Below are positions 1 through 64,000 of a stretch of DNA of 64,000 nucleotides, piece by piece. Within the stretch, counting starts at the first letter, position 1, and every line of letters starts with the position of its first letter. Where the stretch lies: the NCBI RefSeq assembly GCF_030013205.1, contig NZ_CP122648.1; one strand, written 5' to 3'. The notes beneath the pieces are model-generated. The model was not told the DNA's origin. It searched no databases and saw only the letters and a list, made by a program, of their open reading frames with translations. The stretch is from Escherichia coli (GTDB lineage: Bacteria; Pseudomonadota; Gammaproteobacteria; Enterobacterales; Enterobacteriaceae). A program made the position numbers and the translations under genes.

Positions 1-10431: not shown

Positions 10432-11562
10432 TTAGCGAGTCAGGTCGTCAAAAAACTTCTTCACACCATCAAAGAAGCTCTTTGAACGCGGGCTGTTGTG
10501 CTCACCGGTTGGGCCACCGAAGCTTTCCTGCAGCTCTTGCAGCAGCTGTTTCTGCTTCTCGTTCAGACCTACCGGTGTTTCGACGACAACGCGGCACAGC
10601 AAGTCACCTTGCGCACCGCCGCGAACAGACTTGACGCCTTTACCGCGCATACGGAACAGCTTACCGGTCTGGGTTTCGCCAGGCACTTTCAGTTTGACGC
10701 GACCATCAAGGGTCGGTACTTCGATTTCGCCACCCAGCGCTGCCATAGCGAAGTTGATCGGGACTTCGCAATACAGGTTGTTACCTTCACGCTCGAAAAT
10801 CGGGTGCTGTTTAACCTGAACCTGAACGTACAGATCGCCTGCCGGTGCGCCATGCTCGCCCGCTTCACCTTCGCCCGCAAGACGGATGCGGTCTCCAGTG
10901 TCCACTCCTGCCGGGATTTTAACGGACAGCGTTTTGCTGCGCTCAACACGACCATGACCATGACATTTGTTGCACGGATCTTTGATCAGCGTACCGCGGC
11001 CCTGACAGTGTGGACAGGTCTGCTGTACAGCGAAGAAGCCCTGGCGCATCTGCACCTGACCAGAACCATGACAGGTCGGACAGGTCTGCGGCTGTGTACC
11101 TGGTTTTGCACCGCTACCGTGGCAAACGTCACACTCTTCCAGAGTCGGAATGCGGATCTCTTTGGTCACGCCACGTACAGCTTCTTCGAGGGTGAGCTCC
11201 ATGTTATAGCGTAAATCAGCACCGCGCGCCGCACGTTGACGACCACGCCCGCCGCCAAAAATATCGCCGAAAACGTCACCAAAAATATCGCTGAAGTCTG
11301 CGCCGCCGCCAAAACCGCCGCCGCCCATGCCGCCTTGCTCAAACGCAGCATGACCATACTGATCGTATGCCGCACGTTTTTGCGAGTCGGTCAGAACTTC
11401 ATAAGCTTCCTTGATCTCTTTAAATTTCGCCTCGGCCTCTTTGTCACCCTGGTTACGGTCCGGGTGGTATTTCATGGCCAGGCGTTTGTAGGCCTTTTTG
11501 ATTTCACGCTCTTCCGCTGTTTTGGAAACGCCTAAAATCTCGTAATAATCTTGCTTAGCCAT
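10432..11562 (-). CDS. dnaJ: chaperone DnaJ (Hsp40)
   Basis: [40 protein letters not shown]..., Gly-rich linker, four CxxCxGxG zinc-finger repeats. Confidence 0.97.
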
Positions 11563-11650
11563 CTTTTTTAAATTGCCCCTAGATGAATGCACGGGCGGAG
11601 AGGAAATTCCCCTTCGCCCGTGTCAGTATAATTACCCGTTTATAGGGCGA

Positions 11651-13567
11651 TTATTTTTTGTCTTTGACTTCTTCAAATTCAGCGTCGACAACATCGTCAT
11701 CTTTCGCGTTGTTTGCAGAAGCATCAGCACCGGCAGTCTGCTGCTGGGCATGTTGCTGCTGGGCGATTTCCATCAGTTTCTGGGAAACCTGTGCCAGTTC
11801 CTGCATTTTCGCTTCGATAGCGGCTTTGTCTTCACCTTTCAGAGCAGTTTCCAGTGCAGTCAGCGCAGACTCGATAGCAGTTTTGTCGTCAGCCGGCAGT
11901 TTGTCGCCTGCTTCTTCAACCTGCTTACGGGTGCTGTGCAGCAGATGGTCGCCCTGGTTGCGAGTCTGTACCAGCTCTTCAAACTTACGGTCAGCTTCGG
12001 CGTTAGCTTCTGCGTCGCGTACCATTTTCTGGATTTCATCTTCGTTCAGACCAGAAGAAGCCTTGATGGTGATCTTCTGCTCTTTACCGCTGTTTTTATC
12101 TTTCGCGGAAACGTGCAGGATACCGTCAGCATCGATATCGAAGGTAACTTCGATCTGCGGCATGCCGCGCGGTGCCGGGTTGATACCATCCAGGTTGAAC
12201 TGACCCAGAGATTTGTTATCAGCCGCACGTTTACGTTCACCCTGCAGCACGTGGATGGTTACCGCAGACTGGTTGTCTTCAGCGGTAGAGAACACCTGGC
12301 TGTGCTTGGTCGGGATAGTGGTGTTTTTCGCGATCAGCGTCGTCATCACACCGCCCATGGTTTCGATACCCAGAGACAGCGGGGTAACGTCCAGCAGCAG
12401 TACGTCTTTTACGTCACCAGTCAGAACACCACCCTGAACAGCAGCACCGATTGCTACAGCTTCGTCCGGGTTAACGTCTTTACGCGGCTCTTTACCAAAG
12501 AACTCAGCAACTTTCTTCTGAACCATTGGCATACGAGTCTGACCACCAACGAGGATAACGTCGTCGATATCAGATACGGACAGGCCAGCGTCCTGCAGTG
12601 CAACTTTCAGCGGCTCAATGGAACGGTTTACCAGATCTTCAACCAGGCTTTCCAGTTTCGCACGAGTCACTTTGATGTTCATGTGTTTCGGACCGGTCGC
12701 GTCTGCAGTGATGTACGGCAGGTTAACGTCGGTCTGCTGAGCGGAAGACAGCTCGATTTTCGCTTTTTCTGCCGCTTCTTTCAGGCGCTGCATTGCCAGC
12801 GGATCGTTGCGCAGGTCAATGCCCTGATCTTTCTTGAATTCTTCAACCAGGTAGTTGATCAGACGGCTGTCGAAGTCTTCACCACCCAGGTGGGTATCAC
12901 CGTTGGTTGCCAGAACTTCGAAGGTTTTTTCGCCGTCAACTTCGTCGATTTCGATAATAGAAATATCGAAAGTACCACCACCCAGGTCATAAACCGCGAT
13001 AGTACGGTTGCCAGTACCTTTGTCCAGACCGTAAGCCAGCGCAGCTGCGGTCGGTTCGTTGATGATACGTTTTACTTCCAGACCAGCGATACGGCCTGCG
13101 TCTTTGGTTGCCTGACGCTGAGCATCGTTAAAGTATGCCGGTACGGTGATAACAGCTTCAGTTACCGGTTCACCCAGGTAATCTTCAGCGGTTTTCTTCA
13201 TTTTTTTCAGCACTTCAGCAGAAATCTGCGGCGGTGCCATTTTCTGGCCTTTAACTTCGACCCATGCGTCGCCGTTATCAGCAGCAATAATTTTGAACGG
13301 CATGATGGAAACATCACGCTGTACTTCTTCGTCCTGGAAGCGGCGGCCAATCAGGCGTTTAATCGCAAACAGGGTGTTTTGCGGGTTCGTCACTGCCTGA
13401 CGTTTAGCCGGCTGACCAACCAGAGTTTCACCATCCTGGGTATAGGCAATGATAGAAGGCGTGGTGCGATCGCCTTCGGCGTTCTCCAGTACACGAGGAG
13501 TGGTGCCATCCATAATCGCTACACAAGAGTTGGTAGTACCCAGGTCGATACCAATTATTTTACCCAT
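11651..13567 (-). CDS. dnaK: chaperone DnaK (Hsp70)
   Basis: 638 aa [43 protein letters not shown]... Confidence 0.98.
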
Positions 13568-13615
13568 CTAAACGTCTCCACTATATATTCGGTCATCATG
13601 TGGTTGTGAGTCTGT

Positions 13616-13641
13616 AATAGGGGCGAAACGTCTGGTTTCAA
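13616..13641 (-). promoter_or_regulatory. sigma32 heat-shock promoter dnaK P2 (candidate)
   Basis: minus-strand TTGAAA ... CCCCTATT spaced appropriately upstream of dnaK. Confidence 0.55.
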
Positions 13642-13688
13642 CTGCCCAATTTCATTTTTTTGCAGACTCACTCACTGCGGTTGACTAC

Positions 13689-13717
13689 TAAATGGGGTCG
13701 TAACCCACGTCATCAAG
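13689..13717 (-). promoter_or_regulatory. sigma32 heat-shock promoter dnaK P1
   Basis: minus-strand CTTGATG-N13-CCCCATTTA matches sigma32 consensus (CTTGAAA / CCCCATnT). Confidence 0.7.
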
Positions 13718-13942
13718 GGGGAGATGCAAAAATTTTTTGTGCTTTTGCGCAGAAATTTCGCGATATGCCAGAACAAGACACGAAACTGACAGCAATTTTA
13801 TTCATATAAAGAATGAATGACAGCCAAGACATTCATAGAAAAATTGTAATAAAAAGAAAATATTACGTACCTGAATCTTCTCTTTATCAGCAGTAAACTA
13901 GTGGGTATTCATCCCCTACCTCTCCCCACTAAGAGAATCCTT

Positions 13943-14347
13943 ATGAAATCCGTTTTTACGCTTTCCGCCAGCCTGGCGATTAGCCTGCTGCTGTGCTGCA
14001 CGGCGCAGGCAAACAACCATAAAATCCTCGGCGTCATTGCGATGCCGCGTAACGAAACCAACGATCTGGCGCTGAAACTTCCTGTTTGTCGCATTGTTAA
14101 ACGTATTCAACTCACTGCCGACCATGGCGATTTACAGTTAAGCGGTGCATCGGTTTATTTCAAAGCCGCCCGTAGCGCCAGTCAGAGCCTGAATATTCCT
14201 TCAGAAATAAAAGAAGGGCAAACCACTGACTGGATCAACATTAACAGCGATAACGACAATAAACGCTGCGTCTCAAAAATCACCTTTTCCGGCCATACGG
14301 TGAACTCATCGGATATGGCCACGCTGAAAATTATCGGCGACGACTAA
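13943..14347 (+). CDS. yaaI: YaaI (DUF2541) secreted protein
   Basis: 134 aa from the ATG at 13943, signal peptide [23 protein letters not shown]. Confidence 0.85.
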
Positions 14348-14372
14348 CGCCAGAATATAGAAGCCACAAAAA

Positions 14373-15086
14373 ATGAATGTTAATTACCTGAATGATTCAG
14401 ATTTGGATTTTCTCCAGCATTGTAGTGAGGAACAATTGGCAAATTTCGCCCGGCTGCTCACTCATAATGAAAAAGGCAAAACTCGCCTCTCCAGCGTACT
14501 GATGCGCAACGAACTGTTTAAATCGATGGAAGGACATCCCGAGCAACACCGCCGAAACTGGCAGCTGATTGCCGGAGAATTACAACATTTTGGTGGCGAT
14601 AGTATCGCCAACAAATTGCGCGGACACGGTAAATTGTATCGGGCCATTTTGCTCGATGTTTCAAAACGATTGAAGCTGAAAGCCGACAAAGAGATGTCTA
14701 CGTTTGAAATTGAGCAACAGTTACTGGAACAATTTCTGCGTAATACCTGGAAGAAAATGGACGAGGAACATAAGCAGGAGTTTCTGCACGCGGTCGATGC
14801 CAGGGTGAATGAGCTGGAAGAGCTGCTGCCGCTGCTGATGAAAGACAAATTATTGGCAAAAGGCGTGTCGCATTTGCTTTCCAGCCAATTGACCCGCATT
14901 TTGCGCACCCACGCAGCAATGAGCGTACTTGGGCATGGTTTGCTGCGCGGCGCGGGGCTGGGAGGCCCTGTAGGCGCGGCACTAAATGGGGTTAAAGCGG
15001 TCAGCGGCAGCGCCTATCGAGTGACGATTCCAGCCGTACTGCAAATCGCCTGCCTGCGCCGGATGGTTAGTGCCACTCAGGTCTGA
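14373..15086 (+). CDS. yaaW: UPF0174 protein YaaW
   Basis: 237 aa MNVNYLNDSDLDFLQHCSEEQLANFARLL... Confidence 0.9.
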   Translation: MNVNYLNDSDLDFLQHCSEEQLANFARLLTHNEKGKTRLSSVLMRNELFKSMEGHPEQHRRNWQLIAGELQHFGGDSIANKLRGHGKLYRAILLDVSKRLKLKADKEMSTFEIEQQLLEQFLRNTWKKMDEEHKQEFLHAVDARVNELEELLPLLMKDKLLAKGVSHLLSSQLTRILRTHAAMSVLGHGLLRGAGLGGPVGAALNGVKAVSGSAYRVTIPAVLQIACLRRMVSATQV

Positions 15087-15234
15087 TACCGGAAACCGGG
15101 GAAAATTTTCATTTTCCCTTCAAAAGATCGTAGACACTGCCCCACTGGCTGATTATTATGCCGCGCCCTGAAAACACTACAGTTATTCAGGGAAATTATT
15201 TCACCATTCATTCGATGATGATTTTTGAGGAATT

Positions 15235-15801
15235 ATGGGCAACACTAAGTTGGCTAATCCGGCACCGCTGGGCCTGATGGGCTTCGGCATGACCACCATT
15301 CTGCTTAACCTGCACAACGTGGGTTATTTCGCTCTGGACGGTATTATTCTTGCCATGGGCATTTTCTACGGCGGCATCGCGCAAATTTTTGCTGGTCTGC
15401 TGGAGTACAAAAAAGGCAACACTTTCGGTTTAACCGCATTCACCTCTTACGGTTCTTTCTGGCTGACGCTGGTTGCGATTCTGCTGATGCCGAAACTGGG
15501 TCTGACCGATGCGCCAAATGCACAGTTCCTTGGTGTCTACCTGGGTCTGTGGGGCGTATTTACGCTGTTTATGTTCTTCGGCACGCTGAAAGGCGCACGC
15601 GTTCTGCAATTCGTTTTCTTTAGCCTGACCGTGCTGTTTGCCCTGCTGGCGATCGGTAACATTGTCGGTAATGCCGCGATCATCCACTTTGCCGGCTGGA
15701 TTGGTCTGATCTGCGGTGCCAGCGCAATCTATCTGGCGATGGGTGAAGTACTGAACGAGCAGTTTGGTCGCACCGTTCTGCCGATTGGTGAATCCCACTA
15801 A
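15235..15801 (+). CDS. satP: succinate-acetate/proton symporter SatP (YaaH)
   Basis: 188-aa membrane protein MGNTKLANPAPLGLMGFGMTTILLNLHNVGYF... Confidence 0.93.
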   Translation: MGNTKLANPAPLGLMGFGMTTILLNLHNVGYFALDGIILAMGIFYGGIAQIFAGLLEYKKGNTFGLTAFTSYGSFWLTLVAILLMPKLGLTDAPNAQFLGVYLGLWGVFTLFMFFGTLKGARVLQFVFFSLTVLFALLAIGNIVGNAAIIHFAGWIGLICGASAIYLAMGEVLNEQFGRTVLPIGESH

Positions 15802-15811
15802 TTGTTTTGAG

Positions 15812-15838
15812 ATCCCCCCGCTCGGGGGGATTTTTTTA
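15812..15838. terminator. bidirectional terminator between satP and mog
   Basis: hairpin atccccccg-ctc-ggggggat followed by T-run; convergent gene ends on both sides. Confidence 0.7.
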
Positions 15839-16423
15839 TTCGCTAACGTCGCGTCTTGCACTCTTCGGTCTGAATGCTGCAACCACTTCCGGTGCCGTTT
15901 CAATGTATGGCCCTTCCAGCAACTGAATGCAGTACGGTACGCTGGCAAAAATACCATGCACCACAACGTTACCCTCAGTGTCCTTTACACCTTCCAGCGT
16001 CTCTTTAATCGACTTCGGCTGACCGGGTAAGTTAAGGATCAGCGCCTGTTTACGAATCACGCCCACCTGACGCGAAAGGATCGCAGTTGGTACAAAATGC
16101 AGGCTGATCTGGCGCATCTGTTCACCAAAGCCTGGCATCTCGCGGTCCGCTACTGCCAGCGTCGCATCGGGCGTTACGTCACGACGCGCCGGGCCAGTTC
16201 CGCCCGTGGTGAGCACCAGATGGCAACTCATTTCATCCACCAGCTCACACAACGTTTGCTCGATGATCGCCTGCTCGTCGGGGATTAAGCGGGTTTCCAG
16301 TTCAAACGGCGTGGTTAGCGCCGATGTCAGCCATTCTTCCAACGCAGGGATGCCTTTATCCTGATAAACGCCGCTGGATGCGCGATCAGAGATGGAAACT
16401 AAGCCAATACGTAAAGTATTCAT
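15836..16423 (-). CDS. mog: molybdopterin adenylyltransferase Mog
   Basis: MNTLRIGLVSISDRASSGVYQDKGIPALEEWL... GGTG motif. Confidence 0.93.
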   Translation of the reverse strand: MNTLRIGLVSISDRASSGVYQDKGIPALEEWLTSALTTPFELETRLIPDEQAIIEQTLCELVDEMSCHLVLTTGGTGPARRDVTPDATLAVADREMPGFGEQMRQISLHFVPTAILSRQVGVIRKQALILNLPGQPKSIKETLEGVKDTEGNVVVHGIFASVPYCIQLLEGPYIETAPEVVAAFRPKSARRDVSE

Positions 16424-16537
16424 CAAGATTTTTCCGTTTAAACAGTCTCGTTAAACAGAATGATACACTGCGAAGGGAGTGACAGACAGGCTTCAGAAGA
16501 GGTAGCGTGACCGACTTCCCGGTCACGCTAAGAATGA

Positions 16538-17491
16538 TTACAGCAGATCGCCGATCATTTTTTCCAGTTTTTCCTGGTCAACAGCAAACTTACGGATACC
16601 TTCCGCCAGTTTATCTACTGCCATTGGATCCTGGTTATGCTGCCACAGGAACTCGGACTCAGTGATACGCGCCGGACGCGCTTTCACTTCGCCGGTGTAA
16701 GACAGTTTACGTTCGATAGCCCCTTCGCTCTCAGCCAGCTCTTTCAGCAGCGCCGGTGCGATGGTCAGACGGTCGCAGCCTGCCAGTTCCAGAATTTCGC
16801 CGATGTTACGGAAGCTTGCGCCCATCACCACGGTTTCATAACCGTGCTCTTTGTAGTACTGGTAGATTTCAGATACAGAAACCACGCCCGGATCTTCTGC
16901 CGGAGCGTACTCTTTCTTGTCGGTATTCGCTTTGTACCAGTCAAGAATACGGCCAACAAACGGCGAGATCAGGAACACGCCCGCTTCCGCACAAGCACGA
17001 GCCTGAGCGAAGGAGAACAGCAGGGTCAGGTTACAGTTAATACCTTCTTTTTCCAGCTGTTCTGCAGCACGGATACCCTGCCAGGTAGAAGCCAGTTTGA
17101 TCAGAATACGATCGTTGCTAATCCCTGCATCGTTGTAGAGTTTGATCAGGCGTTTTGCTTTCGCAATTGACGCTTCGGTGTCATAGGAAAGACGCGCATC
17201 AACTTCAGTTGAGATACGGCCCGGAACCAGTTTCAGGATTTCCAGACCAATATTTACTGCCAGTTTGTCGGTCGCGTCCACGATCTGCTGCGCGCGATCG
17301 TTGCTCTGCTGTTTCGCCCAGGCGACAGCATCATCAATCAACTTACGATATTCCGGAATCTGCGCTGCGTTAAGAATGAGAGAAGGGTTGGTTGTGGCAT
17401 CCTGCGGTTGATACAGCTTCATTGCCGCGATGTCCCCAGTGTCGGCCACTACGGTGGTGTACTGACGAAGGGAGGTCAATTTGTCCGTCAT
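16538..17491 (-). CDS. talB: transaldolase B
   Basis: [40 protein letters not shown]...; internal ATG used, 317 aa. Confidence 0.96.
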
Positions 17492-17769
17492 GATAGTATT
17501 TCTCTTTAAACAGCTTGTTAGGGGGATGTAACCGGTCTGCCCTGATGATATCACGACGCAACGTCAGCGCAACCGCCGACAAGACGGTTATCGCCAGGCG
17601 AGACTGTTTCGGATTTCTGACACTGCGTTGATATCGCCCGCCATTTTTATACAAAACCTCATGTATGCTACGCAGAAGTTATCAAGTACCTCGTAGCGTA
17701 TATACTTCTTAAACAATTGGTAACGTTTACACAGGAAAGTCATCGCGACCGGCAATAAGAGGGATATGC

Positions 17770-19200
17770 ATGCCAGATTTTTTCTCCTTTATTAACAGCG
17801 TCCTTTGGGGATCGGTAATGATTTACCTGCTCTTCGGCGCAGGTTGTTGGTTCACTTTTCGCACCGGATTTGTGCAGTTTCGCTACATCCGCCAGTTTGG
17901 CAAAAGTCTTAAAAATAGCATTCATCCACAGCCAGGCGGTTTAACCTCATTTCAGTCATTGTGTACCAGTCTTGCGGCGCGCGTGGGTAGCGGCAACCTG
18001 GCTGGCGTTGCGCTGGCTATTACCGCCGGTGGACCAGGTGCCGTCTTCTGGATGTGGGTTGCCGCGTTTATCGGCATGGCGACCTCGTTTGCCGAATGTT
18101 CCCTTGCACAACTTTATAAAGAACGTGACGTTAATGGGCAGTTTCGTGGCGGACCGGCATGGTATATGGCGCGCGGGCTGGGGATGCGCTGGATGGGCGT
18201 TCTGTTCGCCCTCTTTTTGCTCATCGCCTACGGCATAATTTTCAGCGGAGTTCAGGCGAACGCCGTTGCCCGCGCCCTGAGTTTTTCTTTTGATTTTCCT
18301 CCGCTGGTGACAGGCATTATTCTTGCTGTCTTTGCTCTGCTGGCAATCACTCGCGGTCTTCATGGCGTCGCCCGGCTCATGCAAGGGTTTGTCCCGTTGA
18401 TGGCGATAATCTGGGTACTGACCAGCCTGGTAATTTGCGTAATGAATATCGGGCAACTTCCCCACGTTATTTGGTCTATTTTTGAGAGTGCTTTTGGCTG
18501 GCAGGAAGCGGCAGGCGGCGCGGCGGGATATACCTTAAGCCAGGCGATTACTAACGGTTTTCAGCGCAGTATGTTTTCCAATGAGGCGGGAATGGGGTCG
18601 ACGCCAAACGCGGCAGCGGCGGCTGCGTCCTGGCCTCCGCATCCCGCAGCGCAAGGAATTGTCCAGATGATTGGCATTTTTATCGACACCCTGGCCATCT
18701 GTACGGCAAGCGCCATGCTGATATTACTGGCGGGTAACGGCACAACCTACATGCCGCTGGAAGGTATTCAGCTTATCCAGAAGGCGATGCGGGTGTTAAT
18801 GGGTTCCTGGGGTGCGGAGTTTGTTACCCTCGTGGTTATTCTGTTTGCCTTCAGCTCCATCGTTGCCAACTACATTTATGCCGAAAACAATCTCTTCTTC
18901 TTACGCCTGAACAACCCTAAAGCGATCTGGTGTCTGCGAATCTGCACCTTCGCAACGGTCATCGGCGGCACCTTGCTAAGTCTTCCGCTGATGTGGCAAC
19001 TGGCAGATATCATTATGGCCTGCATGGCTATTACCAATTTGACCGCCATATTACTGCTCTCGCCTGTGGTTCATACCATTGCCAGTGATTATCTACGCCA
19101 GCGTAAACTCGGCGTGCGCCCGGTGTTTGATCCGTTGCGTTATCCGGATATCGGTCGCCAGCTTTCTCCGGACGCGTGGGATGATGTTTCGCAGGAGTAA
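17770..19200 (+). CDS. yaaJ: alanine/glycine:cation symporter (AGCS family) YaaJ
   Basis: 476-aa polytopic membrane protein in conserved position. Confidence 0.9.
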
Positions 19201-19268
19201 TCACAACTATCGATCAACTCATTCTCTTTTTTGCTAAAGTCGGCAAAAATTTCCTGCAAGGACTGGAT

Positions 19269-20045
19269 ATGCTGATTCTTATTTCACCTGCGAAAACGCT
19301 CGATTACCAAAGCCCGTTGCCCACCACGCGCTATACGCTGCCGGAGCTGTTAGACAATTCACAGCAGTTGATCCATGAAGCGCGGAAACTGACGCCTCCG
19401 CAGATTAGCACGCTGATGCGCATCAGCGACAAACTGGCGGGTATCAACGCCGCTCGCTTTCATGACTGGCAGCCAGATTTCACGCCGGAGAATGCCCGCC
19501 AGGCGATTCTGGCGTTTAAAGGTGATGTCTACACCGGCTTGCAGGCCGAAACCTTCAGCGAAGACGATTTCGATTTTGCCCAACAGCATTTGCGAATGCT
19601 TTCCGGCTTGTATGGCGTACTGCGCCCGCTCGATTTAATGCAGCCTTATCGTCTGGAAATGGGGATCCGTCTTGAGAATGCCCGAGGGAAAGATCTGTAT
19701 CAATTCTGGGGAGATATCATCACCAACAAGCTGAACGAGGCGCTCGCAGCACAAGGCGATAATGTGGTGATTAATCTGGCGTCAGATGAGTATTTTAAAT
19801 CGGTGAAGCCGAAGAAATTGAATGCCGAGATTATCAAGCCGGTGTTCCTCGATGAGAAGAACGGCAAATTTAAGATCATCAGCTTCTACGCTAAGAAAGC
19901 ACGCGGTCTGATGAGTCGTTTCATTATTGAAAATCGGCTGACCAAACCAGAGCAACTGACTGGTTTTAATAGCGAAGGTTACTTCTTTGATGAAGCTTCC
20001 TCCAGCAATGGTGAACTGGTGTTTAAACGCTACGAGCAGCGTTAA
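19269..20045 (+). CDS. yaaA: peroxide stress protein YaaA (DUF328)
   Basis: 258 aa [35 protein letters not shown]... Confidence 0.92.
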
Positions 20046-20084
20046 GTTTGTAGTCAATGCCGGATGGCAATCCGGCATTGATAT

Positions 20085-20381
20085 TTAGCGATGATGTTTG
20101 TCAGGCCCCGGACGATGATCGCCACGATGATCATTGTGCTTGTTATGGCGCGGCGATGGCGGCGGTCCATATGGGTGCCAGCGATTGCCTCGCCATTCAT
20201 AATGTTGTTTCCACCAGCCGTGGTCGCGCCAGTGACCGCCATCCCAGTAATAGCCACGATTATCACGATCGCCTATCTGTAATTTTACTGACGGGACTAA
20301 CGTAATTTCCGCAGCCTGCGCTGCCATGGGAGCGACCAGAACCAGGGAAAGTGCGAGTACGATAGATTGCATCTTTTTCAC
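20085..20381 (-). CDS. yaaX: DUF2502 periplasmic protein YaaX
   Basis: 98 aa with signal peptide and His/Trp/Arg-rich C-terminus. Confidence 0.85.
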
Positions 20382-20538
20382 AGGTTACTCCTTTTATCAT
20401 TGCCCGTTATGGGTCGATATCCGGAGATTACGCGATGAGAACGGCGGTTGTTATTCTCCGCAATCCTAATCTCTAAGTTACCGCATTTATTGAGAATTTC
20501 TCCTTTTTCCCTGTCGTTTCTCTCCATATTTTCTTCAC

Positions 20539-20571
20539 AAAAAAGCCGGGCTGCATAAAAGCAAACCCGGC
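20539..20571 (-). terminator. thr operon terminator
   Basis: hairpin gccggg...cccggc with T-run on minus strand just after thrC stop. Confidence 0.7.
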
Positions 20572-20594
20572 CTGATTGAGATAATGAATAGATA

Positions 20595-21881
20595 TTACTG
20601 ATGATTCATCATCAATTTACGCAACGCAGCAAAATCGGCGGGCAGATTATGCGAAAGCAAGGGTAAATCAGCACGTTCTGCCAGCTCTTTTGGCAGATCC
20701 AACGTTTCACCGAGAATCGCTTCCACGCTCTCTTTAAATTTCGCCGGATGCGCGGTGCCGAGGAACAAGCCATATTCGCCTGGATTCAACTGGTCACGCA
20801 GCGCACGATAAGCTACGGCAGCGTGCGGCTCCGAGGTATAGCCCAGTTCTTTTAACTCACGCATTGTCTGTTGCGTGGTTTCATCATCCACGGCTGCATA
20901 ACCCAGCTCTTTCAGTTGCCAGATTTTGCGGCGGAACAACTCTTCCACACGCGGCCAGTTGTTCGGCTGACTCACGTCCATCGCGTTGGATAACGTCGCC
21001 TGAGTCGCTTTGGGGGACCACTGACCGTCGTGCAGGAAACGTGGCACGGTATCGTTCACGTTGGTCGCAGCAATAAAACGTTTCACCGGCAGACCGAGTG
21101 ACTTCGCCAGCAGACCCGCCGTCAAATCGCCGAAGTTTCCGCTTGGCACCGAGACAACCAGCTGGTTGCGCGCTTCCTGCGGCAGCTGCGCAACAGCTTC
21201 AAAGTAGTAGCAAATCTGCGCCAGCAAACGGCTGATGTTAATCGAGTTAGCCGAGTTTAACCCCAGCGCCACTTTCAGCTCTTCATCATCAAACGCCTGC
21301 TTCACCAGCGCCTGACAGGCATCGAAATCGCCGTCGATGGCAACAGTTTCAATATTGCCGCCCAATGTACAGAACAGTTTTTCTTGCAGTGGACTGATTT
21401 TGCCTCGTGGATAGAGGATAACCACTTTCACATTCGGCAAACCGTAGAAAGCATGAGCCACTGCCGCTCCGGTATCACCGGAGGTCGCGGTCAGAATGGT
21501 CACTGGCTTATCGCCCGCAATATGGGTCAGCATTTGTGCCATAAAGCGACCGCCGAAATCTTTAAATGCAAGCGTTGGCCCGTGAAACAACTCCAGACAA
21601 CCGACATCGCTTTCAACATTGGCGACCGGAGCCGGGAAGGCAAACGCCGCGCGTACGCGCTCTTCCAGGATTTCCTGCGGGATTTCATCACCAATAAACG
21701 CCGAGAGGATCTTCGCACTGCGGGTGACAAAATCCAGCTTCAGCATCTCATCAATTTCAGTCAGGCTGAATTCCGGCAGGTCGTGCGGGAAAAACAGCCC
21801 CTGATTTTTGCCCAACCCCTGGGTTACGGCTTGCGCAAAGCTGACCTGCTCATTGTGATCTTTAAGATTGTAGAGTTTCAT
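20595..21881 (-). CDS. thrC: threonine synthase
   Basis: 428 aa MKLYNLKDHNEQVSFAQAVTQGLGKNQGLFFP... Confidence 0.97.
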   Translation of the reverse strand: MKLYNLKDHNEQVSFAQAVTQGLGKNQGLFFPHDLPEFSLTEIDEMLKLDFVTRSAKILSAFIGDEIPQEILEERVRAAFAFPAPVANVESDVGCLELFHGPTLAFKDFGGRFMAQMLTHIAGDKPVTILTATSGDTGAAVAHAFYGLPNVKVVILYPRGKISPLQEKLFCTLGGNIETVAIDGDFDACQALVKQAFDDEELKVALGLNSANSINISRLLAQICYYFEAVAQLPQEARNQLVVSVPSGNFGDLTAGLLAKSLGLPVKRFIAATNVNDTVPRFLHDGQWSPKATQATLSNAMDVSQPNNWPRVEELFRRKIWQLKELGYAAVDDETTQQTMRELKELGYTSEPHAAVAYRALRDQLNPGEYGLFLGTAHPAKFKESVEAILGETLDLPKELAERADLPLLSHNLPADFAALRKLMMNHQ

Positions 21882-22814
21882 TTAGTTTTCCAGTACTCGT
21901 GCGCCCGCCGTATCCAGCCGGCAAATATGAACAAAACCTTCCTGATTTTGCAGGTAGTTCTTACCCAACCAGTCGGCAACGCGCTGGGCGGTATCCGGCT
22001 TGTCACACAGAGCGAACAAAGTCGGGCCGGAGCCGGAGATACCGCTCGCTACCGCGCCGATTTCCGCGACCGCCTGCCGCGCCTGCCGGAAGCCTGGCAG
22101 TAACCGTTCACGGTAGGGTTCAGCGATAACATCTTTCATCAGCTTCGCGGCAAGCTCAGGCTGACGGGAATAGCAGGCGTGAATAAAGCCTGCCAGATGT
22201 CGCCCGTGCGCAATGCAATCCTGGCGGCGATACTGCGCCGGTAAAATAGCCCTGGCTTCTGCCGTCGAGACTTTAATCCCCGGATACGCCAGCACCCACA
22301 GCCACTCATCAAACCCTGGCACTTGCTGGCTGATGATGTCGTTTTCTTCGATCATCAACTGCATACCACCAAGAAAACACGGTGCCACGTTGTCGTAATG
22401 AATGCTGCCGGAGATACGACCTTCCAGCTCGCCCATCAAAGCCAGCAAACGGGTGTCATTAAGCGGCTTGCCGCAGTGTTCATTCATCGCCATCAGCGCC
22501 GCGACCACTGAGCAGGCGCTGGAGCCTAAGCCCGAGCCGATCGGCATATTCTTTTCCAGGGTCATCGCCACTGGAATTTGCTTACCCAGCTCCTGGCAAA
22601 AACGCTCCCAACACTGATAAACGATATTTTCCCGAGGTTCTGACGGCAGCTTATCGGCAAAGCGTCCGAGGTTATTGAGACTGAATGTCTCTGCCGCCTC
22701 AACCGTGACTACATCTCCGAGCAATGCACCATCAACGGGTGTCACCGCCGCCCCGAGCACATCAAACCCGACGCTCATATTGGCACTGGAAGCCGGGGCA
22801 TAAACTTTAACCAT
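21882..22814 (-). CDS. thrB: homoserine kinase
   Basis: 310 aa [29 protein letters not shown]... Confidence 0.97.
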
Positions 22815-22815
22815 G

Positions 22816-25278
22816 TCAGACTCCTAACTTCCATGAGAGGGTACGTAGCAGATCGGCAAAAACACCAGCAGCTGTAACGTCATTGCCCGCACCATATCCG
22901 CGCAGCACCAACGGCAGCGGCTGATAATAGTGGCTATAGAAGGCCAGGGCGTTTTCACCATTTTTCACTTTGAACAGCGGATCATTACCATCCACTTCGG
23001 CAATCTTCACGCGGCAGACGCCATCTTCATCAATATTGCCAACATAGCGCAAAACTTTTCCTTCATCACGGGCCTTCGCCACGCGCGCGGCAAAGAGATC
23101 GTCGAGCTGTGACAGATTCGCCATAAAAGCGGCAACATCACCCTCGGCGTTAAACTCTGCGGGCAGCACAGGTTCAATTTCAATATCCGCCAGCTCCAGT
23201 TCACGTCCCGTTTCACGAGCGAGAATCAATAGTTTACGCGCCACATCCATACCAGAAAGATCATCTCGCGGGTCCGGTTCGGTATAACCCATTTCCCGCG
23301 CCAGCGTGGTCGCCTCGGAGAAACTCATGCCTTCGTCTAACTTGCCGAAGATATAAGAAAGCGAACCAGAAAGAATGCCGGAGAACTTCATCAATTCATC
23401 ACCTGCATTGAGCAGATTTTGCAGGTTCTCAATAACCGGTAATCCAGCCCCAACGTTGGTGTCATAGAGGAATTTACGCCGCGATTTTTCCGCCGCATGA
23501 CGCAACAGATGGTAGTAATCCATCGACGAGGTGTTAGCCTTTTTGTTCGGCGTAACAACGTGGAAACCTTCGCGCAGGAAGTCGGCATATTGATCCGCCA
23601 CTGCCTGGCTGGAGGTGCAGTCAACAATGACCGGGTTCAGCAGATGATATTCTTTCACGAGGCGAATTAAGCGCCCGAGATTAAACGGCTCTTTGGCTTG
23701 CGCCAGTTCTTCCTGCCAGTTTTCCAGATTAAGGCCATGTACATTGGTGAGCAGAGCCTTCGAGTTGGCAACACCACAGACACGTAAGTCGATATGTTTA
23801 TTCTTCAGCCAGCTTTGCTGACGCTTCAGTTGCTCCAGCAGCGCACCGCCAACGCCACCGACGCCAATCACAAACACTTCGATAACCTGATCGGTATTGA
23901 ACAGCATCTGATGAGTAACGCGCACGCCAGTGGTCGCATCATCGTTATTTACCACGACAGAGATTGAGCGTTCAGAAGATCCCTGAGCAATGGCGACAAT
24001 GTTGATATTGGCGCGGGCCAGCGCGGCAAAGAATTTCGCCGAGATCCCACGCAAGGTGCGCATACCATCACCTACCACCGAGATAATGGCCAGCCGTTCC
24101 GTCACTGCCAGCGGCTCCAGTAAGCCTTCTTTCAGTTCCAGGTAGAACTCTTCCTGCATTGCCCGTTCAGCTCGCACACAGTCGCTTTGTGGAACGCAGA
24201 AACTGATACTGTATTCGGAAGATGATTGCGTAATCAGCACCACGGAAATACGGGCGCGTGACATCGCTGCAAAGACGCGCGCCGCCATGCCAACCATTCC
24301 TTTCATCCCCGGGCCGGAAACGCTGAACATTGCCATGTTATTCAGATTGGAAATGCCCTTGACCGGTAATTCGTCTTCATCACGGCTGGCACCAATGAGC
24401 GTACCTGGTGCTTGAGGATTTCCGGTATTTTTAATCAGGCAAGGGATCTGGAACTGGGCGATGGGGGTAATGGTGCGGGGGTGAAGAACTTTAGCGCCGA
24501 AGTAGGAAAGCTCCATCGCTTCCTGGTAGGACATCGACTTCAACAACCTCGCATCGGGCACCTGACGCGGGTCGCAGGTATAGACCCCGTCAACGTCCGT
24601 CCAAATCTCGCAACAATCGGCGCGTAAACAGGCAGCCAGCACCGCAGCAGAGTAGTCGGAACCGTTACGTCCAAGCACCACCAGTTCGCCTTTTTCATTA
24701 CCGGCGGTGAAACCTGCCATCAACACCATGTGATCACCAGGAATGCGGCTTGCCGCAATACGGCGGGTGGACTCAGCAATATCGACGGTAGATTCGAGGT
24801 AATGCCCCACTGCCAGCAGTTTTTCGACCGGATCGATAACGGTAACGTTGTGACCACGCGCTTCTAAAACGCCGGCCATAATGGCGATCGACATTTTCTC
24901 GCCACGGCAAATCAGCGCAGCGTTGATGCTATCCGGGCACTGCCCCAACAAACTAATGCCATGCAGGACATGTTTTATTTGGGCAAATTCCTGATCGACG
25001 AAAGTTTTCAATTGCGCCAGCGGGAACCCCGGCTGGGCGGCGGCGAGTCCCGTCAAAAGTTCGGCAAAAATACGTTCGGCATCGCTGATATTGGGTAAAG
25101 CATCCTGGCCGCTAATGGTTTTTTCAATCATCGCCACCAGGTGGTTGGTGATTTTGGCGGGGGCAGAGAGGACGGTGGCCACCTGCCCCTGCCTGGCATT
25201 GCTTTCCAGAATATCGGCAACCCGCAGAAAACGTTCTGCATTTGCCACTGATGTACCGCCGAACTTCAACACTCGCAT
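22816..25278 (-). CDS. thrA: bifunctional aspartokinase I / homoserine dehydrogenase I
   Basis: [40 protein letters not shown]...; internal ATG at 25278 used. Confidence 0.97.
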
Positions 25279-25310
25279 GGTTGTTACCTCGTTACCTTTG
25301 GTCGAAAAAA

Positions 25311-25345
25311 AAGCCCGCACTGTCAGGTGCGGGCTTTTTTCTGTG
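25311..25345 (-). promoter_or_regulatory. thr attenuator terminator hairpin
   Basis: agcccgcacctgacagtgcgggct followed by a T-run on minus strand between thrL and thrA. Confidence 0.85.
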
Positions 25346-25358
25346 TTTCCTGTACGCG

Positions 25359-25427
<69 letters not shown>

Positions 25428-25637
25428 TGTTGTGTACTCTGTAATTTTTATCTGTCTGTGCGCTATGCCTATATTGGTTAAAGTATTTAGTGACCTAAGT
25501 CAATAAAATTTTAATTTACTCACGGCAGGTAACCAGTTCAGAAGCTGCTGTCAGAGACTCTTTTTTTAATCCACACAGAGACATATTGCCCGTTGCAGTC
25601 AGAATGAAAAGCTGAAAAATACTTACTAAGGCGTTTT

Positions 25638-26324
25638 TTATTTGGTGATATTTTTTTCAATATCATGCAGCAAACGGTGCAACATTGCCGTGTCTCGTTG
25701 CTCTAAAAGCCCCAGACGTTGTTGTAACCAGTCGACCAGTTTTGTGTCATCTGCCACTGCCAGAGTCGTCAGCAATGCCATGGCTCGTTCGCGTAAAGCT
25801 TGCAGTTGATGTTGGTCTGCCATTGTGTCACTTTTCGCCGGTTGTTGTATTAATGTTGCTAATTGATAGCAATAGACCATCACCGCCTGCCCCAGATTGA
25901 GCGAAGGATAATCCGCCACCATCGGCACACCAGTAAGAACGTCAGCCAACGCTAACTCTTCGTTAGTCAACCCGGAATCTTCGCGACCAAACACCAGCGC
26001 GGCATGGCTCATCCATGAAGATTTTTCCTCTAACAGCGGCACCAGTTCTACTGGCGTAGCGTAGTAATGATATTTCGCCCGACTGCGCGCAGTGGTGGCG
26101 ACAGTGAAATCGACATCGTGTAACGATTCAGCCAGTGTCGGGAAAACTTTAATATTATCAATAATATCACCAGATCCATGTGCGACCCAGCGGGTGGCTG
26201 GCTCCAGGTGTGCCTGACTATCGACAATCCGCAGCTCGCTAAACCCCATCGTTTTCATTGCCCGCGCCGCTGCCCCAATATTTTCTGCTCTGGCGGGTGC
26301 AACCAGAATAATCGTTATACGCAT
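25638..26324 (-). CDS. lasT: SpoU-type tRNA/rRNA methyltransferase LasT (YjtD)
   Basis: MRITIILVAPARAENIGAAARAMKTMGF...; internal ATG used. Confidence 0.85.
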   Translation of the reverse strand: MRITIILVAPARAENIGAAARAMKTMGFSELRIVDSQAHLEPATRWVAHGSGDIIDNIKVFPTLAESLHDVDFTVATTARSRAKYHYYATPVELVPLLEEKSSWMSHAALVFGREDSGLTNEELALADVLTGVPMVADYPSLNLGQAVMVYCYQLATLIQQPAKSDTMADQHQLQALRERAMALLTTLAVADDTKLVDWLQQRLGLLEQRDTAMLHRLLHDIEKNITK

Positions 26325-26723
26325 ATTGCCACTCTTCTTGATCAAATAACCGCGAACCGGGTGATCACTGTCAACTTATTACGCGGTGCGAATTTACAAA
26401 TTCTTAACGTAAGTCGCAGAAAAAGCCCTTTACTTAGCTTAAAAAAGGCTAAACTATTTCCTGACTGTACTAACGGTTGAATTGTTAAAAAATGCTACAT
26501 ATCCTTCTGTTTACTTAGGATAATTTTATAAAAAATAAATCTCGACAATTGGATTCACCACGTTTATTAGTTGTATGATGCAACTAGTTGGATTATTAAA
26601 ATAATGTGACGAAAGCTAGCATTTAGATACGATGATTTCATCAAACTGTTAACGTGCTACAATTGAACTTGATATATGTCAACGAAGCGTAGTTTTATTG
26701 GGTGTCCGGCCCCTCTTAGCCTG

Positions 26724-26864
26724 TTATGTTGCTGTTAAAATGGTTAGGATGACAGCCGTTTTTGACACTGTCGGGTCCTGAGGGAAAGTACCCACGACCA
26801 AGCTAATGATGTTGTTGACGTTGATGGAAAGTGCATCAAGAACGCAATTACGTACTTTAGTCAT
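26724..26864 (-). CDS. yjjY: small protein YjjY
   Basis: hand-translated 46-codon minus-strand ORF MTKVRNCVLDALSINVNNIISLVVGTFPQDPTVSKTAVILTILTAT, below the ORF-track size cut-off. Confidence 0.7.
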   Translation of the reverse strand: MTKVRNCVLDALSINVNNIISLVVGTFPQDPTVSKTAVILTILTAT

Positions 26865-26959
26865 GTTACGCCGATCATGTTAATTTGCAGCATGCATCAG
26901 GCAGGTCAGGGACTTTTGTACTTCCTGTTTCGATTTAGTTGGCAATTTAGGTAGCAAAC

Positions 26960-27676
26960 ATGCAGACCCCGCACATTCTTATCGTTGAAGACGAGTTGGT
27001 AACACGCAACACGTTGAAAAGTATTTTCGAAGCGGAAGGCTATGATGTTTTCGAAGCGACAGATGGCGCGGAAATGCATCAGATCCTCTCTGAATATGAC
27101 ATCAACCTGGTGATCATGGATATCAATCTGCCGGGTAAGAACGGTCTTCTGTTAGCGCGTGAACTGCGCGAGCAGGCGAATGTTGCGTTGATGTTCCTGA
27201 CTGGCCGTGACAACGAAGTCGATAAAATTCTCGGCCTCGAAATCGGTGCAGATGACTACATCACCAAACCGTTCAACCCGCGTGAACTGACTATTCGTGC
27301 ACGCAACCTGCTGTCCCGTACCATGAATCTGGGTACTGTCAGCGAAGAACGTCGTAGCGTTGAAAGCTACAAGTTCAATGGTTGGGAACTGGACATCAAC
27401 AGCCGTTCGTTGATCGGCCCTGATGGCGAGCAGTACAAGCTGCCGCGCAGCGAGTTCCGCGCCATGCTTCACTTCTGTGAAAACCCAGGCAAAATTCAGT
27501 CCCGTGCTGAACTGCTGAAGAAAATGACCGGCCGTGAGCTGAAACCGCACGACCGTACTGTAGACGTGACGATCCGCCGTATTCGTAAACATTTCGAATC
27601 TACGCCGGATACGCCGGAAATCATCGCCACCATTCACGGTGAAGGTTATCGCTTCTGCGGTGATCTGGAAGATTAA
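26960..27676 (+). CDS. arcA: aerobic respiration control response regulator ArcA
   Basis: 238 aa [41 protein letters not shown]... Confidence 0.97.
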
Positions 27677-27693
27677 TCGGCTTTACCACCGTC

Positions 27694-27728
27694 AAAAAAA
27701 CGGCGCTTTTTAGCGCCGTTTTTATTTT
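27694..27728. terminator. bidirectional terminator between arcA and creD
   Basis: A-run, hairpin cggcgct...agcgccg, T-run between convergent gene ends. Confidence 0.7.
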
Positions 27729-27734
27729 TCAACC

Positions 27735-29087
27735 TTATTTCCAGATACGTAATTCATCGTCCGTTGTAACTTCTTTACTGGCTTTCATTTTCGGCAGTGA
27801 AAACGCATACCAGTCGATATTACGGGTCACAAACATCATGCCGGCCAGCGCCACCACCAGCACACTGGTTCCCAACAACAGCGCGCTATCGGCAGAGTTG
27901 AGCAGTCCCCACATCACACCATCCAGTAACAACAGCGCGAGGGTAAACAACATGCTGTTGCACCAACCTTTCAATACCGCCTGCAAATAAATACCGTTCA
28001 TTATCGCCCCAATCAGACTGGCGATTATCCATGCCACGGTAAAACCGGTATGTTCAGAAAGCGCCAGCAAGAGCAAATAAAACATCACCAATGAAAGCCC
28101 CACCAGCAAATATTGCATTGGGTGTAAACGTTGCGCGGTGAGCGTTTCAAAAACAAAGAACGCTATAAAAGTCAGTGCAATCAGCAGAATGGCGTACTTA
28201 GTCGCCCGGTCAGTTAATTGGTATTGATCGGCTGGCGTCGTTACTGCGACGCTAAACGCCGGGAAGTTTTCCCAGCCGGTATCATTGCCTGAAGCAAAAC
28301 GCTCACCGAGATTATTAGCAAACCAGCTGCTTTGCCAGTGCGCCTGAAAACCTGACTCGCTAACTTCCCGTTTGGCTGGTAGAAAATCACCTAAAAAACT
28401 GGGATGCGGCCAGTTGCTGGTTAAGGTCATTTCGCTATTACGCCCGCCAGGCACCACAGAAAGATCGCCGGTACCGCTTAAATTCAGGGCCATATTCAGC
28501 TTCAGGTTCTGCTTCCGCCAGTCCCCTTCAGGTAAAGGGATATGCACGCCCTGCCCGCCTTGCTCTAACCCGGTGCCGGGTTCAATGGTCAGCGCCGTTC
28601 CGTTAACTTCAGCCGCTTTCACCACACCAATACCACGCGCATCCCCGACGCTAATCACAATAAATGGCTTGCCTAAGGTGATATTTGGCGCGTTGAGTTC
28701 GCTAAGACGCGAAACATCGAAATCGGCTTTTAGCGTTAAATCACTGTGCCAGACCTGACCGGTATAAATCCCTATCTTGCGTTCTTCCACGTTCTGATTG
28801 CCATCAACCATCAATGACTCAGGTAACCAAAAATGGATAAAACTTCGTTTCCGCTCCACGGTTTTATCCTCTTCCTGCACCGTATAAAGCTCGGTCACAG
28901 GAATAGCGATGAGCGGCCCAACGAGTTTTTGCGGCCCGCTGGTACTTTGGCGAATCGCATCTTCCACATCGCTACGGTAATCAGCACGTTCGACAATCAC
29001 CTGCCGAATCAGCATTATCGGAATCAACAACAGCAATACTGCACCAAACAGGGTGGTCATTTTCCAGAACAGGGGGGATTTCAACAT
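27735..29087 (-). CDS. creD: inner membrane protein CreD
   Basis: 450 aa, position after creC. Confidence 0.9.
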   Translation of the reverse strand: MLKSPLFWKMTTLFGAVLLLLIPIMLIRQVIVERADYRSDVEDAIRQSTSGPQKLVGPLIAIPVTELYTVQEEDKTVERKRSFIHFWLPESLMVDGNQNVEERKIGIYTGQVWHSDLTLKADFDVSRLSELNAPNITLGKPFIVISVGDARGIGVVKAAEVNGTALTIEPGTGLEQGGQGVHIPLPEGDWRKQNLKLNMALNLSGTGDLSVVPGGRNSEMTLTSNWPHPSFLGDFLPAKREVSESGFQAHWQSSWFANNLGERFASGNDTGWENFPAFSVAVTTPADQYQLTDRATKYAILLIALTFIAFFVFETLTAQRLHPMQYLLVGLSLVMFYLLLLALSEHTGFTVAWIIASLIGAIMNGIYLQAVLKGWCNSMLFTLALLLLDGVMWGLLNSADSALLLGTSVLVVALAGMMFVTRNIDWYAFSLPKMKASKEVTTDDELRIWK

Positions 29088-29144
29088 AGTCTTCTCCTTT
29101 GCAATGGCAGCAGGATACGAAGGCTATGTGGGAAGAATTTGAAG

Positions 29145-30569
29145 CTATGTGAAGTGACGGTGAAGTCGAAGCGAAGCCAGCACGCCACCTTCCTGCACGT
29201 TGCGCAGCGTGACTTCGCCGTTAAACAAACGGGCGACCTCACTGACGAACGCCAACCCCAGACCGCTGCTTTTTTGCCCATTTGCACGAGGCAAAGAGTA
29301 AAAGCGTTCAAAAATACGTGAAAGCGCGTAGTCAGGAATACCACTACCGGTATCCAGCACCTTAAGCGTGACGTGTTCCTGCTCCACTTCGGCGCTTAGC
29401 GTGATGCAACCGCTCTCGGGGGTAAAATCGATGGCGTTATCCAGTAAATTCCCCAGAGCCTGCTCCAGTAACGCCGGTTCAGCAGCAACGTTCACCTCGG
29501 TGGGCGTAACATGTAGAGTGATGTTTTTTTCTGCCAACTGCACGGTGCGCGCTTCGCTGACGCGGCGGAATAATGCCGCCACATCAACAGCAGTTAGAAC
29601 GACTTCCTGACGATTCTCCAGTCTTGCCTGGCGTAGTAACGTTTCTACCAATGCCTGCATACGCGCATTTTGCGTCAGAATGTTGTCAGTAAAACGAGCC
29701 ACCACTTCCGGCGGCGGACCTTCGCGTAAAATTTCCGCCGCTCCACGAATCGCCGCCAGTGGGCTTTTTAGCTCATGAGTTAATGCGTAAACATACTGCT
29801 CAATATAGTTTTTCCCTTCCAGCTTCACGCGCATACTTTCCAGCGCCTGCGCGAGTTTACGCAGCTCGCTACTACCGAGATCGGGAAGAGGAACGGGCTT
29901 ATTGTCAGTGACGGAATCAGCATAGCGAGTGAGCCGGGCAATGGAGCGGTTGATCCACCAAACCATGCCTGCGCCAATCACCAGTGCAATCCCCAACAAA
30001 ATGGCGCTGGCCCATAAAATTCGCCGCTCGCTGCGCTTAATGACCGGAGCCATCGCCGCGTTCGGTTTGCCTACGCTCAAAACGCCAATAAGCCGCGAGC
30101 CGTCCATAATCGGCGCGGCAACATACATCACAGAACTTTCGGGATCGGCAGGATTTTGCAACGTGCTGCGCGCACCATACTGACCACGCAACGTTAGCCA
30201 GACGTCATTCCAGCGCGAATAATCCTGTCCAACGGCTTTATTTGCCGAATCGAACAATACTTTGCCCTGCGCATCGGTCATATAGACATGATATTCATTG
30301 CGCACTTTGTTAATGCCACCGATATTGGCGCGAAACGGGCGATGCTGTAGCTGATTAAACGCCTGCGCCAGTTGCCCATGCGTTGGGTCCCCAGAGAGCA
30401 AATCGGGACGCGCCAGCTCCGCCAGCAACGTTGCGGTGTCGATCAACGTCCCCTCCGTTGCTCTTCGCACGCCCGGTTTAACTTCTTTGACAAAAATAGC
30501 CAGTACGAACCAGGCCGCCACCGCCACCAGTAAAAAATAGCCCAGCAGCAACCGCATGCCGATACGCAT
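29145..30569 (-). CDS. creC: sensor histidine kinase CreC
   Basis: 474 aa with TM segments and histidine-kinase region (HELKSPL). Confidence 0.93.
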   Translation of the reverse strand: MRIGMRLLLGYFLLVAVAAWFVLAIFVKEVKPGVRRATEGTLIDTATLLAELARPDLLSGDPTHGQLAQAFNQLQHRPFRANIGGINKVRNEYHVYMTDAQGKVLFDSANKAVGQDYSRWNDVWLTLRGQYGARSTLQNPADPESSVMYVAAPIMDGSRLIGVLSVGKPNAAMAPVIKRSERRILWASAILLGIALVIGAGMVWWINRSIARLTRYADSVTDNKPVPLPDLGSSELRKLAQALESMRVKLEGKNYIEQYVYALTHELKSPLAAIRGAAEILREGPPPEVVARFTDNILTQNARMQALVETLLRQARLENRQEVVLTAVDVAALFRRVSEARTVQLAEKNITLHVTPTEVNVAAEPALLEQALGNLLDNAIDFTPESGCITLSAEVEQEHVTLKVLDTGSGIPDYALSRIFERFYSLPRANGQKSSGLGLAFVSEVARLFNGEVTLRNVQEGGVLASLRLHRHFT

Positions 30570-31258
30570 TACAGGCCCCTCAGGCTATATCCCATGCCGC
30601 GATGAGTATTAATCGGTGAAAGATCGGGGTTGATGGCGCGCAGCTTGGCACGCAGCGTTTTAATGTGGGTATCGACGGTGCGATCGTAGGTGTCCTGCGC
30701 ATCTTCCCACACGCTATCCATCAGTTGCTGGCGGGACCAGACGCGGCCCGGTGACTTGAGTAACGTCTTCAGCAATAAAAACTCATACCGCGTCAGCGCT
30801 AATGGCGTGTCAAACCAGCAGATCTGCGCCGCGGGTTCATTCAATTCAAAATGTCCAATACGGATGACGGGAGACGGCGTCGAGAACTTCTTCACCCGAC
30901 GCAGTAAGGTGCGCACCCTGGCGCACACTTCGCGGGGTGAAAACGGTTTAGCCACGTAGTCGTCAGCGCCAATTTCCAGCCCAAGCAGGCGATCGACCTC
31001 TTCACTTCGGGCCGTCAGGAACAGTACAGGTAACGCCGGATGGAGCGCCAGTAACTGGCGGCACAATTCAAAGCCACTGATATCAGGCAAACCAACGTCG
31101 AGAATCATGACGTCGGGTACATGCTGGCGAACTTTATCCAGCACCGGCAAGCCTCGCTCAAAGACCTCGACGGCAAAACCTTCCTGCTGCAACATGTAGA
31201 CCAGAGTGTCGGCTATCCCTTGCTCATCTTCCACTAACCAGACCGTTTCCCGTTGCAT
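30569..31258 (-). CDS. creB: response regulator CreB
   Basis: 229 aa OmpR-family receiver plus winged helix; start/stop overlap with creC. Confidence 0.93.
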   Translation of the reverse strand: MQRETVWLVEDEQGIADTLVYMLQQEGFAVEVFERGLPVLDKVRQHVPDVMILDVGLPDISGFELCRQLLALHPALPVLFLTARSEEVDRLLGLEIGADDYVAKPFSPREVCARVRTLLRRVKKFSTPSPVIRIGHFELNEPAAQICWFDTPLALTRYEFLLLKTLLKSPGRVWSRQQLMDSVWEDAQDTYDRTVDTHIKTLRAKLRAINPDLSPINTHRGMGYSLRGL

Positions 31259-31270
31259 AAATCGCCTCTG

Positions 31271-31744
31271 TTATTGCCGCCACGGCATGACAGGAACCGC
31301 GCTAATCGCGTTTTTCGGCGAACCTTCTACAACTTTGTCGGAGTAAGCCAGATAAGCGAGCGCGTTGCGTTTGGCGTCATAAAAGCGCACGACCTGTAAC
31401 GACTTAAAGACCAGGGACGTGCGTTTTTTGAATACTACCTCGCCCTGAGCTTTGCCGTTTTTAATACGATCCGACAGTTCAATCGGCCCGACTTGCTGAC
31501 AAGAAATGGCCGCATCGGAGGTATCTTCTGCCAGGCCCAATCCCCCTTTAATACCACCGGTTTTCGCCCGGCTCACATAACAGGTGACATTTTTCACATC
31601 GGGATCGTCAAAAGCTTCCACAACAATTTTGTGATCCGGGCCGATCATTTTAAATACGGTGTCGACCGAACCAATCTCTTCTGCATGAGCCAATGGCCCC
31701 AGCATTATCAGGCTTAAAGACAGGATCAAATGCTTGTATTTCAT
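31271..31744 (-). CDS. creA: CreA protein (DUF1131)
   Basis: 157 aa with signal peptide, first gene of cre operon. Confidence 0.88.
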
Positions 31745-31954
31745 ATTGTTACCATTTTTATCTATTACACGAGCAATTAGTTCGTCACGGTAAATAACAT
31801 ATTGATTAAGAACAAAATCTCAATACTTTTATTTCCGTCAAGTCCTAAAACATACTCTACTAAGAAAAAAACACTGAATGCTAAAACAGCAAAAAATGCT
31901 ATTATCCAATTACCTGATGTCAGGTGCTCGTTGTTGAAAGGATGAGGATATTTT

Positions 31955-32824
31955 ATGGATCAGGCCGGCATTATTCGCGACCTTTTAATCTGGCTGGAAG
32001 GTCATCTGGATCAGCCCCTGTCGCTCGACAATGTAGCGGCGAAAGCAGGTTATTCCAAGTGGCACTTACAGAGAATGTTTAAAGATGTCACTGGCCATGC
32101 TATTGGCGCGTATATTCGTGCTCGTCGTTTGTCGAAATCGGCGGTCGCACTACGCCTGACTGCGCGTCCGATTCTGGACATCGCGCTGCAATACCGCTTC
32201 GACTCTCAACAGACATTTACCCGCGCATTCAAGAAGCAGTTTGCCCAGACTCCTGCACTTTACCGCCGTTCTCCTGAATGGAGCGCCTTTGGTATTCGCC
32301 CGCCGCTACGTCTGGGTGAATTCACTATGCCAGAGCACAAATTTGTCACCCTGGAAGATACGCCGCTGATTGGTGTTACCCAGAGCTACTCCTGTTCGCT
32401 GGAGCAAATCTCTGATTTCCGCCATGAAATGCGTTATCAGTTCTGGCACGATTTTCTCGGCAACGCGCCGACCATTCCGCCGGTGCTCTACGGCCTGAAT
32501 GAAACGCGTCCGAGTCAGGATAAAGACGACGAACAAGAGGTATTCTATACCACCGCGTTAGCCCAGGATCAGGCAGATGGCTATGTACTGACGGGGCATC
32601 CGGTGATGCTGCAGGGCGGCGAATATGTGATGTTTACCTATGAAGGTCTGGGAACCGGCGTGCAGGAGTTTATCCTGACGGTATATGGAACATGCATGCC
32701 AATGCTCAACCTGACGCGCCGTAAAGGTCAGGATATTGAGCGATACTACCCGGCAGAAGATGCCAAAGCAGGAGATCGCCCAATTAATCTGCGCTGTGAA
32801 CTGCTGATTCCGATCCGTCGTTAA
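31955..32824 (+). CDS. rob: AraC-family right origin-binding protein Rob
   Basis: 289 aa MDQAGIIRDLLIWLEGHLDQPLSLDNVAAKAGYSKWHLQRMF... Confidence 0.95.
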   Translation: MDQAGIIRDLLIWLEGHLDQPLSLDNVAAKAGYSKWHLQRMFKDVTGHAIGAYIRARRLSKSAVALRLTARPILDIALQYRFDSQQTFTRAFKKQFAQTPALYRRSPEWSAFGIRPPLRLGEFTMPEHKFVTLEDTPLIGVTQSYSCSLEQISDFRHEMRYQFWHDFLGNAPTIPPVLYGLNETRPSQDKDDEQEVFYTTALAQDQADGYVLTGHPVMLQGGEYVMFTYEGLGTGVQEFILTVYGTCMPMLNLTRRKGQDIERYYPAEDAKAGDRPINLRCELLIPIRR

Positions 32825-33468
32825 CGCTGCAACTCATCTAATGCAGGGGCGTCCAGATGCGAGATGTCCCCTGCGGTTTCAACGACCCAGCCAGACGCCA
32901 GCCACAGGCTTTCCTGATAATCCACGCGCGAAATAGAACAGTTACGCAGACGTAAGCGGCGCTCTGCCCATGCTGGTAATCCGAGAATCGTACTCACCAG
33001 GCATCCCAGTGCAATACCATGACTCACCAGCAGCGGTCGGCTTCCCTGCGGTAAGTCCCGGCAAGATTCCAGTGCCGCATTGACGCGATCGCTGAGCTCC
33101 TGCATTGACTCGCCTTCAGGAATACGCCCGTCAACGGTGCCATTGACCAGCTGCCGACGCCAGTTCTCTTCTTCTTCGGTCAGAGAATCGATATGTCTTT
33201 TTTCCAGCACACCCATGTTTAATTCACGCAGGCGAGAATCAAAGATGATGTCACAGCCGCAGGCCTGGGCGATGATTTCCGCCGTACGCCGGGTGCGTCC
33301 TAAATCGCTACTGATGATATGCGTAATGCCAAGCTCTTTGGCACGGGTTGCCACCTGCATCGCCTGTTGCTCACCTTTGGCGGTCAGCGGGCTGTCAGAC
33401 TGGCCCTGAATACGTCGCTCGGCGTTCCACTGCGTTTCACCGTGGCGGACTAGGTATACCTGTAACAT
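32821..33468 (-). CDS. gpmB: phosphoglycerate mutase family protein GpmB
   Basis: 215 aa MLQVYLVRHGETQWNAERRIQGQSDSPL... RHG catalytic motif. Confidence 0.93.
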   Translation of the reverse strand: MLQVYLVRHGETQWNAERRIQGQSDSPLTAKGEQQAMQVATRAKELGITHIISSDLGRTRRTAEIIAQACGCDIIFDSRLRELNMGVLEKRHIDSLTEEEENWRRQLVNGTVDGRIPEGESMQELSDRVNAALESCRDLPQGSRPLLVSHGIALGCLVSTILGLPAWAERRLRLRNCSISRVDYQESLWLASGWVVETAGDISHLDAPALDELQR

Positions 33469-33507
33469 GCTTTTTTTCCGTATACTGCTGTAACGTTAAT
33501 TTTCTGA

Positions 33508-34370
<863 letters not shown>

Positions 34371-34444
34371 TTAGCGGGGGAAGCAAAATGCCTCCCCCGG
34401 TTGTACTCGCTAAAGAGTACGATAGCATATCATAAACGTGCGGA

Positions 34445-36382
34445 TCAGTAACGACGTCCCCATTCCGTGGCGCTCATCAATGTCGGTTTATCCCCCATGA
34501 AATAGCGGTAGTAAGCGTCATAAGCCAGCACGTTCTTCACATAACCGCGCGTCTCGGAGAACGGAATACTCTCGACAAATGCCACTGCGTCGATACGCCC
34601 GGCGCTGTTGCCAAGCCAGGTTCGCACCCGCCCTGGTCCGGCGTTATAAGCTGCTGAGGAGAAAATACGGTTATTACCAAACTGCTGATAAACATATTGC
34701 AGGTAACTGGTGCCAATGTTGATGTTCGTTTCCGGATCCAGCAATTGTCCTGGGCTGCTATAACCAGGAATAGAGAACATCTTCACCGTATGGGTCGCCG
34801 TGCCCGGCATAATCTGCATCAGGCCGCTGGCCCCTACCGGCGATTTCACTTTCGGATTCCAGGCACTCTCCTGACGGGCAATCGCCATCGCATAGCTTTG
34901 CGGGATCTCCTTCCCACTGGTGTAACGTTTGAAAAGATCGTTGTAGGCCAGCGGGAATCGTTCTTCCAGATGATCCCAAAGCTTCCCGGCGATCGTTGCC
35001 TGAACGCTAAGATCCCACCATTGGTTATTGAAAGCATACCGAGCCAGTTGCGCCTGCTCTGTTTTTGACTTGCTCTTCACCAGATTGGCCCACTCGCTAC
35101 GCGCGGTGTTATCGAGATTCCAGTACATCAACTCGCGCACGCGCGCCATCTCCGGCCCCTGAGTCAGGGCGCTGTCAACATTCTGCGGCGCTTTATCAAT
35201 CTTCAGCTCATACTCTTCTCCGATGCGTTGTGCTGCAACCATCGGGTAGAAACCACGCTGTTGCATGAGTTGATGCAAAATCTCTTTTGCTTCAGCTTCA
35301 CGTCCGCGTTCCAGCAGTAAATCCGCCTGCCAGTAACGCCATTCATCTTTCTCTTTCGCCTCCATCGGCAAACGCGCCAGCCAGGTATTCAGGCCGCGAC
35401 GATCGCCGGTGCCAAGCGCCATTCGCACACGGCGTTCAATAAGCGAAGTAGATTGCGAACGCATAATGGCGTCATCACGCCATTTCGCCTGTTCGTCGGT
35501 GACATCGTTGCCCATCAAACGCCAGGCGACGATATCGCGCAGCTCCTGAATCTGATCTTCATTAAGCTGCTGCGCCTGGGCAAGCGACGGGATCATCAGC
35601 CGTGCATTTTCAGCATCCTGCCGCGCCACACTGGCAAACGCCACCGCCGCCATTTGACGGGTAAAATCGGTCGCTCCGGTTGTACGCGCGAAGGTCAGTA
35701 CCGTATTAGGATTGTTCGCCAGTGAAATAATTGCCGAAGCGATAGTCTGGTAATCGGCAGGCATCTGCCCTGCCAGCACTGTTACCAGGCCAGTGTTACC
35801 CGCTTTCATCGCCAGACGGATACGCTCTAAATACGCCAGCGGATCTTGTTTACCTGACGCACGCCAGACGCTAAATAACTTGTCACAGGCGTTAGGCTGG
35901 CTCTTGCCGGTTAGCCACAGCTCTTTCGCCCCTTGCCAGGCTTCTTCACTCTGCCCGGTATTCCATTTCGCATAGTAGTAATTACATTGCGCTTCGGTAG
36001 TTCCGGGCTTTTCCGGGCTAAAGGCTAACAAGCCACGCCAGTCTTCACGCCGCGCCAGTTCATTGACGAAACGAGATTGCAGCGTGCGAGCGGGAGGAAG
36101 CGTGGGGTTAGCGCGAACAAAGTTAGTGACCGTCACCGCCGGTTGATTCATCAGGTCATCGGTGATCTGACGGTATTCCAGGTAGGGATAAAGCGGATAA
36201 TCCTTCAGTCCCGGCATCATTTGTTCGACCACATCCATTTGTCGATTATCCCAGGCCTGCTTGATTTGGGCGTAGCGGCTACGCTGCTCATCCAGTGAGT
36301 CGGCTCGCGCCACGCTGCTGACCGTCAGCAGACAGACACCGGCAGCCAACAGCCGCCAGGTAACGTGTTTGGCTTTTTCCAC
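34445..36382 (-). CDS. slt: soluble lytic murein transglycosylase Slt70
   Basis: signal peptide, superhelical domain, C-terminal lysozyme-like region; probable GTG start at 36382 (start uncertain). Confidence 0.88.
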   Translation of the reverse strand: MEKAKHVTWRLLAAGVCLLTVSSVARADSLDEQRSRYAQIKQAWDNRQMDVVEQMMPGLKDYPLYPYLEYRQITDDLMNQPAVTVTNFVRANPTLPPARTLQSRFVNELARREDWRGLLAFSPEKPGTTEAQCNYYYAKWNTGQSEEAWQGAKELWLTGKSQPNACDKLFSVWRASGKQDPLAYLERIRLAMKAGNTGLVTVLAGQMPADYQTIASAIISLANNPNTVLTFARTTGATDFTRQMAAVAFASVARQDAENARLMIPSLAQAQQLNEDQIQELRDIVAWRLMGNDVTDEQAKWRDDAIMRSQSTSLIERRVRMALGTGDRRGLNTWLARLPMEAKEKDEWRYWQADLLLERGREAEAKEILHQLMQQRGFYPMVAAQRIGEEYELKIDKAPQNVDSALTQGPEMARVRELMYWNLDNTARSEWANLVKSKSKTEQAQLARYAFNNQWWDLSVQATIAGKLWDHLEERFPLAYNDLFKRYTSGKEIPQSYAMAIARQESAWNPKVKSPVGASGLMQIMPGTATHTVKMFSIPGYSSPGQLLDPETNINIGTSYLQYVYQQFGNNRIFSSAAYNAGPGRVRTWLGNSAGRIDAVAFVESIPFSETRGYVKNVLAYDAYYRYFMGDKPTLMSATEWGRRY

Positions 36383-36592
36383 AAGCGCATCCTCTAAGTG
36401 TAAATACATCAATGCAGCGTCTTGCCGCGTAATAGATTTATGCTAACCAGTCATTGCCGTTTACGCCACGTTACGGACACTTTTTTACTTTTATCGGGAG
36501 GGTGATCGACCGGCTGGGATTAGATAAGGAAACAGGCTACACTTCGCCTTTGAAAACTCATCATCACTATAAACATAGAGGCGAAGTCCAAC

Positions 36593-38260
36593 GTGGCTCA
36601 ATTCGTTTATACCATGCATCGTGTCGGCAAAGTTGTTCCGCCGAAACGTCATATTTTGAAAAACATCTCTCTGAGTTTCTTCCCTGGGGCAAAAATTGGT
36701 GTCCTGGGTCTGAACGGCGCGGGTAAGTCCACCCTGCTGCGCATTATGGCGGGCATTGATAAAGACATCGAAGGCGAAGCGCGTCCGCAACCGGATATCA
36801 AGATTGGTTATCTGCCGCAGGAACCGCAGCTGAACCCGGAACACACCGTGCGTGAGTCCATTGAAGAAGCGGTTTCTGAAGTGGTTAACGCCCTGAAACG
36901 CCTGGATGAAGTGTATGCGCTGTACGCCGATCCGGATGCCGATTTTGACAAGCTGGCCGCTGAACAAGGCCGTCTGGAAGAGATCATTCAGGCTCACGAC
37001 GGTCACAACCTGAACGTTCAGCTGGAGCGTGCGGCGGATGCGCTGCGTCTGCCGGACTGGGACGCGAAAATCGCTAACCTCTCCGGTGGTGAGCGTCGTC
37101 GCGTAGCGTTGTGCCGCCTGCTGCTGGAAAAACCAGACATGCTGCTGCTCGACGAACCGACCAACCACCTGGATGCCGAATCCGTGGCGTGGCTGGAACG
37201 CTTCCTGCACGACTTCGAAGGCACCGTTGTGGCGATTACCCACGACCGTTACTTCCTCGATAACGTGGCGGGCTGGATCCTCGAACTGGACCGTGGTGAA
37301 GGTATTCCGTGGGAAGGTAACTACTCCTCCTGGCTGGAGCAGAAAGATCAACGTCTGGCGCAGGAAGCTTCACAAGAAGCTGCGCGTCGTAAGTCGATTG
37401 AGAAAGAGCTGGAGTGGGTACGTCAGGGGACTAAAGGCCGTCAGTCGAAAGGTAAAGCACGTCTGGCGCGTTTTGAAGAGCTGAACAGCACCGAATATCA
37501 GAAACGTAACGAAACCAACGAACTGTTTATTCCACCGGGACCGCGTCTTGGCGATAAAGTGCTGGAAGTCAACAACCTGCGTAAATCCTATGGCGATCGT
37601 CTGCTGATTGATGACCTGAGCTTCTCGATCCCGAAAGGAGCGATCGTCGGGATCATCGGTCCGAACGGTGCGGGTAAATCGACCCTGTTCCGTATGATCT
37701 CCGGTCAGGAACAGCCGGACAGCGGCACCATCACTTTAGGTGAAACGGTGAAACTGGCATCGGTTGATCAGTTCCGTGACTCAATGGATAACAGCAAAAC
37801 CGTTTGGGAAGAAGTTTCCGGCGGGCTGGATATCATGAAGATCGGCAACACCGAGATGCCAAGCCGTGCCTACGTTGGCCGCTTTAACTTTAAAGGGGTT
37901 GATCAGGGTAAACGCGTTGGTGAACTCTCCGGCGGTGAGCGCGGTCGTCTGCATCTGGCGAAGCTGCTGCAAGTTGGCGGCAACATGTTGCTGCTCGACG
38001 AACCGACCAACGACCTGGATATCGAAACCCTGCGTGCGCTGGAAAACGCCCTGCTGGAGTTCCCGGGCTGCGCGATGGTTATCTCGCACGACCGTTGGTT
38101 CCTCGACCGTATCGCCACGCACATCCTGGACTACCAGGATGAAGGTAAAGTTGAGTTCTTCGAAGGTAACTTTACCGAGTACGAAGAGTACAAGAAACGC
38201 ACGCTGGGCGCAGACGCGCTGGAGCCGAAGCGTATCAAGTACAAGCGTATTGCGAAGTAA
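36593..38260 (+). CDS. ettA: energy-dependent translational throttle ABC-F ATPase EttA
   Basis: 555 aa, two Walker A motifs (GLNGAGKST, GPNGAGKST) and two LSGGE signatures. Confidence 0.96.
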   Translation: MAQFVYTMHRVGKVVPPKRHILKNISLSFFPGAKIGVLGLNGAGKSTLLRIMAGIDKDIEGEARPQPDIKIGYLPQEPQLNPEHTVRESIEEAVSEVVNALKRLDEVYALYADPDADFDKLAAEQGRLEEIIQAHDGHNLNVQLERAADALRLPDWDAKIANLSGGERRRVALCRLLLEKPDMLLLDEPTNHLDAESVAWLERFLHDFEGTVVAITHDRYFLDNVAGWILELDRGEGIPWEGNYSSWLEQKDQRLAQEASQEAARRKSIEKELEWVRQGTKGRQSKGKARLARFEELNSTEYQKRNETNELFIPPGPRLGDKVLEVNNLRKSYGDRLLIDDLSFSIPKGAIVGIIGPNGAGKSTLFRMISGQEQPDSGTITLGETVKLASVDQFRDSMDNSKTVWEEVSGGLDIMKIGNTEMPSRAYVGRFNFKGVDQGKRVGELSGGERGRLHLAKLLQVGGNMLLLDEPTNDLDIETLRALENALLEFPGCAMVISHDRWFLDRIATHILDYQDEGKVEFFEGNFTEYEEYKKRTLGADALEPKRIKYKRIAK

Positions 38261-38270
38261 TGCATAAAAT

Positions 38271-38302
38271 GCCGGATGCGGCGCGCCAGCATCGCATCCG
38301 GT
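38271..38302. repeat. REP-type palindromic element downstream of ettA
   Basis: gccggatgcg...cgcatccggt imperfect palindrome. Confidence 0.6.
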
Positions 38303-38415
38303 ATTAGTTAAATGATTAGTCCCCGGAAAAAGGCAGAATTTTCTTTAAGCGTATTAGCTCAGATGCGGACTGACACCTCAAATCAAGCGGGAACTCATGG
38401 TTCCCGCTTAACGTT

Positions 38416-39303
38416 TTATTCACCGCGCAGGATCTGGCGGAAATGGGAAACCAGCGGACGTTGGTTGGCTTTATGCCAGGCTGCCCATAATTGCGTTGAA
38501 TAATTCATCCACGGCAATTCACGTAATACCACCCCTTCCGGCGCATTATGACGCAGACTATGTTGAATTAAGGCCAGACCTAATCCCGCAGCGACCAAAC
38601 CTAATGCCGTGAGGGGTTCACCCGCTTCCAGGCGAATATCAGGATTAAACCCGGCGTTAACACAGGCGGCGACAAAATGATCGCGAGAATGCGCATCGTC
38701 GTTATGAATCACCGCAATCCACTGCTCATCGCCAAGTTGTGACGCGACAAGGTTTTCCTCCTGCGCCAGAGGATGATTTTGCGGTAAGGCCAACAACATT
38801 CGATCATCCAGAACCTGAATATATTCCAGATCCTGCTCGCTGTCGGTGGGCGGCGTATCGACCAGAGAAAAATCGAGACTGCGCTGGCGCAGGCCTTCAA
38901 TCTGGGTAGCCGGTGGTTGGCTGTAAAGTGCGATATGCACATTCGGACGCGATACACGTAACGTACGTAGCGCCGTAGAAAGCACACCGGAATGCATGGC
39001 GTTTTCGATATAGCCAATACACAAGCCACCATCTTCCCCCCGTCCCAGGCGTTTGCCTAACGACTCCAGGCGGTTGGCGTGTGTCAGCAACGAACGTGTT
39101 TCGGCAAGGAATGTCTGTCCATCAGCGGTCAGGCGAATGCGCTGCTGATTACGCTCAAACAGCGTCAGCCCCAGCCGTTCTTCCAGTTGTGCAATCTGGC
39201 GGCTCAGCGGTGATTGCGAGATATGTAATCGCTCGGCTGCGCGTCCCACGTGCTCTTCTTCTGCGACCACCACGAAGTACTTCAGTTGGCGTAAATCAAT
39301 CAT
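38416..39303 (-). CDS. LysR-family transcriptional regulator
   Basis: N-terminal HTH MIDLRQLKYFVVVAEEEHVGRAAERLHISQSPLSRQIAQLE; divergent from the oxidoreductase operon; start trimmed to the ATG at 39303. Confidence 0.85.
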   Translation of the reverse strand: MIDLRQLKYFVVVAEEEHVGRAAERLHISQSPLSRQIAQLEERLGLTLFERNQQRIRLTADGQTFLAETRSLLTHANRLESLGKRLGRGEDGGLCIGYIENAMHSGVLSTALRTLRVSRPNVHIALYSQPPATQIEGLRQRSLDFSLVDTPPTDSEQDLEYIQVLDDRMLLALPQNHPLAQEENLVASQLGDEQWIAVIHNDDAHSRDHFVAACVNAGFNPDIRLEAGEPLTALGLVAAGLGLALIQHSLRHNAPEGVVLRELPWMNYSTQLWAAWHKANQRPLVSHFRQILRGE

Positions 39304-39368
39304 GTTAGACCTCAAAGGACTTAAGTCAGACGAATTATGTCCTATCAAGTCACAACATCGCAAGGTAT

Positions 39369-39384
39369 TGTGATCCACGTCACA
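39369..39384. promoter_or_regulatory. consensus CRP binding site
   Basis: TGTGA-tccacg-TCACA, perfect match to both CRP half-sites, 53 bp upstream of the AKR start codon. Confidence 0.6.
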
Positions 39385-39436
39385 GGGCGATAGCAAAAAA
39401 ATGCCCTAACCCAAACCGAATAATTGAGGACATCTT

Positions 39437-40447
39437 ATGAGCATCAAAAATTTACTTCCCGGCAAAATTGGCTTAGGCGGCGCACCACTCGGCAACATGT
39501 TCCGTGCCATTCCGGAAGACGAGGCCCACGCCACCGTGAGCGAAGCCTGGAACCTGGGCGTGCGTTACTTTGATACCGCGCCGCTGTACGGCTCTGGCCT
39601 TTCTGAAATCCGCATGGGCGAAGCGCTGTCTCAGTATCCACGTGATGAATACGTTCTGAGCAGCAAAGTCGGCCGCATCATGCTGGACGAAATGGAAGAT
39701 CCGGCAAAACGTGATTTCGGTGAAAAAGGTGGCCTGTTCGAACATGGCCTGAAAAACAAAATTCTGAATGACTACTCTGCTGACGCCACGCTGCGCTCGA
39801 TTGAAGACAGCCTGAAACGCCTGAAAACAGATCGTCTGGATATTGTCTGGATCCACGACCCGGCGCAGGACTTCTACGGTGACAGCTGGCTGGAGCAGTT
39901 CAACATAGCCCGTACCGGTGCGTTTCGTGCGCTGACGCGTTTGCGTGACGAAGGTGTGATTAAAGCCTGGGGACTGGGTGTGAATCGCGTCGAACCTTGC
40001 GAACTGACGCTGGCGCTGGACGAACCGAAGCCGGATGCGTTCCTGCTGGCGGGGCGTTATTCCCTGCTGGATCACGAACGTGCGCTGCAACGCCTGATGC
40101 CAGAAGCACTGGAACAGAACGTGGATATTGTTGTGGGCGGTCCGTACAGCTCTGGCGTACTGGCAGGCGGCGAGCACTTTGAATATCAGAAAGCTTCTGC
40201 GGCCATCCAGCAGAAAGTGGCGCAAATTAACACCATTGCCACACGTTTCAATGTGAACGTTAAAGCAGCTGCGCTGCAGTTCGCGCTGGCAAACCCGGCC
40301 GTTGCGGCGGTTATTCCTGGCTCCAGCCGTCCTGGCCGTATGGCAGAAGATCTGGCTGCACTGAATGCGCCTGTTCCGGCTGAATTCTGGGCAGAAATGC
40401 GCCGTCAAAATCTGGTTGCGGAAAACGCTCCACTGCCGACCCGTTAA
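39437..40447 (+). CDS. aldo/keto reductase family oxidoreductase
   Basis: 336 aa with AKR N-terminal region (GLGGAPLGNMF...DTAPLYGSG). Confidence 0.85.
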   Translation: MSIKNLLPGKIGLGGAPLGNMFRAIPEDEAHATVSEAWNLGVRYFDTAPLYGSGLSEIRMGEALSQYPRDEYVLSSKVGRIMLDEMEDPAKRDFGEKGGLFEHGLKNKILNDYSADATLRSIEDSLKRLKTDRLDIVWIHDPAQDFYGDSWLEQFNIARTGAFRALTRLRDEGVIKAWGLGVNRVEPCELTLALDEPKPDAFLLAGRYSLLDHERALQRLMPEALEQNVDIVVGGPYSSGVLAGGEHFEYQKASAAIQQKVAQINTIATRFNVNVKAAALQFALANPAVAAVIPGSSRPGRMAEDLAALNAPVPAEFWAEMRRQNLVAENAPLPTR

Positions 40448-40466
40448 TCAACCTGGTGAGAAAACG

Positions 40467-41264
40467 ATGAAACTGGATCTGACAGGTAAAGTCGCGGTGG
40501 TCAGCGGCTCAACCTCCGGCATTGGGCAGGGTATCGCCGCCGGACTGGCAAAAGCAGGCGCAACGGTGGTTGTCGTCGGCCGTAAACAGCGCGGCGTTGA
40601 TGACGCCATGGCTGCGATTGCGGCACAAACTCCCACGGCGTCACTGCGTGGCGTGGTGGCCGACCTCAGCACCGAAGACGGCGTGACTGCGCTGATCGCT
40701 GCAGTCCCAACGGCTGATGTGCTGGTCAATAATCTGGGCATTTTCAACGATAAAGATTTCTTTAGCGTTCCGGATGATGAGTGGCTGCACTTCTATAACG
40801 TCAACGTCCTCTCCGGCGTTCGTCTGGCGCGTCACTATGCGCCAGGCATGACGGAACAGGGCTGGGGGCGGATTATCTTTGTCTCGTCCGAATCCGGCGT
40901 GGCAATTCCTGGCGACATGATCAACTACGGCGTCACCAAAGCTGCGAATCTGGCGGTTTCTCATGGTCTGGCGAAACGACTGGCAGGGACCGGTGTGACC
41001 GTCAACGCCATTCTGCCAGGGCCAACCTTTACCGATGGCCTGAAAGAGATACTGGCGGATGCCGCTGCACAATCGGGGCGCAGTGCGCGTGAACAGGCCG
41101 ATGAGTTTGTTAAAACCTCGCGTCCGAGCTCCATCATCCAGCGTGCGGCGGATGTGGAGGAAGTAGCGAATCTGGCGGTTTATCTCGCGTCACCGCTTTC
41201 CTCGGCAACCACAGGGGCAGCTCTGCGCGTCGATGGCGGTGTCGTCGACACCCTGACTATGTAA
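40467..41264 (+). CDS. short-chain dehydrogenase/reductase (SDR)
   Basis: MKLDLTGKVAVVSGSTSGIGQGIA (TGxxxGxG) and YGVTK active-site motif; ORF-track upstream extension trimmed. Confidence 0.88.
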   Translation: MKLDLTGKVAVVSGSTSGIGQGIAAGLAKAGATVVVVGRKQRGVDDAMAAIAAQTPTASLRGVVADLSTEDGVTALIAAVPTADVLVNNLGIFNDKDFFSVPDDEWLHFYNVNVLSGVRLARHYAPGMTEQGWGRIIFVSSESGVAIPGDMINYGVTKAANLAVSHGLAKRLAGTGVTVNAILPGPTFTDGLKEILADAAAQSGRSAREQADEFVKTSRPSSIIQRAADVEEVANLAVYLASPLSSATTGAALRVDGGVVDTLTM

Positions 41265-41289
41265 CCCTATAAATTAAGAGAAAATTATC

Positions 41290-41706
41290 ATGGCTAAAAC
41301 AACTGTATCGATCGAAATTCCGGCTTCTGCCGACGCCGTATGGCAATTGATGGGCGGCTTTGATGCGCTGCCAGACTGGCTGCCGTTCATCCCGAAAAGC
41401 GTAGTGACAGAAGGCGGTCGCGTTCGTTCGCTGACAACCTCTGACGGCGGCACTGTGGTTGAACGTCTGGAAGCGTTTGATAACCGTCAACGCAGTTATA
41501 CCTATTCCATTATTCAGGCACCGTTCCCGGTGGTGGATTACCTCTCCACCATTACCGTTCATGAAACCGCCGACAGCCAGGTTTCCCGTGTGGAATGGTT
41601 CGGTGAATTCACCCCGGTGAATGTGACGAACGAAGAGGCCGAAGCGCTGTTTACCGGCATCTATCGGGATGGTCTCAAGGCGCTGAAGGACAACTTTGTT
41701 GCCTGA
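41290..41706 (+). CDS. SRPBCC-superfamily (polyketide cyclase-like) small protein
   Basis: 138 aa, pattern resembles SRPBCC ligand-binding proteins; family by recall. Confidence 0.5.
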   Translation: MAKTTVSIEIPASADAVWQLMGGFDALPDWLPFIPKSVVTEGGRVRSLTTSDGGTVVERLEAFDNRQRSYTYSIIQAPFPVVDYLSTITVHETADSQVSRVEWFGEFTPVNVTNEEAEALFTGIYRDGLKALKDNFVA

Positions 41707-41863
41707 TGCGATCGACAGGCGTCGGAACGTCCGGCGTCTGATTATTAACAAAATCAGAATAGTCTATTGCCATTTGTATCATTTATGTTATCAGGCAGTA
41801 GGCGTATTCTCTCCCCATCGCGTTAATAAACGCCAAACAATTAAGACACTCTGGAATATAAAC

Positions 41864-42076
41864 ATGAAAACGATCATCGCAATTTTTACGGCTTCTCTTT
41901 TCTCTGTCGCGGCGTTTAACGCATCGGCGCAAAGCGTGACAGCAACCGGTACAACACTGGATTCCGCTGAAGCGGTTATTGCGCAGAAAGCGAAAGAGAT
42001 GAACGCCTCTGAATACAAAATTACCAGCGCTCGCATGGGCAATACCGTCACCATGAGTGCCGAACTGTACAAATAA
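41864..42076 (+). CDS. DUF1471 (YdgH/BhsA/McbA-family) periplasmic stress protein
   Basis: 70 aa, signal peptide, ITS...GN...YK C-terminal pattern as in BhsA. Confidence 0.7.
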   Translation: MKTIIAIFTASLFSVAAFNASAQSVTATGTTLDSAEAVIAQKAKEMNASEYKITSARMGNTVTMSAELYK

Positions 42077-42124
42077 CCGCACGAGAGACCCATTACGTAA
42101 TTTGCTAAATATGCGCTGAATGCG

Positions 42125-42316
42125 TTGCCATTAATAAACCGTATTGTAATGCCACCGATGACGCGTTCCCGTGCGGGTGCGGGTGACGTTGCGATTGACA
42201 TGATGGCGGAGTATTACGCGCAGCGCGCCAGTGCAGAACTTATCATCAGCGAAGGTACGCAAATCAGCAGAAGCGCTGCGCATAATTTTCCACGGCCCGC
42301 TGATTTACTCCGGTAA
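42125..42316 (+). pseudogene. N-terminal fragment of an old-yellow-enzyme (NemA-like) flavin oxidoreductase
   Basis: 63 codons with OYE N-terminal signature (PPMTRSRA...MAEYYAQRASAELIISEGTQIS) then stop; a complete enzyme would be about 365 aa. Confidence 0.6.
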
Positions 42317-42542
42317 ATAGACCAAAGCGCGCGCCGAAGCGGACTGTCAGATTTGATTGCATTCTGGCTACGCAACTGATCGGTTGGAGTATGAAGTTGC
42401 TCACGAATAGCCTTAGCATCTGCAATTTCGTAGCGGGTCACCCGTGCAGGTTCTTTCTAATCTCAACAGCCTCTTCCAGAGAGTTTTTCAACTCATCAAA
42501 AAAACTCAATTTATACCTCGCCTTTGAGCCGTTTCATCACGG

Positions 42543-43775
42543 TTATCTCTGCTCCCCCATCATCTCCCGCACAAGTTCCACGCAGCGCAGGAAACGGCTG
42601 TCATAATCGTCCTCTTCAACACGCACGAATTCGATATTGTTCTCTTCCAGCATCTCCACCAGCAAGTTCTGGAACTCTTTGCGATCCACCGAACTGCCGA
42701 GACTGCGTAAACCATCCGCCACCCACGGCGTGTTGTTCTCCAGCAAGATAACCAGATCAAAACGGTATTCATCAATCAGCGCCTGCACGAACGGATGCTC
42801 ACGCCCTTCGTACTTTTTGCAGAACGCCTGGGTAGTGACAAAATCAGTGTCGATAAACGCCACTTTATTGGCGTATTTCACTGCAAAATCAATATATTGC
42901 GCGTGTCCTAGCGCGATTTTATCGTAGTCGGAATACTGCAATGCGATCTCATCACCGCCAAGGTGTGAAAAGACATAATCGCGACCATATTCCCACGCAC
43001 TGGTGGTATTGAAGATATTGGCAAGTTTGTTTACCAGGGTGGATTTACCGCTCGACTCGCCGCCAAGGATCGCCACGGTACGCACAAAGAACGGCTTCAC
43101 TTCGGTGGGAATATATTCCCAGTAGCGGAACGGGTTTTCGCGGATCTGCGCACCGCTGATACTCATAAAGGTGCGTTTCGGATCGACCAGCACCGTTTCG
43201 ATCCCCAGATGTTCCATATACTGTGGCGCATCGGCTTCTTCCGAGGTGTAGATCAGGTCCGGCTGGATCCCCTTTTCAGCCATAAACTTTTTGATGCCGT
43301 TGCTCCACACATCCCAGCCGTGCGGATACGGCTCCATGCCCTCTTCGTTGAAAGCATGAATACGGATATTTTTCTGATATTTAAAGGTTTGCAATAACCA
43401 GCGCAGACGATCCGGCACCGTGGGCTGCTGCGACATGGCGCTGTCTTCAAACAACGCACGGTCACGGGTATCGTCAAAGCCCATAATGATATGCAGCTCG
43501 TCAACCTGGCTACAGGCGCGCTGGATAAGGTAGATATGTCCGGTATGTAGCGGGTAGAACTTACCGAATACGACACCAATGGTTTTCTTCTGCCGGGGAA
43601 ATTCAAGCCCCAAAAAACGGTGCAACGCCTCCAGCTTTTGCGCGCTGGGGCTTTTAATTTTGGCATTCAGTAACTGGCTTAAATACCCTTTGGTCATACC
43701 GCTGGCATCAGCTACCTGCTGTAGCGTGCAGCCCTGTTGCTTGATGGCAGTTTTCAGGTAATCAAATGACGACAT
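42543..43775 (-). CDS. nadR: trifunctional NAD biosynthesis regulator NadR
   Basis: MSSFDYLKTAIKQQGCTLQQVADASGMTKGYLSQLL...; internal ATG used. Confidence 0.93.
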   Translation of the reverse strand: MSSFDYLKTAIKQQGCTLQQVADASGMTKGYLSQLLNAKIKSPSAQKLEALHRFLGLEFPRQKKTIGVVFGKFYPLHTGHIYLIQRACSQVDELHIIMGFDDTRDRALFEDSAMSQQPTVPDRLRWLLQTFKYQKNIRIHAFNEEGMEPYPHGWDVWSNGIKKFMAEKGIQPDLIYTSEEADAPQYMEHLGIETVLVDPKRTFMSISGAQIRENPFRYWEYIPTEVKPFFVRTVAILGGESSGKSTLVNKLANIFNTTSAWEYGRDYVFSHLGGDEIALQYSDYDKIALGHAQYIDFAVKYANKVAFIDTDFVTTQAFCKKYEGREHPFVQALIDEYRFDLVILLENNTPWVADGLRSLGSSVDRKEFQNLLVEMLEENNIEFVRVEEDDYDSRFLRCVELVREMMGEQR

Positions 43776-43795
43776 ATCTCCCTCCGTATCTCTCA

Positions 43796-64000: not shown

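Follow-up and report, generated by a model that had tools for sequence, protein, structure and literature searches.

Is the long open reading frame on the antisense strand of the Escherichia coli gene yaaW a protein-coding gene in its own right, or is it merely allowed by the sequence of the gene that contains it? The question arises here from a stretch of 64,000 nucleotides of an E. coli genome (contig NZ_CP122648.1), hereafter the window. A sequence-only reading of this DNA had pointed to a 148-aa minus-strand frame at 14462-14908, lying entirely inside yaaW, and had noted that an antisense gene, possibly htgA, was proposed at this locus. Both statements are borne out: the ORF listing gives the same coordinates with a GTG start, and the frame agrees with b0012 of K-12 in phase and in start codons. 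What that reading missed is that the window copy is truncated by a TGG>TGA change at 14462-14464. The features of the locus that are needed for the analysis are the following:

14373..15086, plus strand: coding sequence of yaaW, 237 aa from an ATG start, as given by the ORF listing
14462..14908, minus strand: antisense ORF in the htgA/mbiA frame, 148 codons from the GTG at 14908, wholly inside yaaW
14897..14899, minus strand: ATG that is the currently annotated start of K-12 mbiA (yaaW nt 527)
14906..14914, minus strand: Shine-Dalgarno-like (SD-like) element GCGTGGGTG (GGGTG), 6 nt upstream of the ATG
14462..14464, minus strand: premature TGA stop (TGG, Trp, in K-12), produced by C>T at 14462 of the plus strand
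14414..14461, minus strand: 16 codon positions past the stop of the window copy; the first 15 match the C-terminal residues of K-12 MbiA and are no longer translated
14414-14416, minus strand: site of the stop codon in K-12; the window has TGG here

The order of genes at the locus, dnaK-yaaI-yaaW-satP-mog-tal, is the same as in K-12, and the region corresponds to the start of the K-12 map in reversed orientation. YaaW of the window, which contains the Pfam domains DUF3944 and Ubiq_cyt_C_chap (formerly UPF0174), is identical to the K-12 protein (WP_001102367.1). The 1,101 bases around the ORF are 100% identical to those of E. coli strain K_EC180, and this locus was found in 5,424 of the 5,426 complete E. 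coli genomes with 95-100% identity.

Judged by its sequence, the ORF is the known and disputed htgA/htpY/mbiA (b0012) frame, and the locus has thus already been described. It shares with K-12 htgA/mbiA the locus, the strand, the wobble-on-wobble phase and both the GTG and the ATG starts; 4 of its 148 translated residues differ, apart from the replacement of Trp by a stop, and it ends 16 codons before the K-12 stop. Starting at the same GTG, this frame runs open for 164 codons in a K-12 derivative; from the ATG at 14899, which lies three codons downstream of the GTG at 14908, the open stretch is 161 codons. Counted from this ATG, the product has 145 aa in the window versus 161 aa in K-12, and the window copy therefore falls short of a full-length MbiA, taken as 161 aa from the ATG or as 171-174 aa where the K-12 stop is missing. 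It is yaaW nt 527 that was given as the start of K-12 htgA by Delaye et al. 2008 (PMC2268670); the historical 196-aa version starts further upstream, at a Leu codon. The wobble positions of yaaW and of the antisense frame coincide, an arrangement that is called “123/213” by Delaye (PMC2268670) and the “-2” frame by Mir & Schober (PMC4182739). In the protein collection searched, the 161-aa K-12 sequence is recorded as “uncharacterized protein MbiA”, with just 14 members in its cluster among about 15 billion proteins (gene-caller products), and the exact truncated product of the window is absent from this collection. RefSeq annotates no gene on the antisense strand of yaaW in any genome inspected.

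One way to read these facts is that the frame is a genuine young overprinted gene of Escherichia/Shigella, which would have its own promoter within yaaW, start at ATG 14899 and modulate biofilm or stress physiology. The allele of the window would then be a C-terminally shortened and possibly still active variant; its stop costs the product just 10%. The data presented below make this reading unlikely, even if the phylogenetic distribution of the frame is in its favor. With one genome taken per species, a scan recovered 17 loci. E. coli and two divergent (cryptic-clade) Escherichia strains with 89.5% nucleotide identity to K-12 have the htgA frame open, and E. albertii has it open up to the stop site shared with the window (the last 16 codons are missing). 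All four sampled Escherichia lineages thus have an open frame, whereas every non-Escherichia relative has a closed one; the number of stops is 3-7 in Citrobacter, Salmonella diarizonae, Pseudescherichia and two further enterobacteria. The same distribution was described by Delaye et al. 2008 (PMC2268670).

The SD-like element, which is correctly spaced before the ATG, also agrees with a young gene. Its duplex with the 3′ end of 16S rRNA has an energy of -3.9 kcal/mol, the median for gene starts of the window being -4.05. This element is, however, not an independent piece of evidence, because the yaaW codons for R-T-H-A fix its sequence. Other properties of the putative product and of its surroundings speak against a gene. 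HtgA has no family match in Pfam or NCBIfam, and AlphaFold2 predicted no secondary structure for it (pLDDT 29.2, pTM 0.17), which is weak evidence as the model was obtained from a single sequence. Serine makes up 22.3% of HtgA versus 16.6% in same-phase antisense translations of all window genes and 5.8% in the window proteins; for cysteine the respective values are 9.5%, 3.6% and 1.3%. The serine excess is therefore typical of this antisense phase, and the cysteine content is above even that of the phase. By a simple, and crude, scan of the minus strand at 14909-15300 no sigma-70-like site was found upstream of the frame.

Stop alleles and length of the frame

The substitution that truncates the window copy, C>T at 14462, converts yaaW codon 30 from ACC to ACT and is synonymous for YaaW. 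Its frequency was estimated with 41-mers centred on the variant and searched by megablast against 5,426 complete E. coli genomes. Such counts cover only carriers of the variant, because a central mismatch abolishes the megablast seed. The stop allele of the window was registered in 247 of the 5,426 genomes (4.6%), including IAI39 and IMT16316, always on one and the same local haplotype. An independent stop, of the CFT073/Nissle type, is present in 154 genomes of the same set (2.8%), Nissle 1917 among them. In this case A>T at yaaW nt 210 changes YaaW (L70F) and turns the htgA codon TGT into TGA, so that approximately one third of the ORF is lost. This nonsense mutation of CFT073 was already pointed out by Delaye (PMC2268670). 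Altogether about 7% of complete E. coli genomes bear one of the two premature stops. E. albertii has the same C>T at the site equivalent to 14462 of the window, and its stop must have arisen independently because the change sits on a different background. The K-12 stop of htgA is itself polymorphic within E. coli, with TGA in some strains and TGG in others. The frame therefore comprises 164 or 174 codons, and the same polymorphism explains why MbiA occurs in databases in versions of 161, 171 and 174 aa.

Mutations that close the frame constitute 1.5% of the yaaW-synonymous mutational opportunity, which gives 1.47 expected stop gains (about 1.5 among 101 changes); two independent ones were observed, both at the same site. 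A third htgA stop, that of CFT073, arises via the YaaW-changing L70F and remains outside this synonymous count. Nonsense alleles of the htgA frame are thus not depleted and occur at the neutral expectation, and through one of them 154 genomes have lost a third of the ORF, which counts against a genuine gene.

The length of the frame does not help such a gene either. Among the 52 putative genes of the 64-kb window, antisense ORFs of 148 aa or longer are embedded 14 times, and three of these ORFs (206, 181 and 148 aa) are in the same phase as the htgA frame. When YaaW was recoded synonymously 20,000 times with the codon usage of the window, a same-phase ORF reached 148 aa or more with P=0.21 and 164 aa or more with P=0.11. 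For an antisense stop to arise in the htgA phase, a Tyr, His or Gln codon must follow and the preceding wobble base must be T (or C for Tyr). The overlapped stretch of YaaW contains only about 10-11 positions at risk, because the residues preceding Tyr, His and Gln in this protein limit a wobble T. Most of these codons follow Glu, Lys, Gln or Trp, whose codons never end in T, which gives the frame a probability of 0.1-0.2 of remaining open. Thus, the length of the ORF in the htgA phase is not beyond chance.

The window contains its own control for long incidental antisense frames. Opposite dnaK (11651-13567, minus strand) there is an antisense ORF at 11573-13609 of the plus strand, which encodes 678 aa and exceeds dnaK in length. 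Its antisense phase is the fully in-register one; it matches the Pfam family PF10712 “NAD-GH” with E=1.6e-249 and is the classic Hsp70 antisense ORF. Like htgA, it is a long frame embedded in a conserved gene, and its conservation mirrors that of the sense gene. It differs from htgA in its phase, in its much greater length and in being conserved across bacteria, the htgA frame being open in Escherichia alone.

Tests for selection on the two overlapping frames

As a check for an overprinted gene, the sequence-only reading had suggested a search for excess synonymous constraint in yaaW. Compared with the neighbouring genes, no such excess is seen: the synonymous-codon divergence of yaaW between K-12 and other Escherichia (0.28-0.38) is the highest of the six genes, the values for dnaK, yaaI, satP, mog and tal being 0.05-0.31. 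Within yaaW the divergence is uneven, and the stretch where it is lower is

14415-14909: codons 15-179 of yaaW, overlapped by the htgA frame and compared with the remaining 72 codons of the gene

In two independent Escherichia contrasts the divergence of these codons was 69/308 = 0.22 versus 47/134 = 0.35 elsewhere (p=0.007). This modest dip over the overlap echoes the observation of Delaye 2008 (PMC2268670) and, taken alone, would support a young gene. As a signature of htgA it was nevertheless not accepted. Taxa that lack the ORF deviate in the same direction (0.375 for the overlapped part versus 0.434 for the rest of yaaW), the difference between the two groups of taxa is not significant (p=0.19), and the dip is not concentrated in changes that alter HtgA.

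A direct estimate was obtained with a conditional two-frame test, which was applied to 19 Escherichia yaaW sequences with kappa = 3.09 derived from 4-fold degenerate sites. The dSN/dSS ratio of OLGenie is a test of equivalent spirit. Of 101 yaaW-synonymous site-alleles, 27 change the HtgA peptide and 74 leave it as it is, against an expected fraction of 0.238 for those that change it. The corresponding omega of HtgA, given synonymy in yaaW, is 1.17 (95% CI 0.72-1.83, p=0.49), a value which is also compatible with weak selection (omega 0.7-1) or with a very young gene that is not yet constrained. Same-phase controls in dnaK, yaaI, satP, mog and tal gave omega 0.78-1.23 (pooled 0.89), and the same region in taxa where the frame is closed gave 0.62-1.28. 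With its lower 95% bound at 0.72, HtgA thus cannot be told from same-phase non-genes, which weighs against the gene. The reverse estimate is quite different: yaaW is under clear purifying selection, with omega 0.26 (p=2e-4) among htgA-synonymous changes.

The naive dN/dS of htgA is 0.13-0.24 and could be taken for evidence of selection. It was rejected as such since the conditional test, together with the controls in the same phase, shows it to result from the constraint on yaaW: conditional omega is 1.17 versus 0.26 in the reverse direction, and the low naive ratio is therefore inherited from yaaW. Mir & Schober (PMC4182739) cautioned that, for exactly this frame, selection acting on the sense frame can produce conservation as an artefact. 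Our data show that the HtgA peptide looks conserved in Escherichia because YaaW is under purifying selection. So far as the compared sequences can tell, there is no evolutionary support for a selected HtgA protein. The earlier suggestion of a possible htgA overprinted gene hence stands as far as the identity with htgA is concerned, while its functional part finds no support, given the neutral omega of 1.17 and the segregating nonsense alleles.

Alternative readings of the antisense frame

Based on these comparisons we consider it probable (roughly 0.75) that the ORF is an incidental open frame, allowed by the residues of YaaW and its codon choice, and not a selected protein-coding gene. The amino-acid sequence of YaaW together with the codons used for it would keep the antisense frame open, and the conservation of the HtgA peptide would reflect selection on YaaW alone. 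Any transcription or translation of this strand would then yield a product without detectable sequence constraint, and lineages that truncate the frame (that of the window, CFT073/Nissle and E. albertii) persist. Seen in this way, the window presents nothing unusual, but a normal yaaW with an incidental, already described and truncated antisense frame. The consequence for the field is larger, as htgA/yaaW is a textbook first example of bacterial gene birth by overprinting and is still present as mbiA in the K-12 GenBank record. The outcome of the conditional test and the approximately 7% of genomes carrying a stop argue against using this pair as proof that long antisense ORFs are genes.

Several arguments for a young gene are experimental. 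For htgA, a Northern-blot transcript, a labelled protein and promoter mapping were claimed (Missiakas 1993, according to PMC2268670), and a promoter inside htgA/yaaW was reported to be active in vitro (PMC2731890). On the other side, Delaye et al. (PMC2268670) themselves described htgA as controversial: its heat-shock role was withdrawn, as sigma-32 does not induce it, the annotated start has been changed and a nonsense mutation is present in one copy. The gene was also taken out of an annotation over conflicting data (PMC3454372). Later papers nevertheless name htgA/yaaW among the few characterised overlapping pairs, and the UniProt name of MbiA is “Modifier of biofilm”. Fellner et al. 2014, the source of the name mbiA, reportedly found a biofilm phenotype in strand-specific mutants, which is a further argument for a young gene. 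The experimentally proposed antisense genes of EHEC, nog1/citC, laoB, ano, asa and pop, offer a comparison. They are likewise embedded in annotated genes and taxonomically restricted, and overprinting was proposed for them. The claims for these particular ORFs are based on RNA-seq, Ribo-seq and competitive growth, whereas for htgA the evolutionary test is negative here.

A narrower form of the same idea is that MbiA is truly translated but very young, its sequence being still without measurable constraint. The recurrent C-terminal truncations in the lineage of the window, in E. albertii and in CFT073/Nissle would in this case represent either natural hypomorphs or adaptive losses, by which biofilm behaviour is adjusted between E. 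coli lineages. We find this combination improbable; if it were true, the locus would allow the birth and death of an overprinted gene to be studied in a natural allelic series.

The least probable of the readings, to which we give little credit, is a non-coding cis-antisense RNA that would modulate expression of yaaW (or of yaaI/dnaK), with the ORF being incidental to it. Such RNA would reconcile the reported phenotypes with the absence of constraint at the peptide level, and could account for the mild region-wide synonymous dip that is not specific to htgA-nonsynonymous changes. However, pervasive antisense transcription in E. coli is mostly seen as noise, and since the synonymous divergence of yaaW tops that of its neighbours, a strong RNA-level constraint on this gene is not apparent. 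No Rfam match was found on either strand of 13600-15400 at E<=1, and the scan for promoter-like sites upstream on the minus strand was negative, even though an intragenic promoter is active in vitro (PMC2731890) and older Northern data exist (PMC2268670). The one terminator-like element seen on the antisense strand is a weak hairpin at 14450-14438. The open frame allowed by YaaW remains the preferred reading.

Integrity and naming of yaaW

Several observations concern the mother gene and its surroundings. At the 5′ end of yaaW a promoter-like site is located on the minus strand at 14383-14354 (TTAACA, 18-nt spacer, TATATT; 10 of 12 matches), and it points into the antisense of yaaI. In NZ_CP180600.1 (strain PS2Canimalfeces12) yaaW is interrupted by IS1X2, and the two fragments are annotated as “DUF3944 domain-containing protein” and “ubiquinol-cytochrome C chaperone family protein”. 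This split suggests that yaaW is dispensable in at least this strain.

In every genome inspected RefSeq names yaaW “msyB”, with the product “acidic protein MsyB”. YaaW is a basic protein with pI 9.37, contrary to this label. The source of the name is the NCBIfam model NF007593, which matches YaaW over 237 of 237 positions (E=6.5e-157). The real MsyB, a protein of 124 aa, matches another NCBIfam model, NF008544 (8e-75). NF007593 thus looks like a mislabelled model that spreads a wrong gene name onto yaaW.

Follow-up and report, generated by a model that had tools for sequence, protein, structure and literature searches.

ArcA is the master regulator of respiratory metabolism, and the long conserved 5' leaders of enterobacterial global regulators, e.g. 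rpoS, csgD and flhDC, are hubs of post-transcriptional control. The leader of arcA, predicted here at 220-290 nt, resembles them in that it precedes a global regulator and is conserved far above neutral sites. The DNA upstream of arcA has itself been described as a multi-promoter region under FNR and ArcA control: as Compan & Touati 1994 is cited, FNR regulates arcA from a region with five promoters and autoregulation is predicted, and the arcA FNR site has been confirmed experimentally by Reg-Seq (Ireland et al. 2020). The same DNA carries yjjY, a short open reading frame (ORF) transcribed divergently from arcA, and much of the published evidence on yjjY concerns arcA as well. A p19-capture study (PMC7373196) found arcA/yjjY among the abundant RNase III-dependent double-stranded RNA (dsRNA) clusters, as cluster S-383 with 'Full' overlap covering the entire yjjY CDS; a second, independent pulldown of dsRNA recovered it as well. 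During experimental evolution followed by TraDIS, Tn5 insertions in yjjY became enriched in every population, most of them oriented in the arcA sense, and a clean yjjY::FRT scar also increased fitness, an effect that its authors attribute to altered arcA regulation. Insertion sequences in arcA regulatory regions raise arcA transcript levels anaerobically, and in Dub-seq on sisomicin the fragments with both arcA and yjjY score above the sum of the single-gene scores, the authors speculating that the intergenic sequence contributes to the arcA-yjjY score.

The locus is thus a known one, already annotated and studied, and what our comparison adds is a refinement, namely that yjjY and the arcA leader are the same DNA and that selection there probably acts on nucleotides, not on the peptide. 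We regard it as probable that the region is an arcA promoter and leader with an incidental annotated ORF, and that yjjY stays open mostly since the underlying sequence is almost frozen.

The yjtD-arcA region and its short reading frames

Along the window (i.e. the whole 64-kb stretch of Escherichia coli DNA that was analysed, which runs in reverse of the K-12 chromosome numbering) the minus-strand genes thrA with thrL and yjtD, also called lasT, are followed by the intergenic gap, by arcA on the plus strand (26960-27676; ORF list, RefSeq and K-12 annotation) and by creD on the minus strand. Annotation of K-12, and of an E. coli record with the same sequence, places the divergent gap between yjtD and arcA at 26325-26959; its 635 bp, with 38.3% G+C, are also the length of the gap in K-12. 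The first-pass annotation was fair in calling this gap AT-rich but wrong in giving it 614 bp from 26346: that boundary derives from a TTG at 26345, with which the mechanical ORF track begins an extended yjtD, whereas the yjtD start annotated in RefSeq is the ATG at 26324 (MRITIILV...). Many complete genomes of E. coli contain a 901-bp query across the gap at 100% identity; of the 5,426 complete genomes, 5,409 hold 80% or more of it, the features beneath being yjtD, yjjY and arcA. In a four-sequence alignment the sole difference from K-12 within the gap is at position 26482, in the fast-evolving distal part, where the window has A and K-12 has G (TTGA[A/G]TTG).

On the minus strand of the gap lies an ORF of 46 codons plus stop with an ATG start (26724-26864; product MTKVRNCVLDALSINVNNIISLVVGTFPQDPTVSKTAVILTILTAT), annotated as 'protein YjjY' and wholly antisense to the arcA leader. 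Its identification as YjjY from the sequence alone is borne out by every comparison that we made. When the upstream region is aligned with that of K-12, anchored on the arcA start codon, the ORF lines up with K-12 yjjY (b4402) base for base, and in genomes with an exact match to the window RefSeq annotates it as yjjY. The product scores 96.5 bits (E = 7.8e-28) over profile positions 1-45 of 45 of the NCBIfam equivalog model NF052365 'YjjY', whose curated cut-off is 70 bits; it has no Pfam match. The synteny of the family, between arcA and yjtD and divergent from arcA, is found here as well. The supposition that the ORF track had missed it through its small size is plausible, given that the default ORF list begins at 60 aa. 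The window therefore shares with K-12 yjjY and the NF052365 family the same ORF (100%) in the same arcA-yjtD position, without any difference in sequence; where we depart from the family's description is in reading the conservation as a constraint at the nucleotide level, not at the protein level. Because an ATG-initiated ORF of at least 46 codons occurs in 52% of dinucleotide-preserving shuffles of the 635-bp gap (2,000 shuffles), the existence of the yjjY ORF is no more than chance would provide, and it is the conservation of the surrounding block, at the nucleotide level, that exceeds chance.

Further short ORFs share the gap. The 17-codon, TTG-initiated ytjE (b4824; 26495-26548, minus strand, from the K-12 annotation mapped through arcA), which the first-pass annotation did not mention, was discovered by Ribo-RET with Api-Pmn (apidaecin) profiling and has western-blot support (Stringer et al. 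preprint). It is identical to K-12 in the window and sits in the fast-evolving distal part; among the 73 relatives compared below, its ORF occurs only in the E. coli-like sequences. On the plus strand the arcA leader holds three upstream ORFs (uORFs): one at 26676-26738, one of 25 codons at 26806-26883 (MMLLTLMESASRTQLRTLVMLRRSC) that is antisense to yjjY, and one, also of 25 codons, at 26877-26954 whose end lies 5 nt short of the arcA ATG. In Salmonella, according to a preprint, a translated sORF precedes arcA on the arcA strand and overlaps yjjY; it may correspond to the ORF at 26806-26883.

Two features outside the gap are recorded here for completeness of the locus. The thr operon leader (Rfam RF00506, 121 bits; 25304-25423, minus strand), with the thrL peptide at 25359-25424, is ordinary and annotated. 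Between the convergent ends of arcA and creD, a GC-rich hairpin flanked by runs of A and T (AAAAAACGGCGCTTTTTAGCGCCGTTTTTATTTTT; 27680-27735) gives only sub-threshold Rfam hits (sraA, STnc240) and is probably a bidirectional terminator.

Conservation of the block and of the yjjY frame

The comparative sample was drawn by searching contigs from metagenomes for a DNA pattern that covers the ribosome site and the opening codons of arcA, so that the choice was blind to yjjY; an earlier genome scan with the ArcA protein had been swamped by paralogues of the OmpR family, with about eight true arcA loci, and was replaced by this one. The pattern scan yielded 73 distinct arcA-upstream sequences of 750 nt, 66 of them of the Enterobacteriaceae type and 7 more distant (Yersinia and Photorhabdus included). 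Fitch steps were counted on a neighbour-joining tree of the flanking sequences, and as the contigs carry no taxon labels the tree behind these counts is approximate.

In the 66 Enterobacteriaceae-type sequences, the arcA-proximal 320 bp of the gap (26640-26959, plus strand) form an ultraconserved, near-invariant block that continues past both ends of yjjY. Steps per site amount to 0.39 in yjjY, 0.50 in the adjoining stretch at 26640-26699 and 0.90 at 26865-26959; arcA has 0.41 at first and 5.9 at third codon positions, and the distal spacer 6.6. The block changes about 15 times more slowly than the third codon positions of the gene that it precedes. Expressed as divergence from the window, the distal part (26346-26640) differs by 30-55%, the start of yjtD by 20-30% and arcA third codon positions in other genera by 25-38%, while the yjjY segment differs by 0.7-4%, except in three lineages that reach 10%. 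The most conserved core of the leader, 72 nt at 26793-26864 that coincide with yjjY codons 1-24, diverges by only 6% between E. coli and Yersinia, a comparison in which arcA third codon positions differ by 43%. The earlier claim that the ORF is a gene and the remainder of the gap the arcA leader therefore holds for the leader, which is present, but not for the partition, since the conserved block runs straight through yjjY on the opposite strand.

Within the core there is an inverted repeat, TTGATG-N7-CATCAA, whose left arm carries three uncompensated changes in one lineage (L148), the yjjY product of which resembles that of Siccibacter. Another lineage (L101; metagenome contig ERZ834859...NODE-3761) combines an E. 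coli-like distal spacer, only 1.4% different, with arcA third positions that are 33% different and a proximal leader with Klebsiella-type variants, and represents a recombinant or an assembly chimera.

The 46-codon frame is preserved in about 54 of the 66 sequences and in Yersinia, where the ORF also has 46 codons and is annotated as 'YjjY family protein', so the expectation that it is conserved in related genomes was not refuted. Conservation of the ORF is nevertheless no evidence of coding in this case, because every ORF in so frozen a sequence is conserved, because a codon signature is missing and because the frameshifted lineages keep their nucleotides. Steps at the first, second and third codon positions are distributed 18:19:18 in yjjY, compared with 97:11:1411 in arcA and 63:11:287 in the 5' end of yjtD, for the same sequences and tree (p = 0.98 versus uniform, 2e-85 versus arcA and 3e-19 versus yjtD); the codon periodicity and third-position excess expected of purifying selection, which the neighbouring genes display in these sequences, are thus not found in yjjY. 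Changes among yjjY alleles comprise 24 non-synonymous and 11 synonymous ones (site ratio 2.94), i.e. a rough dN/dS of about 0.7 that is indistinguishable from neutral, and the start codon is GTG instead of ATG in 15 of the 66. The same picture holds over the longer distance to Yersinia: the 26 differences in yjjY fall 8:9:9 by codon position and include 15 non-synonymous versus 2 synonymous codon changes, and were 26 substitutions placed at random, start, frame and stop would all survive 21% of the time.

The frame is moreover broken in 12 of the 66 distinct sequences, by at least three types of indel, with the C-terminal half read in another frame or the ORF truncated; the nucleotides downstream of these frameshifts remain essentially identical to those of E. 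coli. Several lineages are frameshifted by insertions of 1 or 2 nt in an indel-tolerant micro-patch at 26778-26790 (CTGAGGGAAAGTA), some indels lying elsewhere; one frameshifted form of 49 aa from this patch occurs in the genomes of Cronobacter sakazakii, whose type of +1 insertion is at 26783. Within E. coli, variants of the ORF (set P0001, P0014, P0016) comprise one of 61 aa that has lost its stop codon, one of 48 aa in which the frame is shifted and then restored, and one of 76 aa that is joined to unrelated sequence past codon 29. As judged from these comparisons, yjjY is without the evolutionary signature of protein coding and evolves like regulatory DNA or RNA.

Promoter and operator motifs in the block

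The most arcA-distal part of the block contains an extended -10-like element, TGcTACAAT (26655-26663, plus strand), read by eye, which is the candidate for an upstream arcA promoter with a predicted start near 26670; it lies in TTAACGTGCTACAAT, which is unchanged across the four sequences of an alignment (A1) that includes Photorhabdus. It is followed by an FNR-type box of the TTGAT-N4-ATCAA type (TTGATATATGTCAA; 26669-26682, plus strand) that agrees with 9 of the 10 consensus positions and is nearly invariant in 52 leaders. The pattern TTGAT-N4-RTCAA has two matches in the 64 kb; the other, which is FNR/CRP-like, is TTGATAACCGTCAA at 41477-41490 on the plus strand.

Downstream of a hypervariable spacer, a second extended -10-like element, TGtTATGTT, lies over two TGTTA direct repeats 11 bp apart (TGTTATGTTGCTGTTA; 26722-26737, plus strand) and overlaps the yjjY stop codon. 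This sequence is conserved in Photorhabdus except for one base, and TGTTA-N6-TGTTA has no other match in the 64 kb, where 0.07 are expected. The double repeat matches what we take to be the consensus of the operator bound by ArcA-P (ArcA box), so that it is a candidate ArcA-P operator and would fit autoregulation. The 22-bp spacer that separates the FNR box from this downstream -10 element (26700-26721) accumulates 3.4 steps per site and yet shows no indels in the 52 leaders (alignment A2), which suggests that its length is under constraint and its sequence is not. Measured from its centre, the FNR box precedes the start predicted for TGtTATGTT (about 26737) by 61.5 bp, a spacing predicted to reflect class I activator geometry, and that geometry would explain why the spacer is fixed in length and free in sequence. 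A consensus promoter and terminator scan gave no plus-strand hit under its criteria and one minus-strand hit versus 2.2 expected.

On these grounds we infer the following arrangement. The 320 bp next to arcA would consist of a promoter cluster and a long 5' leader, with transcription starting near 26670 from the upstream extended -10 element and near 26737 from the second one (26722-26730), for which the FNR box would act as a class I site and whose overlap with the double TGTTA repeat would place it under autoregulation by ArcA. Either transcript would begin with a leader (about 220-290 nt) antisense to yjjY over its full length. The target of selection would then be the nucleotide sequence, in its role as promoter and operator DNA and probably also as leader RNA or as sense/antisense RNA; no selection on the YjjY peptide is detected, and 'yjjY' phenotypes would be effects on arcA expression.

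The arrangement concerns the same locus as the FNR- and ArcA-controlled region of earlier work, with the FNR-type box at 26669-26682. The multi-promoter arcA leader proposed in the first-pass annotation agrees with that description and with the Reg-Seq FNR site. The distal 26325-26640 is poorly conserved and, besides ytjE, presumably holds the yjtD promoter. What the promoter and operator motifs explain is roughly 26650-26740, not the near-invariance of 26740-26959, possible sources of which are further internal promoters, binding of proteins or sRNAs, or a sense/antisense duplex.

Alternative explanations and their consequences

Several RNA-level signals were sought in the leader. An Rfam scan of 25300-27800 at E <= 1 returned nothing within 26325-26959, its only hits, the thr leader and some terminator-like ones below threshold, lying outside the gap. 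Folding energies of the leader were not unusual on either strand (z-scores of -0.07 and -0.17), and RNAalifold on the 52 leaders gave a covariation term of -0.05 with a double change in 1 of 77 pairs, in sequences too alike to give such a test power. ArcZ affects an arcA translational fusion in Erwinia, but pairing with this sRNA was rejected as the cause of leader conservation in our sequences, as 80% of shuffles did as well with full-length ArcZ and 57% with the search restricted to the seed; in having ArcZ pairing no better than that of shuffles, the E. coli arcA leader differs from hubs of the rpoS, csgD and flhDC type.

That yjjY encodes a genuine functional small protein of 46 aa, possibly in the membrane, whose coding constraint adds to that of the leader and so produces the extreme conservation, is in our view unlikely. 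An ORF intact in most of the sequences and in Yersinia, a curated NCBIfam model and a promoter proposed from genomic SELEX (PMC3946193; TTGCCA-19-TACAAA, located by eye at 26917-26947 on the minus strand) speak for such a protein, as does a maximal Kyte-Doolittle 19-residue mean of 1.58, which is borderline for a membrane helix at a conventional threshold of about 1.6, with hydrophobic runs that are broken by N, G, P and T. These points are met, however, by substitutions enriched neither at third positions nor at synonymous sites, by frameshifts that replace the C-terminal half (the Cronobacter sakazakii form among them) with no relaxation of nucleotide conservation, and by a conservation that is just as strong beyond either end of the ORF. 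Its Shine-Dalgarno pairing, at -1.7 kcal/mol, is weak, ORFs as long as this occur in shuffles, and would reach Yersinia unselected, at the rates reported above, and the phenotypes have been ascribed to arcA by their own authors; a limited search of published supplementary data found no experimental evidence for the protein. The strong overlapping constraint could mask weak selection at the protein level, and translation of a short-lived or sequence-insensitive YjjY peptide is possible. The plus-strand uORFs (26676-26738, 26806-26883 and 26877-26954) offer another translational account, whereby they would control arcA translation and be the object of the conservation, and this we consider highly improbable. 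All three are retained in most sequences, as well as yjjY is, one of them ends just before the arcA ATG, and the translated Salmonella sORF antisense to yjjY (preprint) points the same way; yet codon periodicity was found in none of the three, with steps by codon position of 26:28:32, 16:9:14 and 20:20:15, respectively, Shine-Dalgarno pairing is nil, the ORF at 26877-26954 is truncated or extended in several lineages, and any ORF in a frozen sequence counts as conserved.

It is also rather improbable, in our estimate, that the minus-strand product is a cis-antisense RNA that pairs with the arcA leader and sets mRNA stability or translation via RNase III, with the ORF incidental to it. The abundant RNase III-dependent dsRNA cluster over the entire yjjY CDS, seen in two independent captures, is what this explanation would predict, and both strands are equally constrained, promoter-like sites exist on the minus strand and insertions with orientation-dependent fitness effects have been reported. 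Formation of dsRNA is, however, widespread and often without consequence, the reported insertions may act through promoter disruption or through antisense transcription, the single minus-strand promoter-like hit of the scan is within chance, and the signals of structure and covariation were not found. The arcA promoter and leader with an incidental ORF accordingly stays our preferred account of the region. A bolder version of it, which we put forward only tentatively, is that yjjY is no protein gene but the footprint of an arcA leader of about 300 nt, frozen across Enterobacteriaceae and partly in Yersinia, with an undescribed mechanism; this may be, e.g., an RNase III-processed sense/antisense pair or a dense platform for protein or sRNA binding that sets ArcA levels.

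These observations not only bear on a single small ORF but also counsel caution against the rule, in small-protein annotation, that a conserved ORF means a gene: yjjY would be kept across genera, and have an NCBIfam model of its own, because the regulatory sequence that it overlaps is nearly invariant. The locus itself is ordinary, and the 15-fold slower evolution of the leader points to a control of arcA that is yet to be worked out. Evolution experiments in the laboratory and in the gut have repeatedly returned mutations and insertions around 'yjjY', and if yjjY does ride on the arcA leader, such hits, together with the Keio yjjY deletion, would have to be read as regulatory alleles of arcA.

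Follow-up and report, generated by a model that had tools for sequence, protein, structure and literature searches.

The DNA analysed here (the window) is a stretch of 64,000 nucleotides from Escherichia coli (contig NZ_CP122648.1), in which the spacer between ettA (36593-38260) and nadR (42543-43775) is occupied by an islet of oxidoreductase genes. The interval delimited in an earlier note on this DNA, 38303-42542, is the entire ettA-nadR spacer; the transferred segment proper takes up approximately 38385-42342 and is bracketed by two halves of a nadS pseudogene (38305-38384 and 42343-42509). The RefSeq annotation of the identical strain NZ_CP062203 gives the same gene set. The following features are found at the locus:

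38305-38384, minus strand: remains of the nadS pseudogene (HTH antitoxin), 3′ part, to the left of the islet (alignment and translation)
38365-38375 (left copy) and 42339-42349 (right copy): imperfect junction repeat, GCGGACTG(A/T)CA (repeat search, family D11, and direct reading)
38385-38409: GC-rich hairpin with an 11-bp stem just past the LysR stop codon, at the left edge of the transferred segment (terminator scan)
38416-39303, minus strand: LysR-type transcriptional regulator, 295 aa, intact (Pfam HTH_1, 85.7 bits; LysR_substrate, 133.8 bits)
39304-39436: divergent control region of 133 bp, with a conserved block at 39307-39363 (promoter scan and direct sequence reading)
39437-40447, plus strand: aldo/keto reductase (AKR), 336 aa, encoded first in the operon (PF00248, 153 bits)
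40467-41264, plus strand: classical short-chain dehydrogenase/reductase (SDR), 265 aa (adh_short_C2, 154 bits)
41290-41706, plus strand: small SRPBCC protein (Bet v 1-like, helix-grip), 138 aa (Polyketide_cyc2, 107 bits)
41864-42076, plus strand: small secreted DUF1471 protein (YdgH/BhsA/McbA-like), 70 aa (PF07338, 44 bits)
42095-42342, plus strand: dead remnant of a NemA-like old-yellow-enzyme (OYE) gene, matching NemA residues 17-66
42343-42509, minus strand: remains of the nadS pseudogene, 5′ part, to the right of the islet (alignment and RefSeq)
42510-42542, minus strand: stub of a RelE/ParE-type toxin gene, the rest of which is deleted as far as nadR (comparison with an intact toxin-antitoxin locus)

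The regulator gene is transcribed divergently from the AKR-SDR-SRPBCC operon, whose genes are separated by gaps of 19 and 25 nt, and the DUF1471 gene and then the OYE fragment follow downstream (41864-42342), all of which agrees with the earlier note. That note had also described ettA and nadR as neighbors in K-12 and named the presence of the islet there, or a well-established unrelated function for each gene, as arguments against its proposal. In E. coli K-12 MG1655, ettA and nadR are indeed adjacent, with a 307-bp spacer from which the islet genes are absent, and none of the islet's proteins reaches the cutoff of an NCBIfam equivalog. The interval is accessory, as had been supposed: 482 of 5426 complete E. 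coli genomes (8.9%) harbor the islet, which in every carrier is chromosomal, single-copy, and located between ettA and nadR. The window contains five intact genes, which are likewise annotated as intact among the carriers listed, and all five are under purifying selection (dN/dS of 0.03-0.2 against six orthologous copies). The ∼4-kb islet is real and intact, was acquired horizontally, and constitutes a fairly ordinary genomic feature.

The islet interrupts the nadS antitoxin pseudogene, a point that the earlier note had missed. On the left side, 38305-38348 match the 3′ end of the intact nadS from strain EC42405 at 95% (L003 2556-2599), and 38349-38384 translate, on direct reading, to a diverged NadS C-terminus. 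On the right side, 42395-42539 match L003 2716-2870 at 87%, and the RefSeq entry for 42373-42509 is an incomplete “NadS family protein” with a frameshift. For NadS the cutoff is 60 bits, and the intact protein reaches 182.6 bits. Similarity to the complete toxin-antitoxin locus stops approximately 29 bp into the toxin gene, and the end-point of this deletion is identical in K-12. An intact toxin-nadS pair is present between ettA and nadR in 673 other genomes. In those genomes the NadS/RelE-ParE-type pair occupies the spacer that holds the islet here; its remains flank the islet, but the pair is the insertion target, lies outside of the module, and has no functional relation to it. The homology shared with two further copies, one in Escherichia sp. 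E69 (L007) and one in E. whittamii (L008), starts at 38383-38385. The right copy of the junction repeat falls at the truncation point of the OYE gene; since 43 families of short repeats occur within 4.4 kb, this one is weak evidence for microhomology-mediated joining or target duplication.

A foreign origin of the islet is suggested by sequence comparison. The islet segment is 97.5% identical to the E69 copy, which is located by yhiN/pitA, whereas the E69 core DNA flanking that copy is just 92.5% identical to E. coli. The E. whittamii copy sits in a third genomic context, and dS for the islet is ∼0.08.

Also missed by the earlier note, the E. coli islet is one instance of a module that is widespread and highly conserved, moves horizontally, and is shared by many soil and gut bacteria. 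Among 80 related loci of Enterobacterales, Acinetobacter, and Pseudomonas, approximately 70 keep the divergent regulator and the AKR-SDR-SRPBCC operon as a unit; this block of four genes is found in Klebsiella, Enterobacter, Yersinia, Serratia, Acinetobacter, and Pseudomonas, and the AKR-SRPBCC pair is retained in Caballeronia, Streptomyces, and Bacillus. All four genes, with order, orientation, and conserved spacer block unchanged, occur in Acinetobacter baumannii (ABUW_1479-1482), at a chromosomal locus of Klebsiella pneumoniae, and on plasmid pB61a of Ewingella americana. The four A. baumannii proteins are 77, 86, 82, and 66% identical to those of the islet. These orthologous modules occupy different genomic sites, in contrast to the accessory E. 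coli copy inserted into nadS, and the DUF1471 and OYE extras are confined to Enterobacterales among them.

The DUF1471 gene has its own upstream spacer of 157 nt and evolves with a dN/dS of 0.06-0.17. It lies downstream of the operon only in Enterobacterales, including Klebsiella, and its product has weak NCBIfam matches to BhsA, RclB, and YhcN, all of them below cutoff. The OYE gene is dead. Compared to the intact gene at L007, which encodes 365 aa and scores 396 bits against the N-ethylmaleimide reductase model (cutoff 403), its start codon has changed from ATG to ACG and its second codon from TTA to TAA, 686 bp are deleted internally, and the last 164 bp are lost. A full-length OYE copy is found in none of the 482 E. 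coli carriers. Since the gene has been lost more than once, by separate events in E. coli and E. whittamii, and is absent at most loci, the module does not require it, a point that counts against the electrophile reading discussed below.

The LysR regulator is 65-99% identical across related loci, where it is kept together with the operon, and has a dN/dS of 0.03-0.07. Its best NCBIfam matches, AlsR (223 bits, cutoff 430) and PRK09986 (207 bits, cutoff 290), are both below cutoff. In the control region, the promoter scan places a promoter-like site on the minus strand (TTGCGA-18-CATAAT, 39363-39334); the region also contains a dyad, TCACAA-N12-TTGTGA, at 39350-39373 and a ribosome-binding site for the AKR gene, GAGGA, at 39426-39430. 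When 78 distinct LysR-AKR spacers (Enterobacterales, Acinetobacter, Pseudomonas, and Burkholderiales) are aligned, the pattern AGACC-N5-GGACTyAAGT-N7-ATTATGTCyT...GTC...CGCAA is conserved at 90% or above. The conserved control block, 45 nt in length, is a putative operator/promoter; no classical T-N11-A box of the LysR type could be confidently assigned in the control region.

The AKR carries the catalytic tetrad D46, Y51, K77, and H140, which matches that of plant L-galactose dehydrogenase in the alignment. Across phyla, 183 of its 336 residues (54%) are invariant in 88 orthologs, it is 72-78% identical to proteins from Streptomyces, Pseudomonas, and Bacillus, and its dN/dS is 0.03-0.06. The SDR displays the motifs SGSTSGIG (13-20), GRK (38-40), NNLG (88-91), SSESG (140-144), Y154-x3-K158, and PG (184-185), and the structure of a close ortholog has been solved (PDB-ID: 8g9m, E 5e-136), in an entry that names no function. 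Identity of the SRPBCC protein to “XoxI” from Bacillus cereus (3cnw) and to Q6HG14 from Bacillus thuringiensis (3f08) is 60-61%, and its AlphaFold model (pLDDT 89.6) superimposes on 3cnw with a TM score of 0.95. These entries and a further SDR structure, 3t4x, represent orthologs or close homologs, but as structural-genomics deposits without assigned function they provide fold information only. The closest functionally characterized fold neighbors of the SRPBCC protein are the PYR/PYL/RCAR abscisic-acid receptors (TM 0.82-0.88, ∼0.85 for PYL receptors, with 20-27% identity), a rank that may reflect sampling, as PYLs are heavily over-represented in the PDB. The receptors belong to the same Pfam family and hold an enone-carboxylate terpenoid in their helix-grip cavity; in contrast, the sequence similarity is weak and the islet protein has no phosphatase partner.

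The earlier note had read the islet as a small inducible module for carbonyl or electrophile detoxification, an idea that is plausible but has only indirect support. The best overall explanation, a horizontally acquired islet in a decaying nadS that encodes a carbonyl-reducing electrophile module, is given a probability of about 0.55; its structural part is nearly certain, and the substrate class is tentative, at somewhat below even odds. In this scheme, the ∼4-kb islet would have landed in the decaying nadS gene of the ettA-nadR spacer in an E. coli ancestor. The LysR regulator would bind the conserved block in the 133-bp spacer and switch on the operon with a small-molecule inducer that is the substrate or the product. 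The SRPBCC protein would bind a hydrophobic carbonyl compound (e.g., an enone, quinone, or dicarbonyl) and perhaps isomerize it, and the AKR and the SDR (classical NADPH-type) would reduce its carbonyl groups with NAD(P)H. As a net effect, an electrophile of exogenous or stress origin would become less reactive.

The AKR itself provides two arguments in other directions. Its nearest solved relatives are sugar 1-dehydrogenases, which oxidize rather than reduce and thus count against detoxification. JGI and some NCBI records call its orthologs “D-threo-aldose 1-dehydrogenase”, and the islet might start rare-sugar catabolism with an AKR of the L-fucose, L-galactose, or D-arabinose type. The plant L-galactose dehydrogenases (PDB-IDs: 8scc, 7smi, 7ezi), which oxidize their sugar with NAD+, are the closest solved structures by sequence and share fold and tetrad with the AKR, but the relation is remote (106 bits), is limited to two local stretches, and is broken by a conserved family-specific insertion of ∼30 residues in the bacterial proteins. 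Across more than 90 loci, the module is nowhere accompanied by a transporter, lactonase, dehydratase, or aldolase, the AKR falls short of every NCBIfam equivalog, and the constant partner of the AKR has a fold that binds hydrophobic ligands, which together make sugar oxidation improbable. The invariance of the AKR is unusual for enzymes that detoxify a broad range of compounds and hints at a single specific substrate. It would suit a role in tailoring or signaling, in which the SRPBCC protein acts as cyclase, dehydratase, or isomerase and the reductases modify a polyketide-like or lactone/diketone signal made or intercepted by the cell. The Pfam family of the SRPBCC protein (“polyketide cyclase/dehydrase”) and its tight coupling to the AKR, with genes that overlap by 4 bp at L090, favor such a role, as does a plant precedent: codeinone reductase, an AKR, partners with neopinone isomerase, which has a Bet v 1 fold. 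Yet no PKS, ACP, ligase, or other biosynthetic gene is near the module in any locus examined, E. coli and Klebsiella carry it without such a pathway alongside, and the nearest characterized fold neighbors are receptors instead of enzymes, so that this role is unlikely, if somewhat less so than sugar oxidation. Least probable is a decaying, functionless remnant. Two neighboring genes, OYE and nadS, are dead and the islet is missing from 91% of E. coli genomes, but the five intact genes, their low dN/dS, and the conserved putative promoter/operator block speak against it.

The reading as a carbonyl-reducing electrophile module is indirectly supported by gene neighborhoods. A NemA-like OYE gene adjoins the module in Escherichia, Yokenella, Trabulsiella, and one Bacillus-group genome (L007, L011, and L016 among these loci), and NemA takes part in the electrophile response. 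Gottfriedia has an OYE gene and an HxlR-family regulator immediately upstream of its AKR-SRPBCC pair. Such regulators are found beside the module in Bacillus-group and Streptomyces loci, with an adjacent HxlR-AKR pair in the latter. The HxlR/DUF24 family includes the quinone/electrophile sensors YodB, CatR, and QsrR of Firmicutes; in Proteobacteria, however, the regulator of the module is LysR-type, and quinone sensing by the HxlR proteins at module loci is putative. The islet also resembles the NemR-NemA-GloA electrophile response and the RclR-RclABC reactive-chlorine response of E. coli, as all combine a regulator with NAD(P)H-dependent reductases, and a NemA-like OYE and a DUF1471 protein weakly related to RclB/BhsA accompany the module in some Enterobacterales. 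The regulators differ (LysR-type compared to TetR for NemR and AraC for RclR), as do the core enzymes (AKR and SDR instead of OYE or glyoxalase, with the islet's OYE dead). The likeness is one of shared logic and does not make the islet a member of either system.

No biochemical or genetic test of any module ortholog was found in the literature searched. In RNA-seq of a glutathione-less gshA mutant of A. baumannii, the orthologs ABUW_1479-1482 are up 2.8- to 5-fold (PMC12914303), a result that is confounded, as the contiguous block ABUW_1476-1493 is up on both strands and regional amplification fits as well as specific induction. A separate observation concerns B. cereus BC_3410, which is tied to the module orthologs by product name alone and is induced 17-fold by a proanthocyanidin.

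The interval between ettA and nadR holds a block of accessory genes, as the earlier note had proposed, and the ORF listing and profile searches give them the same order as RefSeq does for an identical strain. The features of the region are the following.

before ettA, minus strand, slt
36593-38260, plus strand, ettA
38416-39303, minus strand, LysR-type regulator
39437-40447, plus strand, aldo/keto reductase (AKR)
40467-41264, plus strand, SDR
41290-41706, plus strand, SRPBCC protein
41864-42076, plus strand, DUF1471 protein
42095-42342, remnant of an old yellow enzyme (OYE), after the DUF1471 gene and before the nadS pseudogene
between the OYE remnant and nadR, nadS pseudogene
42543-43775, minus strand, nadR, with radA and then serB beyond

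The regulator is transcribed divergently from an apparent AKR-SDR-SRPBCC operon across a 133-bp spacer, and the operon genes are separated by gaps of 19 nt (AKR/SDR) and 25 nt (SDR/SRPBCC). The DUF1471 gene and the OYE fragment described downstream are likewise found by ORF, profile and RefSeq evidence, and the expectation that K-12 lacks the islet genes at this site holds, as ettA and nadR are adjacent across 307 bp in MG1655. The structural claims are correct. The islet genes are already present in the RefSeq annotation, and acquired islets of this kind, with an oxidoreductase operon and a regulator, are ordinary features. Positions 37800-43000 are 100% identical to several swine ETEC/O139:H1 chromosomes. 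In the swine strains EC556, EC571, and EC581 (NZ_AP027440, NZ_AP027436, and NZ_AP027432), the equivalent of this interval contains an IS200C-family transposase gene and the match falls into two pieces that lie ~700 bp wider apart than in the window, which itself lacks the insertion.

The four-gene core occurs in 482 of 5426 complete E. coli genomes, always as a single chromosomal copy flanked by ettA and nadR (482/482). Some strains have it and others lack it, and its site, with conserved genes on both sides, does not change. A plasmid origin in E. coli was rejected, as none of the 482 copies lies on a plasmid. The ettA-nadR spacer takes on three states among the 5426 genomes: the islet, an intact RelE/ParE-type toxin gene with the NadS antitoxin (673 genomes), and nadS remnants, which are found in most of the remaining genomes, as in K-12. 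The profile score of intact NadS is 182.6 bits (cutoff 60).

Junction alignments of the window spacer (38261-42542) with an intact toxin-nadS locus (strain EC42405, L003 2556-3174) place the islet within nadS, whose 3′ end lies at 38305-38348, with the 3′ piece probably extending to 38384, and whose 5′ half lies at ~42343-42509. The latter is followed by ~30 bp of the toxin 3′ end; the remainder of the toxin gene is deleted, with the same end point in the window and K-12. An imperfect 11-bp repeat, GCGGACTG(A/T)CA, is present at both junctions (38365-38375 and 42339-42349), but it is weak evidence, since the 4.4 kb contain 43 short repeat families in all. A mobile-element explanation was rejected: the ORF listing contains no integrase, transposase, or insertion sequence in the islet, no tRNA target was found in 30-50 kb of the window, and the junction repeat does not stand out from the 42 other chance repeats. 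The GC content (54% in the islet versus 50% in the window) is not diagnostic of foreign origin. Directly 3′ of the ettA stop codon, a 13-bp inverted repeat (AATGCCGGATGCG / CGCATCCGGTATT, 38268-38305) has the appearance of either the ettA terminator or a REP-type palindrome. The equivalent K-12 spacer contains several similar GCCGGATGCGGCG elements.

The same segment is found elsewhere in the genus. In Escherichia sp. E69 it adjoins yhiN/pitA, and in E. whittamii it lies in a third context. Homology among the three starts at 38383-38385, just outside of a hairpin that follows the stop codon of the LysR gene. The islet and the E69 copy share 97.5% identity (dS ~0.08), but the core flank of E69 is only 92.5% identical to E. 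coli. As the identity of the islet greatly exceeds that of the core genome, the segment moved between Escherichia lineages after their divergence. A 1397-bp contig (JAIJJM010000794.1) from a metagenome-assembled genome binned as “Collinsella sp.” encodes proteins 100% identical to those of the E. coli islet, and its LysR-AKR spacer differs from the window at three positions. Most likely, this contig comes from E. coli and was binned wrongly.

The OYE gene has decayed in E. coli. A full-length NemA-like OYE follows the DUF1471 gene in E69 and Yokenella; the E69 enzyme (L007 8659-9756) has 365 residues and a score of 396 bits (cutoff 403). Compared to this intact gene, the window lacks a complete FMN-binding TIM-barrel ORF, and the remnant carries four lesions: an ATG to ACG change in the start codon, a stop at codon 2, an internal deletion of 686 bp, and loss of the 3′ end. 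An intact OYE copy is found in none of the 482 E. coli carriers. In E. whittamii (L008 8656-9116) the gene was lost via a different internal deletion, so the two sequences indicate independent inactivation. The DUF1471 gene is located 3′ of the module in Enterobacterales only. In Trabulsiella odontotermitis (L016 3437-4797), the DUF1471-OYE pair is located downstream of the LysR gene on the same strand and not after the SRPBCC gene; this position on the other side implies that the pair moves as its own unit and stays beside the module. The OYE at this locus is apparently split into two ORFs.

None of the islet’s proteins reaches an NCBIfam equivalog cutoff in the profile search. The regulator combines an N-terminal HTH_1 domain (85.7 bits) with a LysR substrate-binding domain (133.8 bits). 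Within the spacer, a block of ~45 nt adjoins the LysR gene; 78 distinct spacers from four orders keep it at ≥90% conservation, and it overlaps a promoter-like site on the minus strand (TTGCGA-18-CATAAT). Two candidate dyads are present, GACTTAAGTC at 39318-39327 and TCACAA-N12-TTGTGA at 39350-39373, of which the latter is restricted to Enterobacteriaceae. No T-N11-A site could be assigned with confidence in the 133 bp.

The AKR matches the superfamily profile PF00248 over residues 10-322 (153.2 bits, cutoff 24) and keeps the catalytic tetrad D46, Y51, K77, and H140, which is invariant in 88 of 88 orthologues. The protein is 90% identical to its counterpart in Enterobacter, 85-86% in Acinetobacter, 75-78% in Pseudomonas, and 72-75% in Streptomyces/Bacillus, and 183 of its 336 residues are invariant across the 88 orthologues. 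A scan with one genome per species returned 571 relatives. Compared to the plant L-galactose dehydrogenases, the AKR family contains a conserved insertion of ~30 residues (LDE.ED...RD.G.K.G.F..G..N, residues 82-111, window 39680-39769) that is missing from the plant enzymes and may form a family-specific loop for binding of the substrate or a partner.

The SDR (adh_short_C2, 153.9 bits) harbors the classical motifs: SGSTSGIG (13-20) for the Gly-rich TGxxxGxG, NNLG (88-91) for NNAG, SSESG (140-144) with the catalytic Ser, the catalytic Y154/K158, and PG (184-185). In the SDR literature, basic residues after strand β2 are taken as a sign of NADP(H) preference, and the G38-R39-K40 stretch after the second strand would fit this pattern. 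A close orthologue has been solved (PDB-ID: 8g9m), which is an unannotated structural-genomics entry. The SRPBCC protein matches PF10604 (106.6 bits), and its AlphaFold model (pLDDT 89.6) takes on the helix-grip fold of SRPBCC/Bet v 1-like proteins, with a β-sheet and a long C-terminal helix (TM 0.95 to 3cnw). Its solved orthologues, 3cnw and 3f08, are unannotated structural-genomics entries as well. The fold search returned only uncharacterized orthologues, followed by the PYL abscisic-acid receptors, so the model points to the binding of a small molecule and to nothing more specific.

Notable about the islet is the module it carries, which has a very wide distribution and strong conservation but no functional study in the literature searched. 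When the proteins of the window were searched against fetched loci by tblastn, the unit of a minus-strand LysR gene and a plus-strand AKR-SDR-SRPBCC operon was found in Escherichia, Trabulsiella, Yokenella, Yersinia, Klebsiella, Raoultella, Providencia, Serratia, Ewingella (including a 331-kb plasmid), Acinetobacter, and dozens of Pseudomonas species. An SRPBCC orthologue is listed for thousands of Klebsiella assemblies. The SDR is missing from two Pseudomonas gingeri-type loci and from Caballeronia, Streptomyces, and Bacillus, and in these loci the AKR gene adjoins or overlaps the SRPBCC gene. In the B. cereus group (L093 4612-5000), the AKR-SRPBCC bicistron has a non-coding leader of ~390 nt and no adjacent regulator gene. 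A riboswitch was rejected, as neither this leader nor the window region matches an Rfam family.

The islet marks one more strain-variable metabolic or stress capability of E. coli, and clinically important genera (Klebsiella, Enterobacter, Acinetobacter, and Serratia) commonly carry the same four-gene module, as do soil- or plant-associated Pseudomonas, Burkholderiales, Streptomyces, and the B. cereus group. Three orthologues have been solved by structural genomics, yet the literature search found no functional study of the module; the only relevant papers are an A. baumannii gshA study and a B. cereus proanthocyanidin array. Thousands of genomes would gain an annotation if the inducer and substrate were identified, and E. 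coli strains with and without the module offer a convenient natural comparison.

Most likely, the module would be activated by its LysR-type regulator, and its enzymes would use NAD(P)H to reduce a hydrophobic carbonyl, enone, or quinone-type compound, which the SRPBCC protein would bind or isomerize. Indirect evidence favors a role in electrophile or carbonyl stress. In Escherichia, Yokenella, and Trabulsiella the module has a NemA-like OYE as its neighbor. The AKR-SRPBCC pair of Gottfriedia is directly preceded by an OYE gene and an HxlR-family regulator, and in Streptomyces an HxlR-AKR pair adjoins the module. The HxlR/DUF24 family includes the quinone sensors YodB, CatR, and QsrR. Expression data point in the same direction but are confounded. 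In a glutathione-deficient gshA mutant of A. baumannii AB5075, ABUW_1479-1482 are upregulated by log2 1.5-2.4 (PMC12914303); their orthology is given by synteny and identities of 77, 86, 82, and 66% (L096, with ABUW_1477-1482 at 1451-7244). In the supplement of the same study, however, all genes from ABUW_1476 to ABUW_1493 rise on both strands, including the csu pilus operon, and were interpreted individually by the authors (PMC12914303). As the whole block is upregulated, a regional amplification explains the data as well as a specific induction does, and the joint rise suggests that the copy number of the region changed, not that separate regulons responded. The data set was accordingly downgraded as proof of induction. 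In B. cereus, BC_3410, which shares the name of the orthologues and is a putative orthologue itself, is induced 17-fold by a proanthocyanidin trimer (PMC4899491).

Other readings are less likely. For a sugar dehydrogenase module speaks that the nearest solved relatives of the AKR are the plant L-galactose dehydrogenases, with which the tetrad aligns in the motifs FDT(S/A)PxYG, (S/T)K(C/V)GR, and HD. The relationship is remote (106 bits in two local stretches), and the best NCBIfam equivalog, YdjG, reaches 71.5 bits against a cutoff of 550; no close relationship to a characterized D-threo-aldose or L-galactose 1-dehydrogenase was found. A small-molecule tailoring cassette is less likely as well. 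Clustering of three genes on each side of 80 loci detected no further gene family, transporter, or enzyme that co-travels across genera, and returned only Pseudomonas-specific, vertically inherited flanks with a two-component system. The islet could also be a silent passenger, which is again less likely; compared to six orthologous copies, the five intact genes have a dN/dS of 0.03-0.2 and no internal stops.

A more specific and rather improbable proposal is that the AKR and the SRPBCC protein form a catalytic unit of two proteins dedicated to a single compound that is widespread, e.g., a plant- or microbe-derived enone or dicarbonyl, to which Proteobacteria add the LysR regulator and the SDR. 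The SRPBCC protein would then be an obligate partner, acting as isomerase, tautomerase, or substrate-delivery subunit, by analogy to the plant neopinone isomerase that works with codeinone reductase. The pair would have spread horizontally across Proteobacteria, Actinobacteria, and Firmicutes, among which the AKR is 72-78% identical with 54% of its residues invariant.

Follow-up and report, generated by a model that had tools for sequence, protein, structure and literature searches.

A perfect CRP-type palindrome over the predicted promoter of a LysR-linked reductase operon in Escherichia coli: possible repression by promoter occlusion

What does a perfect recognition core for the cAMP receptor protein (CRP) do when it lies between a LysR-type regulator gene and the oxidoreductase operon that diverges from it? 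The question is raised by a palindrome in the window analyzed here, a stretch of 64,000 nucleotides of the Escherichia coli chromosome that is 100% identical to swine ETEC/O139 genomes. E. coli possesses both crp and cya. An earlier note described the palindrome as two exact CRP half-sites with the correct 6-bp spacing, located about 60 bp before the start codon of an aldo/keto reductase (AKR) gene and within the divergent intergenic region, and the sequence confirms this description. The palindrome, TGTGATCCACGTCACA, which is embedded in ...ggtatTGTGATCCACGTCACAgggcg..., consists of the pentamers TGTGA and TCACA separated by TCCACG, and the two pentamers match the CRP core at 10 of 10 positions. 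The palindrome is inside a 133-bp divergent spacer (39304-39436); from its dyad center (39376.5), the A of the AKR ATG (39437) lies 60.5 bp downstream, and the lysR ATG (39303, minus strand) is 73.5 bp away.

Perfect TGTGA-N6-TCACA cores are rare. This is the only one in the window, compared with a mean of 0.04 in dinucleotide shuffles (4 of 100 shuffles had at least one match). Versions of the core with up to two mismatches are at the chance level (22 in the window versus 25 expected), and so, the perfect site alone stands out. Within the spacer the chance expectation of a perfect core, by simple arithmetic, is about 1e-4 (about 118 frames x 4^-10). When the site is extended to the textbook 22-bp CRP consensus, AAATGTGATCTAGATCACATTT, the equivalent sequence, TATTGTGATCCACGTCACAGGG, matches at 14 of 22 positions, including all 10 of the core. 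The consensus flanks (positions 1-3 and 20-22) are A/T-rich; the left flank of the palindrome, TAT, is acceptable and the right flank, GGG, is not.

Five genes are present between ettA and nadR: lysR on the minus strand, akr, an SDR oxidoreductase gene, a gene for an SRPBCC protein and one for a DUF1471 protein; these are followed by pseudogene remnants. The akr, SDR and SRPBCC genes are separated by intergenic gaps of 19 nt and 25 nt, and we treat them as one operon (Table 1). The AKR has no equivalog-level match, its nearest relatives being AKRs of the L-galactose-dehydrogenase or IolS type, and the SDR likewise has a generic assignment with no equivalog-level match. A literature search for the operon and for its RefSeq protein accessions found nothing, and no known RNA families were found in the island. 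The island occurs in 482 of 5426 complete E. coli genomes (about 9%), including swine ETEC and O145 STEC. In other genera the recurring unit is lysR-akr-sdr-srpbcc (38414-41707) and the flanks differ; the lysR-akr(-sdr)-srpbcc cassette (loci L114-L118) is a horizontally distributed unit in varied flanking contexts.

The borders of the island have some features of their own. On the nadR side are two pseudogene remnants (42149-42271 and 42373-42509). One is a truncated 'hypothetical protein', the translation of which resembles, by eye, the N-terminus of Old Yellow Enzyme; the other is a frameshifted, truncated nadS. In most E. coli genomes (4114 with 80-90% partial matches) nadS is intact and adjacent to nadR, and so the arrival of the island disrupted it. 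On the other side the convergent ettA and lysR genes have a strong terminator-like hairpin, AAGCGGGAACTCATGGTTCCCGCTT (38385-38409, 11 pairs), between them. It marks the island boundary, since homology to the cassette copies of E. coli E69 and E. whittamii stops there (38383-38385). The swine strains E. coli EC556, EC571 and EC581 have an IS200C-family element inside the island, which splits the match in two and gives a span of 4962 bp instead of 4251 bp.

Table 1. Genes and predicted control elements of the lysR/AKR locus (window coordinates).
Feature	Coordinates	Strand	Description and basis
LysR-family regulator gene	38416..39303	-	295 aa
Putative operator of LysR-type regulator	39307..39351	.	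invariant blocks from per-column counts; Escherichia to Streptomyces
lysR promoter (predicted)	39334..39363	-	-35 TTGCGA 39363..39358, 18-bp spacer, -10 CATAAT 39339..39334; predicted start ~39327
Weak -35-like element of AKR promoter	39342..39347	+	CTATCA; 18-bp spacer; within the putative LysR activation site; inferred
Predicted AKR-operon -10	39366..39371	+	TATTGT (TAnnnT); conserved columns; overlaps the left CRP pentamer by 3 nt
22-bp CRP-site equivalent	39366..39387	.	14/22 to the textbook consensus
Perfect CRP core palindrome	39369..39384	.	dyad center 39376.5; pentamers invariant in 10 enterobacterial-clade spacers
Predicted AKR-operon transcription start	39377..39379	+	6-8 nt past the -10
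Small hairpin at predicted 5' end of AKR mRNA	39384..39407	+	GGGC(G)...(U)GCCC; fold
Shine-Dalgarno sequence of AKR gene	39426..39429	+	GAGG; TGAGGACATCTT kept across the clade
AKR/SDR/SRPBCC operon	39437..41706	+	aldo/keto reductase 39437-40447, SDR oxidoreductase 40467-41264, SRPBCC 41290-41706

The locus was compared with 80 genome loci, 29 metagenome loci, three further E. coli variants and five plasmid copies from Burkholderiales and Streptomyces; the plasmid search gave no close enterobacterial copies, and the distant cassettes that it recovered were informative for the -10 element described below. The divergent lysR/akr arrangement is kept in nearly all of the loci collected. Orthologs of the LysR protein that are 69-91% identical occur in Klebsiella, Serratia, Pseudomonas, Paraburkholderia, Caballeronia and Janthinobacterium, and the N-terminal DNA-binding region (approximately residues 1-60) is almost invariant among 15 aligned proteobacterial orthologs. 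The control region of the cassette (AGACCT..GGACTCAAGT..GTCTTGGAC..GTC..TAnnnT) can be recognized at the DNA level from the Enterobacteriaceae to Burkholderiales megaplasmids. Linear plasmids of Streptomyces share it as well, with 67-68% nucleotide identity over the gene ends plus spacer.

The palindrome has a much narrower distribution. It is present only in one enterobacterial branch, i.e., Escherichia, E. whittamii, Trabulsiella, a Klebsiella MAG, Yersinia frederiksenii, Raoultella and a metagenomic lineage (L107/L110), and all of the E. coli variants examined retain it. The 6-bp spacers within this clade are TCCACG, TCCTCG, TCTCCG, GCGCCG and TCAGCG. The orthologous spacers of Serratia, Ewingella, Acinetobacter, Pseudomonas, Burkholderiales and Streptomyces do not contain the palindrome; Serratia reads CTTTAGCCTCGTGACG at this position, and the other five have unrelated sequence.

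What all lineages do share is a set of invariant blocks on the lysR side of the spacer: AGACCT (39307-39312), GGACTyAAGT (39317-39326), ATTATGTCyT (39334-39343) and GTC (39349-39351). They contain four triplets, GAC at 39308 and 39318 and GTC at 39339 and 39349, which are 10 bp apart in each pair and mirror-symmetric about 39329.5; this array is probably a four-half-site operator of a LysR tetramer. A T-N11-A motif of invariant bases (T39312/A39324) is present, and, relative to the predicted AKR start, the blocks extend from -71 to -27. As judged from these columns, the blocks are most likely the operator of the local LysR regulator, arranged as in textbook LysR-activated promoters that have a weak -35.

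One might still suppose that the palindrome itself is the recognition or activation site of the adjacent regulator. It lies within a LysR divergent spacer, and a third GTCACA copy 30 bp upstream (39349-39354) forms TCACAA-N12-TTGTGA with the left pentamer. However, a site for this regulator would be expected to be conserved along with it, and the orthologous spacers that lack the palindrome retain the invariant blocks. Because the palindrome is absent from these spacers while the DNA-binding region of the regulator is nearly invariant among the aligned orthologs, we conclude that it is not the LysR operator. In addition, the palindrome has T-N10-A or T-N14-A rather than T-N11-A, and it covers -9 to +7 relative to the predicted start, whereas LysR operators usually lie at about -80 to -20, a range into which the invariant blocks fit. 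The third copy also varies within the clade (TCATA, TCCTA). Such a role for the palindrome is therefore hardly credible. The upstream TCACA was also considered as a third functional half-site or as part of a larger operator and was rejected, only its GTC being conserved and the remainder varying within the clade. We note that the two copies are part of a direct repeat, CAAGTCACA (39346-39354) and CACGTCACA (39376-39384), with a 30-bp offset.

The position of the palindrome relative to the promoters depends on how these are assigned. We assign the AKR -10 to 39366-39371 because the columns conserve TAnnnT with a variable middle: among 77 distinct orthologous spacers, T39366 is present in 76 and A39367 and T39371 in all 77, and positions 39368-39370 vary. 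The hexamer is TATTGT or TAATGT in the clade with the palindrome, TATCTT in Serratia, TATATT in Ewingella and Acinetobacter and TAGGAT in Pseudomonas; further away it is TAGACT in Burkholderiales and TAACCT in Streptomyces. The ATTATGTC block is equidistant from the lysR start in 77 of the 79 spacers that have both gene starts, and the ungapped columns stay in register through 39385. The -35-like element of the predicted AKR promoter reads TTGGAC in Pseudomonas, Burkholderiales and Streptomyces. A promoter scan of the spacer made no AKR promoter call (about 7/12 to consensus), and the sole promoter-like site that it called was TTGCGA-18-CATAAT of lysR (9/12 match), both hexamers of which are conserved across the 77 spacers.

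With these assignments, the palindrome is centered at about -1.5 relative to the predicted AKR promoter and at about -49.5 relative to that predicted for lysR. The 22-bp CRP site would start exactly at the AKR -10 and span the predicted start, which is a repressing position if the -10 is correctly assigned. Neither predicted promoter has the palindrome at an activating position (-41.5, -61.5, -71.5 and so on). Several other promoters were considered and rejected. A class I or class II promoter downstream of the palindrome has no conserved -10 at the required distance in the clade, and the AT-rich GAATAATT before the Shine-Dalgarno sequence, taken as a -10, would give a leader with no ribosome-binding site. 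Other lysR promoters that would put CRP at -41.5 or -61.5 have poor hexamers by eye (TGATAG, GACTTA), and the scan did not call them.

The pentamers have been maintained while the cassette has diverged. The four clade members most distant from the window share only 78-79% identity with it in cassette DNA, and across eight lineages only 19 of 147 four-fold synonymous sites in akr and 10 of 116 in lysR are invariant (9-13%), which serves as a proxy for neutral change. All 10 pentamer positions are invariant across the clade, while in each of the two central columns of the 6-bp spacer three or four different bases occur. From the list of invariant columns, the palindrome is the sole fully invariant 5-N6-5 frame within the spacer. 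On these counts, the pentamers are under purifying selection, and a functional operator read by a TGTGA/TCACA-specific dimer would be expected to show this pattern. The spacer as a whole is also well conserved, 84 of its 133 columns being invariant in the clade, and so are the CG before and the GGG after the right pentamer. These adjacent invariant bases show that something besides CRP, for example the initial transcribed sequence or the base of a hairpin, also constrains this stretch and could account for part of the conservation, not all of which need be ascribed to CRP. At the left pentamer, T39371 of TGTGA doubles as the final base of the predicted AKR -10.

The hairpin in question begins at the last base of the palindrome and is the main helix of a 69-nt fold (-7.8 kcal/mol). 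In the window alone it is not significant (z = 0.32), and we rejected it as a strong structure on that evidence. A hairpin does, however, recur at this place across lineages (the window, L005-L081 and L107) with different stems, namely GGGCG/CGCCC, GGGCAGT/ATTGCCC, GGCAG/CTGCC, GGTCA/TGACC and GGGGC/GCCCC, and the mean z of -0.86 over 39 sequences indicates a modest, consistent tendency. This recurrence is consistent with transcription of the region just past the predicted AKR start, and the hairpin may be a 5'-terminal stabilizing stem-loop. The akr leaders of Klebsiella, Y. frederiksenii, Raoultella and Ewingella (L005, L006, L007 and L010) have an extra insertion of 15-20 nt that folds into a second hairpin, TTCCC-loop-GGGAA, which the E. 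coli copy lacks.

The earlier note had gone on to propose that cAMP-CRP controls the operon, its regulator or both, and this part stands only with a qualification. A perfect core, selected pentamers and a separate LysR operator agree with it, whereas the usual activating geometry is missing at both predicted promoters; we infer control of the AKR operon or of lysR by cAMP-CRP from the sequence. Our preferred explanation, which we put forward tentatively and at somewhat less than an even chance, is that the palindrome is an operator for cAMP-CRP that selection has maintained and that, at high cAMP, vetoes the transcription of akr-sdr-srpbcc activated by the LysR regulator. The cassette would be a classical LysR divergent region, with a minus-strand lysR promoter, an operator at about -71 to -27 and a weak, activator-dependent AKR promoter, to which a CRP operator would have been added in the one branch that includes Escherichia, Trabulsiella, Klebsiella, Raoultella and one Yersinia. 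High cAMP would put CRP on the AKR -10 and start and RNA polymerase would be blocked, i.e., negative control by occlusion. Any effect on lysR would be indirect, through relieved competition between the overlapping promoters, or weakly negative. The site would have been gained at the cost of a weaker -10, from a TATATT-like hexamer to TATTGT. Repression seems likelier than activation because the CRP site sits on the predicted AKR -10 and start. In agreement with this, occlusion of RNA polymerase accounts for repression by CRP sites centered at +0.5 or +4.5 (PMC6301791), and CRP is reported to repress from sites that overlap the core promoter or follow it, the cyaA -10 among them (PMC3050693). 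Some observations do not fit as well: the start site and both promoters are predicted and the scan made no AKR promoter call, the right flank is unlike the A/T-rich flank that CRP prefers, the invariant CG and GGG and the shared T39371 leave room for other constraints, and Serratia and Ewingella have CRP too, yet their cassettes lack the site. CRP also activates more often than it represses.

That last consideration favors the model implied by the earlier note, in which CRP would activate the AKR operon, lysR or both from a class I or class II position. Most characterized CRP sites are activating, the perfect core is in a divergent promoter region, and the AKR is similar to L-galactose dehydrogenase-type sugar dehydrogenases, carbon-catabolic operons being typical CRP targets. 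The geometry is the difficulty. Class II activation needs a -10 about 21 nt past TCACA, where the clade reads TAACCC, GAACCC, GAACTG, TGAATG and GACCTG with no conserved TAnnnT, and for class I activation the start would coincide with the AKR start codon. Relative to lysR, -49.5 falls between the in-phase activating positions at about -41.5 and -61.5/-71.5. We consider activation unlikely. Coupling of CRP to polymerase, as measured from -60.5 to -76, is strong at -61.5 and -71.5 and drops in between (PMC6301791). Even less likely, though it would be the more striking outcome, is that CRP acts as a direction switch between the fully overlapping divergent promoters, the starts of which are about 51 bp apart; the AKR promoter would be blocked and lysR favored or directly assisted from -49.5. 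Cyclic AMP would then turn the cassette from 'enzymes on' to 'regulator only', and a veto by a global regulator would have been grafted onto a pan-bacterial LysR cassette upon its entry into the Enterobacteriaceae.

CRP might also have little to do with the conservation. The pentamers could be kept as part of a -10, a discriminator or initial transcribed sequence and a hairpin base, with the CRP match fortuitous or with binding of no regulatory consequence. Conservation of the spacer as a whole far exceeds that of synonymous sites, the invariance extends into the bases beside the right pentamer, A39384 is paired in the predicted hairpin, and the Pseudomonas spacers are conserved over the same columns with a different sequence. 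However, two invariant pentamers around a freely varying center are specific to a dimeric reader, and a -10 does not require G39370, G39372 or A39373, which vary in other clades. Moreover, making TGTGA weakened the -10 (TATATT or TATCTT to TATTGT), and a perfect core in the spacer is the rare event calculated above. This explanation has a minor but appreciable probability. If the reader is a dimer, it could be a regulator with similar half-sites, such as a LacI/GalR-type repressor. The lac operator contains TTGTGAGC, and the left arm of the palindrome, ATTGTGA(T/G)C, resembles the left arm of that operator, most clearly in the Y. frederiksenii copy, ATTGTGAGCG. On the other hand, the half-sites are 2 bp further apart than those of the symmetric lac operator and the cassette encodes no such regulator. 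Operators of the LacI/GalR family have a conserved central CG, whereas the center of the palindrome is hypervariable, and a regulator of this type is very improbable here.

Several known systems are comparable. The lac P1 (-61.5) and galP1 (-41.5) promoters of classes I and II have the same recognition core, TGTGA-N6-TCACA, and the lac CRP site is further from the consensus core than the palindrome is. Unlike at lac P1 and galP1, the site is at about -1.5 and about -49.5 of the two predicted promoters, with no conserved -10 at a class I or class II distance. LysR-type divergent cassettes such as ilvY-ilvC and benM-benA also have the regulator divergent from its target, an operator (here about -71 to -27) that overlaps the regulator promoter and a weak target -35; unlike in these, one branch of the present cassette has a site for a global regulator downstream of the LysR operator and on top of the -10/+1. 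The palindrome can also be likened to sites at the cyaA promoter and at synthetic promoters with CRP at +0.5 or +4.5, in which a consensus-type CRP site over the -10 and start is expected to exclude polymerase in a cAMP-dependent manner (PMC6301791, PMC3050693); the AKR promoter differs from them in being predicted, LysR-dependent and overlapped by a divergent promoter.

If occlusion were confirmed, the AKR promoter would be one more CRP-repressed promoter, a minority class of the CRP regulon, and the kind of mechanism would not be new. It would mean that a horizontally spread LysR cassette gained host-specific global control through about five substitutions over its own -10/+1. Expression of the reductase operon would then have to be sought at low cAMP, i.e., in glucose-replete cells, and not at high cAMP.

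Follow-up and report, generated by a model that had tools for sequence, protein, structure and literature searches.

Relics of an old yellow enzyme gene, an inverted-repeat element and a nadS-toxin module between an accessory islet and nadR in Escherichia coli

Introduction

In old yellow enzymes (OYEs), the HGANGY segment holds the catalytic His/Asn(His) pair of the active site together with the proton-donor Tyr. The family member that matters most for this study is encoded by an intact 365-aa OYE gene, which follows a DUF1471 gene both in Escherichia 'E69' (CP089930.1) and in Yokenella regensburgei. The 'E69' protein matches Pfam PF00724 over positions 2-342, and its best solved relative is Shewanella oneidensis SYE1 (PDB 2GOU), with which it aligns end to end at 464 bits; end-to-end alignments were likewise obtained with E. 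coli NemA (8BPP; 344 bits) and Enterobacter PETN reductase (about 337 bits). Judged by these sequence comparisons, it is a class-I OYE, i.e. an FMN-dependent alkene reductase, with SYE1 as a closer relative than NemA, and its score of 396.4 bits against the NemA model of NCBIfam (NF007899) lies below the cut-off of 403 bits.

A second reference point is the ancestral-looking arrangement between ettA and nadR. In strain IMT16316 (NZ_CP023815.1), the order is ettA, an intact nadS, a gene for a 110-aa RelE-family toxin (PF06296) and nadR, and the NadS protein has 94 aa and scores 182.6 bits against NCBIfam NF041265. An intact toxin-nadS pair with no islet between ettA and nadR is present in 674 genomes, IMT16316 among them. 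In E. coli K-12, a remnant of nadS was reported to be expressed in a reporter-transposon screen (PMC12350097).

The third described system is the variable Z-region of P2-like phages, in which lysogenic-conversion cargo is flanked by inverted repeats (Nilsson et al., 2004, Mol Biol Evol 21:1, as cited in PMC3448106). One such element is annotated as 'right inverted repeat' in the P2-EC67 Z-region (AJ512685.1 1255-1345).

Here we describe a locus of E. coli in which traces of all three systems meet. No published work on the islet concerned was found in literature searches. We read the region as a pile of inactive gene relics, with a dead class-I OYE gene at 42095-42339, an islet that lies inside nadS and a toxin gene that was lost earlier from the same locus, and we put the probability of this reading at roughly 0.9.

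Results and discussion

Gene order of the islet and its existing annotation

The window is the whole stretch of E. coli DNA that was analysed (64,000 nt, from contig NZ_CP122648.1). Its positions 41700-42600 are matched at 100% by E. coli CFSAN018748 (NZ_CP028192.1), from whose RefSeq annotation the names of the islet genes were taken, and at least 80% of this interval is covered in 458 of the 5,426 complete RefSeq E. coli genomes. ettA and nadR nearly adjoin in most complete E. coli genomes. In the window, they are separated by an islet, which is arranged as follows:

ettA, plus strand, ends at 38260: left flank of the islet
Islet genes in order: LysR regulator (minus strand), then aldo/keto reductase, SDR oxidoreductase, SRPBCC protein and DUF1471/YdgH protein (all plus strand)
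nadR, minus strand, stop codon at 42543-42545, then radA and serB: right flank after the relics

The OYE gene is the last member of this LysR / aldo-keto reductase / SDR / SRPBCC / DUF1471 / OYE islet. That the OYE and nadS relics are pseudogenes is already known from RefSeq/PGAP, and it is a matter of ordinary genome decay. PGAP lists two pseudogenes in NZ_CP028192.1, namely C7A99_RS24235, an incomplete 'hypothetical protein' that corresponds to the OYE piece, and C7A99_RS28385, a frameshifted and truncated 'NadS family protein' pseudogene on the minus strand; the same OYE locus in strain 1504D004 (NZ_CP149565.1) is WJ109_RS21185, named 'oxidoreductase'. Our map agrees with PGAP on the sequence and on the verdict, an incomplete OYE-type oxidoreductase and a frameshifted, truncated nadS, whereas PGAP covers only the N-terminal OYE piece (to 42271) and leaves unannotated the 3' piece of OYE, the fragment of the inverted-repeat element, the stub of the toxin gene and that half of nadS which lies beyond the islet. 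PGAP also stretches the nadS pseudogene to 42373, for which we found no support, as homology to intact NadS stops at codon 42, position 42396. What is added here are the exact breakpoints, four further relics in about 220 bp that were supposed to be empty, and the interruption of nadS by the islet.

A two-piece relic of a class-I OYE gene

The initial annotation had proposed, from the letters of the window alone, that 42125-42542 carries the remnant of an OYE gene, and this identification is borne out. The fragment scores 33.6 bits against the family profile PF00724 (Oxidored_FMN; cut-off 27, E=3.4e-8, HMM positions 12-63 of 342) and is 92.9% identical over 56 aa to the 'E69' OYE protein. At the DNA level, identity to 'E69' amounts to 93.4% over 229 bp, in a stretch that starts just upstream of the OYE gene, and identity to the Yokenella ortholog to 84.6%, so that the concern raised there, that the fragment might not align to OYE proteins beyond chance, is laid to rest. 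The N-terminal segment NRIVMPPMTR...SEGTQIS of class-I OYEs is still present in the relic. The epithet 'NemA-like' holds only in a broad sense, as the intact ortholog is nearer to SYE1 and falls just short of the NemA cut-off (see above); the relic itself reaches 54 bits against NF007899.

A protein search with the 56-aa fragment returned short fragments only and did not lead to an intact ortholog. The intact ortholog was located by a genome scan with the neighbouring SRPBCC protein, which detected the LysR-AKR-SDR-SRPBCC cluster in Escherichia, Trabulsiella, Yokenella, Klebsiella, Yersinia, Raoultella, Serratia, Providencia and others; the same four islet genes precede the intact OYE gene in 'E69' and in Yokenella. 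Alignment to these intact relatives, which the initial annotation had suggested as a check, mapped the breakpoints and resolved the relic into the following features:

42095-42268, plus strand: 5' fragment of the OYE pseudogene, codons 1-58 of a 365-codon gene (alignment to intact ortholog, Pfam, protein identity)
42095-42097, plus strand: lost OYE start codon, ATG>ACG (alignment, codon table)
42098-42100, plus strand: OYE codon 2 turned into a stop, TTA>TAA (alignment, codon table)
Between 42268 and 42269, plus strand: junction of a frameshifting 686-bp internal deletion (gene nt 175-860, codons 59-287)
42269-42339, plus strand: 3' fragment of the OYE pseudogene, 71 nt (gene nt 861-931, codons 288-310), out of frame with the 5' fragment

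The homology thus starts at 42095, with an ACG start and a TAA codon directly behind it, and not at 42125, where the remnant had been taken to begin. Likewise, the statement that only about 60 N-terminal codons survive is correct for the 5' fragment, but it missed the 3' fragment, which is 94.6% identical to the intact gene over a 74-bp alignment. Within the 3' fragment, a TAC>TAG change at 42318-42320 occurs only in the window allele among the alleles compared, and everything past codon 310 (codons 311-365) is gone from the relic. The 686-bp deletion takes out the HGANGY segment (residues 183-188 in the intact ortholog), and no microhomology was found at the deletion junction. Neither a complete (beta/alpha)8 barrel of ~340 residues in a single ORF with a start codon nor the active-site His/Asn/Tyr segment is present in the relic. 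With the start codon lost and codons 59-287 and 311-365 gone, the window copy is unable to form a TIM barrel or an active site, and the remaining OYE sequence cannot yield an enzyme.

We also noted a 19-nt inverted repeat (42208-42226 and 42273-42291; 84% complementary) that straddles the junction of the 686-bp deletion. In the intact OYE gene, its arms would bracket the deleted segment, and a hairpin formed by them may have favoured the deletion.

Distribution and divergence of the OYE alleles

Matches to the OYE gene were found in 482 of 5,426 complete E. coli genomes, and not one of these 482 covers at least 80% of the gene. In a spread sample of the 482 genomes, the two-piece pattern was seen in every match for which both pieces were detected, and the ATG>ACG and TTA>TAA changes as well as the 686-bp deletion are common to all five independent islet-bearing sequences compared. 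The OYE remnant is not an assembly artefact, because the same structure recurs in 482 complete genomes. By these alignments, all 482 OYE-bearing E. coli are judged to share one dead allele, with none intact.

Outside E. coli, the OYE gene is intact in 'E69', Yokenella and Providencia. E. whittamii carries a different deletion of 642 bp, which is in-frame and leaves a 151-codon ORF (positions 6803-7255 of extracted locus L006), and in the draft assembly of Trabulsiella odontotermitis, the gene appears to be frameshifted near codon 201 (positions 1561-2639 of extracted locus L009).

The 5' fragment contains a 63-codon ORF with a TTG start (42125-42316), of which the first 48 codons are OYE sequence and the last 16 codons an out-of-frame read-through. 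We were curious to know whether this ORF could be a functional small protein, or whether the region could have a role as 3' UTR of, or as antisense element to, the convergent transcripts of DUF1471 and nadR. The ORF stays open in at least two divergent alleles, having the same length in strain 48 (NZ_CP166879.1) at ~4% DNA divergence, and many deposited annotations label it a hypothetical protein; yet its TTG start lies inside a gene whose real start is destroyed, and its tail is no more than the read-through just mentioned. The alleles differ at conserved OYE positions (e.g. AGL to AEL), and that of TUM14759 (NZ_CP128877.1) has in addition a 6-bp deletion in the OYE relic. Nor is the ORF better preserved than its surroundings, as divergence between alleles is 3-5% for the relics, 2.6-4% for ettA, nadR and radA, and 0.6-2.4% for the intact islet genes. 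The reported expression of the K-12 nadS remnant implies that relics at this locus can be expressed, and a scan of the relic region detected no terminator-like site between the two convergent genes, which would suit a shared 3' element; on the other side, the relic region matches no Rfam family and shows no excess of promoter-like sites over shuffled sequence. We therefore regard a function of the ORF or of the region as extremely improbable, even if a small translated product may arise from the 63 codons, and retain the reading as inactive relics.

A second deletion and a fragment of an inverted-repeat element

The initial annotation had found no convincing gene in the roughly 220 bp before nadR. 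This stretch is not empty: it holds the OYE 3' piece, a fragment of an inverted-repeat element, a nadS pseudogene and a toxin stub. The first two of these meet at a second deletion junction, and the element recurs elsewhere:

42335-42339, plus strand: CGAA(G) microhomology at the second deletion junction (comparison with strains 48 and TUM14759)
42340-42395, plus strand: truncated right inverted repeat, 56 bp, its outer end abutting nadS codon 42
Further copies of the element, in coordinates of the extracted loci: L084 7234-7310; L085 4802-4878; L087 3001-3090; L088 3001-3078

Strains 48 and TUM14759 have retained more of this junction. In both, the OYE 3' piece runs on to gene nt ~990, where it is fused at a GTCCG microhomology to the inner ~20 bp of a left repeat. 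As cargo after OYE, strain 48 carries a DUF2846 gene and TUM14759 a winged-helix regulator together with a TauE/SafE exporter, and a block of ~78 bp common to both strains stands directly before nadS. Compared with them, the window is devoid of OYE nt 932-~990, of the left inverted-repeat stub and of the cargo, and its right repeat is shortened by the first ~22 bp. The OYE bases that it lacks run collinear with the intact gene, which shows that the window allele arose by deletion and is not the form that preceded the insertion.

An alternative assignment of 42340-42369, which translates to 'GLSDLIAFW' and was suggested by MAFFT as a diverged OYE C-terminus, was ruled out by the same two strains, as they hold the true OYE sequence to nt ~990 and, in addition, the block 1-1.5 kb further on. 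The block is instead a member of the inverted-repeat family, and the OYE likeness of 42340-42369 is due to chance, though it probably served as microhomology.

Window positions 42340-42395 are 79% identical over 58 bp to the right inverted repeat of the P2-EC67 Z-region, and copies of the element at 60-90% identity occur at other loci in about 800 other E. coli genomes. One copy is located upstream of ogr in a P2-like prophage, beside YecA; a second is found immediately 3' of an island integrase, and there a cargo gene (a 413-aa hypothetical) is flanked by a matching left repeat. As in the Z-region of P2-like phages, different cargo is found between the left-repeat stub and the right repeat in the sister alleles. 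Unlike the Z-region, the site in the window is chromosomal and outside a prophage, it has lost the left repeat together with the cargo, and it keeps a truncated right repeat, so that paired inverted repeats of ~80-110 bp flanking cargo are not found in the window. No recombinase gene was found near the repeat within the window.

At the left end of the insert, GCTCAGATGCGGACTGACA (38357-38375) resembles GCTCGAAGCGGACTGTCA of the inner right repeat (42335-42349) in the same orientation. The likeness of this end to the repeat element is weak and confined to the last 19-20 bp before the LysR terminator. As direct repeats flanking the islet, a sole candidate was considered, an imperfect and weak 14-bp match, and it was dropped, with 18 of 300 shuffles equalling it by reaching an 11-mer with one mismatch. 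In 'E69', a 34-bp piece of the same inverted-repeat element is located ~455 bp downstream of the OYE stop codon, with a LysR C-terminal fragment nearby.

The islet interrupts nadS

The remaining bases before nadR, together with a short stretch behind ettA, were assigned by comparison with IMT16316:

42396-42509, minus strand: nadS pseudogene, codons 1-42 (alignment to IMT16316, NCBIfam NF041265, PGAP)
42511-42539, minus strand: 3' stub of a RelE-family toxin gene, stop codon and last 8-9 codons (alignment to IMT16316)
38316-38348, minus strand: nadS 3' relic left of the islet, stop codon and codons ~82-90, with an 11-bp deletion (alignment to IMT16316)
38349-42395, no strand assigned: DNA inserted in nadS, 4,047 bp, replacing nadS codons 43-81

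The nadS relic next to nadR has lost its start codon (ATG>TTG, 42507-42509) and carries a frameshifting 10-bp deletion near 42456. Corrected for the frameshift, it matches positions 1-46 of the 94 positions of NF041265 at 59.4 bits (E=3e-16); a full-length NadS match (94 positions, >60 bits, HTH_3 at residues 35-79) was not obtained, and the HTH region of nadS has been replaced by the islet. The toxin gene has fared worse, about 392 bp of it and of its promoter region being deleted relative to IMT16316, and no RelE toxin (PF06296) coding sequence stands upstream of the antitoxin in the window. On the far side, window positions 38241-38348 are collinear with the ettA-nadS junction of IMT16316, including a REP hairpin just before the nadS relic. 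The relics are thus collinear with IMT16316, but the toxin gene is deleted and nadS is both frameshifted and split by 4 kb of foreign DNA, so no toxin-antitoxin function can remain in the window.

The initial annotation had further suggested deletion or decay at the boundary of the islet, and this proposal stands: the 686-bp deletion and further decay mark the right edge of the ettA-nadR islet. The boundary can now be placed more closely. Because collinear halves of nadS lie on both sides, the islet sits inside nadS, and we place the true islet boundary, from these alignments, in the interior of that gene.

The junction of the toxin deletion is identical in the window and in islet-less E. coli. 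In most islet-less E. coli, the nadS relic extends to codon 38, and three REP elements lie between there and ettA (positions 2866-3000 of extracted locus L003). These two observations would fit a different history, in which the islet is ancestral at ettA-nadR, most E. coli have lost it, and the relic reflects in-situ erosion of an old chromosomal gene: the toxin-deletion junction is shared by strains without the islet, and these strains, keeping slightly less of nadS (codons 1-38), could descend from islet-bearing ones by deletion. However, the 674 genomes with an uninterrupted nadS and toxin have no islet at the site, and a nadS gene split into two collinear halves is the signature of insertion or replacement. 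The islet has also been found elsewhere. In 'E69', it adjoins pitA-yhiN and not ettA-nadR, and the islet genes are 97-98% identical to those of the window, whereas pitA-yhiN is only about 93.5% identical to every one of the 5,426 RefSeq E. coli. CP089930.1, although deposited as E. coli E69, is on this evidence assigned to a divergent Escherichia lineage, and the higher identity of the islet than of the core points to horizontal transfer between Escherichia lineages. In E. whittamii, the islet is flanked by neither ettA/nadR nor pitA/yhiN, which likewise speaks for horizontal movement. Taken together, an ancestral islet appears highly improbable, and we prefer the reading that it entered an already damaged nadS-toxin locus.

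Order of events and significance

Decay at this locus is layered. Two or more deletions have struck within or at the OYE gene, it has become fused to an inverted-repeat cassette element, and point mutations have been added. A possible order of events, which is inferred from a comparison of five or six alleles, would begin with the ancestral order ettA - nadS - toxin - nadR. The toxin gene would then have been lost by deletion, leaving the junction that is common to islet-less E. coli, after which the islet and the inverted-repeat-flanked cassette would have replaced nadS codons 43-81. Loss of the OYE start codon and the 686-bp deletion might have come next, and then the fusion of the OYE 3' end, near gene nt 990, with the left inverted repeat. 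In the lineage of the window, finally, a microhomology-mediated deletion would have removed the cassette, and further point mutations would have accumulated.

The best explanation for these layers is neutral decay of a dispensable peripheral gene combined with repeated illegitimate recombination at a variable site, and nothing that we observed contradicts the pseudogene status of the OYE relic. We may speculate further that the ettA-nadR gap is a hotspot of cassette exchange seeded by the decaying RelE/NadS module, in which P2 Z-region-type inverted repeats mediate the insertion and swapping of chromosomal cargo (the detoxification islet, DUF2846, wHTH+TauE), and that the independent disruption of OYE in E. 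coli, E. whittamii and possibly T. odontotermitis may mean selection against the enzyme and not mere drift. We consider this wider scenario tentative and, on balance, unlikely.

Taken alone, the relic carries little weight, as it is a textbook case of how pseudogenes decay layer by layer at a variable site of the chromosome. Its use lies in an allele-level map of a recombination-prone E. coli locus with a 4-kb accessory islet inside an orphaned antitoxin gene, and in the finding that inverted repeats of the P2 Z-region type also border exchangeable cargo on the chromosome. The toxin deletion, the 686-bp OYE deletion and the cassette deletion may also serve as structural markers for lineage typing or for studies of islet erosion.

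Sequence of the same origin was encountered in one further deposit. Contig JAIJJM010000574.1 (2,144 bp), labelled as a Collinsella sp. MAG, shows 99-100% protein identity to the islet and relics of E. coli and to the end of nadR; it almost certainly stems from E. coli and was misbinned into an actinobacterial MAG.
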